Below are positions 1 through 64,000 of a stretch of 64,000 bases of DNA, in pieces. The stretch lies in IMG/VR virus record IMGVR_UViG_3300035704_000005; one strand, written 5' to 3'. Numbering within the stretch: position 1 is the first letter of the stretch; each line of letters opens with the position of its first letter. Position numbers and translations under genes: made by a program. A model generated the notes under the pieces. That model saw nothing but the letters and a program-made list of their open reading frames with translations, was not told the origin of the DNA and ran no database searches. Origin of the DNA: an uncultured virus (IMG/VR IMGVR_UViG_3300035704_000005) (lineage: Duplodnaviria > Heunggongvirae > Uroviricota > Caudoviricetes).

Positions 1-1
1 A

Positions 2-316
2 CCCACAGCACCAGGAGAGTGCCATCCGGCCTACCAGGACTACCCCTGGCTGCGCGACTGGCTCAACGGAGCACCTGGCTACAACGACAGCTACCGCATG
101 AAGATAGCCAGGATGCCTCGCTTGAGCCTAGATCTGGCAGGCGGCTCTGCCAGTGAACCTGATTTACCTATGCACACCCTCACCAAGGAGAAAGCCGCCG
201 GGCTGGCCCCATACGTAGGTGACCCATTTATGTACGTGTGGTATGTGGCTACCGACGAGTTGGGCAGGTCCGTCGCAGGCGACGCGCACATTCGTCACTG
301 CACGCCTGGTTTTTAG
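2..316 (+). CDS. hypothetical protein, 5' partial
   Basis: Frame of ORF 98..316 is open back to the window edge (PTAPGECHPAYQDYPWLRDW...); converges on the next gene. Confidence 0.5.
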   Translation, partial: PTAPGECHPAYQDYPWLRDWLNGAPGYNDSYRMKIARMPRLSLDLAGGSASEPDLPMHTLTKEKAAGLAPYVGDPFMYVWYVATDELGRSVAGDAHIRHCTPGF

Positions 317-540
317 CCCCCATCGTAGTCTCTGGTTATGTCCGCGGTTGTTATGATTTCCGCACCTCGGAGCAAACCAAGTTGAGTCACCCAATCGGTA
401 TCATCGGTGGCTGATATAGATATACCGACGTGCCCGGATTCCATATCCTTAACTCGGACCACGAGCACAGCCTCGATAATAACATCATGCCGATTGAGCT
501 TGAGTGCCCGCACAAGCTCTTGCACTTCTTCTGTTGTCAT
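313..540 (-). CDS. hypothetical protein
   Basis: 75 aa ORF in a tightly packed leftward run. Confidence 0.65.
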   Translation of the reverse strand: MTTEEVQELVRALKLNRHDVIIEAVLVVRVKDMESGHVGISISATDDTDWVTQLGLLRGAEIITTADITRDYDGG

Positions 541-546
541 CTGGGG

Positions 547-1065
547 TCACCCATAGGAGCAGTTTAGATGCCAGCCGGGCTCTTCACCCTCAGGCACAGG
601 TAACTCAAGCAACTTCATGAATTGTAGTAATTTCTCTCGCCAATCCGGACCAACCTCAAGCGGTTGTACTCTGATTGAGCCCCAACTGTCTACTTCCTGT
701 ACTGAAGATGACACTCGAACACAATACCGCGGCACGTCCTCAGAGCCATAGCTGTCCAGCTCAACAAGGTACTCATCGGCTAACCTATGCATCTCGCTAC
801 GATTGGCCGACCAAGCTAGGTATGCTGGAGACTGCCGGAAAGCCTCCTTCTCTTCAATCGAAGCAGTGTAGGGCGGCCATTCTCCTACCCCTGGCATCTC
901 TTTCCAACCCAGCCGGGTAGCCAGCTCTTCTTTCCAGTCCCGCTCAGTATCACCCTCCTCTTCGTCATACATCCACGCGGGTTTCAACGAATCCCAAGTG
1001 TTTTGGTCTGTCATATCACCGAGGTCAAAACCCCAATACAAACTAGCTGACGGCGATAATCCCAT
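547..1065 (-). CDS. hypothetical protein
   Basis: 172 aa ORF, GGGGTGAG SD-like site upstream, packed with neighbours. Confidence 0.75.
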   Translation of the reverse strand: MGLSPSASLYWGFDLGDMTDQNTWDSLKPAWMYDEEEGDTERDWKEELATRLGWKEMPGVGEWPPYTASIEEKEAFRQSPAYLAWSANRSEMHRLADEYLVELDSYGSEDVPRYCVRVSSSVQEVDSWGSIRVQPLEVGPDWREKLLQFMKLLELPVPEGEEPGWHLNCSYG

Positions 1066-1075
1066 TATCTCACCC

Positions 1076-1342
1076 CTATCTCATCTCCAACACCGCGACA
1101 GCTAGCGCCATCGTTGATTGATCCGCGCCGAGAGAGCCACTAACCTCGGACAGCCGTCGCTGCTCGGCAGCGGTAGCCAACACAGCGGCGACGGCAATCC
1201 CAAGCAATCCCGGCAACCGACGTTCGGCAACGGCACTGGCGTCGCGGTAGAGCTGCAATGCACTGGTGCGGTGGGAGACGTGCCTAGTCGCGGCATGAGT
1301 TAGGCCGACCAGCCGGACCAGCTCATGATTCTCAATGCTCAC
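1076..1342 (-). CDS. hypothetical protein
   Basis: GTGA overlap with the upstream gene; Ala-rich helical sequence. Confidence 0.6.
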   Translation of the reverse strand: MSIENHELVRLVGLTHAATRHVSHRTSALQLYRDASAVAERRLPGLLGIAVAAVLATAAEQRRLSEVSGSLGADQSTMALAVAVLEMR

Positions 1343-1602
1343 GATAACTTAACACCTAGTTCAGTCTCCCGCATGGTTTTCTCACGCTCCATAGCATCAG
1401 CCAGTGCCTTAAAGTACTCCGCTTCGGTGAAAACCCTTTTCTCTATCAACAGTGTGGCCAACGCGCCTTGATCACTCTTTGTGAGGTCAATACCGACGCG
1501 CAAATGTTTGGGCTCCGTTTCAGGCCCCATAGTGAAAGCTACGGCCGACTGCACCGCATGCGCCGCAGCCATATATCGTTTCCGGTCTTCTTCTAGTGAC
1601 AT
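1339..1602 (-). CDS. hypothetical phage protein
   Basis: MSLEEDRKRY...EPKHLRVGID...; translationally coupled to neighbours. Confidence 0.7.
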   Translation of the reverse strand: MSLEEDRKRYMAAAHAVQSAVAFTMGPETEPKHLRVGIDLTKSDQGALATLLIEKRVFTEAEYFKALADAMEREKTMRETELGVKLS

Positions 1603-1604
1603 CC

Positions 1605-1850
1605 TCAATCCTTAATCCCATATTTGCCGTCACCGAGGTTCTCCCACACCCCAATTTGGATATACAGCGGTGAATAGCCACCCGGCTCACGAGCATCTCG
1701 TGGTGAGTCATCCAGCGCATAGACGTAGCCCGATTGCCCGATCCAACCAACTTGAGCCATCACAGCGCCCGAATCCCTCGGCAACCGTTGGCCCTGCTTG
1801 CTCATGCGAAGCACCGGCATAGCATCGCGCAATACCTGACCCTGCTTCAT
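1605..1850 (-). CDS. hypothetical protein
   Basis: Start moved to ATG 1850 (MKQGQV), which has an AAGGA SD and an ATGA overlap. Confidence 0.6.
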   Translation of the reverse strand: MKQGQVLRDAMPVLRMSKQGQRLPRDSGAVMAQVGWIGQSGYVYALDDSPRDAREPGGYSPLYIQIGVWENLGDGKYGIKD

Positions 1851-2014
1851 TCGGTTTCCTTCCACCCTCCACCATCGTTGATCATGAGTTGGCCGTCCGG
1901 CAGCTCGCTCTCCGAGATCTGCCGGTTGCTGGCATAACCAGCCACGATGAGGACGAGCCCCATCGGTGAAAGCCTGCCCCACCAAGGCACCTGCGGTGAG
2001 GGCGGTGCGGACAC
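1847..2014 (-). CDS. small hypothetical protein (55 aa, not in ORF track)
   Basis: AGGAGG SD, GTG start (MSAPPSPQVPWWGRL...), stop overlaps the next ATG. Confidence 0.6.
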   Translation of the reverse strand: MSAPPSPQVPWWGRLSPMGLVLIVAGYASNRQISESELPDGQLMINDGGGWKETE

Positions 2015-2108
2015 GGATCCTCCTGTCGATCATGAAAACGAGCCTCTGAGCGCCTCTGAGAGCCTCGCTGGCCACCGGGGGCTAGGCAACCACCCTCGCG
2101 AAGGGCTC

Positions 2109-2402
2109 CTAGCGCCTCCTGGCGGGCTGTGGGGGCTCAGGCGGCCGTGGCCGCCGCGGTGGGGCCAGCAGCGGAATGCGGGTACTGGCCTTGGCGACCT
2201 CGACCCGCAGCAGGGCCAGCTCCTTGCGGATGCCCTCCAGCGCGGTAACCACCCGGCTCAGCGGGTCCGGGGCGCCCGGATCGAAGACCTGGGGGTTATC
2301 CGGAGGTGGCCCGATGTTCTGCACCGAGGTTGCCCCTTTCTCGTCAATGAGCGAATACGGCACGCCGTCTATCCACGTAGGCACCCTATCCCAGCGAGTC
2401 AT
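2109..2402 (-). CDS. hypothetical protein, Pro-rich C-terminus
   Basis: 97 aa ORF with GAGGG SD. Confidence 0.6.
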   Translation of the reverse strand: MTRWDRVPTWIDGVPYSLIDEKGATSVQNIGPPPDNPQVFDPGAPDPLSRVVTALEGIRKELALLRVEVAKASTRIPLLAPPRRPRPPEPPQPARRR

Positions 2403-2558
2403 ATCCCTCTACATCTCGTACTTTCACTACGATAACTCCTGTAGGCCACGCCTTGCACCAAGCGTCATACTCCGCAGGTGTCCAAAAAGCCGCGATTTCC
2501 CGCGGAACGTGCCCACCCTGCCGGCAGGCCCATGCCTCAAGCGCCGGACCCGGCTCGT

Positions 2559-2801
2559 TCATAGCGTGATTTCCCTTCGTCCAACACAGATATCCAATAT
2601 CGCGTGCCCATCTCGCCGAACCACCACACCTAGCCCATCGGCACGAACCTCAAGCAACATCCAGCCCGGATCTTTGAGCAAACAAGGGGTTTTACCCCGG
2701 TACTTATCGCGCGTCTCGTCATCAGGGAATGCGGTCACCTCATGGAAGCGACCGGAAAAACCAAGGGCGGCGAATGCGGCTGGCACAGCTATGGATGTCA
2801 T
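2559..2801 (-). CDS. hypothetical protein
   Basis: GGGAGG SD, ATGA overlap. Confidence 0.65.
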   Translation of the reverse strand: MTSIAVPAAFAALGFSGRFHEVTAFPDDETRDKYRGKTPCLLKDPGWMLLEVRADGLGVVVRRDGHAILDICVGRREITL

Positions 2802-3142
2802 AACCTCCCCTCCAAAACCTCAGCCGCCAACTCTTCCAGCTGAATCCCGCATTGCTCGAACCATCGGGCTATGGCTGGCCGACTCGTCCAGACCTTTGCC
2901 CCGGTATGCATGATGTCTGCATACCGCCGAAGCTGGGCTGCGTCGATCTGCTGAGCTTGCTTGATCTGTACCGCGCTGAACTCGTTGACCGCATCGCTAG
3001 CGCACTCACGGCACATATCGTGGATACGATCACCGAGGGAGACTTTCTCCGTGGCTTCGTTGGGGCATGTGTAGGGCACTTCTTGCATCCCTGCCGCGAT
3101 GCTCTCCATCTCGCGTACGCGTTGCTGCCCGCAGATAGGCAT
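2798..3142 (-). CDS. hypothetical protein with Cys motifs
   Basis: Start MPICGQQ with AGGAG SD; C..C..CRECA putative Zn ligands. Confidence 0.65.
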   Translation of the reverse strand: MPICGQQRVREMESIAAGMQEVPYTCPNEATEKVSLGDRIHDMCRECASDAVNEFSAVQIKQAQQIDAAQLRRYADIMHTGAKVWTSRPAIARWFEQCGIQLEELAAEVLEGRL

Positions 3143-3435
3143 CAGATCAAATCTCCTTTCTTGTTGATAGCCCATACCCGTGGCAGGGGCTCTAGGCCGT
3201 CGTAGACCGTGCACGGGCACGGCACCCAAACATAATCACAGCCGTATTCCGTGTCTGCTTTGATTTGCCGGATCTGGCCGTGACAAACCTTCCCGTCTTC
3301 GTGGATGCCGAATCCGTGGGAGCACGAGCACACGGCCGCCACGCTGCCGGGCTTCTTGGGTCTGCGCACCAGGCTGCCGATGGTGGATCCGATCGCGCTG
3401 CCGATCGCAGCTCCGAGGATGGTTTCAAGGATCAT
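3142..3435 (-). CDS. membrane-anchored Cys/His-rich protein
   Basis: Hydrophobic N-terminus (MILETILGAAIGSAIG), then CSCSH..H..C..CPC. Confidence 0.65.
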   Translation of the reverse strand: MILETILGAAIGSAIGSTIGSLVRRPKKPGSVAAVCSCSHGFGIHEDGKVCHGQIRQIKADTEYGCDYVWVPCPCTVYDGLEPLPRVWAINKKGDLI

Positions 3436-3620
3436 GACTCGGCCTGCCGGGATCCGGCCGCGGGCTCGTTGGCGTCGAGCCATTCCATCGTGATGATTCG
3501 CAGAAGCGTGGCTGGCTTGATGTACCGGCGCTGGGCGGCCGAGAGCAGACGGGCCTTGTCCGAAGGCCTCAGGAGCGTCTGAGTGAGCGAGGTGAGAGCC
3601 TCTGGTATTCGATCATCCAT
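3432..3620 (-). CDS. ribbon-helix-helix DNA-binding protein (putative)
   Basis: TQTLLRPSDKARLLSAAQRRYIKPATLLRIITMEWL fits the RHH strand-helix-helix pattern; lies beside the putative origin. Confidence 0.6.
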   Translation of the reverse strand: MDDRIPEALTSLTQTLLRPSDKARLLSAAQRRYIKPATLLRIITMEWLDANEPAAGSRQAES

Positions 3621-3665
3621 GTGGTGATCATATCACACAATCCCCTAGTTTCCGCAAGGCCCAAT

Positions 3666-4004
3666 GCTCTGACCTGGGCTAATGCCGCAGCGTTCCAACA
3701 CGGTGGAACGATGTTGGAACACATAACCGCAGGTCAAGGCACGTTGGAACGATTCCAACGATTCCAACACCCTCCCCGTTCGGGGGAGAAATATTGTAAA
3801 TATTGTAGTATATTCTCGCGCTAATAAAAATACATAGTACAACGAAGTTAAATTATAAAGAGACTATTTTATTATTACCCTCGGTAATCTATAATATTAT
3901 AAATATTGGGCTCTGGCCGCGGGTGGACGGTGGAACGGTTCCAACGGTTCCAACGCGCTCTGACCTGCGGAAACACGTTCCACCACCCGTTCCAACGTTG
4001 GAAC
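3666..4004. repeat. putative replication origin: 12 octamer iterons around an AT-rich core
   Basis: GTTCCAAC/GTTGGAAC-type octamers at 3692, 3702, 3713, 3743, 3752, 3761 and 3929, 3938, 3947, 3977, 3989, 3997; AT-rich core ~3789-3907; inverted pair CCGCAGGTCA (3727) / TGACCTGCGG (3961); directly downstream of prim-pol. Confidence 0.7.
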
Positions 4005-4060
4005 ACAACTTGCCCAAAACGGACACGGAATTTACTTAAATCGGACACTCGACTTCCACC

Positions 4061-4108
4061 AAAAATAAAAAATTGGTCACACCCTATTACAGAGCGTGAC
4101 CAATTTTT
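4061..4108 (-). terminator. intrinsic terminator of the prim-pol gene
   Basis: 13-bp inverted repeat 4068-4080/4096-4108; the inner stem closes with G-U pairs only on the minus-strand RNA, followed by UUUUUUAUUUUU. Confidence 0.75.
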
Positions 4109-4118
4109 ACACCTCAAA

Positions 4119-6425
4119 TTACTCAAACGGGACATCTCCAATCATAAATTTTCCCTCCACCTCAACAATCCAGCTGCGCTCAACCGCTAATTCTATGGAT
4201 TTGCGCAAGTAAACGCGATGTTTTGAGGCAACTGCATGCACCAAATCACGATGCGGCACCGATCGACCAAGTTTTTGCAGCCGTCGCACGATCGTGCCAG
4301 CGACGTTAACCACCTCAACCCCGTAGGTCTTCCGGATCTGGTCGGCCTCGCCCATCTGAGCCGCCTGCGTCCGGCGCTCCACCGCGGTCCGCTCTTCGTC
4401 CAGCTCGATCAGTTCATCCCGGACCGCGCAGCTAGCCGCGTACAGCTCGCAGCCCAGCTGCCAATCATCCATGGTGATCACCGACCGGCCTTCGATCAGG
4501 CAGGCCAGCCCCGCCAGCTTGGCCACCACAACGGGCTTCTGAGAGTCGTAATCGTCTTCCGCGTCGTCTTCGTCCGCAGCGTCGCGCTCGTCGCTCTCGC
4601 GCTGAATCAGAGCCGCTACTGCGGGCTCTACATGCACGAGATGCTGTGTCTTCCCGCCGGGCAGAGTCGCCGTAGGCAGAGTTGTGACGCGGGGCAGCAC
4701 AAAGCTCGGCACTTCAGGTACGCCGGGCTCTGTCGTCGGCTGCCGCCGGGCGGAGAACCACAAGAACCGCTGAGCCATGCCTGTTGAAGTATCCCGCACG
4801 ATCCGCATAGCCGTGCTGGGCTGGTAGCCCACGATCAGCGAGATGGTGTACTGCCCACGGGGAATGTTACGTTCCCGGTCGCTGTCCGCATTAGCATTGC
4901 CGAGTTGCTGGTCTGAGAACATAGCCCGCATAACTGCACCAACCGAAGCCCCGTCTCGGAGCATCCCGGCATTGAGTGCCGCGCCTTCATCGATATGAAA
5001 TATAGCGTTGTGCCGAACTTGCTTCTTGACTTTCACATCATTACCGGTCATCGGATCTGTAGTGATCTCCCAACCCATCAGCTTCTCGGTAATTCCCTCA
5101 CCCGTGGGTACTGGGTAGATAGGCGCCGCATCAACCGGCGCAAACTCGTCACAAGCCATACCCCAGGCGCTTGATTTCCCTCGGCCTGACTTGCTCACAA
5201 GCCCAACAAGCAACGAGAAACCGATTGGCCGCCGGATGCCCGTTGCGATCTTGACGTTATGCGGCACACTAGCGGCGTAAATGCCCAGCGCCGCACCAAG
5301 CACGCCGTCAGGGCTGTCCGAGGTGCCCCGCGATCGGTCTCTGACAGCTTTCAACCAGCCCCGCCGCTCCCAAACCTCATCCGGAATGAGCGGCAGTTTC
5401 CTGCCATTGTTACTGCTTTTTTTATCATCTTCATTGCCCGTGCCCCCAGGCCTATCTTTTGGGCGGTTCACCGGCCGTGGTTTCTCAACCTTAATCGGCT
5501 GGGCCGATCCGTCGTCTAAGCCTTGTTGAATCCACAGCAAGTCATCCTGGTTTGGCCAAGTCGGACGAGCGGGAATACTCGCATTGACGATGGCTTGTGT
5601 GAGGGCAAGCTGCGCTTCGTCATAGGTGAGGTGACCTCCCCCGACGTACCCACCTATCTCATAGGATGCATCGCGTAGCGTGTCCCGGAATCCTGCCCAG
5701 CCCCGGCGCGCGTGGTCGGTGACCGAGTCGAGACGCATCCGGATACGACCGTTGACCAGCTCGATACCGAGGCCTGGTACGAAGAAATCATCGGACTTGA
5801 AAGGGTTCGCGGTCGGCTTCTTCTTAGCCTCAGGCTTCTCCGTGAGGAACTGCACCCAGGGAAACGGCAGCGTCGCTAGGTCGGTCTCGCTGGGTGGTGT
5901 GACCGCGGGAATCCAGCCCGGCGCGTACCAACGGTAGGTAGCGTGGGTTTTGGGGTGTGTACTCGGCCAGACAACGGCGTAGCGCCAGGAGCGCCGGATC
6001 ACATCAATATCGGCCCCGATGTCGTTACGCCACGTCAGGCCGCCGGGCACTCGGAAGACTCGGATACCGCTGCCGCTGCCGTCCTCGCGCGACGTGCTCA
6101 CCCAGGTAGGCGGTAGCTGCCCCAGCTGAGCTTCTAGGCCCGCCAGCGTCTGCCCGCCGCGCTTTCCCTCATAGGCGTCAACGTCGAGCCCCAGCGTGGT
6201 GTCAGAGAGCCGGAGAGCGATGTTCCCGCCGGGGTGTGTGGACACCCACCGCTGCACATCCGCTTGGGTCGGATAACGGCCGGTCTCCCCCGTGAATCCT
6301 GAGGGCGGTTCGGTCTTCGCGCCGGGCGGCAGGGGCAAGACCCCCAACCAGCCACGTTGCACGTACGTCCACGCTGCGGCCCCGTAGACCTGGGGCAGCT
6401 GTTGCGGCTGCATGGCGCTACTCAC
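4119..6425 (-). CDS. bifunctional DNA primase/polymerase fused to a P-loop ATPase/helicase (DUF3987-like)
   Basis: N-terminal prim-pol motifs (GWLGVLPL, NIALRL..LGLDVD, YAVVWPSTHP..YRW); Walker A-like SKSGRGKS and Walker B HIDEG. Confidence 0.85.
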   Translation of the reverse strand: MSSAMQPQQLPQVYGAAAWTYVQRGWLGVLPLPPGAKTEPPSGFTGETGRYPTQADVQRWVSTHPGGNIALRLSDTTLGLDVDAYEGKRGGQTLAGLEAQLGQLPPTWVSTSREDGSGSGIRVFRVPGGLTWRNDIGADIDVIRRSWRYAVVWPSTHPKTHATYRWYAPGWIPAVTPPSETDLATLPFPWVQFLTEKPEAKKKPTANPFKSDDFFVPGLGIELVNGRIRMRLDSVTDHARRGWAGFRDTLRDASYEIGGYVGGGHLTYDEAQLALTQAIVNASIPARPTWPNQDDLLWIQQGLDDGSAQPIKVEKPRPVNRPKDRPGGTGNEDDKKSSNNGRKLPLIPDEVWERRGWLKAVRDRSRGTSDSPDGVLGAALGIYAASVPHNVKIATGIRRPIGFSLLVGLVSKSGRGKSSAWGMACDEFAPVDAAPIYPVPTGEGITEKLMGWEITTDPMTGNDVKVKKQVRHNAIFHIDEGAALNAGMLRDGASVGAVMRAMFSDQQLGNANADSDRERNIPRGQYTISLIVGYQPSTAMRIVRDTSTGMAQRFLWFSARRQPTTEPGVPEVPSFVLPRVTTLPTATLPGGKTQHLVHVEPAVAALIQRESDERDAADEDDAEDDYDSQKPVVVAKLAGLACLIEGRSVITMDDWQLGCELYAASCAVRDELIELDEERTAVERRTQAAQMGEADQIRKTYGVEVVNVAGTIVRRLQKLGRSVPHRDLVHAVASKHRVYLRKSIELAVERSWIVEVEGKFMIGDVPFE

Positions 6426-6455
6426 CTCCTACCCTTTCTGAAACCCTATTTGCGT

Positions 6456-6701
6456 TCACAGCAATGGCCCCGCAGCCCGGCGCTCAGCCATCTTGGCTTC
6501 ACCGGAAGCCATCTCCTGTGCTATCGAAATCACTAAGAGCTGAAAATCTGGGTCTTCAGCAACTCGGCCTGCCACCTTCGTATAGATAGCTAGGACTTCG
6601 AGCCCATCCATTGCGCCTGGTATGCGGGCAAGACCCGCGGCATGCAACTCCGCCCACAGTTTCTGAGCGGCCCGCTGCCGAATCTCCTCAATCTTCACCA
6701 C
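6456..6701 (-). CDS. hypothetical protein
   Basis: Packed leftward ORF. Confidence 0.6.
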   Translation of the reverse strand: MVKIEEIRQRAAQKLWAELHAAGLARIPGAMDGLEVLAIYTKVAGRVAEDPDFQLLVISIAQEMASGEAKMAERRAAGPLL

Positions 6702-6704
6702 TAC

Positions 6705-6896
6705 CTACTTCCTGCTCAGCAGTTTGACCCTCGGCCTCATCCAGACTCCATACGTGACCCTCTGGCATTTCACCTCGACTGGAATACCAAAGCTTAAAAG
6801 CCGTTCCACTATCCGGTTAGCCTCGTCCTCGCTGGCCGTGGGGCTGATGATGCCGCTCGCCAGGTAACAAACCCCGTACCGAATCTCAGTCTTCAC
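6705..6896 (-). CDS. hypothetical protein
   Basis: Packed leftward ORF overlapping the upstream stop. Confidence 0.55.
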   Translation of the reverse strand: MKTEIRYGVCYLASGIISPTASEDEANRIVERLLSFGIPVEVKCQRVTYGVWMRPRVKLLSRK

Positions 6897-7302
6897 AGTG
6901 CACCCGATTAGGATCTAGCCTCTCCATTTCGATAGCGAAGGTGATAACCGCGTAGACAGCCGCGTCTAGGTAGGTGTCGGCAACCGACTCGTTGGCGGTG
7001 TCGTGAATCCGGCCATTCTTGCGCAGCGAATGCAACCTAATGAGCTTCTGAATAACGTTGAATAGTGCCGCCTCGGTAGCTCCGAAGCCGGGAATACCGA
7101 GTAGCTCCGAGGTCATCCGGAAGTTAGAGAACGGGTCGCCGTCGAGCGCGTAATCCTTGCGCTTACGTCGGTTCGTCTCAACGATGGAGATAAGCTGCTT
7201 CTCGAATGGGTCGTTAGGATTGAGGGTGACCGCGGGCTTAGAGGCTTGAGGAACAATTGAACCGGCTCCTGTGATGAATGGAGGTGCTGAATTATGCGTC
7301 AT
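6886..7302 (-). CDS. DUF1599 / nucleotide-modification-associated domain 1-like protein
   Basis: KRKDYA..DPFSNF...KLIRL...NESVADTYLDAAVYAVI pattern; AAGGAG SD before ATG 7302. Confidence 0.65.
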   Translation of the reverse strand: MTHNSAPPFITGAGSIVPQASKPAVTLNPNDPFEKQLISIVETNRRKRKDYALDGDPFSNFRMTSELLGIPGFGATEAALFNVIQKLIRLHSLRKNGRIHDTANESVADTYLDAAVYAVITFAIEMERLDPNRVHCED

Positions 7303-7352
7303 TAGTAATCTCCTTATGCTGTAAGCGTCTGAGATTGCAACTGTTAGGTAAT

Positions 7353-7709
7353 TCACCATGCCCTGCTATCCGCGGAGATAGCAACGGCCGCTCGGCCGTC
7401 AGGCAGTGAAATATGGGTAACCCACCGCCCGTACTTGTCTGATTCTTTGTTAGCTTGTGTCTCGATGTACGCTAAGTCGGTAATCACTGTGTAAGTACCG
7501 GGGGCTCCTTCTTGGCAGCCGCACGAGCAGAGTTGCACTCCGCTGTATCCCGTGTAATGCGGCCCGATGCTCTTATGCCAACCAACAATGGTGATACCCC
7601 GGTCATGCTGTACTGCCAATTCCGCCACCATGGTAAACAGTGCTTGTTTATACACCGGAGGTAGCTGAGTTGCCGGGATGAAGTCGGGCACCTCTTGGCC
7701 AGGAAACAT
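7353..7709 (-). CDS. hypothetical protein
   Basis: GGAGGTG SD, TGATG overlap. Confidence 0.65.
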   Translation of the reverse strand: MFPGQEVPDFIPATQLPPVYKQALFTMVAELAVQHDRGITIVGWHKSIGPHYTGYSGVQLCSCGCQEGAPGTYTVITDLAYIETQANKESDKYGRWVTHISLPDGRAAVAISADSRAW

Positions 7710-8134
7710 CAGGGCTTCACCTCCACCGAATCAGCACCCGCTTGGAATCCCGCATCATAGACAGCTTTGCCTATTTGCATGAATCGTTCTTTGACATCGC
7801 GGCCGAGGTCTTCCCACATAGCGAAAGCCCAGCCCTCAGCCCACAGATCGCGGGCCAACCGGCCGAGGTCTTCCCGCGGGTCAGGTGGCGGCCGTGTGCC
7901 GTCACAGAGCCCCTGGGTGATCCAATTTCTGTCGTCGGCGTTGGGGATGTGCCCGGCATCCCAGATGGCCTTGGTCAGGGCCTGCTTGGCTTCGTAGTAG
8001 GCCAGCCGGTTAGCAGCGACCTCGGCACCCAGAGCGTGCGCAGCGGCCAGCAGCGTGGACCTGAAGCCCTCCCAGCCGGTCTTGGCATGCCGGGTCACCG
8101 CTTTGAGTTGCAGGAGCGACGCATCAGTCCACAT
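7709..8134 (-). CDS. stand-alone paralog of the prim-pol central helical domain
   Basis: N-terminal ~80 aa align by eye with prim-pol residues encoded at ~5510-5745. Confidence 0.75.
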   Translation of the reverse strand: MWTDASLLQLKAVTRHAKTGWEGFRSTLLAAAHALGAEVAANRLAYYEAKQALTKAIWDAGHIPNADDRNWITQGLCDGTRPPPDPREDLGRLARDLWAEGWAFAMWEDLGRDVKERFMQIGKAVYDAGFQAGADSVEVKP

Positions 8135-8603
8135 CGTTTACCTCACTAGGCTTCATTTTGTCCCAAGGGATCTTGCCTTTTGGTGTCCAGAAACGAAACC
8201 GACGCTGGCGCTTGCCGGTCAATACCACAGTCATCAGGCCGTCAGTCGCTAGCACGATTTTGTGTGCCGACTCAACACCCATCCGGTGAACAGACCAGCG
8301 ATGATGCGCGAATTGAAGAGGAGGAATGCCGAGGTCAAAATGTCGTTCAGTCGGCCACACTTCTTCCCAGTACCCGCCACGCACCACCCAAGACCAGAAG
8401 CCCCAAGGGTGATCGTGAGGGTGTCGGCCGGTGTCCGCTTCATTGATCCAGTGCACAAACACACTGAACCAAGGAGTATTGACGACACGCAGCCGCCGGA
8501 GATAGACCTGCCCCTCATTCACCTGAGAGGGGATGTCGGCCCATTTCCAGAAAGCCCACAGATTCCCGGTAGGGTGCCCGTACTTAACCGGCATGTCAGC
8601 CAT
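8124..8603 (-). CDS. cupin-fold phage protein
   Basis: YLRR...HDHPWGFWSWVVRGGYWEE...H cupin metal-binding pattern. Confidence 0.7.
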   Translation of the reverse strand: MADMPVKYGHPTGNLWAFWKWADIPSQVNEGQVYLRRLRVVNTPWFSVFVHWINEADTGRHPHDHPWGFWSWVVRGGYWEEVWPTERHFDLGIPPLQFAHHRWSVHRMGVESAHKIVLATDGLMTVVLTGKRQRRFRFWTPKGKIPWDKMKPSEVNDVD

Positions 8604-8790
8604 TGGTTTTCACCCGCGCATCAAACAACCGGCGGCAAGCTGCACAATCGTCAGGCCCCTTGACCTCAGGATTGCTGCCATCTAGCGAGCCGGTGTATGC
8701 CCACTTTCCGCAGAGAGCTTTGTCTTCTACGAAGTAGTGCGCTTTGCGGGCAAGGCCAGGAAAACCCCAGCCCTCTTTCAGATTACTCAC
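8596..8790 (-). CDS. small Zn-finger protein
   Basis: KAHYF..ALCGKW...DDCAAC. Confidence 0.7.
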   Translation of the reverse strand: MSNLKEGWGFPGLARKAHYFVEDKALCGKWAYTGSLDGSNPEVKGPDDCAACRRLFDARVKTNG

Positions 8791-9064
8791 TGCTTATCCC
8801 CTCCTCTTCGTCATCATCATCTACTCCATCGTATTGGAGTGTGCAGTTGTTACAGAGGTAGCCGTCGATACCTTCAGGAGCGGCATACAGGTGCGCGTCA
8901 CAGAACCAGTGCCCGCAGCCGTGCTCGTCGGCCCTTCCCGGTGCCATGCCGCACAGATAGCTGAGCCCGCGGTCAATCTTGGTCGTGCACCCGTCCTCAA
9001 AGCAGGCATCTTCGACGGCATAGCCGCCTGGCCCCATAGGAGTCTCATACCATGCATATCCCAT
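8783..9064 (-). CDS. Cys-rich hypothetical phage protein
   Basis: GYAV...C...GC...IDRGLSYLCG...GCGHWFC..HL; GGAGG SD. Confidence 0.75.
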   Translation of the reverse strand: MGYAWYETPMGPGGYAVEDACFEDGCTTKIDRGLSYLCGMAPGRADEHGCGHWFCDAHLYAAPEGIDGYLCNNCTLQYDGVDDDDEEEGISSE

Positions 9065-9483
9065 CAGGCCACCTCCGCAGGAACTGAACACCGCGGATAC
9101 AGGCAGCCCTCAAAATGAGTGTCTCCGCACTCGTCAGAGAGCGTGCACAGCAACAGTGGCATACCATCCGGAGACGGCAACTCGATATGTTCGCTAGTCG
9201 GGTGCCCGCAAGCGCAGAGGCGAAGCAGCCTGGCCCGCTCCTTCTCGATCCGAGCCATATAGATCTCAAACTCGGCAGCACTCTGCTCCTGCAATCCCAC
9301 AAACTCCTCGCCATAGAGCATGCAGAGCACCTCGCGAGCTACCGCAATCATCAAATTCTTATTTTGCTCAGGTACCTCAGCCCAAGGCTTCGTCAATTCC
9401 TTACGAGTCTCGTATCCGTGACTTGGGGCAAGGCGCTCGTAGGTGTTATGAAAGAACTGGGCCAGTCCTTCAGCTGTCATCAT
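9064..9483 (-). CDS. hypothetical protein
   Basis: FHNTYERLAP..GYETR..KPW pattern, Cys-rich C-terminus. Confidence 0.7.
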   Translation of the reverse strand: MMTAEGLAQFFHNTYERLAPSHGYETRKELTKPWAEVPEQNKNLMIAVAREVLCMLYGEEFVGLQEQSAAEFEIYMARIEKERARLLRLCACGHPTSEHIELPSPDGMPLLLCTLSDECGDTHFEGCLYPRCSVPAEVA

Positions 9484-10024
9484 CGGAGCCCCCGAACCGA
9501 GCTTCGACCTCGGCCAGCGCGGTGCTGGGCATGAGAGCTTCTACGGTAGGGATATCCTCAGCGAAGGCCTGGGCCGCCTCGGTGTGCAGCGCACCTACCG
9601 CAAGCTTCGTCAGAAGCTCTACCTCAAGCTTGGTGGCCCGAAGCCTGGCAGCTTGGGTCTGAGCGTTCACAGCGGCAACGAGAGCCCGGCGCAACCGTGT
9701 CTTGTTGTCCTCTGGCCGGTGAACCCACGGGCGGCTGTAGGGGTTTTGCCGGGCCTCCGCCACGTCGGGATACTTAGCGATGATCTTGTTAAATCGGCGG
9801 TTGGCGCTGGCCGTGAGCCGGTCAAGCTCCTTGCGTAGTTCCTCGGTCCGGGTGTTGTCCTCATGGAACTTTCGAGCTACGCGGCCGTCAATCTCGGCCA
9901 GCTGGGCTGCCTCACGTTCGGTGATCTCCGTGCGCAGCAGCTTGACTTTCATCTTAACGAGCGCACGCAAATGCTGTAGCTCACGGTTCGTGATGGTGTC
10001 TTTTGTTTTCTCCAGTGTCGTCAT
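9470..10024 (-). CDS. coiled-coil hypothetical protein
   Basis: 184 aa helical ORF, GGGAG SD, ATGA overlap. Confidence 0.75.
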   Translation of the reverse strand: MTTLEKTKDTITNRELQHLRALVKMKVKLLRTEITEREAAQLAEIDGRVARKFHEDNTRTEELRKELDRLTASANRRFNKIIAKYPDVAEARQNPYSRPWVHRPEDNKTRLRRALVAAVNAQTQAARLRATKLEVELLTKLAVGALHTEAAQAFAEDIPTVEALMPSTALAEVEARFGGSDDDS

Positions 10025-10203
10025 TTCGCAGTCTCCCAAAGCGAGAAAGGCACTTTATATGGTTGGCCAGCATCGAATTGCTCATTCGCATTTATCACCG
10101 CGGCTGAGATTTCAAAGTACCCGTCATGATCCATACGGACCCCAGGATATGCAATATGAAACGCAGCTAAGGCATCGGCAAGATAGCTTAGTTTTGTGTT
10201 CAT
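10021..10203 (-). CDS. hypothetical protein
   Basis: 60 aa with AGGA SD. Confidence 0.55.
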   Translation of the reverse strand: MNTKLSYLADALAAFHIAYPGVRMDHDGYFEISAAVINANEQFDAGQPYKVPFSLWETAK

Positions 10204-10330
10204 TCCTGCTCACCCCCAGATATATCGATAGAGGTGTAGCACCGACCACACTCGATAGCACTATCATCTATCTCGTTGTGTGGTCCGTCGAACCCACATT
10301 CGGGACATGGGTACTCCTGCAACTCATCCA

Positions 10331-12376
10331 TTAGACTCCTAACAATTCTGTGAGGTCTTCGTCAATTTCCTTTACGATGTCTCTACCGCTGAGTAGGTAG
10401 TCATCCGGGTACTCGGCCCACCGTGTGCTATACGGGGGCTTGTCTACATCACACTCAATCGGAATGCCGTTGTACTCCATCGTCATAGCCCATTTCAGCA
10501 AGCGCGCTGCTTCATCAGCCATGTGCTCAGGCACGCACAGCAGAATCTCATCATGCATCACCCAGTAGAGAGCCCAGGACCAACCGGCATCAATGATGCG
10601 GTGAATCGCAGTAGCGAAGAGATGTCGCTGCGTTCCCTGAGTGTAATAATTGAGCCCAAGTCGGCTGGGCTTAGTGGAGAGATGAATGCCCTTGTCATCA
10701 ACGAAATAGCGATCCCACAACGGTGCGATCCAGCCGGACTCAAGGAAGGCCGCGGGCTGTTGGTTTACTCGGTCCCTGAACCGAATGAGATCAGGGTACC
10801 GGGCTTCCCAGCGCCGGATGGCTGCTTGGGCTTGGGCAACAGAGATGCCCAGCAGGCCCGCCAGCTTCGCAGCACCGCAGGCGTAGCCCCAGGCAAGGAA
10901 GGCGAACTTCGCGGCCTGACGCAGGATGTAGGACTCGGTACCGGCCTTCTTGCCCTCGGCCTCCCGGTACATGTCGCCATAGCTCATGGTGGCAATCGAG
11001 CTGTACAGGTCACCTTCGAGGAGATCTCGCCGCAAATTCATATCACCGGACAATCCCGCCATGACGCGGGGCTCACCCTGCTGAAGATCCGCGGTAACCA
11101 GCACCCAGCCGAGGCGAGAACAGAGAGCGGTGCGGATCTTGAGACGCTTCTCGCGCTTGGGTGGCTGCTGCATCGGAGGGCGCGCGGCCGAGTTGCGGCT
11201 AGAGATCGTGCCGATGGCTCGGAGGTCCGGGTGTACGCAGCCGTCGCGGCCTAGCCCTTCGAGCATCGGCTTGACATAGGAGCTGCGGAATTTGGCGGCC
11301 TTGCGGACCGCTAGAAGAGCCGTGGCCAGCAGACCGGCGTAGCTATCAGGCTCCGCCTCAACGATTTTCTCTAAGACGCTCTTATCCCAGCAGACCCCGC
11401 CGCCTTTCGTCCGCTTGGTGTTCTCGGTCTGCAAGAATCCCTGCTGGGACAGCCAGTCAAACGCACCGCTGATCGAGGCACCCTGGGCTGATGGCGGGAT
11501 GTGATACCAGCCTAAGAGCTTGCGGTTCTCTTCGATGATCTCGGCTAGCCGGGCATCAAGCCATTGGACGTACGGGCCATCTAGCGGCATGCCACGCATG
11601 CACATCAAATCGTAATGCCATTGCAGGCGTAGATCTTTCTGGAACGGCTCCCATTGCCCCTGCTGCCAGATGCGGCCGAGGTACTGGTTAAATGATCGGC
11701 AGGCGACGATGGAGTCAAGGCCAGCATAGGTCAGGTAATCGATATCGGTGTCTTCGATGTGCTCGAAACCGTAGGGCTTCCAGACCTTCTCGGCAGGTGT
11801 GCATTTATTGTCCCGCTTGTAAAGCGCTTTGAACTTCTCATTCATGGTTTGCTCAGCCCGACTGAGATAGTCGAAGCCGAGGTTCAGAGCAGCCGAAAGC
11901 TTGAGGCCTTTAGGCCGAGAAATCCGAGGGTCGATATTATCTTTCTTACTCGCTGTAGTGACGGTGCGAGGATCAGCGTAAGCCAGCGCGACTTGGCCAT
12001 CTGCTACGTGCGGGTGGTATTGGCCTGTCCGGATGGAGCCTGGTACGCCACGCTCCGTAAACATGATGTCGTTGCGGCTGAACCACGCCACCCAGGCATC
12101 GTGCGCGCTCACAACCGACTGGATCACCCGCGGCATGTCCGGCCGCTGGGCCTGAATCACCCATCCGGACGACTCATCGGCCACCTGCACCGTACGCAGC
12201 AGGTATGAGGACGAGAAAGGATCATGAGCGTTGGTTTCCGCGTCTAGACCGAGCCAACTTCCTTGCCGCTCGCGCGTCCAATCCCAGAGGGCCGAAGCAT
12301 CCTCCAGGGTGTTGACTACTCTCAGTAGTCCTAGCTCTGTCTCGATCACCTGCACCGGGGCGACTGTACAGGCCAT
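10331..12376 (-). CDS. polA: DNA polymerase family A (3'-5' exonuclease + polymerase)
   Basis: ExoI LGLDAET, ExoIII YAGLD, motif A ADLQQGEPR, motif B RQAAKFAFLAWGYACG, motif C MHDEIL. Confidence 0.92.
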   Translation of the reverse strand: MACTVAPVQVIETELGLLRVVNTLEDASALWDWTRERQGSWLGLDAETNAHDPFSSSYLLRTVQVADESSGWVIQAQRPDMPRVIQSVVSAHDAWVAWFSRNDIMFTERGVPGSIRTGQYHPHVADGQVALAYADPRTVTTASKKDNIDPRISRPKGLKLSAALNLGFDYLSRAEQTMNEKFKALYKRDNKCTPAEKVWKPYGFEHIEDTDIDYLTYAGLDSIVACRSFNQYLGRIWQQGQWEPFQKDLRLQWHYDLMCMRGMPLDGPYVQWLDARLAEIIEENRKLLGWYHIPPSAQGASISGAFDWLSQQGFLQTENTKRTKGGGVCWDKSVLEKIVEAEPDSYAGLLATALLAVRKAAKFRSSYVKPMLEGLGRDGCVHPDLRAIGTISSRNSAARPPMQQPPKREKRLKIRTALCSRLGWVLVTADLQQGEPRVMAGLSGDMNLRRDLLEGDLYSSIATMSYGDMYREAEGKKAGTESYILRQAAKFAFLAWGYACGAAKLAGLLGISVAQAQAAIRRWEARYPDLIRFRDRVNQQPAAFLESGWIAPLWDRYFVDDKGIHLSTKPSRLGLNYYTQGTQRHLFATAIHRIIDAGWSWALYWVMHDEILLCVPEHMADEAARLLKWAMTMEYNGIPIECDVDKPPYSTRWAEYPDDYLLSGRDIVKEIDEDLTELLGV

Positions 12377-12461
12377 GTCGCTCCGTGTCTACTTGTGACG
12401 ACTTGCGTCTACTCCTCGCAGGGTGTAGCGTCGGCCGCCTTGACATCAAGGAGGTGCGGAG

Positions 12462-12626
12462 ATGGATAAGTTAAAGAACATCAAAGAAGAGTGGACAGCC
12501 GCGGGTGATATCTCAGGCGGAGACGTAAACTGGCTGATTGCTGAGGTTGAGCGACTGCGCGAAACGGTGGCGATTATGTCGGATCCTGAGACAATGAACG
12601 CGATTGTCGAGGGCCAAAATGGCTGA
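12462..12626 (+). CDS. small protein with DVxWLIxEVERL motif (not in ORF track)
   Basis: AAGGAGGT SD; MDKLKNIKEEWTAAGDISGGDVNWLIAEVERLRETVAIMSDPETMNAIVEGQNG. Confidence 0.75.
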   Translation: MDKLKNIKEEWTAAGDISGGDVNWLIAEVERLRETVAIMSDPETMNAIVEGQNG

Positions 12627-13146
12627 TCGACTGGGCGATATCAAAGAAGCCTGCCATGCTCGTGTGTATGGACCGGCAGTGAGCGATGTGTCTTGGTTAA
12701 TCCAAGAGGTGGAGCGGCTGCGTAGTAACTTACCAACTGTGGCCGGTGATCTCGAAGAAATCTTCGAGCGCAGCACTGATCGAGACGCCTCAACGCAACG
12801 AGACATAGATTGGCTCATTGCTCAGGTGGCTATGCTGCGTAAGCAGCTCACATACCATGAAGATCTCAAACGCGCGGCTGATGGAGCAGCCAGCAAAATC
12901 GCTGAGATCAAAGCTGCCAGAATTGCCGACCTCGAAATACTACTAGGCCATGCTCAGCGCAGCATGCAAGCTCTTGGTGGTTTTGACCCCAGCAGCCCAG
13001 CTCACGGCGCACTGCGGTTAATCACCCAGAATATCAAATACAAGCTGACTGCCGCATGCTACGGGGCCGAGGGGGTTGTCGAAGACCGATGCGACCCGAC
13101 GCGCGGATACCACAGCACCCCACACAAAGGATGTATTCTCCGATGA
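12619..13146 (+). CDS. hypothetical protein with two WLI motif copies
   Basis: MADRLGDIKE...DVSWLIQEVERLR...DIDWLIAQVAMLR. Confidence 0.75.
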   Translation: MADRLGDIKEACHARVYGPAVSDVSWLIQEVERLRSNLPTVAGDLEEIFERSTDRDASTQRDIDWLIAQVAMLRKQLTYHEDLKRAADGAASKIAEIKAARIADLEILLGHAQRSMQALGGFDPSSPAHGALRLITQNIKYKLTAACYGAEGVVEDRCDPTRGYHSTPHKGCILR

Positions 13147-13937
13147 ACGACCGACTCACAAACATTAAAGACGGAAGCTTCACCGCAGGTGATGTGTTTT
13201 GGTTAGTTTCTGAGGTTGAGCGGCTGCACACTCAGACCTCGGCCATTCGCTCTCGCTTGGCTAAGGCGATGCCTGGCCAGACGTTCGATGCCGACAGTCT
13301 CTTCGTTTTGTTGGATGCCGTGCTCTACCAGCGTCGCGGAGCGATGATCGAGCTAGGCGAGATTCACGACGTCTTGGCCGAAGCCCTCGGATACACCCAG
13401 GATGCTCCAGACGACGATGCCAGCCCGTGTCCCGGCGCCTGGGTGACTGGTGACCACACAGCTGCGTCGCTGGCGCTGGAAGCAGCTAGGAAGCTCAAGG
13501 GCCAGGAAGCCACCATTCATGCCCTCGGTCGGTCAGTAGATCGGGCGCGCGATTCTAACAACACACTAGAGCTGCGGCTGAGAAGGACACAAGAAAATTA
13601 TCACCAAACCCATACCGCTCTCCGCACAGCAGCTGACCAGATAATTGATTTGCAACGCAAAGTATCCATTGCTGAGAAAACTAATACTAAAAAATATGTC
13701 CGAAAGCTGGAGAGGACAGTTGCTGCAATGCAGCGTGAGCTGGCCGCTCGCAAGCTTCGATGCGGTTGTGTGTTCAGAGAGGATGGGGAAGAAGGAGACC
13801 GGCTTATGCCTCACCCAGAGTGTAGCGAGCATGGAGTTGAGGCAAACGATCGCAGACTTGCTGGCGAGAAAGCCCTCAATACCCTGATGTACGTCCGCAA
13901 GTATTTCATGGGGAGCGAGCATGGTCACGAAGTGTGA
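13143..13937 (+). CDS. coiled-coil protein with N-terminal WLV-EVERL motif
   Basis: MNDRLTNIKD..DVFWLVSEVERL; ATGA overlap. Confidence 0.75.
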   Translation: MNDRLTNIKDGSFTAGDVFWLVSEVERLHTQTSAIRSRLAKAMPGQTFDADSLFVLLDAVLYQRRGAMIELGEIHDVLAEALGYTQDAPDDDASPCPGAWVTGDHTAASLALEAARKLKGQEATIHALGRSVDRARDSNNTLELRLRRTQENYHQTHTALRTAADQIIDLQRKVSIAEKTNTKKYVRKLERTVAAMQRELAARKLRCGCVFREDGEEGDRLMPHPECSEHGVEANDRRLAGEKALNTLMYVRKYFMGSEHGHEV

Positions 13938-14172
13938 GTGCTGTGATTTGCCCGAGTACTCGTGCGGGAAAGCAGCAGCCAAGAGGCAGGAAATAGAGGC
14001 TAAGAAGCGGGCAGCCGAGCTGGTTAGCCACGGATGGTTTCCGGCCAAGTGGCCAGGCGCCTGCCGCGAATGTGGCTCTGAGTTTGACGCGGGCACTCTC
14101 ATCAAAGGAGGGCCTTACGGTTACCGCGGATACCTCGCCGAGTGCTGTAGCAGAGAGGGTGTGTTGTCTTGA
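13921..14172 (+). CDS. Zn-finger hypothetical protein
   Basis: CECCDLP..SC and FPAKWPGACRECG..F..G..I. Confidence 0.7.
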   Translation: MVTKCECCDLPEYSCGKAAAKRQEIEAKKRAAELVSHGWFPAKWPGACRECGSEFDAGTLIKGGPYGYRGYLAECCSREGVLS

Positions 14173-14945
14173 TAAAGGAGGTTTCATTAACTAAAGGGTT
14201 AGTCGCCACAGTAGACGAAGAGGACTGGGACCTAGTAAGTAGTTATTTATGGCGGGCTCACGATGCCCGAACGACCTACTACGCTGTTACATCTGGGGAC
14301 AGTAGCGATTTAGTAAGTATGCATAATATGTTGCTAGGTAACTCTTCTGTCAGTGTAGTAGACCATAAAGATGGAAATGGTTTGAATAACCGCCGAGGTA
14401 ATTTACGTTCGTGTACTCGCAAACAGAATGCAGCTAATCGAAGATTAGCTACCAATAATAAATCGGGCTACAAAGGTGTGCATTGGAGCAAAACTAGGCA
14501 TAAATGGGTGGCACAAATAGGTGTCGATAAAAAATGTATTAATCTAGGGGCATTTATTGATCCATGGGAGGCTGCACAAGCATATAACACTGCCGCGTTA
14601 ATAGAATGGGGCGAATTTGCGCTGCTTAACACACCATCTGGCTTGTCTGCACCAACACCAAAAAGTCACACAATTCAACGACCTTCAACACCAACTATTC
14701 TTGTTGTTGGGTCTGAAGTCACTACAACAGAAATTGCAGCGTATATTGGGGCAAACGGATCTCGCTCAGCCAATGCATGGCTGCGACGACATGGTCTTAT
14801 ATCTGTGGGCAGACAGCCAGGACATAAAGGTGAGAATTTGTATGCCGCAGACGACGTGATTACGGCTAAATCACATATGCCTGGGCAAGGGGTGGGCGGT
14901 GGGTGGGCTAAGCATGCCCGCCGCGATGGAGTAATTAAAAACTAA
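14169..14945 (+). CDS. HNH homing endonuclease with AP2 domain and C-terminal HTH
   Basis: LTKG..A.VDEED, VDHKDGNGLNNRRGNLR, N.SGYKGV...W.AQI...LG.F...EAA.AYN.AA...GEFA.LN; visibly more AT-rich than neighbours. Confidence 0.88.
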   Translation: MIKEVSLTKGLVATVDEEDWDLVSSYLWRAHDARTTYYAVTSGDSSDLVSMHNMLLGNSSVSVVDHKDGNGLNNRRGNLRSCTRKQNAANRRLATNNKSGYKGVHWSKTRHKWVAQIGVDKKCINLGAFIDPWEAAQAYNTAALIEWGEFALLNTPSGLSAPTPKSHTIQRPSTPTILVVGSEVTTTEIAAYIGANGSRSANAWLRRHGLISVGRQPGHKGENLYAADDVITAKSHMPGQGVGGGWAKHARRDGVIKN

Positions 14946-16702
14946 TGATTACTGAACTTCGCGACTACCAAGTCCAAGCTGCGACGGCCTTGCATAATGG
15001 GTACGCCAAGCGGCTGCACCGCCTTGGTATTCAGCTGCCGACCGGATGCGGAAAGACAGTTGTTATGGCCGACATTTCCAGTAAGGTGCTGAGCAGCGCG
15101 CGAACTAGTAGTGTGAACATCTACCTACACCGGGACACCCTGGTTGGTCAGACAATCAAGAAGCTGCTTGAGGCGGGCATTGATCCCGACGATATCGGGG
15201 TAGTCAAAGCTAACCGGAATGAAGTACATAAAAGATGCCGAGTGATCTCAGTTCACTCGCTGCGCAACGTCGAACGGATGAAGCAGCTACCCAAGCCGCA
15301 GCTCAACATCGTGGATGAGGCGCATGTGTCGGTGTCCCCTACCTACCGGCGGCTCTACGAGTACCTCGGAGACTCGGCCTATCTCGCGGGCTTCACAGCT
15401 ACGTGGATGCGCTCAGACCGGCTGGGCCTAGGAGATGTCTGGGAAGAGGTGGTGTTTCGCCGCTCGATCAGCTGGGCCGTAGAGCGGGGCTATCTCGTAC
15501 GGCCCTACCCGCTGCAACTGGGTGGCGACCTCGACATGTCGAAGGTGCGCACCTCGGCCGATGGCGACTACAACGACAACGATCTTGGAGAGGTGGTGAT
15601 GGTCGAGGATCTACTAGAAACTGTGGTACGGGCTTACCATCAGATCACGCCTGGGCTTTCCATGGCGCTATTTGCTCCTACCCAAGCTAGTGCTCGATTC
15701 TTCGCTAATGGTCTTATGAACCCGCCTCCGCACCTTGGCGTGCCTTCGGTGCCCGTTGCCGAGATTTTCGCCAACACCAAGGACCGAGACCGTAAATGGG
15801 CCTTCCATGGTTTCGAGACCGGCGCGATTAAAGTTCTAGTATCCTGCTCGGCGCTGGCTGAAGGCTGGGATTCGCCGAGGTGTGACGGAGTTTTCTCACT
15901 TCGGCGCACGAAATTTGCTGGTCGATTTATCCAAGAAATGGGGCGCGCATTGCGCCCGTGGATTAACGAGAAGACCGGCATTAAAAAAGATCGCGCTTGG
16001 ATTATGGATTTTGTCGGTACGCTGGACGAAAAAGACATGGCGGCCGCGGTTGATCTATCAAAGACACCTGAGAGAGATGATGAAGATATCCCGCTGGATT
16101 TGTTGGAGTGTGACGAGTGCGGAGAATTCCGGGTGCTCCGCTACGTCAAGCGGGTAGACCAGAGTCTGTGCACCGACTGCTTCAACAAGCTGGATCTCGA
16201 TCCGGAAGGCCGAGAGTATACAGGTAAGCGGATTGACGGCATTATTCAGGTCGATTTATTCGAGCGCACCTCGGCACGCTGGCTGAAAACCGATTTCGGT
16301 ATGCCTTTCATCGCCACCAGCGATAAAAGCAAAAGTGGCAAAGCACGCGTCTATTTTATTGCTCTTATCAATGGCCGGTACAACGTAGGGGTTACTGGAT
16401 CAGTAAAAAATTTTACAGGAGGTTATTGGATTTCCGAAGGTATCTCTTTGGCAGAGGCCCTGACAGTAGGCAGTGATGCAGCTCTAGAGGATGACCCCAC
16501 AATTACTCACAAGAAAGCAGCATGGCGTCAAAATAACCGATTCGCAACAGCTACCCAAGAACGGTTTGCACAAAATCTAGGGCTGGATGTAACGGGTATG
16601 ACCATGGCCGATGCCTCGGATGCCATCACAATCAAACTTGCCAGCCGAACCCTCGGCACGGTGTATCGAGGTCTCTACCAGAGTGTAGAGGTATCAGTAT
16701 GA
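14945..16702 (+). CDS. superfamily II DEAD/DEAH helicase
   Basis: LRDYQ, PTGCGKT, DEAH, GFTAT, EGWDSP, QEMGRALR. Confidence 0.92.
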   Translation: MITELRDYQVQAATALHNGYAKRLHRLGIQLPTGCGKTVVMADISSKVLSSARTSSVNIYLHRDTLVGQTIKKLLEAGIDPDDIGVVKANRNEVHKRCRVISVHSLRNVERMKQLPKPQLNIVDEAHVSVSPTYRRLYEYLGDSAYLAGFTATWMRSDRLGLGDVWEEVVFRRSISWAVERGYLVRPYPLQLGGDLDMSKVRTSADGDYNDNDLGEVVMVEDLLETVVRAYHQITPGLSMALFAPTQASARFFANGLMNPPPHLGVPSVPVAEIFANTKDRDRKWAFHGFETGAIKVLVSCSALAEGWDSPRCDGVFSLRRTKFAGRFIQEMGRALRPWINEKTGIKKDRAWIMDFVGTLDEKDMAAAVDLSKTPERDDEDIPLDLLECDECGEFRVLRYVKRVDQSLCTDCFNKLDLDPEGREYTGKRIDGIIQVDLFERTSARWLKTDFGMPFIATSDKSKSGKARVYFIALINGRYNVGVTGSVKNFTGGYWISEGISLAEALTVGSDAALEDDPTITHKKAAWRQNNRFATATQERFAQNLGLDVTGMTMADASDAITIKLASRTLGTVYRGLYQSVEVSV

Positions 16703-16983
16703 AAACCGAAGAGGAGAAAGAAATGCCTGACGAGATTGTAGCCGACGAAATCGACAAGGCTGAGGCTTTGCTTGCCGAGGCCGACAGCCCGACGCACGAT
16801 GATGCAGGGAGTCTTAGTCTCTCTGCTCAGGCCATCGGTCTGCTACTGCTGTACTTCGCGAAAGATCACCGCGACGCCGCTAAGAAAATCGAGGAGATGA
16901 TTGTTCAGAAGACTGAAAGGCGACTAGCTGAATTGGACGAATGGCTCAGAGTGGTTATGAACGCAATGCCGGGAGGCAAGTGA
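16699..16983 (+). CDS. hypothetical protein
   Basis: Coupled between helicase and exonuclease. Confidence 0.7.
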   Translation: MKTEEEKEMPDEIVADEIDKAEALLAEADSPTHDDAGSLSLSAQAIGLLLLYFAKDHRDAAKKIEEMIVQKTERRLAELDEWLRVVMNAMPGGK

Positions 16984-19139
16984 TGGATGACGAATTTTTT
17001 GCAGGAGTAGCGCCGGGCACTGTTGTTGAAGACGACGTACCGCGCGATGGATTGCGCCGGTACCTGCTGCCGGACATCGGAGGCGATCCGAATATCACCA
17101 AGGGCCGGACGCGGGTTACCACCGTGGCGGGCACCATGGAGAACGGCTTTGGGCTCACCATCTGGCGACGCCGGACCGTGATCCGAGGCATGGGCCTACG
17201 GCCGGACCTCATGGCACGCGCCGGGGCTGCCGACCCGTTGGATCCCGGCTATGACAAGCTGCTTGACTCGATCGAGGCAGCTGCGTTCGAGGCAGGCGGA
17301 GGCAGCACCGGATCTAATTTAGGATCCGCTCAGCATCATGTGTTCGATCGGTACTTCGGCAAGGGTGAGAAGTTGGACACCATCGCTGAGTACTTTCACG
17401 CGGATATCCTCGCTGTTGAGCGTGAGCTAGCCGTAAAGGGAATCAAGCTGCTGCCCGGATATAACGAGCGGGTGGTGTACTGCCGGATCTATGACCGCGG
17501 CGGCAAGATTGACGCTATTGCGGAGCTGGATGACGGTACTTTCGCCATCTTGGATTGGAAGACCGAGAAAGACCCGGTTGAATACCCGGACGGCAAGACA
17601 ATTCAGCTTGCTTACTACGGCAACGCTGATGGCGTCATGAATTACGAAACTCACCAGTATGAGGCGATGCCTCCGGTACGCCGGGATATTGCTCTCGTTG
17701 TGTGGTGCCGTCCGGGTTCCGGTGAGGCCAAGGTGCTGCGGGTGCCGATCGACCTCGGTTGGGTCGGTGCGCGAGTAGCCGAGGACAACCGCGCATGGCG
17801 TCGGCAGAAAATCGTCATCAGCGAGTACTTCCCAGGCACCGGCATGGCCCCAGCGGTTGTGCCAGGGATCACCCCAGAAGGCCACGCGGCCAGTGTCCGG
17901 GCGCTAGCCCAGCCGGGATATGTCGAGCCCGCAGCTGCGATTGCGAATGACCAAGCGTTGCACGGCGTGCAGGGGCAGTCTTTTGGTCCTGATTGGCAGC
18001 CTCAAGGCAACGGCGCCGGGCCGCTAGAGCAGGCTGCCCAGCAGATCCAAGCGTCTGGAATCGCGGCGCAGGTCGGCCAGATCGTTGATCAGGTTCTCGC
18101 GTCCGGCCAGCAGCTCAGCCTTGAGCAGATGCAGCAGCTCAACACCCAGGCTGCTGCGGTCGTGTCCGGCAAGTGCGGTACGTGCGGCTACGTGCACACC
18201 CCAGAGCAAGGCTGCCCGCCTCCCGAATGGGCTGCCGCCCAGGCTTCGCTGCCTCAGCAGCCTGCTGTAGACCAACAACCGCCGGGCGTTCCTCCCGCCA
18301 TGGTCGGCCCCGCTACGTGCGGTACGTGCGGCTACGTGCACACCCCAGAGCAAGGCTGCCCGCCGCTGGCGTGGATCCAAGCTCAGAGCGTTCAGCAAGC
18401 TCCGCAGAACGGACAGGGCGGCCAGCTGCCGCCGGGCGTTCCTCCTGGCACGGTCGGCCATGGCCCCGCCGGGCAGCCACCAACCTACCCCGGCTACGAG
18501 AACACTGGGGCAGCCCCGGCAGGAGCACCGCCCGGCGCGCAGCCTCCAGCACCTAAGGGGGCAGGCAAGAACACCTCACCGGCCGAGTACATCAAGGAGC
18601 TGATTGATCGGTCTAGTGACGGCATCGATCCTGAGGCCTTCTATATGGAGATGAAGGCAGAGCTAGAAGTTCTCTCCAAGAAAGACCAGTTGCAGCCGAT
18701 GTTACGTCTCATCAAGCCAGGCATTGATGAAAATCTGCTGAAGAAGCACCGCGGTCCGCTAGCTGAGTTGCTCGTCGGCTTCGTCAAAGAGCAGCGAGAT
18801 ATGCGCACGGCGCACCCCGGCCCCTCAGCACTTCTAGCTCAGCCAGAAGTGCAAAATATGATGGCTGCTCAGCAACAACATGCTCAGCAGTTGGCTGTTG
18901 TTGAGCAAGCGCAGACGCAGCCGACTGCCCCATGGGGCCAGCAGCCTCCGCAGAATGATTTCGTTGATATGACGTACGAAGGCGTCATGCGCGCTATCAG
19001 CGAGGCTCCTAGCCCGGATCGACTCGGAGCTATCTACCAGCAGTTGGTTACCACTTACGGTCCGGCGCAGTGGACCGGAGCAATCCTCGATGCAGCTAAC
19101 CAAAAGCTCGCATCATTCCAGATGTCACCAACGCATTAA
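16983..19139 (+). CDS. PD-(D/E)XK (RecE/lambda-exo-like) exonuclease with long Q/P-rich extension
   Basis: RVTT, G..QH, GGKIDAI, ILDWKT, QLAYY; GGGAGG SD; C-terminal half low-complexity with duplicated CxxC-H-C. Confidence 0.82.
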   Translation: MDDEFFAGVAPGTVVEDDVPRDGLRRYLLPDIGGDPNITKGRTRVTTVAGTMENGFGLTIWRRRTVIRGMGLRPDLMARAGAADPLDPGYDKLLDSIEAAAFEAGGGSTGSNLGSAQHHVFDRYFGKGEKLDTIAEYFHADILAVERELAVKGIKLLPGYNERVVYCRIYDRGGKIDAIAELDDGTFAILDWKTEKDPVEYPDGKTIQLAYYGNADGVMNYETHQYEAMPPVRRDIALVVWCRPGSGEAKVLRVPIDLGWVGARVAEDNRAWRRQKIVISEYFPGTGMAPAVVPGITPEGHAASVRALAQPGYVEPAAAIANDQALHGVQGQSFGPDWQPQGNGAGPLEQAAQQIQASGIAAQVGQIVDQVLASGQQLSLEQMQQLNTQAAAVVSGKCGTCGYVHTPEQGCPPPEWAAAQASLPQQPAVDQQPPGVPPAMVGPATCGTCGYVHTPEQGCPPLAWIQAQSVQQAPQNGQGGQLPPGVPPGTVGHGPAGQPPTYPGYENTGAAPAGAPPGAQPPAPKGAGKNTSPAEYIKELIDRSSDGIDPEAFYMEMKAELEVLSKKDQLQPMLRLIKPGIDENLLKKHRGPLAELLVGFVKEQRDMRTAHPGPSALLAQPEVQNMMAAQQQHAQQLAVVEQAQTQPTAPWGQQPPQNDFVDMTYEGVMRAISEAPSPDRLGAIYQQLVTTYGPAQWTGAILDAANQKLASFQMSPTH
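18173..18364 (+). repeat. 48-bp perfect direct repeat, 144-bp period
   Basis: 18173-18220 identical to 18317-18364; encodes CGTCGYVHTPEQGCPP twice. Confidence 0.95.
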
Positions 19140-19161
19140 ATAGCGATAGGAGATCAATAAA

Positions 19162-20388
19162 ATGACTCAAGCACCGTGGCAGCAAGCCCCGCAGCAGGGG
19201 GCACCACCACCTCAAGGTTACGTCGGTCCGCAAGGCCCGCCTCAGAACTACGCTGGCCCGCCAGCCCCCCAGGGCGGCCAGCAGTGGCAGCAAGCCCCAG
19301 CAGGCCCGCCTCAGGGCTGGCAGCAGGCTCCGCAAGGGTCACCTCCCCAGGCAGGCCCGCCTGCTGGTCAGCAGCCGTGGCAGCAAACCCCTCAGGCACC
19401 TCCGCCTCAAGCTGCCCCGCAGGATCAGACCGGTGATGATGAATTCTTCACGGGCGGTGGCGGAGGCGCGTATATGTCATTCGCCGATGATTCCTGCATC
19501 GGCCATCCGCGCGGCGGGACAATCGTCGGTATCAACGAGCAGCAGCAGACCGACAAAGATACAAAAGAGCCAATGTTCTGGCCGAATAGTGACCGGGCCA
19601 TCATGATTAAAGTTGTTACCATGCAAACCAATGAGCGCAGGCCTGGTGATAACGAAGATCAGGGTTTGCGTTCGGTATGGCTGCCACAGTCCAAAGATGT
19701 CACTAAGGCTGTTATTGAGGCCATGCGTCAGACGACACCGAATGAGATGCGGCTCAAGCTGGGCGGCCAGTTGTGGATTACTCGCACGGGTTCTCGGCCG
19801 ACCACTCAGAAGAATGGTGGTCGAGGTTTCCCCGCGTTCACTTACTCAGCTCAGTACGTCCCTCCGCAGGAGAGTCCTAACGATGGTTTCTTTGCGGGTG
19901 GCCAGCCGGGCAACGGCCAAGCCCCAGCTCAGGCCACGCCGCCTCAAGCAGGACCGCCAGCTCAGGCAGCGCAGACACCCTGGCAGCAGGGACCGGCCCC
20001 GCAGCAGGGCAATGCCTACGCGACGGCTAACGGGCAGCAGGGCTGGCAGCAGCCAGCTCCGCAGCAGGCGCCTCCTCAGGGCGGCTGGCAGCAGCCTGGC
20101 CCACCTGCACCGCAGCAGGGACCTCCAGCAGCTACCGGCCAAGCCCCATGGTCTCAGCAGCCTGCACCGCAGCAGCCTGGGCCGCCAGCCAGCAGCCAAG
20201 CTCCATGGCCTCAGCAGGGACAGTCTCAGGCACCAGCCAACGGGCAGGCTCCATGGGCTCAGCAACCCCCAGCAGGCCCGCCTGCGGGCACCTGGCAGCC
20301 CGCGGCGCCGGATCCGGCCAACCCCTGGGGTAACCAGCCCCAGCAACAGCAGTACCCGCCTCAGGGCCAGCAATACCCGCAGCAGTAA
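19162..20388 (+). CDS. ssDNA-binding protein-like core with Q/P/G/W-rich disordered arms
   Basis: Core GTIV..QQTD..T.EP..W...VVTMQT...DQGLR...GGQL..T....YSAQY.PP resembles the actinophage SSB family; AGGAG SD; follows the exonuclease. Confidence 0.7.
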   Translation: MTQAPWQQAPQQGAPPPQGYVGPQGPPQNYAGPPAPQGGQQWQQAPAGPPQGWQQAPQGSPPQAGPPAGQQPWQQTPQAPPPQAAPQDQTGDDEFFTGGGGGAYMSFADDSCIGHPRGGTIVGINEQQQTDKDTKEPMFWPNSDRAIMIKVVTMQTNERRPGDNEDQGLRSVWLPQSKDVTKAVIEAMRQTTPNEMRLKLGGQLWITRTGSRPTTQKNGGRGFPAFTYSAQYVPPQESPNDGFFAGGQPGNGQAPAQATPPQAGPPAQAAQTPWQQGPAPQQGNAYATANGQQGWQQPAPQQAPPQGGWQQPGPPAPQQGPPAATGQAPWSQQPAPQQPGPPASSQAPWPQQGQSQAPANGQAPWAQQPPAGPPAGTWQPAAPDPANPWGNQPQQQQYPPQGQQYPQQ

Positions 20389-20401
20389 TTAGCCGAGAGC
20401 G

Positions 20402-20433
20402 CAGCGCCGGGGCTTTCGGGCCTCGGCGTTGTT
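20402..20433 (+). terminator. hairpin with UUCG tetraloop after the SSB-like gene
   Basis: CAGCGCCGGGGCT-TTCG-GGCCTCGGCGTTG, 13-bp stem with G-U pairs, weak U tail. Confidence 0.6.
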
Positions 20434-20454
20434 CGGATAGAAAGGATAAAATCC

Positions 20455-20718
20455 GTGACAACACATAAACTTAAAATTTGGTCAGAGTATTTCGATGCCG
20501 TAAACGATAACAAATTACGTGGATGTGCTCGACGAAATGACCGTGATTATAAAGTAGGAGATAGAGCGCAACTAAAAGAGTGGGATACGAGAACAGGTAG
20601 TTACACCGGACGGGAATGCAAAAGAAGGATTACTTATGTTCTCGTTGGGGGTAAGTGGGGTATTGACAGCGCTTACGTGATTTTGAGTTTGGCACTAATC
20701 GATGACAATCAAACCTAA
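20455..20718 (+). CDS. DUF3850 / ASCH-like protein
   Basis: HKLKIWSEYFDAV...RRNDRDYKVGD...LKEW..YTGR...ITYV. Confidence 0.8.
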   Translation: MTTHKLKIWSEYFDAVNDNKLRGCARRNDRDYKVGDRAQLKEWDTRTGSYTGRECKRRITYVLVGGKWGIDSAYVILSLALIDDNQT

Positions 20719-21175
20719 GATCTGCAAAGAGGCTGGCGAGGATGTCAGGCACCAAAAACGCCCGGCTCCGCATCCTGGGCCACGGTGCGCAACATGCTGG
20801 CGAATCGAGAAGAAACGACGTAGCGAAGCGAACCACCGAACTTACGTAGCGAAAACTTATGGAGTGCCCATAGATTTTTATGATCTATTGTACAACTATC
20901 AAGAAGGAAAATGCGCTCTATGTAAATGGGCTACCGGCGCTCGCAAACGACTAGCCAACGACCATGATCACAAATGCTGTCCCGGCCCGGTGATTTGCGG
21001 GGAATGCCTGCGAGGTCTTCTTTGTGGGTTCTGTAATGAAGTGATGGGCAGGTGGGGTGACAACCCTGATACGTTCTTGCGAGGCTTCCGATATCTAATC
21101 GATCCACCAGCGAAGCAGCTAAGGAGGTTACTAAATGAACAAACAGAGCGAGAAACAATTGCTGTTGAAGTTTAG
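20702..21175 (+). CDS. endonuclease VII (Holliday junction resolvase-like)
   Basis: YG...Y..L..YQ.GKCALC...DHDH...RGLLC..CN..G. Confidence 0.88.
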   Translation: MTIKPKICKEAGEDVRHQKRPAPHPGPRCATCWRIEKKRRSEANHRTYVAKTYGVPIDFYDLLYNYQEGKCALCKWATGARKRLANDHDHKCCPGPVICGECLRGLLCGFCNEVMGRWGDNPDTFLRGFRYLIDPPAKQLRRLLNEQTERETIAVEV

Positions 21176-21671
21176 GCCATGGCTGCATACGGTGGCGAAC
21201 GGCATGTGTCGGAAATTCCCAGAACGGGCTGAAGACTTGGCACAAGAAGGCTGGGTAGCCATGTGGCGCTCAATCGGGAATTTCCCAGGGGACACACCAG
21301 ATGATGCTTGGCTCAAAGCTTGTGCCGTCAAGCGAATGTACAGCCAGATACGGGATTGGACGGCGCAGTGTCGCGATGTCCGGATCACCGACCTAGCCGG
21401 GGCGCCGGGCATGCGCGCGGTAGGCGATAAAGTAGACATCTGGGACGCGCTGCGAGTTGACCTCGGAGAGGTAGAGATGGCCTACCATCAAGGCGAGATC
21501 TCGGCAGCCCTCGCAGCTTTGCCACCTAAACAACGGCTGTATGTGTGGCTCAAGTACTGGAAGGGGTACACAGATACCGAGATGGTAGCCGTATTCGGTT
21601 ACCGCCCCAGGAACCTCGGAGACTCGGCAAACAAGAAACTAGCTAAACAACTCGCCCACCTAGGAGCTTAG
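21135..21671 (+). CDS. ECF-type RNA polymerase sigma factor
   Basis: Region 2 AEDLAQEGWVAMWR...AWL; region 4 ALAALPPKQR...YTDTEM. Confidence 0.85.
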   Translation: MNKQSEKQLLLKFRPWLHTVANGMCRKFPERAEDLAQEGWVAMWRSIGNFPGDTPDDAWLKACAVKRMYSQIRDWTAQCRDVRITDLAGAPGMRAVGDKVDIWDALRVDLGEVEMAYHQGEISAALAALPPKQRLYVWLKYWKGYTDTEMVAVFGYRPRNLGDSANKKLAKQLAHLGA

Positions 21672-21673
21672 AA

Positions 21674-21892
21674 ATGATTGAAGAAGCGACACCCGATAGC
21701 CCTCCCGCAGTACCTGAGAAGCACTATTGCTTTAACTGTCGCGGTGAGCGCACCGTGCGAACTAGGCCGGTCGGCCCTTTCGACTTCCACCAGTGCACGA
21801 GCTGTGGCCTCTGGATTCGGTGCCCAAAATGCATGCACATCCGAACAGTTGTAGATCACCAGTGCCCCAAGAAGAAAGAAAACAAGGCATGA
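21674..21892 (+). CDS. small Zn-ribbon protein
   Basis: Three CxxC motifs; AGGAG SD. Confidence 0.65.
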   Translation: MIEEATPDSPPAVPEKHYCFNCRGERTVRTRPVGPFDFHQCTSCGLWIRCPKCMHIRTVVDHQCPKKKENKA

Positions 21893-22422
21893 AGACCAGA
21901 GCAGAGATGCTCCAAGAATGGAGCGATGCGTCCGGCGGAGATAACCTGTCGTTGGAAGCTTGGGCTGATCTCCGTAAGAGCCTGCTCAATGAGGAGTGCA
22001 GAGAGCTGTGCGACGCTATCGATCATTTCGTAGCCACAGGCGACCCAAAACCAATGGCGAAAGAGTCGGCCGATGTAGAATATGTGGTCATCGGTGCGGC
22101 GCAGCGGCCTGGGATTGATCTGGAGGTTGCTTTTAAGGAGGTGCACAGCTCGAATATGAGTAAGTTCGGACCAAACGGAGAAGTGTATGAGCGTGCGGAC
22201 GGCAAGATACTCAAAGGGCCGAACTACCGAGAGGCCGACATGACCGCGGCTGTATCTGGCAGCGAAGATCTCCTAGGGAAGACAGAGACGGTGCTCGATT
22301 GGATAGAAGGTGCACTGCGCTCGATACCGCCGGTCACCAGGGCAGTTCTTATTGTCTTCCTCGCTTGTGCTCTTAGTGCGCTGGCCATAAATTCAGGCTA
22401 TCTACTTGCAGGTGGGCGGTAG
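21889..22422 (+). CDS. MazG-like / PRA-PH nucleotide pyrophosphohydrolase with C-terminal TM helix
   Basis: EECREL, KESADVEYV, AFKEVHSSNMSK, RADGKILKGPNY. Confidence 0.85.
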   Translation: MKTRAEMLQEWSDASGGDNLSLEAWADLRKSLLNEECRELCDAIDHFVATGDPKPMAKESADVEYVVIGAAQRPGIDLEVAFKEVHSSNMSKFGPNGEVYERADGKILKGPNYREADMTAAVSGSEDLLGKTETVLDWIEGALRSIPPVTRAVLIVFLACALSALAINSGYLLAGGR

Positions 22423-22728
22423 TCACGGCAAGGCCTCCTCGGTCTCAGCTAGGCGATCGAGCACGCGCAACGCTTCCCCGATATGGTCGCCGTTCTTGCC
22501 ACAGGCCTGGGCCAGCCTGGCAGCATCCTTCTCAGAGCCACAGACCAGCACGACGAACGGCCGTGCTGCTAGGTCGGTAATGGCCGCTACCACCTCGGCC
22601 GCGCGCTTGAGCATCTCGTCTGTGGGAGGTATCCCGTTCAGCGGATCCAGCCGCCAAGCCATCGCCTCGGCCAGCGCCTGTGTTGCAATGTCAGCAATCT
22701 CAACATGATACTTGGGTTCATCCATCAT
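22423..22728 (-). CDS. hypothetical protein
   Basis: 101 aa ORF converging on the MazG-like gene. Confidence 0.6.
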   Translation of the reverse strand: MMDEPKYHVEIADIATQALAEAMAWRLDPLNGIPPTDEMLKRAAEVVAAITDLAARPFVVLVCGSEKDAARLAQACGKNGDHIGEALRVLDRLAETEEALP

Positions 22729-22813
22729 ATTCCAATCGCGAGAGTGGTAAAGGTCAGAATCAAGATAGCTACGATGAACACACCTACACCGATTTTGAAT
22801 AGCTTATAAACTG

Positions 22814-23407
22814 TCACATCCCCTCCGGTATTAGTAGCGCATCGGCGTGCAGCACCCTCGCGATAGCGATAGTGAGTCTTTCTAACGTGCTATGAGAAAC
22901 CACCCAAAAAACGGGCAGATTGCGTAAAGTGTCTCTGGTTGACCAGCGGGTTTTAGTCTCTCGTTCGAGCCGAGTCACTACCCGTTCACCTCTGGGCACC
23001 ACAACAAATGAAGTTCTGTGAAAATGGCGCCTCCCTTCGTTTTCTTCACGCCACCGAATGACAACGGCCGTGTCGCTGTTTGTCGGACCTTTGAACGATT
23101 GTTTATCCCAGCTGTCCAGCAGTGCCCCCTGCACACCCCAGAGGCCTTCGTAATCTTCCCAGCGAACGTGCATCACTGGCGCATGGTGTGTAGACGAATG
23201 CTTAGAGCGCGGGTGTGCGCCTTCGCAGATCATTCCATCAGATAGGGTGCCTTGATTTCGTATTATACCTGCCTGAACGAGTTTATCCAGTTGGGCATAA
23301 TAAGATGATCGAGCTATCTCTAGCTTTTTTGCCCGCTCGGTCTCGGTCATATCCGTGCACAGCAGATCGATCAGTACCTGCTGGTCAACCAACGATTGCC
23401 GTGCCAC
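22814..23407 (-). CDS. winged-HTH DNA-binding protein
   Basis: MTETERAKKLEIARSSYYAQLDKLVQAGII; GGGAGG SD. Confidence 0.65.
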   Translation of the reverse strand: MARQSLVDQQVLIDLLCTDMTETERAKKLEIARSSYYAQLDKLVQAGIIRNQGTLSDGMICEGAHPRSKHSSTHHAPVMHVRWEDYEGLWGVQGALLDSWDKQSFKGPTNSDTAVVIRWREENEGRRHFHRTSFVVVPRGERVVTRLERETKTRWSTRDTLRNLPVFWVVSHSTLERLTIAIARVLHADALLIPEGM

Positions 23408-23428
23408 GATCCTCCCTAGCTCCGTTGG

Positions 23429-23446
23429 AGTTGCATAGTTGCAACT
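23429..23446. promoter_or_regulatory. palindromic operator between divergent genes
   Basis: AGTTGCA-TAGT-TGCAACT perfect 7-bp inverted repeat. Confidence 0.55.
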
Positions 23447-23492
23447 GGTACCCTGACAGCTTACTCAGTGTCCGAGTGCGAGGGAGGCTAGC

Positions 23493-23675
23493 ATGCCACA
23501 GTTTGACCCCCAGACCGCCAGCATCGTTGCAGGCCTTTGCGCAGCTCAGAGATGCCGTCAACGTCCAGATGACCCATACCCCAGCGATGTGGACGATGAC
23601 ACCGAGTGTCTCGAATGGCCTGGGCACGAACTATGCGAGATCGATCACCGATCAGCGAACGGGACAACTTGGTAA
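23493..23675 (+). CDS. small hypothetical protein
   Basis: GGGAGG SD; TAATG overlap with the next gene. Confidence 0.6.
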   Translation: MPQFDPQTASIVAGLCAAQRCRQRPDDPYPSDVDDDTECLEWPGHELCEIDHRSANGTTW

Positions 23676-24376
23676 TGGCGAAAACCGCAAAACAGGCCGC
23701 ACCGCCTCCTCCTACGGGATTCACAGGTGAGGTGCCACGAACCCCGGTAGGCCAACGGGTTAGCGACCACATCCGGAAGCGTCGGGCTGAACGTCGGGCT
23801 AGGCCGAGGGTTCCGCTGGTCGTTGTGCACAACACCCCAGCTGCGCCGAAGCGACGCCGGTCTACCCGCATCAGCCGCGGATCCGGGCTCTTGGGTTCGG
23901 GCTCCCGGCCGACCGCGCGCCGGGCTCGGCGCAGGCCACCGCGCCGGGGCGCGCTGTTTGCCGTTTTCTCAGTTGTCGTGGCCAGCGTCGTACTCACCGC
24001 GGCCGTGGTGGAATTCGCCAGCTGGACTACCGCCACGGTGGTCTTCGGAGCAGCCGAGGGGGTTTCTGCCGGTACCGCGTGGTTCTTTGGTGACCCCAAC
24101 CCACCGGCTAAACCGCCTCCTACGCCACGCAAGCCGCGGGCTGCTGGTAATCCCCCACCCAAGAGCGGAGGGAACCGCTGTGGGGCTCCTACAGAGGACG
24201 GCAGTGCCTGCAACAACCCCGTAGCTACCGCCGGAGAGAAGTGCTGGCGCCACCCTGGGGGAGCCCCGGCTAGCGGCACCGCCGGTCCTAAGCCCAAGGC
24301 TGGCCCGAAGCCCAAGCCCACGGGGCCGAAGAAAACCCGCAAAGCCGCTCCGCCACCTGTAACGCCTACGCCGTGA
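23675..24376 (+). CDS. Arg/Lys/Pro-rich membrane protein with C-C-C-H Zn finger
   Basis: Basic N-terminus, two hydrophobic segments, RCGAPTEDGSACNNPV...CWRH. Confidence 0.7.
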   Translation: MAKTAKQAAPPPPTGFTGEVPRTPVGQRVSDHIRKRRAERRARPRVPLVVVHNTPAAPKRRRSTRISRGSGLLGSGSRPTARRARRRPPRRGALFAVFSVVVASVVLTAAVVEFASWTTATVVFGAAEGVSAGTAWFFGDPNPPAKPPPTPRKPRAAGNPPPKSGGNRCGAPTEDGSACNNPVATAGEKCWRHPGGAPASGTAGPKPKAGPKPKPTGPKKTRKAAPPPVTPTP

Positions 24377-24385
24377 CGCGCGATA
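24358..24385 (+). promoter_or_regulatory. ECF-type promoter TGTAAC-N17-CGATA
   Basis: Exact motif, one of five copies; ATG lies 8 nt downstream (probably leaderless). Confidence 0.7.
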
Positions 24386-24393
24386 CTAGGGGC

Positions 24394-24579
24394 ATGACCA
24401 CTCTACTAAAAACCCTCGCCACCTCGGCCGCTGCGGTTGCCGTGCTCGTACTCAGCCCCGCGGTTGCCCCTGCCCTAGCTTGCGGAGATACCCCCGGCTT
24501 CTGTCCGAATCCACCCGACCACACGTCTCAGCCCGCAGCACCCCTCACCTGCCCGGAATGCAATAAGTTTGGTATCTAA
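24394..24579 (+). CDS. small secreted Cys-containing protein
   Basis: Signal peptide ending ALA-C; four Cys in the mature part. Confidence 0.65.
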   Translation: MTTLLKTLATSAAAVAVLVLSPAVAPALACGDTPGFCPNPPDHTSQPAAPLTCPECNKFGI

Positions 24580-24581
24580 GT

Positions 24582-24833
24582 TTAACGGTTCGGCGCGGTG
24601 CCGAGGTACTTAAACCGAGGCACCTTGCCTCCGGCAGGATGCTCGACGTCTTCCCGAAACTCGGTCAAGCTTCTCACATTCACTTGACCAATCTTCGGCT
24701 CACTGAGCGACATATAAACCACCATGTCACCCCGGTTATCGTGGTTCTCTGAATCATGTGCCGCGTACAGAACGATGTAGAGATTTCCTGTGTAGTGTTG
24801 GTAAACCGCACCCTGGGTTACTGGCTGTCTCAT
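24582..24833 (-). CDS. DUF1653 family protein
   Basis: YQHYTGNLYIV..A.DSE...MVVY.SL...VR.L.EF...PRF. Confidence 0.8.
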   Translation of the reverse strand: MRQPVTQGAVYQHYTGNLYIVLYAAHDSENHDNRGDMVVYMSLSEPKIGQVNVRSLTEFREDVEHPAGGKVPRFKYLGTAPNR

Positions 24834-25126
24834 CGCCATGACTCCCGCACAAATACCGCGCCTACCATCGGCAAGGGTTGTCTTTTACGCCATGATTTAC
24901 CTGACCTCGGAAATGCAATGATATCTGCCCAGCTCTTATCCTTGGCTACACGTCTTACATACACGATGCAATCCATCCAGCGCCACACTTGATCAACTTT
25001 GACCTCAATTGGTTTCTCCGATTCTTCCGACCAGCCGCAAGCATCGCAGTTCCATGGTTTCGGCCATTTCCACATGTTCAACTCTAAGTGCCCGTCCGTA
25101 CACGGGTCTGGGTGTCGCTCGATCAT
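24830..25126 (-). CDS. hypothetical protein
   Basis: ATGA overlaps at both ends. Confidence 0.65.
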   Translation of the reverse strand: MIERHPDPCTDGHLELNMWKWPKPWNCDACGWSEESEKPIEVKVDQVWRWMDCIVYVRRVAKDKSWADIIAFPRSGKSWRKRQPLPMVGAVFVRESWR

Positions 25127-25593
25127 CTCTCCATCTCGCAATCACAAGTAGGATGCTGGCACGTCCAGATCTCGCAGCTTGGCTGCGGGCCGTACTCTAG
25201 GTGATGCTCGTGCTCAGCGATGGGGTGCACGCACGCCGGGCATAGCCGGGCGCTCAGATCGACGGAGCGCGCTTCTCGGTAGACCTGGGTCTTGGCCATC
25301 GTGATTTCAGCCAGCTGCCGCCAGGAGATGCCCTGAGCGCCTAGACCAAGGGCCTGCTTGCGCTTGCCTACCGTCACATCGTAGTGATCGTGGCCAGGAT
25401 CCGGCCCGCGGCCGAGGATGTCTTTGCCCTCTTGGAAGTAGGAGCGGTGCAGACCGAGGCGCGCGGCGAACGCGTGCAGCTCAGCTGTATCGAGCTGGTC
25501 TGAGATCAGGTGATACCAACGAGACTCGACATATCTACCTGTGCGTTTATTCCACACGGTTGCTGGAATGCCGACATCGTCAACGTAAATCAT
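25123..25593 (-). CDS. DUF4031 family protein with C-terminal Cys/His cluster
   Basis: MIYVDD...WYHLISD...ELHAFAARLGL.R..FQ...HYDVT..KR..AL.LGA. Confidence 0.82.
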   Translation of the reverse strand: MIYVDDVGIPATVWNKRTGRYVESRWYHLISDQLDTAELHAFAARLGLHRSYFQEGKDILGRGPDPGHDHYDVTVGKRKQALGLGAQGISWRQLAEITMAKTQVYREARSVDLSARLCPACVHPIAEHEHHLEYGPQPSCEIWTCQHPTCDCEMER

Positions 25594-25763
25594 GGCGTTC
25601 TCACCCCATAGGGAGCAACCGAGTAATTCCACAGATCAGGATCCGGGTGCATGCCGTGCTGTGGGCAATAAGTAACCCACATACCTAAAGTGATAGCTAC
25701 ATCTGGACACCAACAGGGCTGCTCTTCTCGCACCTCGATTGCACCGTCTTGCAACAAATTCAT
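25590..25763 (-). CDS. small hypothetical protein
   Basis: CWC...CPQHG; coupled to the next gene. Confidence 0.55.
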   Translation of the reverse strand: MNLLQDGAIEVREEQPCWCPDVAITLGMWVTYCPQHGMHPDPDLWNYSVAPYGVRTP

Positions 25764-25875
25764 GGCTTCTTCTTTCTGCGATCCATCCATTGAGCTATCT
25801 GGAACGCAAGCTCACCGAGGGCAGATACACTAACTACGAGAATGAAGAGCCGGAGCAGGTCTAAGATGATCTCAG

Positions 25876-26103
25876 TCATTTCTGTCCTCGCTCACGCCAC
25901 AGAATTATGAGAGTAATAGGCCACAACACAGAGGCCCACCACAGCATGGCTATTTCCATAACACCAGTCAGCTTCGGTAGGCCGTTGCGTTCGAGACTAT
26001 CTGCGGTGAGCTGCAGTATTTCTTTGGTGGCAGTCTTGGCCATAAGGCGTTCGGCTAAGATGATGCCAATCACCGACCAGATTATAATACCCCAAAACAC
26101 CAT
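25876..26103 (-). CDS. small membrane protein
   Basis: Two hydrophobic segments. Confidence 0.6.
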   Translation of the reverse strand: MVFWGIIIWSVIGIILAERLMAKTATKEILQLTADSLERNGLPKLTGVMEIAMLWWASVLWPITLIILWRERGQK

Positions 26104-26105
26104 AG

Positions 26106-26306
26106 CTATCTCTCTTCGTAGGAACGGTGGCGTTCCCGCCAGTGAAGGGCTATGGCGCGGAAGCCCGCAGTCCGGTCAATGCGGAAGCCATGGCCTTTGC
26201 AGTCTTGGAAGTTGCAATTCCATTCCCAGCCGGTACCTGGCCGAGGATGCACCGACCCAAGAACATGCACAGGCACACACATGAATTGAGCGTCTGGTTT
26301 GTTCAT
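26106..26306 (-). CDS. small Zn-finger-like protein
   Basis: W.C...C...A..HW..H. Confidence 0.5.
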   Translation of the reverse strand: MNKPDAQFMCVPVHVLGSVHPRPGTGWEWNCNFQDCKGHGFRIDRTAGFRAIALHWRERHRSYEER

Positions 26307-26415
26307 AGCCCTAACCCCAGCATCCACATAGCGACGCAGATAAACATCAACGATCGCACAGGCGTGAGCCACGCCGGTAACCCTGCTTCGATGCGATAAC
26401 CGACCTCGGCTAGCG

Positions 26416-26808
26416 TCATGCCCCAACTCCTAACTTAAATGGTGACACAGGAATTTTACGTTTCTGGGCTTCCTCCATGCAGTTGCGTGTGCCACCCGAG
26501 TTGTTGAGGTTGAAAGCCAGGCACTTGTACACGTCGGGCAGGGCGGCCATCTCGGCATTGCGCCGAAAGCCCGCAGGCTTGCCGTAGAGGTCCCAGCGCG
26601 CCGGGTGTCGCTCTACAGCGCCTCCCCAACTCTCCCAGAGCCACTCACAGATGTAGTCGGCCCCCGGCGTGCCGTCCGGCCTCGGAGGGCAGTTGCCGGA
26701 CACCAGCACGGCCGTGCCGTTCGTGACCAGCCACTCGGCCGACAGAGCGAATTGGGGAATAGCCCAGTTGTTCCACCACCGTGAGCCGGTAATCAGGAGG
26801 CGCCGCAT
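26416..26808 (-). CDS. SLOG superfamily (YspA/DUF2493-like) protein
   Basis: LLITGSR, GAD, HPARW..GK.AG..RN.EM, AF...SGGT..M. Confidence 0.85.
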   Translation of the reverse strand: MRRLLITGSRWWNNWAIPQFALSAEWLVTNGTAVLVSGNCPPRPDGTPGADYICEWLWESWGGAVERHPARWDLYGKPAGFRRNAEMAALPDVYKCLAFNLNNSGGTRNCMEEAQKRKIPVSPFKLGVGA

Positions 26809-27320
26809 CAAGACCTCAGCGCGGCGAACACCTCGGCATGCTCGCCTTTCCATTGCTGCCACCGCGACGCGGGCTTAAGACCCGTGGTTTGCTCACGATC
26901 GAGCACAGCCAGCAAACTAAGCGGTTCGGCGTCCCATTGCGGCACGAAATCACAGCCGCTTCGCCAGGAAGCTTTCCGGTAGCCCCAGCCGCCATGAGGG
27001 TATTTGATAAGGATCCGGCCGTTGGCGGCTCCGTCAACATCAAACGGCCGGTCAGCCATTTGCTTTATCCAGCCTGGGTTGTGCCAGTAATCTAGATAGG
27101 CTTGGTGATAAGAAGCCACAGCACGCAATTCGTCATCAGTCGGCAGTAGGCCGTGCCATAGGTGCGGTTCTCGGCTCACGACTACTGCCGTTATGTAGCA
27201 CCAGCTTGGGTACGGGCAGCCAATCAAGGGGATGCGCAACTCGATAGCCAACTCAGTGCACATAAGGCCGCCAAGCTCTCGCCTCTTGAATTCGTCCATA
27301 CTCATCGGCTCGATTCGCAT
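26808..27320 (-). CDS. hypothetical protein
   Basis: 170 aa, GAGG SD, TGATG overlap. Confidence 0.7.
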   Translation of the reverse strand: MRIEPMSMDEFKRRELGGLMCTELAIELRIPLIGCPYPSWCYITAVVVSREPHLWHGLLPTDDELRAVASYHQAYLDYWHNPGWIKQMADRPFDVDGAANGRILIKYPHGGWGYRKASWRSGCDFVPQWDAEPLSLLAVLDREQTTGLKPASRWQQWKGEHAEVFAALRS

Positions 27321-27328
27321 CTCAACCT

Positions 27329-27688
27329 CTACAGATCGTGGGTTGCGTCGAGAGCTTCGGCGATGTTCAGGAACGTGGCGCCGGAGTCGTTCATTGTTCC
27401 TATGCGCTGCTGCACACCTTCCTCAACAGAATTTACCGGAGTGATTCCTGCCCACTCAGCTACCTCATCAGGCAAGTAATGCTTGCTGCCGAGGTAGGTG
27501 GAGAAACGATGCCCATCTCGCTCTTCATCTTTCCACTCACCAAGCCCGGACATCTCACACAGGATACCTAGGCAACAATACATCCATACTTTTTTGGTAC
27601 TATCCCATGAACGGAGCTGGCCGCTGCCTTGTGCGAATTCACCAGATCTGAGATTAACTTGCCAAGCTGCTTTGATGTCTTGCTTCAT
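27329..27688 (-). CDS. conserved-type phage protein (W..LRSG..Q..G.L / CCLG.LC / MND.G.F..IA)
   Basis: Motif pattern recognised by eye; AGGAG SD. Confidence 0.75.
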   Translation of the reverse strand: MKQDIKAAWQVNLRSGEFAQGSGQLRSWDSTKKVWMYCCLGILCEMSGLGEWKDEERDGHRFSTYLGSKHYLPDEVAEWAGITPVNSVEEGVQQRIGTMNDSGATFLNIAEALDATHDL

Positions 27689-27936
27689 GCTCCTGCTCCT
27701 TGCTCATTGAGGGGTTTCAGCTGTAGGTGTATCTCTCCACCATGCTGAGCGGTCTTGCAGCGCCAGCGAGCGCCACTTTCGGACGTGTTGAGAGCTTGGG
27801 CCAGCTGAGGCCAGGTGGCTCCTGCCTGCCGGGCTGCCAGCAACGCGCGTTGGTACTCCGTGACAGCCCTAGCCAGCTCACGCGCCCGTGCGGTCACGGT
27901 CGTAAGGTACTGGTCTGAGGTTTGCTTCTCAGCCAT
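27685..27936 (-). CDS. small HTH DNA-binding protein
   Basis: ARQAGATWPQLAQALNTSESGARWR. Confidence 0.7.
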   Translation of the reverse strand: MAEKQTSDQYLTTVTARARELARAVTEYQRALLAARQAGATWPQLAQALNTSESGARWRCKTAQHGGEIHLQLKPLNEQGAGA

Positions 27937-28134
27937 TTAGATCTCGTCATCCTTAGCCAACTTAAGGAAGCCTTCGATGGCATCAGCGATTCGAGCAAAT
28001 TGGGTTTCGAGGGCCAGCAACGCTGCCGCGGTAGCAGCCGAGGGGTTCTCAGCCACAAGATTGAGGTTTGCTATTTCGACATGATGGGCGCGCTCAGCTG
28101 CGTAATCAGGCCGTCCACGTTTGATAGTTCTCAC
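27937..28134 (-). CDS. hypothetical protein
   Basis: AAGGAG SD, GTGA overlap. Confidence 0.6.
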   Translation of the reverse strand: MRTIKRGRPDYAAERAHHVEIANLNLVAENPSAATAAALLALETQFARIADAIEGFLKLAKDDEI

Positions 28135-28364
28135 TCGTCGTCTCCTTCGTCGTCCAGATCAACACCAGCCTCTTTGGCAATCTTGGCAAATTCCTCTTGC
28201 GCTGTGTGGTAAGTCGCGGCCACGGCCCGCAGTTGCCGCCATGCATCCTTGACACTGCCCGGCAGTTCGTACTCCGTGGCATCAAGACCATAGTCGATAG
28301 CTCCGGATATGCCGCCTTCCCATTGAATTTTGCTAATGAAATCCGAAGATGGTTTAAGGGTCAC
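28131..28364 (-). CDS. hypothetical protein
   Basis: KIQWEGGI..A.DYGL pattern. Confidence 0.65.
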   Translation of the reverse strand: MTLKPSSDFISKIQWEGGISGAIDYGLDATEYELPGSVKDAWRQLRAVAATYHTAQEEFAKIAKEAGVDLDDEGDDE

Positions 28365-28531
28365 GGATTTGCTTCTTTCTGATCTAAGTCTCTCTGGGTG
28401 GTCTCACAAGCAGCGATGAACGCCGGTAGATTCGGCAAAATGGATGTCTCGCAAATGTCGATAGGGTACTCATTCCTGCTGAGCAGGTCGGAGATGTCGT
28501 AGGCCAGTATCTCCCAATCAGCTTTATTCAT
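28361..28531 (-). CDS. small hypothetical protein (not in ORF track)
   Basis: MNKADWEILAYDISDLL..., GGAAGG SD. Confidence 0.55.
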   Translation of the reverse strand: MNKADWEILAYDISDLLSRNEYPIDICETSILPNLPAFIAACETTQRDLDQKEANP

Positions 28532-28545
28532 TGCCCTTCCTTCCT

Positions 28546-28686
28546 CTACCTAGATTGAACGGCATCAACAAGGGCCAATATCGCATGAATCTGCGCCATA
28601 GCAGCTATCACATGCGGGTCTGTGGTCGTATCTTCATTAATCTCGATTAGACTGAGTAAACCTTCAGCTTCGTCTCTGTGACTCAT
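28546..28686 (-). CDS. small hypothetical protein (not in ORF track)
   Basis: MSHRDEAEGLL...AMAQIHAILALVDAVQSR; AAGGAAAGG SD. Confidence 0.6.
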   Translation of the reverse strand: MSHRDEAEGLLSLIEINEDTTTDPHVIAAMAQIHAILALVDAVQSR

Positions 28687-28704
28687 TGCCTTTCCTTCCT
28701 TTCA

Positions 28705-28896
28705 GGAGAGCTGCCCGCCAGAGTCGAACATGGCGTTCCTGCTACGTGATTCAGGCTATCTACCCGCGGCAGCGTGGGTGCCCCGCTGAGCGGGGCTGTT
28801 GGGGGTCTTTAGCCCCCGGTCGCATCGGTCTCACCTTGCCTTTCGTCTTCGCCCTCAGCAGCAAGCCAGTCGGCCCTGTCCGGGCGCCTGCTGCTT
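28705..28896 (-). ncRNA. candidate structured RNA (multi-branch, T-loop-containing)
   Basis: Intergenic; a 10-bp leading stem, then a closing stem enclosing six hairpins, one with GTTCGACTC. Structure inferred by hand only. Confidence 0.5.
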
Positions 28897-29071
28897 AAAC
28901 CGAAGCACTCTCCTGGGCCAGAGCCTCGGCTATCTCACTCGGCCGATAGAAGCTGATTTCTCGCTCTAGCAATTTGACTCTGCTGATCAGCCAGCCCGCA
29001 TCAAAGCTCTGCACACAATGGTCTGTGCGAAAATGCTGCTCGATGACGGCAAACCGTTGTGCGTCCGTCAC
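28895..29071 (-). CDS. small protein with D.GWLI motif (not in ORF track)
   Basis: MTDAQRFAVIEQ...FDAGWLISRVKLLERE; GTGA overlap. Confidence 0.6.
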   Translation of the reverse strand: MTDAQRFAVIEQHFRTDHCVQSFDAGWLISRVKLLEREISFYRPSEIAEALAQESASV

Positions 29072-29250
29072 AGCTCTACCGCCTTATACTCGACGCTATC
29101 GCCGGTCTTGATCTCTCGGCCGTTAAAAAGATCCATGAGATCACAACCATCCGACCAGATGCCACACACTTTGATAAAACCTATGTGCTGGCCATTATGG
29201 AAAACCCGGTAATGGCCAGGCTCTAGGTTGTGAGGGAGTTTACTCTCCAT
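29068..29250 (-). CDS. hypothetical protein
   Basis: MESKLPHNLEPG..., coupled. Confidence 0.55.
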   Translation of the reverse strand: MESKLPHNLEPGHYRVFHNGQHIGFIKVCGIWSDGCDLMDLFNGREIKTGDSVEYKAVEL

Positions 29251-29524
29251 GGTAAACCGCGACGATAACTGTGGGCTTGTCATAGGCACCAAGCTCGGTC
29301 TTGCCCAGCAACTGCACATGCGAGATGCGCGGGTCCAACCAAACGTGCCGATCCGATTTACCGGCGGCATCACTGGCCGTGAAACGCGCGGCCTGCTCAG
29401 TTTCAGCAACAATCACAAACTCGCCCGTTGTGCCGTGACCGTAGTCATCCTTGCGGGTCAGGTGCCAAATCTTGTATGAACGTCGGCGCGAGGGGGCTTC
29501 TGTAGCTGTGGTCTCTTCGGACAT
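29240..29524 (-). CDS. hypothetical phage protein
   Basis: FVIVAETEQAAR..A pattern; GGGAG SD. Confidence 0.7.
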   Translation of the reverse strand: MSEETTATEAPSRRRSYKIWHLTRKDDYGHGTTGEFVIVAETEQAARFTASDAAGKSDRHVWLDPRISHVQLLGKTELGAYDKPTVIVAVYHGE

Positions 29525-29556
29525 TTCCCTGACTCCCTGATTTCGTTTCCTTCAAC

Positions 29557-29594
29557 CTGTCTAGCTCGACAGTACGGCCTGTCTAGCTCGACAG
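29557..29594. promoter_or_regulatory. tandem operator CTGTCTAGCTCGACAG x2
   Basis: Identical 16-mers at 29557 and 29579 (22-bp spacing), upstream of the leftward gene. Confidence 0.7.
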
Positions 29595-29616
29595 GCAATA
29601 CCCCAAACGGGTGACA

Positions 29617-29820
29617 CTAGATATGCAGCTGGCCACCTTGCTCTAGCTCTTCGATACGATCTTCGGCCCGTGCCGCGCACCACCCAAGCGAGGTAGACAT
29701 AACTAGAGATGTGCTCTCGACCTGCTTGCCGCGAAATATGGAGGCCAAAGCCCGCAGCTCAGCAATAGCTGCCCGGCGGCCGAGGTTGTCAGGAGGCGGA
29801 GGAGTGAAGAGATCAGGCAT
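29617..29820 (-). CDS. hypothetical protein
   Basis: MPDLFTPPPPD..., AAGGGG SD. Confidence 0.55.
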   Translation of the reverse strand: MPDLFTPPPPDNLGRRAAIAELRALASIFRGKQVESTSLVMSTSLGWCAARAEDRIEELEQGGQLHI

Positions 29821-30099
29821 CTCAGATACCCCTTCCGCAGTGATAGCATTTATCTCCCCAGAATCCCGACTCTGCCCAAGCACCTGTGCACGCGGGATAA
29901 TCCCGATAGTGCCGTGCCATATTCGCAGCAGCTTGGTGGTCTACCTCACCAGTTGGCGGCCCGTAACTGCCGGGAGGTGGCTGCTTTGCACTATGGCCTC
30001 CGAGTAAAAACCCAAACATCACGAAGCCAGGTTGAGTGCCATGCAGCCAAGCCACAACACGATCAGTAGCCCGATTACCTTTCCTATCTTCTCCATCAG

Positions 30100-31152
30100 C
30101 TATTCTCCTGTCTTGCGTTCGACGTAATCGGCGATTTTATTTAGGCGCACCCCTCTATCATTCATATCAATGACATCCTTGATAAGTCGTTTTCCGTACT
30201 TGTCATTGACGGTGTACCAAGACCCGTGCCTGTCACCTCGGTTATCTTTAGGCTTCCAGCCCTTCGGATCTACCTCTTGCAGCAACCAGCTCACAGCGCA
30301 CTTAGCTTCGCTATGGATGTCCTGCTCGAAGGTGGCAAGACTTGGATCGGTGTGCACACCCTGCCATCTGCCAATAGATTGCTCAGAATTAGGATCCCGC
30401 ATCCTGGCCAGCCAACGGCTAGTCAAATCATCAGTCTGCCGGTGCTCAGGCTTAAGCCCTCCCCACCAGTAATAACGCTCAGCCCGGACGTCGGCAGCCT
30501 CAGCTTGGACCTCGGCCCTATCTTCTGGATCTTCGATCGGATCCGTCTGAGGTACTGGCTGCTTCAGTTCTTTGCCGGTGAGCCAGTGATGGCGCCTTAG
30601 CTCTGTAGCAGGCGTGGGCGGCTTGGCAGCCCGGACCGTAGGCGCCACGAAGCCCGGCGGGTGAACGTCCGGCTCAACGTGCTGAGGGGCTGTCTGGTAG
30701 CCCTTCCCCAGAGCTATCCCGATGCCGCTCACCAAGACCAAGAGCACGAGTGCGGGCAAGGCCCACATAGCCACGAGCGCAGCTACCGCCTCAACGAGCG
30801 CGATGGCGCCCAGCACCACACCTACAGCCGCCCCGGTACCTACAGCGGCAACCAAAGCCCAGCGGATCCGCACCCAAGCTATTGGAGACAGCCTAGGCAG
30901 CTTTCGAGTCTTCCGCGGTGTCTTCGTAGCCGCGGGAACACTAAACTCCGCTGGTCTGAGAAACACCTCGACACGTACTCGGCCGTCTGCGATATCTACC
31001 GGCGCCTGTGCGTAAGGCACCAACCGACCATCATTCTTGATGTTGATCAGCGTGACATAGATATCATCCCAACGACCTTCGAGCGTCGCGCTCGTCCGAC
31101 CGCGGGGAGTGATAGTGACCTCGGTTAAGCCGCCTGGCTGAAGAGAAGTCAT
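30100..31152 (-). CDS. membrane protein whose C-terminal domain resembles the 27329 protein
   Basis: Two TM helices; C-terminal RWLARMRD...Q..G...KCAV..L...MNDRG..L..IADYVE. Confidence 0.75.
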   Translation of the reverse strand: MTSLQPGGLTEVTITPRGRTSATLEGRWDDIYVTLINIKNDGRLVPYAQAPVDIADGRVRVEVFLRPAEFSVPAATKTPRKTRKLPRLSPIAWVRIRWALVAAVGTGAAVGVVLGAIALVEAVAALVAMWALPALVLLVLVSGIGIALGKGYQTAPQHVEPDVHPPGFVAPTVRAAKPPTPATELRRHHWLTGKELKQPVPQTDPIEDPEDRAEVQAEAADVRAERYYWWGGLKPEHRQTDDLTSRWLARMRDPNSEQSIGRWQGVHTDPSLATFEQDIHSEAKCAVSWLLQEVDPKGWKPKDNRGDRHGSWYTVNDKYGKRLIKDVIDMNDRGVRLNKIADYVERKTGE

Positions 31153-31159
31153 CGATTCT

Positions 31160-31645
31160 TTACCTCCTTCTCGGATCGTAACCGTGCCTAGATTTAGTCA
31201 AAGCGCCGAGGAATACGAAACCCCCGACTACTATGGCTACCAGCGTCATACCGATAGCAAACGCATTCGCGATAACCGCGGTAACTACGGCATACAGTGC
31301 GATACCCAGGCAAATGAAAATAACCCCTACGATTGCGGCAGCCCCGAATAGCCCAAGACCCCGCGTGTAGGCGCTTCGCATCCACAATGGGTAGATGGTT
31401 GAGGATTGGGTCGGCGCACTGTAGGGCATTACACCTGTGGGTGTTAGAACATGTGGCTCACCGTTGTAATTGAAAGCACCTTGCGGCAAACGGTGCTGCA
31501 AGCTGTTGTCTTGGACGGCCAGCTCTCCACTTCGTTGCTGACCAGCCGAGGCAAGTACGTACTGCTCACCATTGACAATCATAGTGAGCGGCACCGCGGA
31601 TACCGGATCCTGAGGCGGCCGGTACCGGTCTAGTGGATTGATCAA
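31160..31645 (-). CDS. membrane protein (SpdD-like architecture)
   Basis: Pro/Gln-rich N-terminus, two C-terminal TM helices; GGGAGG SD. Confidence 0.7.
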   Translation of the reverse strand: MINPLDRYRPPQDPVSAVPLTMIVNGEQYVLASAGQQRSGELAVQDNSLQHRLPQGAFNYNGEPHVLTPTGVMPYSAPTQSSTIYPLWMRSAYTRGLGLFGAAAIVGVIFICLGIALYAVVTAVIANAFAIGMTLVAIVVGGFVFLGALTKSRHGYDPRRR

Positions 31646-31860
31646 CGGTGATGCCTCCCTCCATGCGTCGGTTCAAATGTGTAGTAGATAATCATGCACA
31701 CCAGCATCCAAGGAATAGCTACAGCCGGTAGTGCGTACTGAGTAGGGTCGTACTCGTTTTTGGCCACACATCCGATCAATAGCAATATCCCGATAGAGAT
31801 GCCCCAAAGCAGGGTAGTTCGTATCAAGTCCTTTCTCCTTCCATTTTTTGAAAATACCAC
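31642..31860 (-). CDS. small membrane protein
   Basis: Two TM segments. Confidence 0.55.
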   Translation of the reverse strand: MVFSKNGRRKDLIRTTLLWGISIGILLLIGCVAKNEYDPTQYALPAVAIPWMLVCMIIYYTFEPTHGGRHHR

Positions 31861-32027
31861 GATGTTCCATCGCCACGAACGCAGTACCCATCCACCTGAG
31901 CAGTAGGAGTTGGCCGGTATATTTCTAGGCGTTTGTATCCCGTTTGGTTTAGCAGCTCGATCAAAGCTTCGGCGACCTTACTGTCTGTCAATTTCTTTCT
32001 CCGTTCTTGCGTCGGCATTCCCGACAA
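31824..32027 (-). CDS. hypothetical protein
   Basis: GGAGGT SD upstream. Confidence 0.5.
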   Translation of the reverse strand: MSGMPTQERRKKLTDSKVAEALIELLNQTGYKRLEIYRPTPTAQVDGYCVRGDGTSWYFQKMEGERT

Positions 32028-32176
32028 GTAGCGTGATTACCTCCAGAAGGAGAGCCCTGATCCTCGGCTTCATCAAGAATAAGACCACATAGTGTGGTTA
32101 CCGAACGTTTGACTCCCAACCCTACGAAGAAAGCTTGTGTGTTGCTTGTGTAATGGGACATTTTTACCTTTCTCTT

Positions 32177-33151
32177 TTAATTTGCGTATCTTTTACGTTT
32201 GGTTGCCTCGACCACAACCGCGATAGCGGTTAGGAATCCGAGTACCAGACTCACCCAAAACAACACCGTCATCTCGTGCTGGTGGCTGAGCAGTCCCGGA
32301 ATGAGAGCGATGTTGAGCCAGCCGAGGGAGAACCAAATAGCCATGATCTCGAACGGCCCGCCAGCGTAGAACGAAGCCCAGAAAGGCAGCTTCCAGATAT
32401 GGTGAAGCTTAGCGCCGGGCACTCCCATGTGAGTCGGGCAGTCTCCGACGTAATGTAGAAGCATTCCAACACCGACGATAAGGCCCATCCACGGAGCGAG
32501 GACAGTCACAGCGCCAGCCACAGTAAGCCCATAAGCTAAAGCCGCTGCCGCTATCGCAGTGAGCAATTTCCCGGTGCTGAACCGGAATCCCAGCCAGCCC
32601 CAGCCGTATCGGCGTGACTTGGCTACGTGCTTGCGACCGCGCCGCATCAAGAGCGTGAAGGGGTTGAGGTTGAGCAGGCCATAGGCGAGCTTCATCATCA
32701 GGTGGTGGCGCGGCGAGTCATCAAATCGTCCTTGCGTCTCGGCTGGCAGATCGGGGATGGTCAAGCCCCGCGCTGCGAGTGCGAACAGCAAGGCCAGCAC
32801 GCCGGTCACAACCCAGGGGCTCAAGGTGCTGGCCGCCCACACAGCTGCCCCGCAGGCCACCCAGAACGGCCACCAGTGCGTGAGGCCCCGGTGCGCGCCG
32901 TGCTCGTGCTGGTCTGTCGAGATCGCGGCCGAGACGACGTTGTGCAGCTCGATCGCGCCGTAGTGAGCCATCTTCGAGAACGGGCCGAAGGCCGTAGCCG
33001 CGGTGCTGCCCGCGCAATCAATATCCGGCAGAAGACCGGCCCCGGCGCTGGCGAGGCCAAGGGCAATCGTGGCAGCTGGCGGTAGAGACAGAGCATCACC
33101 GACGCTGAGCCCTACCGCCAGGTTGAAACTGCCGTGCCCGTGGCCCATCAT
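32177..33151 (-). CDS. membrane-bound metal-dependent hydrolase (YdjM-like)
   Basis: MG..H, GLLPDID, HRGLTH, H..GD..T..GV; AGGAGG SD. Confidence 0.85.
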   Translation of the reverse strand: MMGHGHGSFNLAVGLSVGDALSLPPAATIALGLASAGAGLLPDIDCAGSTAATAFGPFSKMAHYGAIELHNVVSAAISTDQHEHGAHRGLTHWWPFWVACGAAVWAASTLSPWVVTGVLALLFALAARGLTIPDLPAETQGRFDDSPRHHLMMKLAYGLLNLNPFTLLMRRGRKHVAKSRRYGWGWLGFRFSTGKLLTAIAAAALAYGLTVAGAVTVLAPWMGLIVGVGMLLHYVGDCPTHMGVPGAKLHHIWKLPFWASFYAGGPFEIMAIWFSLGWLNIALIPGLLSHQHEMTVLFWVSLVLGFLTAIAVVVEATKRKRYAN

Positions 33152-33451
33152 TTGGTAAACCTCCTAGCCGCTTGACAACCTGCCATGACAATTAACACAA
33201 CTAGCGTGGTGTAAATGAAACCTACCCACCAGACAAAGTGCCAACAATGATGGGTAGATACTAGACACCACTCGGTCACGGCCGCCCCAATTTCTGATAG
33301 AAAACTTCAAGCCACCGAAGTTCTTTATCAGTTAGGTAACCGTCGAGGGATATATACGTCTCATAAGCATGGATACCCGCATCACAAAAATACTGTTTGC
33401 GAACAACCATTTTGCTCAAAATTGATTCTGCACCTAACGGAGGTACCACAC

Positions 33452-33733
33452 TCATTCCTCCGCCTCCCATGGTCCGGTAGACCGCCAACGGATCTGGCGC
33501 ACCACAGTGCTGCCTGTCTTTGCCGCAGCCATACGCACCACTCCTTCATCACCTGGCCAGTAGTCGCCGTTAGAATCTCGCGTCGCCCACTCTTCTAAGA
33601 TGATGACCGGCCCCGGCGGTAGTGATTTGTCGGTATCCCAAGGGAACGGCCGGTCTAGCTGACGCACGCGCTCCCAATATTCGGCGCCGGACTCCTCTTC
33701 TCCGGGAGTCGGAAAACTAGCAACACTAGACAT
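33452..33733 (-). CDS. hypothetical protein
   Basis: GGAGG SD before MSSVASF. Confidence 0.6.
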   Translation of the reverse strand: MSSVASFPTPGEEESGAEYWERVRQLDRPFPWDTDKSLPPGPVIILEEWATRDSNGDYWPGDEGVVRMAAAKTGSTVVRQIRWRSTGPWEAEE

Positions 33734-33965
33734 TGCTGGGAGCCTCCGCTGTATTGAAATCCCAGACGGATGGATGCTTACGCGTCTCGATGTCGCACAC
33801 ATCCTGTACAGTGCCCTTCTCAACATCAACGGTGCTGTTGTCGGGATCTACCGAGGTGATAGTTACAGAAAGCACATTGCTGCTTCTATCGCGCTCGACA
33901 ACGATAACCCCGTACATCCCCTGGGGATTAACCACTTGCAGGATGTTACGAATCTTGTCTGCCAT
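33726..33965 (-). CDS. hypothetical protein
   Basis: GAGGA SD before MADKIRN. Confidence 0.6.
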   Translation of the reverse strand: MADKIRNILQVVNPQGMYGVIVVERDRSSNVLSVTITSVDPDNSTVDVEKGTVQDVCDIETRKHPSVWDFNTAEAPSNV

Positions 33966-34030
33966 GTGAATCAGTCCTCTTTCTTGGATGTCCCACACTT
34001 GCACGACTTAGATTAAAGCCGCGCGGTATT

Positions 34031-34291
34031 TCACCATTTACCGCCACAGATACAGCCCGCGCCACTATCGATATCGTCCGCAATCTTGATTTCGCCACTA
34101 ACGACGCGCACAGCATCACGAGCCCAGCGGGGCAAGAAGTCTTCAGCATTGCAGTACTCAGTTGCCCGTATGGCAATAGTCTCGTGATCAGCAAGGTCAA
34201 TCTCATCATCATAGATTTCACGCTCATTTGCGGCGGCAGCAACCCATTTACTCGGATCAATATCCCATTCGATGACAGCGCGTACTTTCAT
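34031..34291 (-). CDS. hypothetical protein
   Basis: GGAGG SD, TAATG overlap. Confidence 0.6.
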   Translation of the reverse strand: MKVRAVIEWDIDPSKWVAAAANEREIYDDEIDLADHETIAIRATEYCNAEDFLPRWARDAVRVVSGEIKIADDIDSGAGCICGGKW

Positions 34292-34512
34292 TAGTCTTCC
34301 TCCATTCGCTCCGCTGTGGCCAAGAGGCCAGCAGCCAACTCGCGCAATTTAGCCGGGCTCGTGAATCGAGCTTCACACAATCCGATTGTCACTACCGCAA
34401 GCCCCCCATCGGTATATGCAGCTACCGACACGCCTTGAATGCAGTTGGGGGCCGGATCTGCCCAATCCCTGAACACCCGATTATCTTCACTGAGAGCTAG
34501 CGCTTTAATCAT
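34291..34512 (-). CDS. hypothetical protein
   Basis: AGGAG SD; C-terminal LRELAAGLL.TA. Confidence 0.6.
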   Translation of the reverse strand: MIKALALSEDNRVFRDWADPAPNCIQGVSVAAYTDGGLAVVTIGLCEARFTSPAKLRELAAGLLATAERMEED

Positions 34513-34873
34513 GGCTCAGTCTCCTATGATAACTATCATAACGGCCCCACAAGTAATAGATATCAGACCAATTACAGTACTGCTCGAACCCAGCGTATGA
34601 AGTTCAATTGAAACTGAGCCGAAGAGGAGAATAAGTATGGCCAGGGTTTTTATGCCAAGGTTGTTCACGGCTCGATCCTCTTCCGATCGGTGTACATTAG
34701 GTAGCCGAGGTAGGCAGCAAAGCCGCCCAGAATGAGGAGGGCTCCGATAGCACACAGCACGGTCGGCATATCCCAGGGAAGGCCGTTGCCGGGCACGTCT
34801 GGCGAGCAGACCGGCCAGCGCGCGGCGCGGTAAGTGAAGTCAACCGGGTGGTTGCCAGGAGGGCAAAGCGTGG

Positions 34874-35215
34874 TCACTTGGACCGCCGGGGGCTGGTGCT
34901 GTGTAGGTAGTTGGTGGCCGACCAGACTCCGAAGACTGCGACAAACGCAATGAGGTTGCCTTGGCTGGCGAGCGCAAAAGCGAGGGTCAGGTTGAGGACG
35001 AGACAAACCCAGGTGACCCCACGCTTCCAGGGCTGGACGTTGAGGCCGAAGTAGAGGAAAGAGAAGCGCAGTACGTCCAGCGCGTTGACCGCGTGATGCC
35101 GGACGTTGAGACCGAATGCACTAATTGCGGTGATCATCCGGCGTTCAGCTTTACGAGCTACCGCATGGGCGGTAACCGGCGTTTTGAGCTTCATGACCTC
35201 TCCCGTCTTCAACAT
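34874..35215 (-). CDS. membrane protein
   Basis: Several hydrophobic segments; first gene after the 35261 promoter; true start may be ATG 35194. Confidence 0.6.
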   Translation of the reverse strand: MLKTGEVMKLKTPVTAHAVARKAERRMITAISAFGLNVRHHAVNALDVLRFSFLYFGLNVQPWKRGVTWVCLVLNLTLAFALASQGNLIAFVAVFGVWSATNYLHSTSPRRSK

Positions 35216-35232
35216 GTTAACTTCCTACCATG

Positions 35233-35270
35233 ACCCTAGCCGGACACTTGGTGCCTGTCAAGCTCGACAG
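35233..35270 (-). promoter_or_regulatory. SigA-type promoter TTGACA-N17-TAGGGT with overlapping CTGTCGAGCTTGACAG operator
   Basis: Minus strand reads CTGTCGAGC-TTGACA-GGCACCAAGTGTCCGGC-TAGGGT. Confidence 0.75.
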
Positions 35271-35290
35271 GGGGTCATGTTGTGGGGTCA

Positions 35291-35497
35291 TCAGAAGAGG
35301 GTCAGCCACCTCAACTCCCATCGGTAGCGGTAGCCGTTCTGGTAGCACCAGAAGCACTCCTTCTCGCTGAAGTGGACCCCGTCCGAGGCGTAGTCTCGCT
35401 TGACCCCTTCGCAGTGCTTGCAGGTCACAAAGGGTTTCCACCAGAGATGAAGACCCCATGCCACCAAGAGCACCAAGACCCCTACCCACAGATGCAT
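35291..35497 (-). CDS. small membrane-anchored CxxC..CxxC protein (AICE-type)
   Basis: TM helix then PFVTCKHCEG...CFWC..GYRYR; directly downstream of the TraB-like gene. Confidence 0.7.
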   Translation of the reverse strand: MHLWVGVLVLLVAWGLHLWWKPFVTCKHCEGVKRDYASDGVHFSEKECFWCYQNGYRYRWELRWLTLF

Positions 35498-35678
35498 GAC
35501 CCCATGACCCCTTCTGTTGATGACCCCTCGGCAGGGGTTTTGGAGCCCCGCATCGGGGCGCGACGAACCCGGACACACCGGGGGTTGTCGGTGCCCGCGG
35601 TGGGGTCAACATGACCCCTCAACAGACCCCTCAGAGCCCTCAACATGACCTCAACCGTTGAGCCGGACGTTGAACCCC

Positions 35679-37796
35679 TCACAACGCCTCCAAGGCAACG
35701 TTGATGTCTGAGGCGGTGTAGCAGCTGCAATTGCCTCGAAGCTTGTTGCGCATGCTCTTGGCCTTGGGTGCTTTGTCGCCCAGCTCGGCCCGCAGGCGCT
35801 TGGCCAGCTCCGTAGCGTCGATCTCCTCATTGCAGTTCTCAGTGATCCACTCAGCGGCCATCGCGCTGGGCAGCTTGCCGTCCACCGGATCTATGTCGTC
35901 CAGTGCGGCGGCCAAGGCCGAGAGGGTGTTAGGCACTACCTGAGCGTCTACAGTGCCGCCGGAGTTGCCGCTGCCGTCGCCGATGCGGGGCAGTCCATCT
36001 GCCAGCCGACGAGCCCGGCGCCGTTTGATTTCGTCTTCTGGCATAGGCGTCCAGCTGCAATAAACAACCGGGTCGAATCCCGCGGCATTGACATAGCAAC
36101 GACCGGCATCATTCTTGGCCTGTCCTCGAACTGCCGACTTGAGCAGGTTCGGTGCCCAGCCAGCCCGACGCAGATCAGGAGAGAAGATCTCGTTAGCGTC
36201 GTCCTGGGTGCAAGGCCCGACGAGCCAAGCCATCATCTGCGAGGAGATGCCTGTGGTTCCCGAGTCGGACTTGCCGGTTTTCTGTGCTGCGGTCACCAAG
36301 GTAACCCAGTGCTTGCTGCCGGTCCGGGCGATAATCTCGATCCTGCTCGCCAAATCAATAGTACCCTTCGGCTGTCCATTGAATTTCGTAGCCTGAGGCA
36401 TCTCATCAATGATGAGGTGAATGCTGGGCTCGTTATAAAACTCGGCCAGGTGAGCATTCCACTCACGGCCCTTAGAATTGGGGTCATCGCTTCGCGCAAT
36501 ATCACCCAAGATCTTGGCCCGACGCTTAATGATTCCGAGTAGCCAATCAAGCAAAGCTTCGGCATCCTCCGGGGTGTAGGCCACCCGCTGAATGCAGTCA
36601 CCGTAGATCGGGAACAGCGGCCCCTCGGTAAGGTCGATACCGACAGCTACGGCATTGTAGCAAGCAAGGATAGCTTCGATTACCGCACTGACGAGACCCT
36701 CGCTTTTACCGCCACCCGATTTGGCGACAATACCAACATGCACCCCAGCGAAGTGCACCCGGAATGGCATCTTGGTCTGAGACTTGCCGAGGAGGAACCC
36801 TTCGATCACCGACTTGGATTTCGTCGGCACCCAAGGTGCGATAGGAACGTCCGTGAACGGATCGCCATGCTTGATGGTCAGGATTCGGCGAGTCGCTACC
36901 GCGGGCACGTCAAGTACCCGGATTGAGCGCAGCGCCGCACCGATAGACCGCTCAAGCGAGCGAACATGTGCCTCCGTGATGTCCTGGTAGGTGGAGAGGT
37001 TTTGTATCCACTCCTCACGATCAAAATCATAGGTACAAATACCATCCACCCGTACCAGCGGGTGACTGCTACCGTCGATACCCACAATCTCGTTAAAAGC
37101 TGACTGGATCGAATCCGTCAGTTGCTTATAAGGCATGCCCTCCCGTAGCGGCTCTCGGTACACTGGGGTGAATTCTGTTTTCTTCTCGACCCCAGCACGG
37201 CCGATCAGATCGAGGATAACCACTAGACTAATAAGGACAGCCCAGAAATAAGTAAGGTTGGCAATGTACAAATAAGCCATGCTGCCCGCGGCCACGAGAA
37301 CAGCGATAATCGAAGCCCAGATGCGATAACCGTGGCTCTTGTGCCGACTAGCCAGTGTGCGAGCCTTAAGAGGTCCCTCAGCTACTTGCTGCGCAGCATC
37401 GAGGTGCACCGCGGTAACCCACTTGGTGTAGGCCACGACGCACTTGCCACAGCCGCACCACACTGGCCGGACAACTTCTGTCCAAACGCCTTTGGGCGCC
37501 TTGATAAAAGCCCAGTTAATGAGGATGCCGGGCACCTTAGGCGCAGCATGCTGAAGGCGGGCCTTGACGTATCGCCGATCAAGCAGTGTCAAAGCGTGCT
37601 TGTCTACCCAGGCCCAACCCTTCGGCTCTTCGTCGGGCGAGGCTTCCCATTTGACTACCTCGGAATTTACGACGTCCGGGTATTCAGGATCGGGCTGTGC
37701 GCGCTCGAATCGCCGAAGCCACGCGCGCCAGCGCGAAGGCTTATCGTCGTCCGGCGGTGGCGCCGGGCTGGGCTGGTTGAGATCAGTAATGGTCAT
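35679..37796 (-). CDS. TraB-like FtsK/SpoIIIE DNA translocase
   Basis: Two TM helices, Walker A AKSGGGKS, Walker B LIIDE, RTGSKHWVTLVTAAQK motif, C-terminal wHTH-like domain; AGAGGTG SD, ATGA overlap. Confidence 0.85.
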   Translation of the reverse strand: MTITDLNQPSPAPPPDDDKPSRWRAWLRRFERAQPDPEYPDVVNSEVVKWEASPDEEPKGWAWVDKHALTLLDRRYVKARLQHAAPKVPGILINWAFIKAPKGVWTEVVRPVWCGCGKCVVAYTKWVTAVHLDAAQQVAEGPLKARTLASRHKSHGYRIWASIIAVLVAAGSMAYLYIANLTYFWAVLISLVVILDLIGRAGVEKKTEFTPVYREPLREGMPYKQLTDSIQSAFNEIVGIDGSSHPLVRVDGICTYDFDREEWIQNLSTYQDITEAHVRSLERSIGAALRSIRVLDVPAVATRRILTIKHGDPFTDVPIAPWVPTKSKSVIEGFLLGKSQTKMPFRVHFAGVHVGIVAKSGGGKSEGLVSAVIEAILACYNAVAVGIDLTEGPLFPIYGDCIQRVAYTPEDAEALLDWLLGIIKRRAKILGDIARSDDPNSKGREWNAHLAEFYNEPSIHLIIDEMPQATKFNGQPKGTIDLASRIEIIARTGSKHWVTLVTAAQKTGKSDSGTTGISSQMMAWLVGPCTQDDANEIFSPDLRRAGWAPNLLKSAVRGQAKNDAGRCYVNAAGFDPVVYCSWTPMPEDEIKRRRARRLADGLPRIGDGSGNSGGTVDAQVVPNTLSALAAALDDIDPVDGKLPSAMAAEWITENCNEEIDATELAKRLRAELGDKAPKAKSMRNKLRGNCSCYTASDINVALEAL

Positions 37797-38698
37797 GACG
37801 CCACCTCTTGACGATTCTTGCGCCACTCACCCAGCAGTTTCTTGCAGGTGTGCGGGCTGCCGTTGATGCCCTCGGCCAGCTTGGCGGCCGTGGTCTGTGC
37901 GTTGTGGTGTCGATCCAGCCAGGCAAATGCGGTGTCGCGTACGTCCGAGCGGCGGGCAGGTGCTGAGGTGGAAACTGGCTGGTCAGAGCGTTGCCCGCGA
38001 TCGGGGAAACTAAGTTTCCGCTGGTCAGGGCGTGAGCGAGCAGTGTGCTCAGCCCTGTAAGCAAACGGCGTTACCGTTGTAGGTGAGGGGCTAGCCCCCA
38101 ACGAGCGTTGTAGCTGAGATGATCTTTCTAGTGCTGGCGCCGCAGCTGGTAGAGCTGAGGTTGCCGTTTCGAGCTGGTTGCTAGTGGCCGAGATCCGCTC
38201 AGATGGAGCAACGATCGGGGTATTTTTTGCCAGCGCGCGGGCCTCTTCTTCAGCGAGAGCCGCAACCTCGACGGGCGTGATCACCCGCGCACACTCGCCG
38301 CGGTACTCGGCCAGTCCGACCATGATCAGGGGCACGAACGCGTGCACCAAGATCAGCGGAATTTTCAGCACTACCCGGATGGGCAGCACGATGGCCGCAA
38401 GACAGTTGAGGACAACAGACATCGCTGCGGTGCCCCAGCGCAGTGCTCGGCCCCACGGTCCGGACGTCAGACCGATGCGCTCTAGCAGGTGATCTCCCGT
38501 GAGCACCACCCACAGCGCGACGTCTACGGCCAAAGCTGTCATAGCGCCTGAGGCAATACCCCACCCGTCATTTTGCAGGGTGTAGAAAGACGTAACGCCA
38601 GAGATGGCCGAGGCTGACATCGTGATACCTGCACAGGCCCAAATCCCGGCATTCATCTTCTGTCGGGTGAGACGCACCGTAGCAATGTCGAGCGTCAT
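37793..38698 (-). CDS. SpdA/DUF2637-like membrane protein with C-terminal HTH
   Basis: Four TM helices (ALAVDVAL, LRW...SVVLN, VHAFVPLI..LAE), linker, then TTAAKLAEGINGSPHTCKKLL. Confidence 0.75.
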   Translation of the reverse strand: MTLDIATVRLTRQKMNAGIWACAGITMSASAISGVTSFYTLQNDGWGIASGAMTALAVDVALWVVLTGDHLLERIGLTSGPWGRALRWGTAAMSVVLNCLAAIVLPIRVVLKIPLILVHAFVPLIMVGLAEYRGECARVITPVEVAALAEEEARALAKNTPIVAPSERISATSNQLETATSALPAAAPALERSSQLQRSLGASPSPTTVTPFAYRAEHTARSRPDQRKLSFPDRGQRSDQPVSTSAPARRSDVRDTAFAWLDRHHNAQTTAAKLAEGINGSPHTCKKLLGEWRKNRQEVAS

Positions 38699-38931
38699 TC
38701 GTTGTCGCCACCTCGGGCAGCGCGTAGCACGCGTGCTAGTACGTTGGCCTGGGCAAAGCTGAGCGGCATCGGCCCGCATCCGGGGTAGCAAATGTGGATT
38801 TCCCAGCCGCCAGGAGCTTTTAGGAAAATGAGTTGACGGCGTTCCCGAGTCTCTGAATTCTCGGTCTCGATAACGACTGAGCCGTCTTTCCTCACGGTTA
38901 CCGGCTCAATCGGCCAAGTTGATTCACTCAC
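38695..38931 (-). CDS. hypothetical protein, first gene of the transfer operon
   Basis: GAGGT SD, ATGA overlap with the SpdA-like gene. Confidence 0.65.
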   Translation of the reverse strand: MSESTWPIEPVTVRKDGSVVIETENSETRERRQLIFLKAPGGWEIHICYPGCGPMPLSFAQANVLARVLRAARGGDNE

Positions 38932-39064
38932 GATGTGCCTACCTCAGTCCCTGTTGGTGTCGCCACCCGGCGCGGTCAGGGACGAGCACCCCGCCGGGTG
39001 GCTGGCCAGCCGCGGCCAACGGCTAACCGGGCACCTCCGTAGGCGCCGTGCTCGACAGCCTACA

Positions 39065-39086
39065 GTTTCAGTTGCAAAATTGAAAC
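39065..39086. promoter_or_regulatory. palindromic operator in the divergent promoter region
   Basis: GTTTCAGTT-GCAA-AATTGAAAC; overlaps a plus-strand TTGCAA-N18-CATACT and lies just upstream of a minus-strand TAGGCT. Confidence 0.5.
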
Positions 39087-39150
39087 CGGGTACGGCATAC
39101 TGGCCCTCAGCCGCAACCGAGCGGCTTGGACAACGGGAGGATGCAGCCGG

Positions 39151-39450
39151 GTGGATAGGGCAGATGCGGTATCGCACGGAGTATCAGAAGGGGAGGTGCT
39201 TGCCGAGATACTGGGGGCCGATGTCTCCTCAGATCGGAAGGCCGATCTGATCAAGGCCATAGCCCAGCTAGAAGAGATCGTGGCCCGCGCACCGCTACTG
39301 CTGCGGGTTCTCTACCACGGGCTGTATGGGGAGCTTAGACCGGACAATCATGACGTTTGGGCGCGCGTTGGCGCTGCAACTGGTTGCACCAAGAACCAAG
39401 CGTGGCGCAAAGCTCACCCGCCAGGGATGGAGGTAGAACCACCTAGCTAG
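39151..39450 (+). CDS. small HTH-like regulator divergent from the transfer operon
   Basis: GGGAGG SD; WARVGAATGCTKNQAWRK. Confidence 0.6.
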   Translation: MDRADAVSHGVSEGEVLAEILGADVSSDRKADLIKAIAQLEEIVARAPLLLRVLYHGLYGELRPDNHDVWARVGAATGCTKNQAWRKAHPPGMEVEPPS

Positions 39451-39456
39451 GGCAAC

Positions 39457-39512
39457 AAAAAACAAGACCCCCTGATGACTTGGCCAACTGGCTCTGTCTC
39501 AGGGGGTCTTGT
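39457..39512. terminator. terminator between convergent genes
   Basis: 14-bp inverted repeat 39462-39475/39499-39512; U-tract on the minus strand. Confidence 0.7.
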
Positions 39513-39581
39513 CGTTGGGGTGTTGTCAGACATCCCATCACCGACTGGGCGCTCAACCGTCGGCAGCCCCAAACTAGCAGC

Positions 39582-39722
39582 TCACCTCCGCCAGCGCGTC
39601 CAGATCACACGAACGGCTGAAGCGAAACCTAGAGCCAGCGTCAAGCTTAGAAGGCCGAGGGCTGAGGCTCCTGCCAGCACAAATGAGATGATGGCTAAGA
39701 CGGCCAGGATACCGACGAGCAT
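39582..39722 (-). CDS. small membrane protein (46 aa, not in ORF track)
   Basis: MLVGILAVLAIISFVLAG...WTRWRR; AGGA SD. Confidence 0.55.
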   Translation of the reverse strand: MLVGILAVLAIISFVLAGASALGLLSLTLALGFASAVRVIWTRWRR

Positions 39723-39814
39723 ATTTATCCTGTCTTGCAAGTTGACACAGATATCTGATTAGGTGTATCTAGTGGCTATCAGAAAACCCCTGACTCCGAG
39801 AGAAAGTTGCGCAC

Positions 39815-40222
39815 ATGGCACAGAAGGTTGAAGTTACTATCACCAGTGACCTGAGTGGCGAGGGCGGTGCTCATGGAGTTGTGCTGTCCCTTGACGGCAC
39901 GGCTACCGAGATCGACCTCACCGAAGCTGAGCACGTCGGCCTGCGAGACCACCTCGCTAGCTACTTCGAGAAGGGCCGGAAGGCAGCTACCGCCAAGACC
40001 GGCAAGCGCGGCCCTGGGCGACCGCGGACCAAGGACGCGACTGCCACACCCGCGGTTGCCGCAACCGGCGGTTCTGGCCTGACTAAGGAAGACCGGCAGG
40101 CGGTCCGGGAGTACGCCTCGGCTAACGGTCACGAGCTGGCCAAGCGCGGTCGCCTGCCGGAGCTGGCCATCACGGCATGGCGTGAGCAGAATCCTGAGAT
40201 TCTGAGCCACCTGGCTGCGTAG
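39815..40222 (+). CDS. lsr2: Lsr2 nucleoid-associated protein
   Basis: MAQKV...DL.G...LDG...EIDL dimerisation domain; VREYA.ANG.EL..RGRLP AT-hook. Confidence 0.93.
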   Translation: MAQKVEVTITSDLSGEGGAHGVVLSLDGTATEIDLTEAEHVGLRDHLASYFEKGRKAATAKTGKRGPGRPRTKDATATPAVAATGGSGLTKEDRQAVREYASANGHELAKRGRLPELAITAWREQNPEILSHLAA

Positions 40223-40231
40223 GCAGCCCAG

Positions 40232-40269
40232 AGAGGGCGGTGCCCAGACGTGGGGGTGCCGCCCTCTTT
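40232..40269 (+). terminator. terminator after lsr2
   Basis: AGAGGGCGGTGCCC / GGGTGCCGCCCTCT stem, short U tail. Confidence 0.75.
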
Positions 40270-40281
40270 GCGGTCCGGAGA

Positions 40282-40327
40282 CTGTCGAGCTTGACAGGTG
40301 GTGCGCAGGTAGGTAGGATCCTACCTA
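40282..40327 (+). promoter_or_regulatory. SigA promoter TTGACA-N17-TAGGAT with two palindromes
   Basis: CTGTCGAGCTTGACAG over the -35; perfect 18-bp TAGGTAGGATCCTACCTA over the -10. Confidence 0.8.
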
Positions 40328-40356
40328 GAAGAAGTCAGCGACACAGAGGAGTCGAA

Positions 40357-40494
40357 ATGGACCGGCAGGAAGCCAACCGGGCACTCGCCAAGGCCATCGC
40401 TTTCAAGAACTGTGGCAAGGACAAAGAAGCAGCTGAGTGGGCGCGCAAGCTGGTTGAGTTGCTGGAGTGCGCCGAGATCCTCGCTGCCGAGTAG
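40357..40494 (+). CDS. small hypothetical protein
   Basis: GAGGAG SD; MDRQEANRALAKAIAFKNCGKD. Confidence 0.7.
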   Translation: MDRQEANRALAKAIAFKNCGKDKEAAEWARKLVELLECAEILAAE

Positions 40495-40495
40495 A

Positions 40496-40523
40496 TGTAA
40501 CGATCAGTTCCAAGCCCGCGATA
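40496..40523 (+). promoter_or_regulatory. ECF-type promoter TGTAAC-N17-CGATA
   Basis: Exact motif in an intergenic gap. Confidence 0.75.
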
Positions 40524-40561
40524 TACCAGATGTCAGAGCAACAAACACGGAGGGCCGAGAA

Positions 40562-40966
40562 ATGCCAGAAGTCATCCTCACCGAACGCACGGTGCCCGGT
40601 ACCGATGTTGTGGTGACCGTATCCCGGAAGACCAGCCTCATTGATGGAAAGGTTTATTTCCGCGCCGTCCGTGATCCTGGCACGAGCGAGCTAGTCAACT
40701 ACCTGTTGTTTGGCCGCGACACGGAGGCAGAGGCCCGTGAGGTGGCCGACTTCTTGTGGAACGACACAGTCACCCGTCGCGACGCCAAGGCCGTTGAATT
40801 GCTCGAATCCACAACGTATGAGATTGGTCAGTTCGTGGCAGCAACCTGCTTGAGGTGCAACGACCGGACCGGCCAGCACGCCCTATCGTCTACTACTGCC
40901 GGGCTCGTCCTCAAGTGCGGCCGTTGCGGTAACCGCTCGCTGCGCTCCCCGCTCGTCAAGCTGTAA
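40562..40966 (+). CDS. hypothetical protein with C-terminal Zn ribbon
   Basis: GGAGG SD; CLRC...CGRC. Confidence 0.7.
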   Translation: MPEVILTERTVPGTDVVVTVSRKTSLIDGKVYFRAVRDPGTSELVNYLLFGRDTEAEAREVADFLWNDTVTRRDAKAVELLESTTYEIGQFVAATCLRCNDRTGQHALSSTTAGLVLKCGRCGNRSLRSPLVKL

Positions 40967-40989
40967 CACCACATTCCAAATCCGCGATA
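40962..40989 (+). promoter_or_regulatory. ECF-type promoter TGTAAC-N17-CGATA
   Basis: Exact motif; also shares TTCCAA and ATGTCAGAGCA with the 40496 copy. Confidence 0.75.
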
Positions 40990-41032
40990 CACATAATGTC
41001 AGAGCAGCACAGCAGCTACCGAGGGAGTCATC

Positions 41033-41206
41033 ATGGGTAAAGTTCTTTAGCGTAACATCATGTCCGGTAAATCGGGCATCATTCATAAGTGCGGAGGCAC
41101 AGATCCTATGTCTCCTTGGCCAGCTTGCCGGACACGCGCTACCTCAGGCGTCGGCTATTTCAGCACCGATCGCCCAGTCACCTGCACCAAGTGCAAAAAG
41201 ATCTAG
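41033..41206 (+). pseudogene. small Zn-finger gene interrupted by an in-frame TAG at codon 6
   Basis: GAGGGAG SD, MGKVL-TAG-RNIMSGKSGIIHKC...VTCTKCKKI. Confidence 0.5.
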
Positions 41207-41207
41207 G

Positions 41208-41258
41208 CTGCCGAGCTTGACAGGTGTTGCGCAGGTAGGTAGGATCCTATATAGAAGG
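41208..41258 (+). promoter_or_regulatory. second copy of the SigA promoter/operator cassette
   Basis: Near-identical to 40282-40332; TTGACA 41217, TAGGAT 41240. Confidence 0.8.
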
Positions 41259-41284
41259 TACCAACGGAGGCCAGGAGGCCCAAG

Positions 41285-41452
41285 ATGGACAGGTCGCTAG
41301 AATTTCGTCACAGTAACGAGAGAATTACCTACACCGCAGCCAACGGGCACCTTATGGCCACAGATCGTGAATCCTACGATCGAGGCACCACTTGGAATGC
41401 CCAGCACTCGGAAGAGTGCTCTTGCGTAGGTGAGACGCCTCCCGACTGGTAA
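41285..41452 (+). CDS. small hypothetical protein (not in ORF track)
   Basis: AGGAGG SD; 55 aa ending H...CSC...PDW. Confidence 0.65.
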   Translation: MDRSLEFRHSNERITYTAANGHLMATDRESYDRGTTWNAQHSEECSCVGETPPDW

Positions 41453-41483
41453 ACCAAACCACAAACCAAAACTAAACAGTAGG

Positions 41484-41637
41484 AGCCTCGCGAATAACTG
41501 GCACTCAGCCAGGATATCGGATAACTCGGAACACAGGATGGCATAGCAGGCCACCGACGAGGCTTAGATAGTGCCCCCGGTTGAGCGAGCGGAGTAAGTC
41601 GTCCTAGGCGCACAAGTTCGCGATACATCGGGGGCAC
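41484..41637 (+). ncRNA. candidate two-domain structured RNA
   Basis: AGCCTCG/CGAGGCT and GTGCCCCCG/CGGGGGCAC closing stems with inner hairpins, between A/C-rich linkers. Confidence 0.45.
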
Positions 41638-41672
41638 CCTAATCAATAATACAACAGAAACGGAGACACTGC

Positions 41673-41843
41673 ATGGCGACTCATTTACTTAAAGGACCGC
41701 GCGGACTATTCGCCTTATTCGGCTCTGGTTGGGTTGAAACTCTGTGCGGCATGGAAGTGCCCGCGGGTAATGGACCTGATCGGGGAGTGCAGCCAGATTG
41801 CCCGGAATGCCAGAGACTTAATCAACGGCGCCCATTATTTTAG
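41673..41843 (+). CDS. small Zn-finger protein (not in ORF track)
   Basis: GGAG SD; H...TLCG...DCPEC. Confidence 0.65.
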   Translation: MATHLLKGPRGLFALFGSGWVETLCGMEVPAGNGPDRGVQPDCPECQRLNQRRPLF

Positions 41844-41855
41844 AAAGGACACAGC

Positions 41856-42029
41856 ATGGCTGAGCTTGGAATCGAGACTTTCAGCGACGAGCCCGCGCCG
41901 CCCTCAGTATTCGGAGATACCGCGCGTGGTCTGTTGGATAGTGCCCGACCCACAAGTATCGACAGTACAATCAGTATGGCTACGGCCTATGCTGTGCTTG
42001 ATCTGGCCGACGCCATTCGCAACAGCTGA
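41856..42029 (+). CDS. small hypothetical protein (not in ORF track)
   Basis: AAAGGA SD; ends ATAYAVLDLADAIRNS. Confidence 0.65.
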   Translation: MAELGIETFSDEPAPPSVFGDTARGLLDSARPTSIDSTISMATAYAVLDLADAIRNS

Positions 42030-42045
42030 TCTAAGGAGAGATGAA

Positions 42046-42270
42046 ATGGGTATCCCAGCTTGGGAAGAAGCCTTGCCCCCGGCGCCGGTCGCCCAGGCCG
42101 ATAGCTGGATGCTGGGAATGCATTTGCCAACCGGCAACATTTACCTAGCTCTGAACAACGGCCAGCGTGTTGATTTCTCCCCAGACGACGTGGCACATAT
42201 TGCTGCCGCTCTCGCTGAGGTTTGCGATAACGAAGATGACCGCGCGTTCGTAGTAGACAGCTGGCGGTAG
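42046..42270 (+). CDS. hypothetical protein
   Basis: AAGGAG SD before MGIPAW. Confidence 0.65.
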   Translation: MGIPAWEEALPPAPVAQADSWMLGMHLPTGNIYLALNNGQRVDFSPDDVAHIAAALAEVCDNEDDRAFVVDSWR

Positions 42271-42293
42271 CCCGCAGAAAGGATAAAATAACC

Positions 42294-42479
42294 ATGCTTG
42301 ACTGGCTGAGACGTAAGATATACGGCTCGTGTGCTTTCCCAGGAAAAGAGGCTTGCAGCAACCTCGGCACCAAGATGTACCACCCGCACAAGAACAGCCG
42401 ACCGATCTACCTCTGCGAAATGCACCTAACCGAGATAACTACCAAGGAAGAAGAGGAACTACCGTGCACGGACTGTTGA
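42294..42479 (+). CDS. small Zn-finger protein
   Basis: AAAGGA SD; C..C...LCEMH. Confidence 0.6.
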   Translation: MLDWLRRKIYGSCAFPGKEACSNLGTKMYHPHKNSRPIYLCEMHLTEITTKEEEELPCTDC

Positions 42480-42622
42480 TTCTACTCGGCATCTACGTCG
42501 TGATTCACCTGATGTTTTCGGGCCGTCACTACCGGCGCAGCACCCAGCATCGCTCGTTCCTACATCGTTGCTGGATTAGTGTGCCCGGACCTTTCCACAC
42601 CCGGATTGGTCGGAGACTGTGA
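42464..42622 (+). CDS. small membrane protein
   Basis: TM helix then basic tail; GAGGA SD. Confidence 0.6.
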   Translation: MHGLLILLGIYVVIHLMFSGRHYRRSTQHRSFLHRCWISVPGPFHTRIGRRL

Positions 42623-42816
42623 ATGATAAAAGCGTCATCACGGTTGATGACGCACGAGCTAAAGCTCGTTTGATTTTGCGGGGCAAGTTGCTTGACTCTG
42701 AAATCATTATTACAGATTCAGGAGATTGGGCACAGCCAGTGCCTGAAGAAGTGGAACGTATCGTAACCGTAGTGTCTGATTGGTTGTGGGGTAGTGACCC
42801 TCACTCACACAGCTGA
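42619..42816 (+). CDS. hypothetical protein
   Basis: GTGA overlap. Confidence 0.55.
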   Translation: MNDKSVITVDDARAKARLILRGKLLDSEIIITDSGDWAQPVPEEVERIVTVVSDWLWGSDPHSHS

Positions 42817-42901
42817 GTTTATCGGCGTCGCTTTAGGATGGGCTGCTTTTGTTACCGTTGTCGTTTCTCTAATCATCAGCAAGGTAGGAAAGTGAGGCAA
42901 C

Positions 42902-43099
42902 ATGGAGCACCAGATTGTCAAGAGCGAACGCAAATCGATGGGCGCAGTAGCTTATTGTGTGTCTGCCGGGGGGTGTGATTGGATACCCACCCACATCAAT
43001 CAGTGCGAACAGCATGTTCGCGATACAGGCCACACAGTGCAGGTGAAAGAAACCTTCCAAACGATTTACCGTCTGCACGCCCCACAGGTTGCCGAGTAA
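42902..43099 (+). CDS. small Zn-finger protein
   Basis: C...GCDW...HVRDTGH.V. Confidence 0.65.
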   Translation: MEHQIVKSERKSMGAVAYCVSAGGCDWIPTHINQCEQHVRDTGHTVQVKETFQTIYRLHAPQVAE

Positions 43100-43101
43100 C
43101 C

Positions 43102-43470
43102 GTGCCTTTCTGGCGACGCAAACCCCCACCGATCGGAGGCGCACCAACCGGCCAGCTGGGAGGCAAATCAGGCCGCATCAACGACTGGCCGAAGTGCCGA
43201 CAGTGCTGGCACAGAGTCCCGGCAGCCACGATTCACACGGCGTGCCGCCGGGCTTCTGTGGAGGCCTCAGGGCCGGTACCCCATACTCACCTCGGAGGAA
43301 AGCCCTGCTGCCCCGGCTGGTGTCGAGTATGTGGCATCTGCTGGGATCGCAATCATATGATCTGTGGTAACTGTGGTCGGTGCATCTTGGAGTGCCCAGG
43401 TGTTTGCAGCGAATGCGGGAACTGTCTGGATAAGTGCAAGGGACATAACAAGTCAGGAGATGAAGAATAG
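43102..43470 (+). CDS. Cys-rich protein
   Basis: C-terminal run of CxxCxxC motifs. Confidence 0.6.
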   Translation: MPFWRRKPPPIGGAPTGQLGGKSGRINDWPKCRQCWHRVPAATIHTACRRASVEASGPVPHTHLGGKPCCPGWCRVCGICWDRNHMICGNCGRCILECPGVCSECGNCLDKCKGHNKSGDEE

Positions 43471-43965
43471 ATGGTTAACCCACTAAGCCCCGTTCGGCGC
43501 ATCGAAGCCAAGCGCATGATAACCCATCTATTTGCGCACGAGCAGTTCGACGCTGATCGGTTCGTAGAGATATTGGCAGGCATCATGGTGGAGACACCTG
43601 AGGTGGTCAAAGTAGCTGCCCGGCATCTCGAAGCTTGGAACGAAGATAGGCGCTGCATTGTTTGGCAAGAATTGCCTGCCCGGTATGAAGAGGTAGCTGA
43701 GGTAGTCCTTGACGCAGCTGCGATCTTCCGCGGGGAGACTTCCGAAGACGTGCCGCCACGGGAAGCTACCCGCGCCGACGTAGAGGTATGGGCACGAGTG
43801 GCTGAGACGTTGCGAGGCAGCCGTGACTGCTTCCTGCGGGCAGCTAGCGGGTCTGTGAGCCGCGGGGCGTTCGAGGCCCAAGCAGCGGCCTGCAACCGGT
43901 CTCTCACTGAACTGCTGACGCTGCTAGGTAACGGGCTGATCGAGCCAGGCGATAAGGAGGTATGA
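43471..43965 (+). CDS. hypothetical protein
   Basis: 164 aa, AGGAG SD. Confidence 0.7.
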   Translation: MVNPLSPVRRIEAKRMITHLFAHEQFDADRFVEILAGIMVETPEVVKVAARHLEAWNEDRRCIVWQELPARYEEVAEVVLDAAAIFRGETSEDVPPREATRADVEVWARVAETLRGSRDCFLRAASGSVSRGAFEAQAAACNRSLTELLTLLGNGLIEPGDKEV

Positions 43966-44109
43966 GAACCGACGTGATAGATCTAGTAGCTGTGCGAAGA
44001 GATGATCTGTATCTAGATGTCATCGGCCTTGTACCGTTGTCCAATGTTCCACCAGATATGCGCGATGAATTGACCGAGATTCTGATTGGTTGCCGAGACG
44101 AAGTGAGGC

Positions 44110-44505
44110 ATGGTGAACATGCTTAAACCAAGGAAAATCGGCACTGTAGAGATTCTCGTATTGAGGATCTACCCCATTGACCCGCGTAACTTCAACGAAG
44201 ATCGAACCGAGGTGATTGTGCAGCCCGGCGTGTTCGATCTGTACCGACAAGCCGACGTGTTCTTTTGGGTTATGCACGGTGAGATCAATCTACGCGGTTT
44301 CCAGCCGTTAGGGCATGGCATTTCCACAGCAAACCCTAATGACGAAGGTAACGGTATCGTAGTTGAATTCCCCTCGGTATGTTTTTCTGATGTAGATTTC
44401 CGCGACTGCTTAGCTCGCCCCGAATTCATCGAAGGTAACCCGGCGCAGCGCGTCCGCGTCATCGTCACCGATAAGAAGACGAAGGATGAAATATATGCGG
44501 GCTGA
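44110..44505 (+). CDS. hypothetical protein
   Basis: 131 aa, GAGG SD. Confidence 0.7.
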   Translation: MVNMLKPRKIGTVEILVLRIYPIDPRNFNEDRTEVIVQPGVFDLYRQADVFFWVMHGEINLRGFQPLGHGISTANPNDEGNGIVVEFPSVCFSDVDFRDCLARPEFIEGNPAQRVRVIVTDKKTKDEIYAG

Positions 44506-44791
44506 ATTCTACAAATCTGAGGCTGAGTACTGGCAGAGAGAAGCCACTCGGCGCACAGACATTCTAAACACGATTATGGATGCGTGTCGTGAAATTCTAG
44601 ATAGCGGCACGTACCCACCTGAGCCACCGATGGGCACTCGGTATTTCCATGACGGAGAAGTGACTTGGATGCATGCCGATAAAGGATGGGTGTGCAACAA
44701 TCCTGACTGCCGTCATTGCCCCACCACTTGGGAAGAAGCCTGGGAATTCGGGATTAACCGCGCCGATGTGCGAGGCTTGCCAAGCGACTAA
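44486..44791 (+). CDS. hypothetical protein
   Basis: Overlaps the upstream gene; PEPP.GT motif. Confidence 0.65.
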   Translation: MKYMRAEFYKSEAEYWQREATRRTDILNTIMDACREILDSGTYPPEPPMGTRYFHDGEVTWMHADKGWVCNNPDCRHCPTTWEEAWEFGINRADVRGLPSD

Positions 44792-45141
44792 TCCAGCTCT
44801 TCGTTCAGCTCACCCAGACGCTGCCAGCCAGACTCTAGGAGTCCTCGGCTGGTCAGCTCTGTTTCTATGTCCGGGTGCATGGCCAGGGTCTTGCCCGAAG
44901 CTCGCCAGCACCGCGGGCACTGCGGGGCCAGCCGACCGGCGTCTACAAGCGCAGTGCAGGCGCCCACGGCCACGGACACCTGTGCCCCGCAGTCCTCGCA
45001 CTCCCGCAGGTTGCTGGGCGCGCTGATAGGCGTTCCCAGCCTCGGACACACGATCCGGCCCTCCCGTAGCTCCTGCCGGTGTCGGCCGCCCACAACCCCC
45101 CTCAGCTCCTGTAGCAGCATCGCCTGAGCGTACCCAGGCAC
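44788..45141 (-). CDS. Zn-finger hypothetical protein
   Basis: CEDCG...CPRC; start uncertain. Confidence 0.55.
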   Translation of the reverse strand: MPGYAQAMLLQELRGVVGGRHRQELREGRIVCPRLGTPISAPSNLRECEDCGAQVSVAVGACTALVDAGRLAPQCPRCWRASGKTLAMHPDIETELTSRGLLESGWQRLGELNEELD

Positions 45142-45145
45142 AACG

Positions 45146-45181
45146 AAAACCGGCCCGACACCCGAGGGCGTCAGGCCGGTT
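45146..45181 (-). terminator. intrinsic terminator
   Basis: Minus strand AACCGGCCTGACGCCC-TC-GGGTGTCGGGCCGGTTTTCGTT. Confidence 0.75.
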
Positions 45182-45222
45182 GAAGGGGCATGAGGGATAC
45201 CCGACAGACAGGCGGTATCAGA

Positions 45223-45411
45223 CTACAGCAGCGGCGAAGCCCAGCATGCCGGGCACGGCCGCCCAGGCGGAGCTGCCAAGCTGGCGGGCCATGTGGTACG
45301 GCCGCACAGCGCGACGTAGTACCCCGTGATCCGGCCGAGCTGCATACCTGCTTCGTTGATCATGTGCTCACGGGCCTGCACATCAGTGAGCCGCGTTAGC
45401 AGGCCTACCAT
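45223..45411 (-). CDS. small actinomycete Zn-finger protein
   Basis: EH.I...G.Y.ALCG...ASLAAPPGRPCPAC. Confidence 0.7.
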   Translation of the reverse strand: MVGLLTRLTDVQAREHMINEAGMQLGRITGYYVALCGRTTWPASLAAPPGRPCPACWASPLL

Positions 45412-45491
45412 TCGATCTCAACACCAGACGGCATATGCAATCTCATCTGTACTTGCATCATGCACACAGTATGCCACGTTACTTACCGTGG

Positions 45492-46070
45492 TCAGTACTT
45501 CACACCTAGTCGCTTACCTAGCTCAATCCAGTTAGTTGCAATGCCCTGCTGTGCTTGAGGAAGGGTGAGCCGACCGGCGCATATCGCAGCGTGCGCAGCG
45601 CCTTCGACCTTGTCTTTCTCATTGAATGATGCATGCGGCTCTGGCCACAAATTCAATTCTGCCGAAGGCGAGCCGCCAAGTTCGAGAGAAATAAGGTGGT
45701 CTTCTTCAGATGTGGTAGGGGTAGGTGTATGAGAGCCTGAGCTGTCCACGTAATCGTATTTGTTGGCCAGCTGGTCTCTCTTCAATTTACTGGTGTAGCT
45801 GGCTGGTGGCCGCCAGTTGATTGTATGCGCTGTAGGGCACAGCTGGCCGAGGGTGACCGCGGGATTGATGGCGCCCGGTGTGCACCGAGAATCGGGCAGC
45901 CACGCTTGCGGGTCAGCTTCGTTGATGTGCCGCGCGTGGCAGGGCTTGCCCGAATTCGGGCTGGCTAGGGCTTGGCCGGTAGGTGCGCATGCGGTCAGTA
46001 CCAGTACTAGGGGAAGCAGAGCTTTACCGAGCACGAGAGATCCTCGGCTGGGAATCCCACCGCTGGACAT
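45492..46070 (-). CDS. secreted lipoprotein with HNH-like domain
   Basis: Lipobox LTAC; TPGA, EEDHLISLELGG...NLWPEP...KDKVE...IC.G..TL..AQ..IA.NW. Confidence 0.72.
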   Translation of the reverse strand: MSSGGIPSRGSLVLGKALLPLVLVLTACAPTGQALASPNSGKPCHARHINEADPQAWLPDSRCTPGAINPAVTLGQLCPTAHTINWRPPASYTSKLKRDQLANKYDYVDSSGSHTPTPTTSEEDHLISLELGGSPSAELNLWPEPHASFNEKDKVEGAAHAAICAGRLTLPQAQQGIATNWIELGKRLGVKY

Positions 46071-46341
46071 AATCCGTTAGCTCCTTCAGCCCCCGGCTTG
46101 TGAGTTTCACATACCGCCTAGGCGGGCCGAGAGAGCCACGCTGCCGGGCTTGCTCTATGGTCTCTTCTCGGTATTTCACCCAGCCTCGCCTGCACCACTC
46201 TTCGAGCATGGGGTATATGGTGCCTCTGGCGATGTTGCCCGCTTCTTGGCAGATCTGCACCCCATAGTGCTCAGCATCTGGTTTGCTTAGCAGCACTCTA
46301 GCGACGCTTGCACTAGTATAAGTCAGTAGAGGTTTAGTCAT
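46024..46341 (-). CDS. PadR-family transcriptional regulator
   Basis: HYG..I...GTIYP.L...GWV...PPRRY..LT..G. Confidence 0.85.
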   Translation of the reverse strand: MTKPLLTYTSASVARVLLSKPDAEHYGVQICQEAGNIARGTIYPMLEEWCRRGWVKYREETIEQARQRGSLGPPRRYVKLTSRGLKELTDYVQRWDSQPRISRAR

Positions 46342-46373
46342 GCTCGGATCCTACCATGCTAGGCAAGCCCCGA

Positions 46374-46685
46374 TCACCGGCCACCCGGAAGCAAGCTCGT
46401 TGTGCCCGGCTCTCCGAGAGGGGCCGAGGCGACCGAGAAGAGCACAGCCAGCACCGCAGCTCCGGCGGCCGTGCCCAGGGCTTGCTGCCAGTCCACATGC
46501 AGGATGTTGAGGCCCGTTGTTCCACCACCTAGCAAGAGCACGAGCGCAGCGGCAAAGCTCTTCAGCGCCCGATCAGCAGTACCGATCAGCCAAGACCGCG
46601 TGAAGACGTTGCCGCCGGACGCAGGCGGAGACACTGGTACCGGGTCTGGCATGGCAAAGCTCGCATCCTCATGACTGCCTGACAT
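46374..46685 (-). CDS. holin (r1t-like)
   Basis: W...TADRALKSFA..L...VDW..ALG.A..A.VL.VL.S.AS; AAGGAGG SD. Confidence 0.82.
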   Translation of the reverse strand: MSGSHEDASFAMPDPVPVSPPASGGNVFTRSWLIGTADRALKSFAAALVLLLGGGTTGLNILHVDWQQALGTAAGAAVLAVLFSVASAPLGEPGTTSLLPGGR

Positions 46686-46707
46686 CAGGGCCTCCTTGAC
46701 TTCTTCG

Positions 46708-46743
46708 TTGACTGGTGTAACGTCTGGTTGGTAGGATCCGATA
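46708..46743 (+). promoter_or_regulatory. overlapping SigA (TTGACT-N18-TAGGAT) and ECF (TGTAAC-N17-CGATA) promoters
   Basis: TTGACT 46708, TAGGAT 46732; TGTAAC 46716, CGATA 46739. Confidence 0.7.
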
Positions 46744-46792
46744 TACCGGGTACAGAGGCCCCGCCAGAACCACCTAAGATCGAAGGACCATC

Positions 46793-46990
46793 GTGACGGC
46801 TACATCTCGTGCTATCAAATGGATAAAAAGTTGTACTGGGCATGCTTGGTTTGCTTATGTGCAGGATTGCAAGATAGTTGAGTTAACCATTGGCGTATAT
46901 GTAGTCGAACGAATCACCGAGGAGATACCTACCGATACTATTGGTATTTATGCAACACTGGTCGAAGCCTTGGCCGCTACCGATACCTAG
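46793..46990 (+). CDS. hypothetical protein
   Basis: AAGGA SD; AT-rich. Confidence 0.55.
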   Translation: MTATSRAIKWIKSCTGHAWFAYVQDCKIVELTIGVYVVERITEEIPTDTIGIYATLVEALAATDT

Positions 46991-47020
46991 ACTAAACACC
47001 TACCAGAATTGAGCCCAGAG

Positions 47021-47671
47021 ATGGCCCGAGTAACTTACGTCAAATCCGCCCGAGTGCGGTATAACTCTGACGGCACAGCTAAGCCGTTGCTGAGCTGCGA
47101 CGCATGTCAGAATCCGATCGAGGTCGGCAGCTCCTACAAGCACATGTCCATCAAAACCGGCGCGTACAGCTCACGCAAGCTGGTTCGCTGCGACTCCTGC
47201 CCGACGTGGCAGGTATGGGAGTACTCGAACAGCACCAGCGCACGCACCGCTCAGATTGCGCATGAAGCGCGGACGGCCATGGAAGCGGCCGATACGGTGG
47301 ATGAGGTCACGGACGCCTTGCAGACGGCTGCAGATGCCGCGCGTGAGCTGGCCGAGGAGAAGCGGGAAGGCGCTCAGAACATCGAAGAAGGCTTCGGTCA
47401 CTCAACCAGCCAGTCAGATGAATTGACCGAGTTAGCAGAGGAACTAGACAGCTGGGCCGAGGCTCTAGAGCAGGTCGACGTGCCCGATTTCCCAGACCCT
47501 GACGACGTTAATTGTCCCGCGTGCGAGGGCAAAGGCACAGGTGGCGAAGATATGGATACGTGCTCAGAGTGCCTGGGCACCGGCCATCCTACCGAGCCCA
47601 CAGAAGAGCAGCTAGACGAGTGGCGCGACGAAGTCGCCAACATCTCGGAACTGGACGACAGCCCCGTGTAA
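47021..47671 (+). CDS. hypothetical protein with Zn fingers and acidic helical bundle
   Basis: CDAC..CDSC; DnaJ-like CPACEGKG..CSECLGTG. Confidence 0.75.
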   Translation: MARVTYVKSARVRYNSDGTAKPLLSCDACQNPIEVGSSYKHMSIKTGAYSSRKLVRCDSCPTWQVWEYSNSTSARTAQIAHEARTAMEAADTVDEVTDALQTAADAARELAEEKREGAQNIEEGFGHSTSQSDELTELAEELDSWAEALEQVDVPDFPDPDDVNCPACEGKGTGGEDMDTCSECLGTGHPTEPTEEQLDEWRDEVANISELDDSPV

Positions 47672-47694
47672 CGTTCGATCGGCAGGATCCGATA
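47667..47694 (+). promoter_or_regulatory. ECF-type promoter TGTAAC-N17-CGATA upstream of the tRNA
   Basis: Exact motif; also shares AGGATCCGATA with the 46716 copy. Confidence 0.7.
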
Positions 47695-47732
47695 CACCAG
47701 TCATCGGGGAGTCATCCGGACTCCCTACCAAC

Positions 47733-47805
47733 GGGTCGTTAGCTCAATTGGTAGAGCATTCGCCTTTTAAGCGAAGGGTTCTGGGTTCGAGTCCCAGGCG
47801 GCCTA
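47733..47805 (+). tRNA. tRNA-Lys (anticodon TTT)
   Basis: Full cloverleaf: GCTC/GAGC D stem, TTCGC-CTTTTAA-GCGAA anticodon arm, CTGGG-TTCGAGT-CCCAG T arm; CCA not encoded. Confidence 0.93.
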
Positions 47806-47836
47806 CGTAATAACAACGATCTCAGGAGGGGCCGTA

Positions 47837-48238
47837 ATGGCACATATCCGATTTAACCGATGCAGTGAGATGCAGTTTCGCACAAACGTGCCGTGCTTGG
47901 TTAACGGTATTGCGGTGCTCGAAGTAATCGGCTATCAGCCGGGCGGCTCAGGAGTGTACGCAAGTGCGTTCGCTCTTACTCAACCTCAGCCGGGCACTTG
48001 GGCTACTCATCACCTAATCTGTGTGGATGATAACCCCGTGGGCGAAATCAACTGGAGCTTGAGCACAGGCCACTACGATTTCTTCAGCCGCGAATCTGCT
48101 TTCTCAGATCTCGTATCCCGCTCACGTTATGAGCGGGCAGAGATGACGAAAGTAGAGATTGAGGCATCAGCGCAGGCGGTGCAACAAGCATTGCGCGCTC
48201 GCCTCGCACATCGGCGTACACAGTCAGTTACCCAGTGA
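47837..48238 (+). CDS. hypothetical protein
   Basis: AGGAGG SD; W...TGHYD motif. Confidence 0.7.
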   Translation: MAHIRFNRCSEMQFRTNVPCLVNGIAVLEVIGYQPGGSGVYASAFALTQPQPGTWATHHLICVDDNPVGEINWSLSTGHYDFFSRESAFSDLVSRSRYERAEMTKVEIEASAQAVQQALRARLAHRRTQSVTQ

Positions 48239-48423
48239 CTGACCAAATCTGCGGCGCATGCGGATTGCCCGGCGCGGAATGGTTTCACGTCCGGCTAGCA
48301 ACCCCAGTTCACAGCCTCGACACCTGCCAACGGAATCTCAAAGGAGAAGACGTCCGCGATCACTGCATGATCCTACTCAGTACCCAAGAGGACTAACCAG
48401 ACGTCGAGAGGGGGTGAAATTTT

Positions 48424-48570
48424 ATGGCGTTATGCATCAACAGCAAGCACGGTAAATGTGACAACGAAGCCACCCACCAAGTAAATGGCGTTTCCGTGTG
48501 TGACTCGTGCACTGTCCAGTCATACCCTGCCGAGAGGGACGGCAGAACGATTGTAGTTGTTCGCAGGTAG
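48424..48570 (+). CDS. small Zn-finger protein (not in ORF track)
   Basis: AGGGGGTG SD; C...C.NEATH...VCDSC. Confidence 0.6.
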   Translation: MALCINSKHGKCDNEATHQVNGVSVCDSCTVQSYPAERDGRTIVVVRR

Positions 48571-48572
48571 GA

Positions 48573-48614
48573 ATCCTGGGGGCTGAGCCGACGCAGAAGC
48601 CCAGCCCCCAGGAT
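48573..48614. terminator. hairpin between convergent transcription units
   Basis: 13-bp inverted repeat 48573-48585/48602-48614. Confidence 0.7.
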
Positions 48615-48626
48615 CCTGCCCCCTGC

Positions 48627-48992
48627 CTACGGCCCCGCAGGAGCCGGGGGCGCTGGGATAACACTGGGGTCATCAGCGGTCACGGCCGCGTGGACACGAT
48701 CGATCTCAGCCCGGATACTGTCAATGGACGCCTGAACATCAGCATCTGAGACGGTACCGGTCGGCGATGCGTCGGCCTTGGCCTTGAGGTCATCAAGAGC
48801 CGCAACAATAACGCCATCCTCGGCCTTGAGGTCATCAATAGCCGCGCGCTGGTCGTCAGCAAGAGCCATCTGTGTCTCCTGTCTACGTAGAATCAACTGA
48901 ACCACTCGGAGGATTTCCGAGATCTTAGAGGGAAGGCTGGCCAGTTCGGTAAGAGTGCTGCCGAGAGAAATCGACCTCTGCTCTTCTACCAT
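48627..48992 (-). CDS. hypothetical coiled-coil protein of the lysis region
   Basis: TGATG overlap; second in-frame start MALADD (48869) with AGGAG SD. Confidence 0.65.
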   Translation of the reverse strand: MVEEQRSISLGSTLTELASLPSKISEILRVVQLILRRQETQMALADDQRAAIDDLKAEDGVIVAALDDLKAKADASPTGTVSDADVQASIDSIRAEIDRVHAAVTADDPSVIPAPPAPAGP

Positions 48993-49993
48993 CACAGCCC
49001 CCAAACTGAAAGCCATTTAGCTAGCTCGTCGGCCATCTCGCCGCTAAGCCCGCTATGTGCATAGCGGATAAAAGCATGCGCCATGACGGCGAGCTGCAAG
49101 TTGGCTGAATTCTGAGCCGCTGTAATTGCGCCGATGGGGCTCGGAACGGGCACCGGAATAGGGTTAACCGGCAGATCACGTCCGGTCAGGGTTTTGTAGT
49201 TCTTGGCCAACGCCGTTTGGTCAACACCCGTAAGGAAAGATCGGTTCGTCAAGTGCTCAGGCCAGATAACAACCCAAGCCTCCTGTACCTGATTCAGCCA
49301 GAATTTATCTGTGATCCCGATGGGGAAACCCCAAGTGAGCCCTCCGAGGTCCGGACGGCCCGCGGTTGTGTCTCCGGTGTACTGGCCCACCAAGAAAGCA
49401 TGGCCGCCCCACTCCCCTGAGGGTGAGTAATCCCAAGGACCGCCGGTATTAGTTTGTGATTGCTGGACCTTCTGGAGGTCGGCGCCCGTAGATAGAGAGC
49501 CGAAGATAGCGATAGCCGCGCGAACCTCATCGAGGTTGGCTACATTGACCTGAGCATAGGCAACACACTTGGTGAGATTGCCGCGGGCATCGGCCGGACC
49601 AACACCACCTGTGTGTACCTCGCTCAGCATGTCGGCCATGACAACGCCGTTGTCATCTGCGGGGAATCCCGGATTGCCGGACCGTTTGTACAGATCGAGT
49701 GCGTCTGCCGTTGAGCTGAGGGAGTTGACCCCAGCTAGGTATTTGGCTATGAGCATCCGGTCATGGATGATGTCGGCTGGCCCACAGTCTGAGTACTGGC
49801 GGTTGCCGAGGTCACCCCAACTTCCCGCAGGAACCTGGCTGAAGTGGTCAACCGTAGCCGGATGCGCTGGAGTAACGCCGGTCAGCAGGTCCGCTAGGCG
49901 CAGCGTCGGGCGGCTGGGATCGTGCGGCCGTCGCCCGAGACGCCTGCCGGGAACAATCATGGTCTCGACATGCCGCGTAGGTGATGCGGTCAC
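48992..49993 (-). CDS. papain-like (C1A) cysteine peptidase
   Basis: LGN..Y.DC catalytic Cys, GGHA..V..Y His, TWG; AAGGAGG SD. Confidence 0.72.
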   Translation of the reverse strand: MTASPTRHVETMIVPGRRLGRRPHDPSRPTLRLADLLTGVTPAHPATVDHFSQVPAGSWGDLGNRQYSDCGPADIIHDRMLIAKYLAGVNSLSSTADALDLYKRSGNPGFPADDNGVVMADMLSEVHTGGVGPADARGNLTKCVAYAQVNVANLDEVRAAIAIFGSLSTGADLQKVQQSQTNTGGPWDYSPSGEWGGHAFLVGQYTGDTTAGRPDLGGLTWGFPIGITDKFWLNQVQEAWVVIWPEHLTNRSFLTGVDQTALAKNYKTLTGRDLPVNPIPVPVPSPIGAITAAQNSANLQLAVMAHAFIRYAHSGLSGEMADELAKWLSVWGL

Positions 49994-50010
49994 TCGGCCT
50001 CCTTAAGATG

Positions 50011-50039
50011 TTGACAGATGGTAGGAAGTTATATAGTGT
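50011..50039 (+). promoter_or_regulatory. SigA-type promoter TTGACA-N17-TAGTGT
   Basis: Heads a rightward island; spacer contains ATGGTAGGAAGTTA, also present on the minus strand at 35218-35231. Confidence 0.65.
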
Positions 50040-50046
50040 GAACGAC

Positions 50047-50208
50047 ATGAAAGCCCAGAAGCCAAGCGATAGGGTTACCGATCCTGCGCCTTGCGAAGGT
50101 TGCGGAACCGAGGTGAGCATCACTCGATTTTCAGGTGGCCAAGTTGCCGTGGAAAACCGGGGCACCTATGCCGATGGCGAGCCTATTTACATAACCCATC
50201 GGCACTGA
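50047..50208 (+). CDS. small hypothetical protein (probably leaderless)
   Basis: ATG 7 nt after the -10; CEGCG. Confidence 0.55.
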   Translation: MKAQKPSDRVTDPAPCEGCGTEVSITRFSGGQVAVENRGTYADGEPIYITHRH

Positions 50209-50229
50209 CAGGGAAAGGACCGAGGGAAA

Positions 50230-50376
50230 ATGAAACGAATTTGTGGCACAAGCGGCGTCAGTGATGACGGTAGTCCCAGCACACGTTGCACACAGCCTGT
50301 GCAAAATGACGCAGGCACTTGCAACGACTGTGCCGAGGAGGCCGAGATTCTGGCTTCCCTAGAGCCATCTAGCTAA
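50230..50376 (+). CDS. small Zn-finger protein (not in ORF track)
   Basis: GAGGG SD; C..C..CNDC. Confidence 0.55.
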   Translation: MKRICGTSGVSDDGSPSTRCTQPVQNDAGTCNDCAEEAEILASLEPSS

Positions 50377-50898
50377 ATGCGTAATGTAATCGGCACTGTT
50401 TACCTGCTGTGTTTCAGCCGGGCGTACAAACATGCCAAGCATTACACAGGATGGGCAAAGAATCTCGAAGCTCGGCTTGCTGAACATGCGAGCGGCCGAG
50501 GCGCAAGGCTGTTAGAGGTTGTCAAAGAAGCTGGGATTACGTGGCAGCTCGCCCGAACATGGACGGGTGACCGGTATCTAGAACGTCGGCTTAAACAAAA
50601 AGGCGCCGCATCGCGGTGCCCTATCTGCCAGGCACGAAAGGTGGTGAGCACGTTGATAACGAAAGACTGGAGGCACCGGGCGGCATGCCGCGACGCGGAT
50701 CCTGAGCTGTTTTTCCCGCTAGGCGACGCGTTCACCAAGGCTGAGCTGGGCCAGCTCGCAGAGGCCAAGGCCGTCTGTCGGGGCTGCCCGGTGAAGGCCG
50801 AGTGCCTGGCTTGGGCCTGCAACACAGGCCTCACGCACGCGGTTGCCGGTGGCACGACCGAGGACGAGCGTCGGACACTACGGAGACTGGCATCGTGA
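50377..50898 (+). CDS. GIY-YIG nuclease domain fused to a WhiB-family regulator
   Basis: GTVYLL..HYTGW..L..RL..H..G.GARL; then W..RAAC...DPELFFP...AK.VC..CPV..ECL...GG.TE.ER. Confidence 0.85.
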   Translation: MRNVIGTVYLLCFSRAYKHAKHYTGWAKNLEARLAEHASGRGARLLEVVKEAGITWQLARTWTGDRYLERRLKQKGAASRCPICQARKVVSTLITKDWRHRAACRDADPELFFPLGDAFTKAELGQLAEAKAVCRGCPVKAECLAWACNTGLTHAVAGGTTEDERRTLRRLAS

Positions 50899-51242
50899 TA
50901 AATAAGAAAATCCGGCTGAGCCTGCAAACAATTAAAGTATTGCGGGCTCTGCTGGATAATAACGGCGCCGCACGCTATGGATTTGAGTTAGCCAAGTTAG
51001 TCGGCATGCGCACGGGTGTGCTTTACCCTACGCTGCGCCGGCTAGAAGAGGAAGGATGGGTGATTAGTGAGCTTGAACCTATTGACCCTGCTGTAGCCGG
51101 ACGTCCCGCCAGAGTGTATTACACACTTACCTCTGAAGGAGATCAGAAGGCACGTTGTGTCTTGACAGAATTGAGCGACGCATTACGACCACCACCGCCG
51201 AATGTAACCAAAGGAGATAGCTGTGCCGACGACGGGACATGA
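50895..51242 (+). CDS. PadR-family transcriptional regulator
   Basis: YGFEL...G.LYP.L.RLE..GW...GRP.R.YY.LT..G; GTGA overlap. Confidence 0.88.
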   Translation: MINKKIRLSLQTIKVLRALLDNNGAARYGFELAKLVGMRTGVLYPTLRRLEEEGWVISELEPIDPAVAGRPARVYYTLTSEGDQKARCVLTELSDALRPPPPNVTKGDSCADDGT

Positions 51243-52191
51243 GTACTACACCGTAGGGAGTTGATCGGAAATGCCCACTCCTGCTGAATGGGCACGCACT
51301 TGGCGACACTCGGCTGATGAAGCTTTACGCCGGGGTGATCATGACGAGCACGAACGACACGAATATCTCGCCGACCAAAACGCCAATGCAGATGCGCGAG
51401 GAGACAGAGAACGTTTCGCACGCAATCAAAGCAGATGGTGGTGATCTGAGATGTCACGCTGCCCGAAATGTGGGTGCAAGGGTGGAGACCACCTTATTGA
51501 TTGCCCAAACGGCTAAGGGAGGTGCAATGAGAGGTTGTGGTTGCGATCCCTACCGCGGCATCATATGTGATGAGCATATGAGCGAGGAGTAATCAGGAAA
51601 GGAGGTGATGAAATTGGTATATGGAGTCGTTTTGAAGACTACTGCGAAGCTTCACAGAACGAAGAGGATTACGGTAGGCACCGTGATGAAAGAGGAGAAG
51701 ATACTAACACTCAGCACGGAACTGACTTAGCCCACCGCACCGACGAAACGCGCGCTTGGTGGCGTGCGTAGTTTTAGGTGGGTGTTATCGGACAAAGGAG
51801 GTGATTACGTGAATGAATGGGGTGACAGGTGTTGCAGCAAGTGGCCTCACTGCAAATGCAACACCGGAGGTTTGCCGAGGATTGGAGTAGAGATCGGCTG
51901 AAGCACACGGCGAGAAGAATAATTACGAAAGGAGGTAGCAGAATGTTCGGTAGAACCGATCCTGAGGATGTTGAAGCCTATAATCGCGCGTCAACTACCC
52001 ATGACCAGCGGAATGCGGAGGTACGTGGCGCTCGCATGCTGACCCGCAGGAGCGTCTCGATTGCATTCGGACGTCCGACGAGCGGCGATAGTTGAAGATC
52101 AGTACTGCTAGACAAAAAGAGAGGAGGGGCAACCGTGATTGGTCCTGATGACATGGGCGACGACGACACGTACCTGATCGAGATCCCGTAG
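51209..52191 (+). other. array of micro-ORFs with strong Shine-Dalgarno sites
   Basis: Six ORFs of 13-50 aa, each behind an AAAGGAG(GT)-type site. Confidence 0.55.
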
Positions 52192-52208
52192 AATTATCCA
52201 TGTTCGAG

Positions 52209-52308
52209 TGGTGGGCCAGACAGCCGGGATACGAGAGGGGAAGTCTCTAAGAGCCGGGGCAAGTGCGGTAGAGAAACCTAGGTTTCTCAGGGCTGTTTGG
52301 CCGCGCCA
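52209..52308 (+). ncRNA. candidate multi-branch RNA / terminator structure
   Basis: 17-bp closing stem with one bulge enclosing hairpins, including the 18-bp palindrome GAGAAACCTAGGTTTCTC. Confidence 0.4.
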
Positions 52309-52334
52309 GGTACTTACCCCGGACCCCACCACCC

Positions 52335-52733
52335 TCACCTTCCGTGTCGCCTTCGATGCTGCATCGATCGGCCGTGCGGAGTCCGGCGCCACGGCCGCGC
52401 GACAGATAGCCACACGAGCCCCCAGAGGGTCAGCAGGCCGATGTACGGAGCGCCGGGTATCTGCCAGCCTGCCAGCGAGGCCAGCCCCAGCGCAGCAAGC
52501 AAGCCATAGCCGACGAGCTTGGCCACCACCCACCAGTACCGGACTAGGCCGACTTGGCTGGCCAGCGCCAGCATGAGCCCGGTTACCAGTGCGGTCGCTG
52601 CTGCACCGACCAGATAACCCCGCAGATCCTCCCTCGGCAGCACTATCTGTGCCGCCACCAGAGCAAACCAACCAGCCGCCGCAAGGATGTGCCAGGTAAG
52701 GATCACATTGTGCAGCGGCCGAGGTAGCCGCAT
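52335..52733 (-). CDS. membrane protein (DUF2269-like)
   Basis: L..HI....GW, TGL.LAL.S..GL.RYWWV..KL, ARPW..T. Confidence 0.7.
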   Translation of the reverse strand: MRLPRPLHNVILTWHILAAAGWFALVAAQIVLPREDLRGYLVGAAATALVTGLMLALASQVGLVRYWWVVAKLVGYGLLAALGLASLAGWQIPGAPYIGLLTLWGLVWLSVARPWRRTPHGRSMQHRRRHGR

Positions 52734-52739
52734 GACGGC

Positions 52740-53750
52740 TTAGCCTGAGCGGCCAACAGCTACGTACGCCTCCCCCGGCGCGGCGTAGTTCAATGTCACC
52801 CCAACACACCCAGCTGGCGCTGCGTACTCAGGGCTTGGCATGTGGGCAGGCAGCACCAGACCCCCACCGCCTGCGACTAGACCGGCGTTGACCGGTACGA
52901 GCTTGCCACTCTGCATAATCCAGCTGGCCAAAAGAAGATATCCGCGGGCTGTGTCTATAGTTCTGCCTGGCCAATCCTGTGCACCGAAACTAAAAGCCGC
53001 TCCGCCTTCCCAGCCGCCTGTCACATTCCACACAACATCGAAATTGCGCTCAGTCCAGTTCTTTGGCGCGCTGGCCAGATCACTCGGCACAGGTGTTGCA
53101 GGAAGCCTGATCACGTCGGCCGCCTCCTTGATCTTAGATAGTACGCCGCCGGGATGCTGGCCGAAATCCAGTTGCCGGGCTTCGTTGATATCACACGGCA
53201 CACCATTAACTACGGCGCCTGTGAGGCGCTGAAATAGGTGTGCCCGAGGGTCAACCTGGCGGCTGCCATCCGGGTTAGTCGGCGACCATGCAGAGGCCTG
53301 CCAAGCCCAGCGCGCGGTGCCATTATCGAGGCACCGCTTCACCACCCAGTAGCCACCGTAGACACCAACGCGGGCAGGGCCGATGACGTCGGCCGCTCCT
53401 GTGAGGTAGTCATCAATGGCAGCTTGCTGAGCCGGTGCAGCATCCCAATCAGCCGAGAAGTAAATTGGCCGGTCTGCCGGGTGCCCGAGAGCCGAACACA
53501 CGGCAGCGGCTGCCAGAGCATCACTGCGGCCTGCTGCACGGCCGCCCAGCATCCTGGTTGCCGAGGTCTCCCAATTGCACACCACTGCTACGCCCGTGCG
53601 CTGGAGGTCGGCGTACTCGTCCGCGGTGAGCAGCTTGCCGGGCAGCCCTGGGCCGCCGGAGCTGAGGTAGCGCACAACGAACTGGTATCCGTTCGCCACG
53701 ATGGCCGCGCCACCTGGGCGCCCACCTGCGTAATCGAGGCCGAGGATCAT
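52740..53750 (-). CDS. endolysin, DUF1906 (GH25-like) glycoside hydrolase
   Basis: LDYA...VVRYLS...WE...G..DA..A...PIYFS.DWD...RVGVYGG...WQ..AWS. Confidence 0.85.
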   Translation of the reverse strand: MILGLDYAGGRPGGAAIVANGYQFVVRYLSSGGPGLPGKLLTADEYADLQRTGVAVVCNWETSATRMLGGRAAGRSDALAAAAVCSALGHPADRPIYFSADWDAAPAQQAAIDDYLTGAADVIGPARVGVYGGYWVVKRCLDNGTARWAWQASAWSPTNPDGSRQVDPRAHLFQRLTGAVVNGVPCDINEARQLDFGQHPGGVLSKIKEAADVIRLPATPVPSDLASAPKNWTERNFDVVWNVTGGWEGGAAFSFGAQDWPGRTIDTARGYLLLASWIMQSGKLVPVNAGLVAGGGGLVLPAHMPSPEYAAPAGCVGVTLNYAAPGEAYVAVGRSG

Positions 53751-53842
53751 CGGCTTACCCCTTGTTTTTATCCTTCCCGAGTAGCTTCTTAATCAGCTTC
53801 CATTCGGTGAGCCACTTGATGATTTTTGAAATCATGACCGCC

Positions 53843-54340
53843 TCACGTCCCAGGAACTACGTGCTTGACACCACAATCTAAGTTATCGGCGCTCTTTTGT
53901 AGCACCAAATACAGCTGGTCATACTGGGCGGCCCCGCCAGTAAATTTATCTCTGGCTGCCGGGCTGTAGAAGTTGATGAATGTGCCGTACAGATTGCAAG
54001 TCTCGTGGATACTCGTAGCCAATCGAGCTTGCTGGGCTTGCAACTGGGAAATAAGCGCATCATTCTGGTGACTCACACTGTAAACGTTAATACCAAGGAT
54101 GAGGCCTGCAACCGTGACGAGAATATCAAAGACAACAAACCCCGCACCGCCCTTGAGCCAAGCCCATGTGCTCTTCTGCTCTTGCTGGAGTTTCGTGACC
54201 TCAGGGGTAAGCTCGGCAATCGTCTTCCGCAGCTGCTCCATTCGATCGGTAATAGCACTCTCAGGTCCCACAACGGTGGCAGGAGATGCTTCTACAGCTT
54301 CCGGGCTAACGTGCGGGTCGGCAGGCGTTGTCATCTTCAC
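53843..54340 (-). CDS. membrane protein of the lysis cassette
   Basis: Coiled coil, TM helix, extracellular domain with two Cys. Confidence 0.7.
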   Translation of the reverse strand: MKMTTPADPHVSPEAVEASPATVVGPESAITDRMEQLRKTIAELTPEVTKLQQEQKSTWAWLKGGAGFVVFDILVTVAGLILGINVYSVSHQNDALISQLQAQQARLATSIHETCNLYGTFINFYSPAARDKFTGGAAQYDQLYLVLQKSADNLDCGVKHVVPGT

Positions 54341-54533
54341 CCCTACGTGTCTTAGCGTGCTCTACTTCTCGCCGTAGAGCTACGACAGTTTCATCTATTT
54401 GATCCATCAACTCAGCTAGTTTCTTCCGAGTTTGAAGAGATATTTCGATCGTTTCTTCTTGGGCAGTTAGCCTTGCAGCCTGTGCACTATCCTCTTCATC
54501 GGGGCTCCTATTTCCTTGCTCTGGAATGGTCAT
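54306..54533 (-). CDS. small coiled-coil protein
   Basis: ATGA overlap in the late operon. Confidence 0.65.
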   Translation of the reverse strand: MTIPEQGNRSPDEEDSAQAARLTAQEETIEISLQTRKKLAELMDQIDETVVALRREVEHAKTRRGEDDNACRPAR

Positions 54534-54784
54534 TGCAACCTTCTTATCTCGGTAGTGGCGTCGCTCATGACGGATCGTGCGGCAATACCGAGGGCCAGGT
54601 ACTTCTGGATTTCGTCATTCAACGATTTGACCTCGGCCTCAAACCTGTCTGCCCGCGCATTGGCATCTTTAAGGTTTTTCATCAACTGGAGATACATAAC
54701 CCCAACGGCGAATAGCAATACCGCGATGAAAACCCCAGCCAGGCCGTACTTACTAAAGAATCCGAGGAGGTCACTTAAGCCCAT
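54530..54784 (-). CDS. holin-like membrane protein
   Basis: One TM helix then a coiled coil; between tail and lysin genes. Confidence 0.65.
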   Translation of the reverse strand: MGLSDLLGFFSKYGLAGVFIAVLLFAVGVMYLQLMKNLKDANARADRFEAEVKSLNDEIQKYLALGIAARSVMSDATTEIRRLQ

Positions 54785-54796
54785 CGGCCGACCTCT

Positions 54797-55609
54797 CTAT
54801 TGGGCGGCACTCTCCAAGTGGGCTACCCTATTTTCTAGCTCAGTCGTCCGGTGTCGTTCCTCTCGAAGAGCCGCCCAGAGCACCCCAATAAGATCCTGCA
54901 TCCCATAACCGCGGTTCTTGACGCCTCGCACGAGCCAAGGCGCATGCAGGGCAAGGTCATCAACCATCGGTCCGGCATGCTCGTCGGCGTCATCTCGGAG
55001 CTTCCGGCGCCACTTCCACCGATAGGACGGCACTGCGTCTATCAGCTCTCCTGCCGAGAATTCGTGTATATTTTCTTTGAGTCGCCGCTCGGATGGAGTG
55101 ATAACGTGCCCGAATAAAGCCCAGTTGTCACCCGTCACTCCAACATCTCCATGCTGCACACCGAAGTGCCCGGTACTGAACACGTTAAGTGCGTTGATTT
55201 GGTTTTGAGTGGTTCCGTCACCCACGGGGCCGTAGTGAAAGCCGAAGGCATTACCATGCAAATCTCCGTAGTGGTTATGCGCCTCGGTCGGTGTACCTAC
55301 GTCGCCATGATGGATACCGGTAGTGTCGCCAGTAACCGGCCCATTGAAGTTCTTAGATGAGATAGGCCTAAGATCTCGGCCTACCCCATCAGTGACCGCA
55401 ACAGCCCCGCCGGACAACGACAAAGACACGTCATGATCTCGCGCTCCCAGTACAGGGTTCTCAGCCCCTGGCACCATATGAAGCACATTGTCGCTATTAT
55501 CTCGCATCTGATCAGACGGCCGACTAACCGCACGGGTTAGCTCGTTTATCTGCCGCTGCATGTTCGCAAAACGCTCTAATAGACTATCGAGTGTGGGAGT
55601 GACCGGCAT
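54797..55609 (-). CDS. tail fibre with intramolecular chaperone (peptidase S74-like) domain
   Basis: HGDV/HYG beta repeats; SERRLKENI...Y.WK...G.M..DL...LW.AL.E. Confidence 0.78.
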   Translation of the reverse strand: MPVTPTLDSLLERFANMQRQINELTRAVSRPSDQMRDNSDNVLHMVPGAENPVLGARDHDVSLSLSGGAVAVTDGVGRDLRPISSKNFNGPVTGDTTGIHHGDVGTPTEAHNHYGDLHGNAFGFHYGPVGDGTTQNQINALNVFSTGHFGVQHGDVGVTGDNWALFGHVITPSERRLKENIHEFSAGELIDAVPSYRWKWRRKLRDDADEHAGPMVDDLALHAPWLVRGVKNRGYGMQDLIGVLWAALREERHRTTELENRVAHLESAAQ

Positions 55610-55610
55610 G

Positions 55611-58600
55611 CTAGAGACTCCCTACTGGTAGCGGGTTAGTATCTGTGATAGTCACCCAGGGCTTCTCAGTGCCGCTTAGCCCAGCAATGCGTCTCGTGTA
55701 CAGCCCATCAGGAACAATCGGGTCATTACGAACATCAATCGAGAAATCTTCGCCTACCCGGTAAGTGCCAACCATGGGGTCAGAGTCCGCGGGCACCGCA
55801 GTTTGGAAAGCCACCACAGGCTGTTTATACGCGGTGAGCGCGGCATTGCTCTTGGTCAGTAGAATCGGATAAGAGATCTCTGAGGTGTTCGAGTTGTCCA
55901 CCTCTTCGAGCATGGGCCACCCGATGTTGAGCAAGCTCGCATCCTGCGAGTGGGCAATCAGCCGGTCTCGCGACTGCCCAGAGCCAGGAGTCCACACCCC
56001 GAAAGCCATATTTGAGCCATCACCGTTGAGTCCGATGATGGAATTGACATCCGAGTCAAACACCCAGGCTGTAGTGTTGCGGCCTAGATGCGGGTTTCCT
56101 ATCTGCATCACCCAAGTCAGGTAATCTCCGTCAGCACCGGCCGCGATTCTAGGGTCAAATCGAATCTCTGGCCCATCGGCCTCGGTCATGAGGGCTTTCA
56201 GTTTGTCCCAGGTGTTCGCCAATTCGTACCCGTAATAAATACGAGCATCCAACCCAGAACCGCCCGGATCAACAACGGTGATCGGCAGGTTGTAGCCGAC
56301 GCCTACCATGGCTTGATTTACCAAGGCTGCGGCTACGTGGGGTTTTGTTGCGCTGGGTCCGAAGGTGGTATCAGCTGTTGGATCGACAGCCGAGATAGCG
56401 CCTGGCGCGATAAGCGGACGCTTGGTGAATATCTTGCCGATTTCAGCGCCGTTTACCGTGATCTTGCTGGGAACTGGACGAGCCACACCCAGATACGGTC
56501 CGGCCCAAACAACATTGTTTCCCCACTTCAGCACCAAGGAGAATCGCCATGGCCCGCTGAGGATCTCGCGTAGCATAATCCTGGGGTCACGCTCGTCTTG
56601 GTCTGATAGAGTATCCCAGGTATTCTCTACCGAGAGATCTGCCTGTATTGTGCCCACATCGTTGAGCTTGCTAGACCAGCTCGTAGTTTCCATGGGCAAT
56701 TCCCACATCATCCGCCCGGTACGGGTGTCGGCCACCCAGAGTGCGTAACTCGGAGCCACCAGCGGAGACACCGGGATGTAAGGCGGTTTGCTGGGCAAGA
56801 TAGCCAGTAGCACTTCACCAACTGGCCCGCTGTATCGAGCCCCAGCCGGTGAGGCTGTGCCCGCGATGACATCGGCACCGACACCGATGGAGATAAGCCC
56901 GGCTGGCCCGAGATACCGGGCGGCCGAGGGTGAGCTTGCTGCGAGCGGAAGATCTATGCCCATAGAGCCGTCAGGCCCGTAGTACCGCACTCCTGTAGGC
57001 GAGTCGCTGAGGATTGCAACGACTAGACCAGCTGGGCCGCCATCGCGCTCGGCCGAAGGAGTATCGGACAGCACGATATCGATGGCCAGCCCGCCGTCAG
57101 GGCCTGCAAATCGCGTACCGCTCGCTGCGTCCCCTGCAACCACGATTCCCAGGGCCAGCAGGCCGTCAGGACCGCAGTACCGGCTACCCGTGGGTGAGTC
57201 GGTAAGAGCGACTCCGCCCGCGGCAGCTGCGTCTACAGAGCCGTCTGGCCCGTAGTAGCGACCAGCGGAGGGGCTATCCGTCAGGGCTAGACCAAGGGCC
57301 ACGGACCCAACTGGGCCAGCGCATCGCACACCACTTGGCCGGTCGGTGATGCTGAGATCGACAGCGACCAAGCCGTCAGGCCCGTAGAACCGCACCGCGG
57401 ACGGCATATCCGGCCCCAGGGAAACCCCTAGGCTGGCCGTGCCATCTGGGCCGTAGTCCCGCTCTGCCGAGGGGCTATCCGTCAGGGTTACCCCGATGGC
57501 TAAAGAGCCGTCAGGGCCGGACTGGCGGGCCGCGGTGGGAGTGTCCGTGAGGATGGTGGCGATGACCAGCACGCCGTCCGGCCCGCTGCTGCGCTGCGCG
57601 GCAGGGGTGTCCCCGGCTAGCGCAACGCTGAACCCGGATCCGGTCGGCCCCGCGGCGCGTTGCGCGCTCGGAGTGTCACCAGTAATGCTGTTAGGTGTGT
57701 TCGCCTGCCGTGAAGGCGAGTCTCCGTCAGTTAACCCATTATCCCAAGACCACCCGGTACTGTCGCCATCGTTATAGCTCGTTATCGAGCTAACAATGTC
57801 GTAATAAGCACAAGCGACATCGAAGGTATCGCCAGACGTTGCAGTACCTTCGATGGACATTCCCACAAAAGCTGTGTTAGCCGGAGCGGTGTACCCGGAG
57901 AACTGGATTGCCTGTGCTGTGCTAGAAAGCGTGACATTCTGCGAAGGGTTTGGAGTGAGGAAGCTTCCGTTAGCATCAGTGAAATTCAACCAGCATGTTG
58001 TGGTGTTACCTGGGGTAATTGTTCCTTTGGCCTCGACGTAGATAGACCACGTCTCCCCAACACTTGCTGGCGCAACTGGGAGATTGATGTTTGGGTCACT
58101 AGCAACACCAGCAGAACCACCAACGACGACATGCAAACCGGTTGGGCGGCTAAATCCAGTCTCGGCAGGCTGAGTAACTGTTGTCCCGGCTGCCGTAAAC
58201 CAAAAATCTTGGTAAGTCTTGGCTGTCGGGTTCCAACAACGGTTAGCATTTGATGTAGGTGGGGTTACCAGCACATGATTAGGATCAGAAAACTGCACCC
58301 AACCAAAGCCTGTAGTTACATCAGAACCTTGCGAAGCACCATTGGCAACCAAGTCCCGGAAGAATTGGTTACCGCCGTAATTCATAGTTCCGGTGAATGA
58401 CGTTGTGACGCTGTTCTGTGCCTGGTAACCTATTTCTACGACAACACGGTCGCCAGCCTGCACTGCCACAGTACTGATTGCTACGTCTAGTGCCGAGATG
58501 CCCGCTGCGGTAGTGGTGAATTCAACGGTTCCGGTGTTGTTAGTTAGTAGCGTTCCGCGTGGGGTGTCCGTACTCCCTGACGTAACGTACATGTGAACGC

Positions 58601-58889
58601 GCAGAAAATCATTGGCGCTGAGGCTGGATTCTTTGACACCGACTGCCCAGGAAACAACACCAGAAAGGTTCCCAGCTGCCACTGCAGGCGCAGAGATCCA
58701 CCTACCCCATAGCACGTTATATGGGTTGGTGGTGACCGCTTCTGCTATAGCCACTGTAGTAGGTGCACCCGCATCATGCACGGCACCCAGCAGCTTGGTA
58801 ACGGCGCTAGTAGTAGTGCTCCATGTGCCTCGGATAGTAGGGGGTGTGTAAGGGGCCGCTGTGTTATTGAAATAGAGCCGTGTAGCCAC
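55611..58889 (-). CDS. large minor tail protein (beta domains + 13 repeats + C-terminal Tal-like domain)
   Basis: 1092 aa; repeats D.P...R..GPDG; C-terminal ADTRTG....ELP...WS..LN..G...WAGP...GWP.LE pattern. Confidence 0.8.
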   Translation of the reverse strand: MATRLYFNNTAAPYTPPTIRGTWSTTTSAVTKLLGAVHDAGAPTTVAIAEAVTTNPYNVLWGRWISAPAVAAGNLSGVVSWAVGVKESSLSANDFLRVHMYVTSGSTDTPRGTLLTNNTGTVEFTTTAAGISALDVAISTVAVQAGDRVVVEIGYQAQNSVTTSFTGTMNYGGNQFFRDLVANGASQGSDVTTGFGWVQFSDPNHVLVTPPTSNANRCWNPTAKTYQDFWFTAAGTTVTQPAETGFSRPTGLHVVVGGSAGVASDPNINLPVAPASVGETWSIYVEAKGTITPGNTTTCWLNFTDANGSFLTPNPSQNVTLSSTAQAIQFSGYTAPANTAFVGMSIEGTATSGDTFDVACAYYDIVSSITSYNDGDSTGWSWDNGLTDGDSPSRQANTPNSITGDTPSAQRAAGPTGSGFSVALAGDTPAAQRSSGPDGVLVIATILTDTPTAARQSGPDGSLAIGVTLTDSPSAERDYGPDGTASLGVSLGPDMPSAVRFYGPDGLVAVDLSITDRPSGVRCAGPVGSVALGLALTDSPSAGRYYGPDGSVDAAAAGGVALTDSPTGSRYCGPDGLLALGIVVAGDAASGTRFAGPDGGLAIDIVLSDTPSAERDGGPAGLVVAILSDSPTGVRYYGPDGSMGIDLPLAASSPSAARYLGPAGLISIGVGADVIAGTASPAGARYSGPVGEVLLAILPSKPPYIPVSPLVAPSYALWVADTRTGRMMWELPMETTSWSSKLNDVGTIQADLSVENTWDTLSDQDERDPRIMLREILSGPWRFSLVLKWGNNVVWAGPYLGVARPVPSKITVNGAEIGKIFTKRPLIAPGAISAVDPTADTTFGPSATKPHVAAALVNQAMVGVGYNLPITVVDPGGSGLDARIYYGYELANTWDKLKALMTEADGPEIRFDPRIAAGADGDYLTWVMQIGNPHLGRNTTAWVFDSDVNSIIGLNGDGSNMAFGVWTPGSGQSRDRLIAHSQDASLLNIGWPMLEEVDNSNTSEISYPILLTKSNAALTAYKQPVVAFQTAVPADSDPMVGTYRVGEDFSIDVRNDPIVPDGLYTRRIAGLSGTEKPWVTITDTNPLPVGSL
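56800..57680 (-). repeat. 13 tandem ~22-aa coding repeats
   Basis: Consensus (T/S/G)D(S/T)P(S/T)(A/G)xRxxGPDGxhxhxhxh read from the translation. Confidence 0.85.
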
Positions 58890-58918
58890 GCACGGCCCCC
58901 TTCACAGATGAGTACTTA

Positions 58919-59545
58919 TTACGGCACAAAGATATGAGCGATGCCCTGAGCGTTGAAATTGTAGGTAAATGCACCGCCTTGGCCCGTTTTGTCTGAACCG
59001 AAGTCGAAGTACCCTATGAGCGGTTGAGTTGCTGCGGTGCCCGGCGTGCGGTCCGAGAGGACTAAGTACCGGCAAGGACCAAAGGTGGCCGTCGCCCAGC
59101 TCGGACTGGTGGCGTTGAAGGCGATGATGCCGGACCCCACACACTCCCAGGTAACTCCACCATCGGTCACGGTCGTACCGACGACGGTAGGCCAGGTAGG
59201 AGCGGAAGTGCTGGACGTGCCAGCGACTGCACAGCGGTAGAGGAACCCGTTGCCGGAGGCAGGCCGGATGACGAAATCGAGCGCGTAGGCCGTGCTCGCT
59301 GTCCAAGTCGTAGACCAAGAATTAGCCGCGGTGTAGGTGCAAGTACAGCTGGCCAGCGTGAGCCCGCCAACTGTGTACCCGTTGGCTGTCGTCAGCTCAT
59401 TGCTCAAGTCGGAAACATAAGCGTGAGTATCTTTGCTGGGTGAATAAGTCACTGTGTGTAGAGTTGCTTTAATCGTGTCCGTGGTAAATGCAATTTCCTT
59501 ATTCCAAGCCTTTACCGGAGCTTGGCGGAACCAGTTAAAGCTCAC
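58919..59545 (-). CDS. minor tail protein
   Basis: D..K..L...E..ANGYT.GG..L, W.ASTAY, YRC..AGTS...PTW..TDGGVTW. Confidence 0.78.
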   Translation of the reverse strand: MSFNWFRQAPVKAWNKEIAFTTDTIKATLHTVTYSPSKDTHAYVSDLSNELTTANGYTVGGLTLASCTCTYTAANSWSTTWTASTAYALDFVIRPASGNGFLYRCAVAGTSSTSAPTWPTVVGTTVTDGGVTWECVGSGIIAFNATSPSWATATFGPCRYLVLSDRTPGTAATQPLIGYFDFGSDKTGQGGAFTYNFNAQGIAHIFVP

Positions 59546-59584
59546 TGTGCCTCATCTCATTAGGCCGCAGCGGGCCTGTCATCA

Positions 59585-60772
59585 CTACTGGATTTCGATT
59601 GTCCCTGCAATAGTCAACACCGCAGCTGGCCCGTCACTGAAAGCTCCTGAGATGTTCGGCGTACCTGTGCCCACACCTGTCACTCCGCCATAGCCTTGCA
59701 CCGCCAACTCCCAGATGCTTGCATTAGCTGGGCCGATCGGGAATCGAGGGGCCAAACCATTAGAGTTAGGGCCGATGTAACAAAGCCCAGCCCAGACTGT
59801 CTTAGTTACAGAGCCGCTGTACCACAAGCACGGAATGTGAGTTTCGCCAAGATTTCGAGATACGAAACCAGGAGGTAATGTGGTGTTGATCGGCCCGGCG
59901 CCTCCACTAAATCCCGAACTACCCCAGGTAAATGTATAGGCAATATCGAGTCGTTTACCCTGCTGCAAATACCGACCGACGACGCTACCCCCGGTACCGA
60001 GGACGACGGTTCCCGCAGAAATACCCCCAGCTCCGTTGCAATGCAGCACAGGTGACCAGCTAGACCACACAGCAGGCGAGGCAATGACAAGCCACGCCGT
60101 GCCGTCCCAACCTTCGTAGTTCTTGTTATTCATGTTGTATCGGACTTGCCCCGGATACGCGCCAATCCGCGTGTCCTGAGCAGACATCGGATAAATGCCA
60201 CCCTGGGCCGCTACAAATATCCGCCGGTCCGAGATGTCCGAGTTAAGAATGCTTGTTGTGTTCGCTCGGACAGTCACAGCCGCTAAAACAATGTCCCCAT
60301 CGGTGAGCTGGCCGACCGGCTCAGCCGGGCTGCCGCCGGGCGTGCCAGATAGCACAATCGCGTCGTAGGTGCGCACAGACGAACCCACACCGTCAATGCC
60401 CAGGTCTCGCACCCGCATACAGACGTAATCGATACGGGGGTTGGTGTTCGACGCAGGAATCGTGACTGAGAAAGCTGCATTGCTCGTGCCGATGTACGGC
60501 CCGCCGGAAGCCCGGTTAATAATCAGCTGACCCGGCTGCACAAGAACCGTCATGTTGGCCGAGGGGCTCGCCTGCGACACCAAGTAGTCGGTAATCGAAG
60601 CTGCGTTCGAGTCGCCCGGAAACACACCAGCAGCCCACTGGAAGGTTTGAGCCGGAGCAGGCTGAGAAAGGGCTCCTGCGGCGTACCTGAATGCCTGAGC
60701 GGTATCGCCATTGTTGTTCGTAGTGTCTTTGTCTATGTAGCCCGGCTGCTGATGGGGTGAGATGTTAGCCAT
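59585..60772 (-). CDS. minor tail protein
   Basis: MTV.VQPG...NPRID.V...GTP...P..P...LA.V.V.AN...I.D.R. Confidence 0.8.
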   Translation of the reverse strand: MANISPHQQPGYIDKDTTNNNGDTAQAFRYAAGALSQPAPAQTFQWAAGVFPGDSNAASITDYLVSQASPSANMTVLVQPGQLIINRASGGPYIGTSNAAFSVTIPASNTNPRIDYVCMRVRDLGIDGVGSSVRTYDAIVLSGTPGGSPAEPVGQLTDGDIVLAAVTVRANTTSILNSDISDRRIFVAAQGGIYPMSAQDTRIGAYPGQVRYNMNNKNYEGWDGTAWLVIASPAVWSSWSPVLHCNGAGGISAGTVVLGTGGSVVGRYLQQGKRLDIAYTFTWGSSGFSGGAGPINTTLPPGFVSRNLGETHIPCLWYSGSVTKTVWAGLCYIGPNSNGLAPRFPIGPANASIWELAVQGYGGVTGVGTGTPNISGAFSDGPAAVLTIAGTIEIQ

Positions 60773-60783
60773 ATATGGACCTT

Positions 60784-61710
60784 TCAGTGCCAGGCAGAGC
60801 GCAAGCTCACCGTCATAGAAGCCAAAGTTGAGAACGAAGTAGACCGCAAGTTGTACGTCACAGTTTGTCCGGGCAGTACCGAGGGCCAGCCGCCAGGAGT
60901 CAGCAATGTAGAACGCTGATTATTAGAGATGTTGAGATAGACGCCATGCCCAGGAAAGCCCTGCATCGGGAAATCATCACTGTTGATGGTCACCGTGTCG
61001 GTAGGGCCGAGGGCTTTGGTATAGGTGATAATCGTGCCGTTGGTGATATCGACTATTTGCCAGTTAGCTGCCAGCGGGCCGGATACCGCAAACAACGGGT
61101 GCGCAACAGTAGTGCCTGCATTGCGCACGGATACCGCAGACGGAGTGCCCGGCGTGCCAAAATCAACGTAGGACGAGAACACCAAGCCGGGGCTGGTGTA
61201 GTCGGCCCCTCCTTGCGGGGCTACGCCTAGCCCACCTATCGGGCTCTGCCACGCCCCATCATGTTTCCGGGGGTCCGGCGTGGCCAGCCGGAGGCTGAAT
61301 ACCGTCTGATTCCACAGCCGCGGAGTTGATAGAGTTGCGTCATCCAACTCAACCATTACCGACCGGATGAAACCCGACTCGCTAACCAACATCTCGTACA
61401 AGCGCGCCGGATCTGAGCACACAGCGGCTACGGCTGTCTCAGCATTCCGCATAGCGGCGATGCTGGGCGCCGTGGCCACAACCTCTAGATTCATGATCCG
61501 CGGGCCTGTATAGCCCGCAGAGCGGAAGGATCCTGGGTGGCCTGGCCGATCTGTTCGCACAGTCCGCGGTGCTGGTTTGCCGGTCCACCCATCAAACTTG
61601 GTGAGGATCCATTCCACTCCGTTGGCATCAACGGGCAGCGGGCCACCCTCGACACGAAATAGCCATGTCTGCCCATCGAGGGTGACCGTGGGAAAAATAG
61701 GCCCGGTCAC
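60784..61710 (-). CDS. distal tail protein (Dit)
   Basis: Immediately after the tape measure; GV.W...DGW..P..R, L.TPDPRK, N.GT...P...V.GP. Confidence 0.8.
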   Translation of the reverse strand: MTGPIFPTVTLDGQTWLFRVEGGPLPVDANGVEWILTKFDGWTGKPAPRTVRTDRPGHPGSFRSAGYTGPRIMNLEVVATAPSIAAMRNAETAVAAVCSDPARLYEMLVSESGFIRSVMVELDDATLSTPRLWNQTVFSLRLATPDPRKHDGAWQSPIGGLGVAPQGGADYTSPGLVFSSYVDFGTPGTPSAVSVRNAGTTVAHPLFAVSGPLAANWQIVDITNGTIITYTKALGPTDTVTINSDDFPMQGFPGHGVYLNISNNQRSTLLTPGGWPSVLPGQTVTYNLRSTSFSTLASMTVSLRSAWH

Positions 61711-61727
61711 TACACCTACCCTCCCAA

Positions 61728-64000
61728 CTACGTTAATGCATTCATGGCGAAAGACAACCGACGTTCCACCATATCGGCAATATCCGCTTCAGAATGCTCT
61801 GCCCGCGGGTAAACGTTAATCGTTGGCCCGCTATTTTGCGCAGCTGCCGAGGTGAGCGATTGGAACTGCGGAGCTGTCAAAACTCGTTCAGCCATGCCCG
61901 TGCCGTTATAGGCCATCGTGACACCCGGCGGCAGCCACCCTCCCGAGTCATACCCTTTAGGGGGCAGATTAGGGTTAGCCTGCTGAACGTTAAATATGCT
62001 TCCGTAACGAGCTTTGATGTAGTTAATACCGGCAGATATGTTCGCCACCGGGTCGGTGATATTCCAGCTCGTTCCCGCCTGATGGTAAGCAGTGAACGTG
62101 CCAGGAATTGTCTGCATGAGGCCTTGCGAAGGGTGCCCGGCTGCCGCATTGCTGTCTGTGAGGTTGATGGCATTCGGATTTCCGCCGGATTCTCGCCCGA
62201 TCAGTACACTTAGCGGGCCAGCCCAGGTCTCAGGCACACCAGTAAGACCAATAGCCGACTGAATCCAAGCAGCCAGATTCGGTGAACCTGTGAAAGCTGC
62301 GCTAAACGCGGCACCCACCGAGGAGACGAGAGCCTTGGCCTTATCAATCACCGCATCTACGACTCTGCCCGGAATATCTACCAGAGCTTGGTGCAGCAAT
62401 CCGGTGCCCGGAATGATGGCGCTGGTGACACCGCTGAATAGGCTCTTTACCGATCCCACCGGATCGGCGACAAGACTAGCAATATCGCCAACGATGCCGC
62501 CACCTGCGAAGCGGTTACCTGTAGAAGGTGCTCGGCCACCTGAGAAATGAGCGTTGGCTGCGTACACGAAATCAGCGCCTAGCCCGCGCACCGCCTCAGG
62601 TACAAGAACACCCTCACCCTTAGACAACATGGCAGGCACAGTGTCTACACCAGGAGAATACCCAGGAATGACCCCGCCACCAGCCAGTAATGCTACTGGC
62701 TGAAGCTGAGGTAAGCCGAAGACGCCTGCGATGGCATCCCAAACCGTAACAATCCCGTGATTGTATGCCGAGTTGATGACGAAGTTAACTGGAATCTTGG
62801 CAATGTCGATTAGCCGATTCCAGATGTTCTGCAAAGAATTCATCCCGCTATCAAACGCGGTGACAACGCCTTGCCAGTTTCCCGTCATCAAGTCGAAGAT
62901 AATCTTCAGGCCTTGCCACACCACGTTGACAACACTTCCGAAGATACTAAACAGATCGCCGACCGCCCGTAGGTCCGAGGAGATGGCATCGAAAATTATC
63001 TTGATAGTGTTGTTCCACACTGCCTCGATAACGTTTTTAACAACAAGCCACGCATCGTTGACAACATCTCGGAATATCTGAAAATGGTTGTAGCAGTAGA
63101 TGACACCGACGACAAGAGCCGCAATGGCCAAGCCGATCGCCACGAAAGGCAGCGCGACGAAGGCGGCGTTTAGCAGCCAGAGCGACGCTGTCGCAAACCC
63201 GGTAGAAATGGTCTGCGCGTCGGTAAAAGCGGTCATCATGATTAACGCACTGCTTGCAGCTCTGAGAGAAGTGGTGACCGTATCAATGATCAGCCAGGCT
63301 TTCCAGGCCAAGTACCCCACATACAGGATATCGATAAGCGGACCTAGCACAGGCGTAGGGATAACGGAGATCAGCCGAAAGAAACTATCCACTACGGTGA
63401 GAACCGTGCCGCCAAGAGGCCCCATCGCCTCGCCTGTGTGGGTAAGAGCTTTGATCAGATCACCCAAGAACGATACAACTATCGGCCCTTCAACCTTCAC
63501 ATAGGCTAAGAAATCCTGAAACTGTTTATTCTGGCCTATGTTCTGGCTGAAAGTGGCGAACCGCTGAGACAGGCCGAGGATGCCTGTGCCCATTTGGTCC
63601 CATACCGGCTTGAAAGCCTCAAGAAGCGCAGCGCCGCCAGTAGCGAAATTGCCCAGCACCGAACCGAAGATGTGGATACTCGGTCCGGCCTCGCCATTGA
63701 TGAAAGCGATGAAGCCCCGCCAGAACGGGTCATTAAGAGCTTCACCCGTCCGACGGGCCATATCACCGACAGCGGTGGAGACAGTGCCGATCAGCCCATT
63801 AATCTCAGGAAACACCGGGAACATAGCCCGTAGGCCTAGCTCCACACCCGGCAACAACCCCTGCTGGGCCGTCGCCTGCAACTCCTTGACCTTCGGTGTC
63901 AGGTCATCATTGATGAAGTGAGCAAACTCCTGGCCCGCCGGGCTCAGCTTGGCCATGTCCGTGGCCAGCTTCTGAGCCGAGGACGACACCGTTGCCTGCT
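61728..64000 (-). CDS. tape measure protein with lytic transglycosylase (SLT) domain, 5' partial
   Basis: Long amphipathic repeats; RESGGNPNAIN..DSNA..G.PS.GLMQTI..TF..Y...DPVANI.A.INYI..RYG; open at the window edge. Confidence 0.92.
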   Translation of the reverse strand, partial: QATVSSSAQKLATDMAKLSPAGQEFAHFINDDLTPKVKELQATAQQGLLPGVELGLRAMFPVFPEINGLIGTVSTAVGDMARRTGEALNDPFWRGFIAFINGEAGPSIHIFGSVLGNFATGGAALLEAFKPVWDQMGTGILGLSQRFATFSQNIGQNKQFQDFLAYVKVEGPIVVSFLGDLIKALTHTGEAMGPLGGTVLTVVDSFFRLISVIPTPVLGPLIDILYVGYLAWKAWLIIDTVTTSLRAASSALIMMTAFTDAQTISTGFATASLWLLNAAFVALPFVAIGLAIAALVVGVIYCYNHFQIFRDVVNDAWLVVKNVIEAVWNNTIKIIFDAISSDLRAVGDLFSIFGSVVNVVWQGLKIIFDLMTGNWQGVVTAFDSGMNSLQNIWNRLIDIAKIPVNFVINSAYNHGIVTVWDAIAGVFGLPQLQPVALLAGGGVIPGYSPGVDTVPAMLSKGEGVLVPEAVRGLGADFVYAANAHFSGGRAPSTGNRFAGGGIVGDIASLVADPVGSVKSLFSGVTSAIIPGTGLLHQALVDIPGRVVDAVIDKAKALVSSVGAAFSAAFTGSPNLAAWIQSAIGLTGVPETWAGPLSVLIGRESGGNPNAINLTDSNAAAGHPSQGLMQTIPGTFTAYHQAGTSWNITDPVANISAGINYIKARYGSIFNVQQANPNLPPKGYDSGGWLPPGVTMAYNGTGMAERVLTAPQFQSLTSAAAQNSGPTINVYPRAEHSEADIADMVERRLSFAMNALT

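Follow-up and report, generated by a model that had tools for sequence, protein, structure and literature searches.

The DNA analysed here (hereafter the window) is a stretch of 64,000 nucleotides from an uncultured soil phage of actinobacteria, the host of which is likewise uncultured. Its genes include those for WhiB, DNA polymerase A, a primase-polymerase, a helicase, a lysin and tail proteins, and the DNA polymerase is about 26% identical to those of the best cultured phages. One further record (G001) is identical to the window across the 1001 bases compared. The minus strand carries a run of small, overlapping genes that is interrupted by a gap of about 190 nt, and this gap holds the element considered here, which has a GC content of 65% as compared to approximately 57% for the window. 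It is preceded by a gene for a 58-aa protein (28895..29071, minus strand), a homologue of which flanks the same slot in the related phage G004, and followed by a Shine-Dalgarno run and a 46-aa gene of PHROG 16141 (28546..28702, minus strand). The original prediction placed an intergenic structured RNA at 28705..28896. The gap is there, yet the element is not strictly intergenic, as it overlaps the last six codons and the stop codon of the upstream gene; the predicted 5' boundary was wrong in that it missed 19 upstream bases, and the element reaches 28915. No tRNA genes lie near the element in the window, where ARAGORN and Rfam call a single canonical tRNA, a tRNA-Lys at 47733, and no tmRNA. 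This tRNA-Lys(UUU) is intact (47733-47806, plus strand); its copy in G004 (L102:15068-15128, minus strand) is devoid of most of the anticodon arm.

Four relatives from four studies (of 18 runs listed) were compared with the window. All four keep the region of the element, three of them across its whole length and one from 28727. The aligned blocks that hold it differ by 21/344, 77/1122, 40/520 and 159/1808 bases, approximately 6-9%, as against about 16% for most blocks further downstream; as these blocks also hold coding genes, the figures do not speak for selection on the RNA itself. One relative (X13) has retained the element next to a swapped downstream gene. Another (X16) carries a 1-base insertion in the 10-bp helix of the long arm described below, with no compensating change among the differences listed. 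Two of the five members of the upstream protein cluster end as in the window, and the other three (P0135-P0137) differ from the codon at which the RNA starts. This change of the protein tail exactly at the start of the RNA suggests that the element is an optional cassette, or modular insert.

Several other features of the window were recorded. A near-palindromic 17-nt site is present in five copies (29556-29572, 29578-29594, 35254-35270, 40282-40298 and 41208-41224), giving nine strand matches where 0.39 are expected, and is probably an operator or promoter element. Two of the copies lie in tandem (29556..29594, minus strand) about 640 nt upstream of the RNA, in a region conserved in both G004 and a second related phage, G005; those at 40282-40298 and 41208-41224 precede promoter-like sequence. 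An FtsK/SpoIIIE-like protein and a membrane protein (35679-38791, minus strand) are also conserved in both phages; this pair, unusual in a phage, is reminiscent of the modules for DNA transfer in conjugative elements of actinomycetes. The helicase (14945-16702, plus strand) has several relatives of about 900 aa, some of them with Pfam PF14528 or PF05204, which suggests that the long relatives carry intein insertions. Finally, a gene at 50377-50898 (plus strand) encodes a WhiB domain after a weak GIY-YIG-like N-terminal region.

Predicted fold of the element

Folding and shuffling delimit a candidate RNA of 213 nt (28703..28915, minus strand) with a closed multibranch fold. It is probably a real structured RNA, longer than first perceived. 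An outer, acceptor-like stem of 9 bp, in which 28915-28907 pairs with 28711-28703 at a mean pair probability of 0.93, closes the fold; its 5' strand (28907..28915) lies within the last codons of the upstream gene, and its 3' strand (28703..28711) encodes no CCA. Between these strands come, in order, an arm of 59 nt, three well-supported hairpins, a 40-nt segment of ambiguous pairing, the T-arm and four to five linker bases. The long, irregular arm (28847..28905, helix probabilities 0.83-0.99) occupies the position of a D-arm, includes the 5' hairpin of the original prediction, and contains the upstream stop codon together with a GGCGAAG motif (28853-28847). The first hairpin (28822..28839) bears a Shine-Dalgarno-like AGGTGA and an AUG. 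The second (28801..28817, 5 bp, probability 0.96) has a 7-nt loop of anticodon-loop shape, which in tRNA numbering we take to read C32, U33, AAA, G37 and A38, and the third (28780..28796, probability 1.0) is a GC helix of 7 bp. The T-arm (28716..28735) consists of 5 bp with one bulged U, a closing G-C pair at 28729-28721 and the loop UUCGACU (28728-28722).

Mean pair probabilities of 0.8-1.0 are reached by the closing stem, the long arm, the three hairpins (28839-28822, 28817-28801 and 28796-28780) and the outer T-stem, and the segment 28779-28738 is ambiguous (0.13-0.64). Every stem listed in the original prediction is present in the minus-strand sequence. The stem GAGGGC/GCTCTC that was supposed to close the structure does not survive the inclusion of the upstream bases: its ensemble probability falls to about 1e-12, as calculated with this stem and the helices ACCC/GGGT, CCTG/CAGG and that of the T-arm all imposed. 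The full T-arm and the outer stem coexist with an ensemble probability of only 0.16, in energies that omit tertiary contacts and modifications. A short D-like hairpin at 28907-28892 was dropped, its probability being about 6e-8.

The 3' portion can adopt a second arrangement, a nested tRNA-like module of 64 nt without a D-stem (28710..28773, minus strand), which emerged from constrained folding and from a comparison made by hand with the G005 tRNA-Met. In it, GCTGCC (28773-28768) serves as partner of the linker that follows the T-arm, in a 6-bp helix GCTGCC/GGCAGC, which stacks on a T-stem of 6 bp to form a 12-bp top half, with the outer stem continuing below. Such a 12-bp top half is what tRNA-processing enzymes measure. 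The module also has a GG-bearing linker and an anticodon-like arm with an 8-nt loop. Its best fold, at -99.2 kcal/mol, lies 0.6 from the free optimum of -99.8 kcal/mol; the GCTGCC/GGCAGC helix has a probability of 0.2, the module an ensemble share of 0.035, and the module with its anticodon-like arm one of 0.0008. At shorter bounds, the 12-bp top half forms unforced when the pair span is limited to 80-120 nt. By hand comparison the spacing of 28773-28710 matches the G005 tRNA-Met, with the 5' half of the D-arm missing, and MAFFT did not recover this hand alignment. These 64 nt are not a decoding tRNA.

Contents of the slot and sequence searches

In G004, a complete genome whose helicase is 72% identical, a free-standing endonuclease VII reading frame (L103:14339-14917, plus strand) lies between homologues of the same flanking genes, and no trace of the element was found in that genome. 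In G005, with a helicase 50% identical, the corresponding interval of 1.9 kb contains a tRNA-Met among other genes. The leader of this tRNA-Met shares 17 of 20 bases with 28836-28817, a modest likeness given that the leader is largely a ribosome-binding site and an AUG. A scan of IMG/VR with the leader pattern returned four further matches, as compared to about six estimated by chance. In one of them (L116), the 7-nt loop of the hairpin 28801..28817 is shared on a different stem (E 0.16). A leader composed of a strong Shine-Dalgarno sequence, an AUG and a hairpin is common to L116:1480-1545 (plus strand), L118:1480-1545 (plus strand) and window 28801-28845 (minus strand); it opens reading frames of 15, 4 and 21 codons, all with proline as third or second residue, and may be a small motif shared by three phages or chance.

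Both related phages carry tRNA-shaped elements of their own. The one in G004 is an intergenic, oversized element of about 155 nt at approximately 88.9-89.1 kb (L105:8916-9071, plus strand; z only -1.45), in which a closing stem of 9-10 bp abuts a perfect T-arm, accompanied by a long variable-like arm and a large insert at the position of the D-loop, where the loops of the inserted hairpins read CAU and UCA. It is nearer to a tRNA outline than the window element, was missed by ARAGORN and Rfam, and has a weak match to mascRNA. The element of G005, about 90 nt near 15.5 kb (L106:15506-15597, plus strand), combines a 7/5 branch with a greatly lengthened middle arm; ARAGORN classes it as Asp, and Rfam makes no call. 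Neither oversized element shares sequence likeness with that of the window.

Rfam gave no match to the element, which its tRNA model (RF00005) leaves unlisted up to E 10. BLAST against cultured phages and plasmids produced chance matches, with none in T4, and four pattern scans of IMG/VR found the identical record only, leader-like matches aside. A model (R1), of low power since it was built from two identical copies, gave one partial match of 45 nt across 151 genomes of one actinobacterial class, and the self match plus fragments in sets of 20 and 15 further sources. DNA searches of 201 and 401 genomes yielded a single 22-nt match of coding appearance. Altogether, no full-length homologue beyond the close relatives was found in the collections searched. 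Scans with the neighbouring proteins identified G001-G005 as the only real relatives, and those of metagenomes and genomes gave weak loci only. Among the papers searched, with thin coverage of subscription journals, none was listed that describes this element or establishes a family of tRNA look-alikes of unusual size in phages.

A reading frame of 21 codons lies within the element (28760..28825, minus strand), a possible minigene that received no support as a protein, its AUG being preceded at 5 nt by the AGGTGA. A coding role was rejected: none of five variants of reading frames in the element was found in the protein collection by an exact look-up, which is sensitive to the start residue. 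The antisense reading frame across the element has no homologue, and a read-through frame of 44 codons, which includes the 21-codon frame and would be shifted by the X16 insertion, has no family-level match and two weak ones (E about 1e-4) in much longer proteins. An antisense role was likewise dropped, as an exact 15-nt match to 22391-22405 (minus strand) is equalled in length in 11 of 99 control windows. Hammerhead ribozymes have a core of stems I-III with a cleavable triplet; the core-like string at 28862-28842 is buried in the long arm, inspection shows neither stem I nor a cleavable triplet, and Rfam reports no match. Likenesses to HDV-like ribozymes, group I introns, FMN and T-box elements and RNase P, sought by inspection against their known motifs, were dropped with no Rfam match.

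Alternative explanations

The alternative that survives best, which we nevertheless consider unlikely, is that of a decaying tRNA gene with an old leader, in which the 3' 64 nt would be a pseudogene missing half of its D-arm and the other hairpins would be incidental. The intact tRNA-Met in the corresponding interval of G005 and the similarity of its leader argue for such a history, as do the T-stem bulge and the 8-nt anticodon-like loop, which resemble damage; tRNAs of this clade do decay, as the incomplete tRNA-Lys of G004 illustrates. However, decay leaves both the 9-bp outer stem, which spans 213 nt, and the 59-nt arm unexplained, and the region is kept in four relatives with at most one indel in it among the indels listed.

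It is rather improbable that the element acts at the level of the mRNA, as a control or stabilising element in which a stem over the upstream stop codon, a minigene with its own Shine-Dalgarno sequence and AUG, and a stem beside the downstream Shine-Dalgarno sequence couple translation to folding and to downstream expression. Its overlap with the end of the upstream gene is consistent with this, as are the spacing of the AGGTGA ahead of the 21 codons and the recurrence of the same order of Shine-Dalgarno sequence, AUG and hairpin in G005 and L116. Yet GGTGA followed by AUG is how starts are ordinarily signalled in these phages, and the leader pattern recurs no more often than chance predicts. 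Moreover, the downstream Shine-Dalgarno region (28702-28687) is not part of the stem and stays unpaired when folds extend to it, the downstream gene is the one swapped in X13, and the T-arm would go unexplained.

The possibility that the hairpins arose by chance in a GC-rich spacer, with no function as RNA, appears to us equally improbable, and here the statistics of the fold come to bear. At the bounds of the original prediction the fold is barely better than shuffled sequence, with a z of -1.54 on the minus strand, where 14 of 200 shuffles do at least as well, and of -1.63 on the plus strand. At the corrected bounds z is -2.9 to -3.2 on the minus strand, where one of 200 shuffles is as good, and -3.2 to -3.4 on the plus strand; since the plus strand scores alike, folding energy does not pick a strand, and the assignment to the minus strand draws on the T-loop and the direction of the genes. 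Among 150 real genome tiles, 15 match the stability of the element after correction for GC, and the raw energy is lower than that of the element in at least eight of 150 tiles of the minus strand, raw energies being the basis of the tile comparison. Folding energy alone does not single out the element. The T-arm is more discriminating: one of this kind occurs in only five of 20000 shuffles of the element. The tRNA-type T-loop of the original prediction is present. T-arm-like strings do arise by chance in large collections, and 300 shuffled whole windows contained 175 such T-arms, but a closing helix of at least eight Watson-Crick pairs accompanied just three of them, and the two T-arms of the real window are those of tRNA-Lys and of the element; these figures flatter the element, because descriptors and bounds were chosen after viewing it. 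Chance also fails to account for a 190-nt gap that is kept within an overlapping gene run in four relatives, and for the tRNA or endonuclease found at this place in others.

Least plausible, and in our estimate highly improbable, is a Y-RNA-like nature, which the original prediction had suggested and which would here mean a decoy or tether for a host Ro60 (Rsr) protein. GGCGAAG fits the YrlA motif GNCGAAN0-1G, and, as described in PMC4201824, YrlA and Yrn1 share with the element tRNA mimicry through a T-arm, paired ends in a long stem and a short Ro-binding motif, the arm of D. radiodurans Yrn1 being oriented differently from that of YrlA. In the same source, the stem-loops of YrlA are ordered as T, acceptor-like and D, its motif is near the 5' end, and it lies within 4 kb of the Ro60 gene on the same strand (PMC4201824). 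In the window element, by contrast, the T-arm comes last, and the motif is internal, some 60 nt downstream of the corrected 5' end, paired (probability 0.93) and found in 3517 of 20000 shuffles (17.6%). A TROVE gene was found in none of the four records searched, two of them complete, nor among the 52 window proteins scanned, and no Rfam Y RNA matches the element. The antitermination role that had also been proposed received no specific support.

A possible tRNA-derived cassette and its known counterparts

The explanation we regard as best, with belief and doubt about evenly divided, is that the element is a tRNA-derived, non-decoding RNA cassette, excised by host tRNA-processing enzymes, of the kind of T4 RNAC and RNAD and set in a variable slot. 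The earlier reading of a tRNA-like non-coding RNA that is not a tRNA holds, and gains strength from the corrected boundary and the contents of the slot in related phages.

The closed fold is a computed one, and for transcription, processing and function we infer the following course. The candidate RNA would be transcribed together with the genes beside it. Its T-loop elbow would then be recognised by host RNase P and a 3'-processing nuclease, and the RNA excised, with 28773 as the likeliest 5' cut; this inner site is favoured because cleavage at 28915 would leave the upstream message with no stop codon. The product would be a stable tRNA look-alike of 64 nt or of the whole 213 nt, and the cut would also part upstream from downstream messages. 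As the outer stem overlaps the end of the upstream gene, it can form only when no ribosome is there, and a terminating ribosome would hold it open. In the last and weakest step, the RNA may occupy tRNA-binding or tRNA-cleaving proteins of the host as a decoy that presents them with an elbow and anticodon-shaped loops while itself staying out of translation. This role is our best guess, by analogy with the proposal in PMC10264068 that phage tRNAs counter host tRNA (anticodon) nucleases. We also entertain, as a long shot, a more elaborate version in which a tRNA is nested in a larger tRNA-shaped shell: one 3' strand would serve the T-arm, the inner 12-bp top half and the outer stem, translation of the upstream end would switch the fold, the anticodon-shaped loops would act as a multivalent decoy against host anticodon nucleases, and the G004 element would be a second, independently built example.

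Several known systems share parts of this architecture. The 3' 64 nt resemble class I tRNAs (RF00005; the G005 tRNA-Met) in the T-loop, the GG linker, the anticodon-like arm and an acceptor strand at tRNA-like spacing. They depart from a canonical tRNA in having no D-stem, a 6-bp acceptor, a 6/6 instead of a 7/5 branch, a bulged T-stem, an anticodon-like loop of 8 rather than 7 nt, and no CCA. In the tRNA-like domain of tmRNA and in mascRNA, RNase P processes a top half that lacks a full D-stem; the element differs from tmRNA in that it is far too short and lacks an alanine-type acceptor at the outer stem. Allo-tRNAs (8/4 and 9/3), some of them in phages, are described as translationally active cloverleaves with a continuous 12-bp branch and a long variable arm (PMC5389517). 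They share with the element an acceptor-like stem of 8-9 bp, whereas the outer stem of the element is set off from its 6-bp T-stem by 4-5 nt and extra arms are present.

The closest counterparts in layout are RNAC (species 1, 139 nt) and RNAD (species 2, 119 nt) of T4, small phage RNAs for which the account in PMC9697503 gives no known function. Both are annotated in the T4 tRNA cluster, beside a homing endonuclease. When folded, the annotated RNAC runs from a long, irregular arm through another hairpin to a 3'-terminal T-arm, in the same order as the element, which has the layout of the RNAC/RNAD kind, itself no defined sequence family: a closed multi-arm fold that ends in a T-arm, with no decoding arm. 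The likeness is one of layout and not of homology, and model R1 found no match on the T4 sequence (L125). The element, at 213 nt, differs from the T4 RNAs in placing four or five arms ahead of its T-arm, in the bulge of the T-stem and in a possible nested module; in the window it has no neighbouring tRNAs, and it overlaps a coding end. RNAC has been detected by Northern blot, whereas the window element is known here from sequence alone. To call the RNA novel was an overstatement, since tRNA-shaped, stable phage RNAs with no assigned job are an old kind, within which the nested layout is unusual. This clade offers the natural comparison, in that the slot is occupied in the window by a tRNA look-alike and in G004 by an endonuclease gene, G005 has a genuine tRNA nearby, and other oversized tRNA-shaped RNAs occur as well. 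Should the RNA prove to be processed and to work as a decoy, the old unexplained class of RNAC and RNAD would gain a function.
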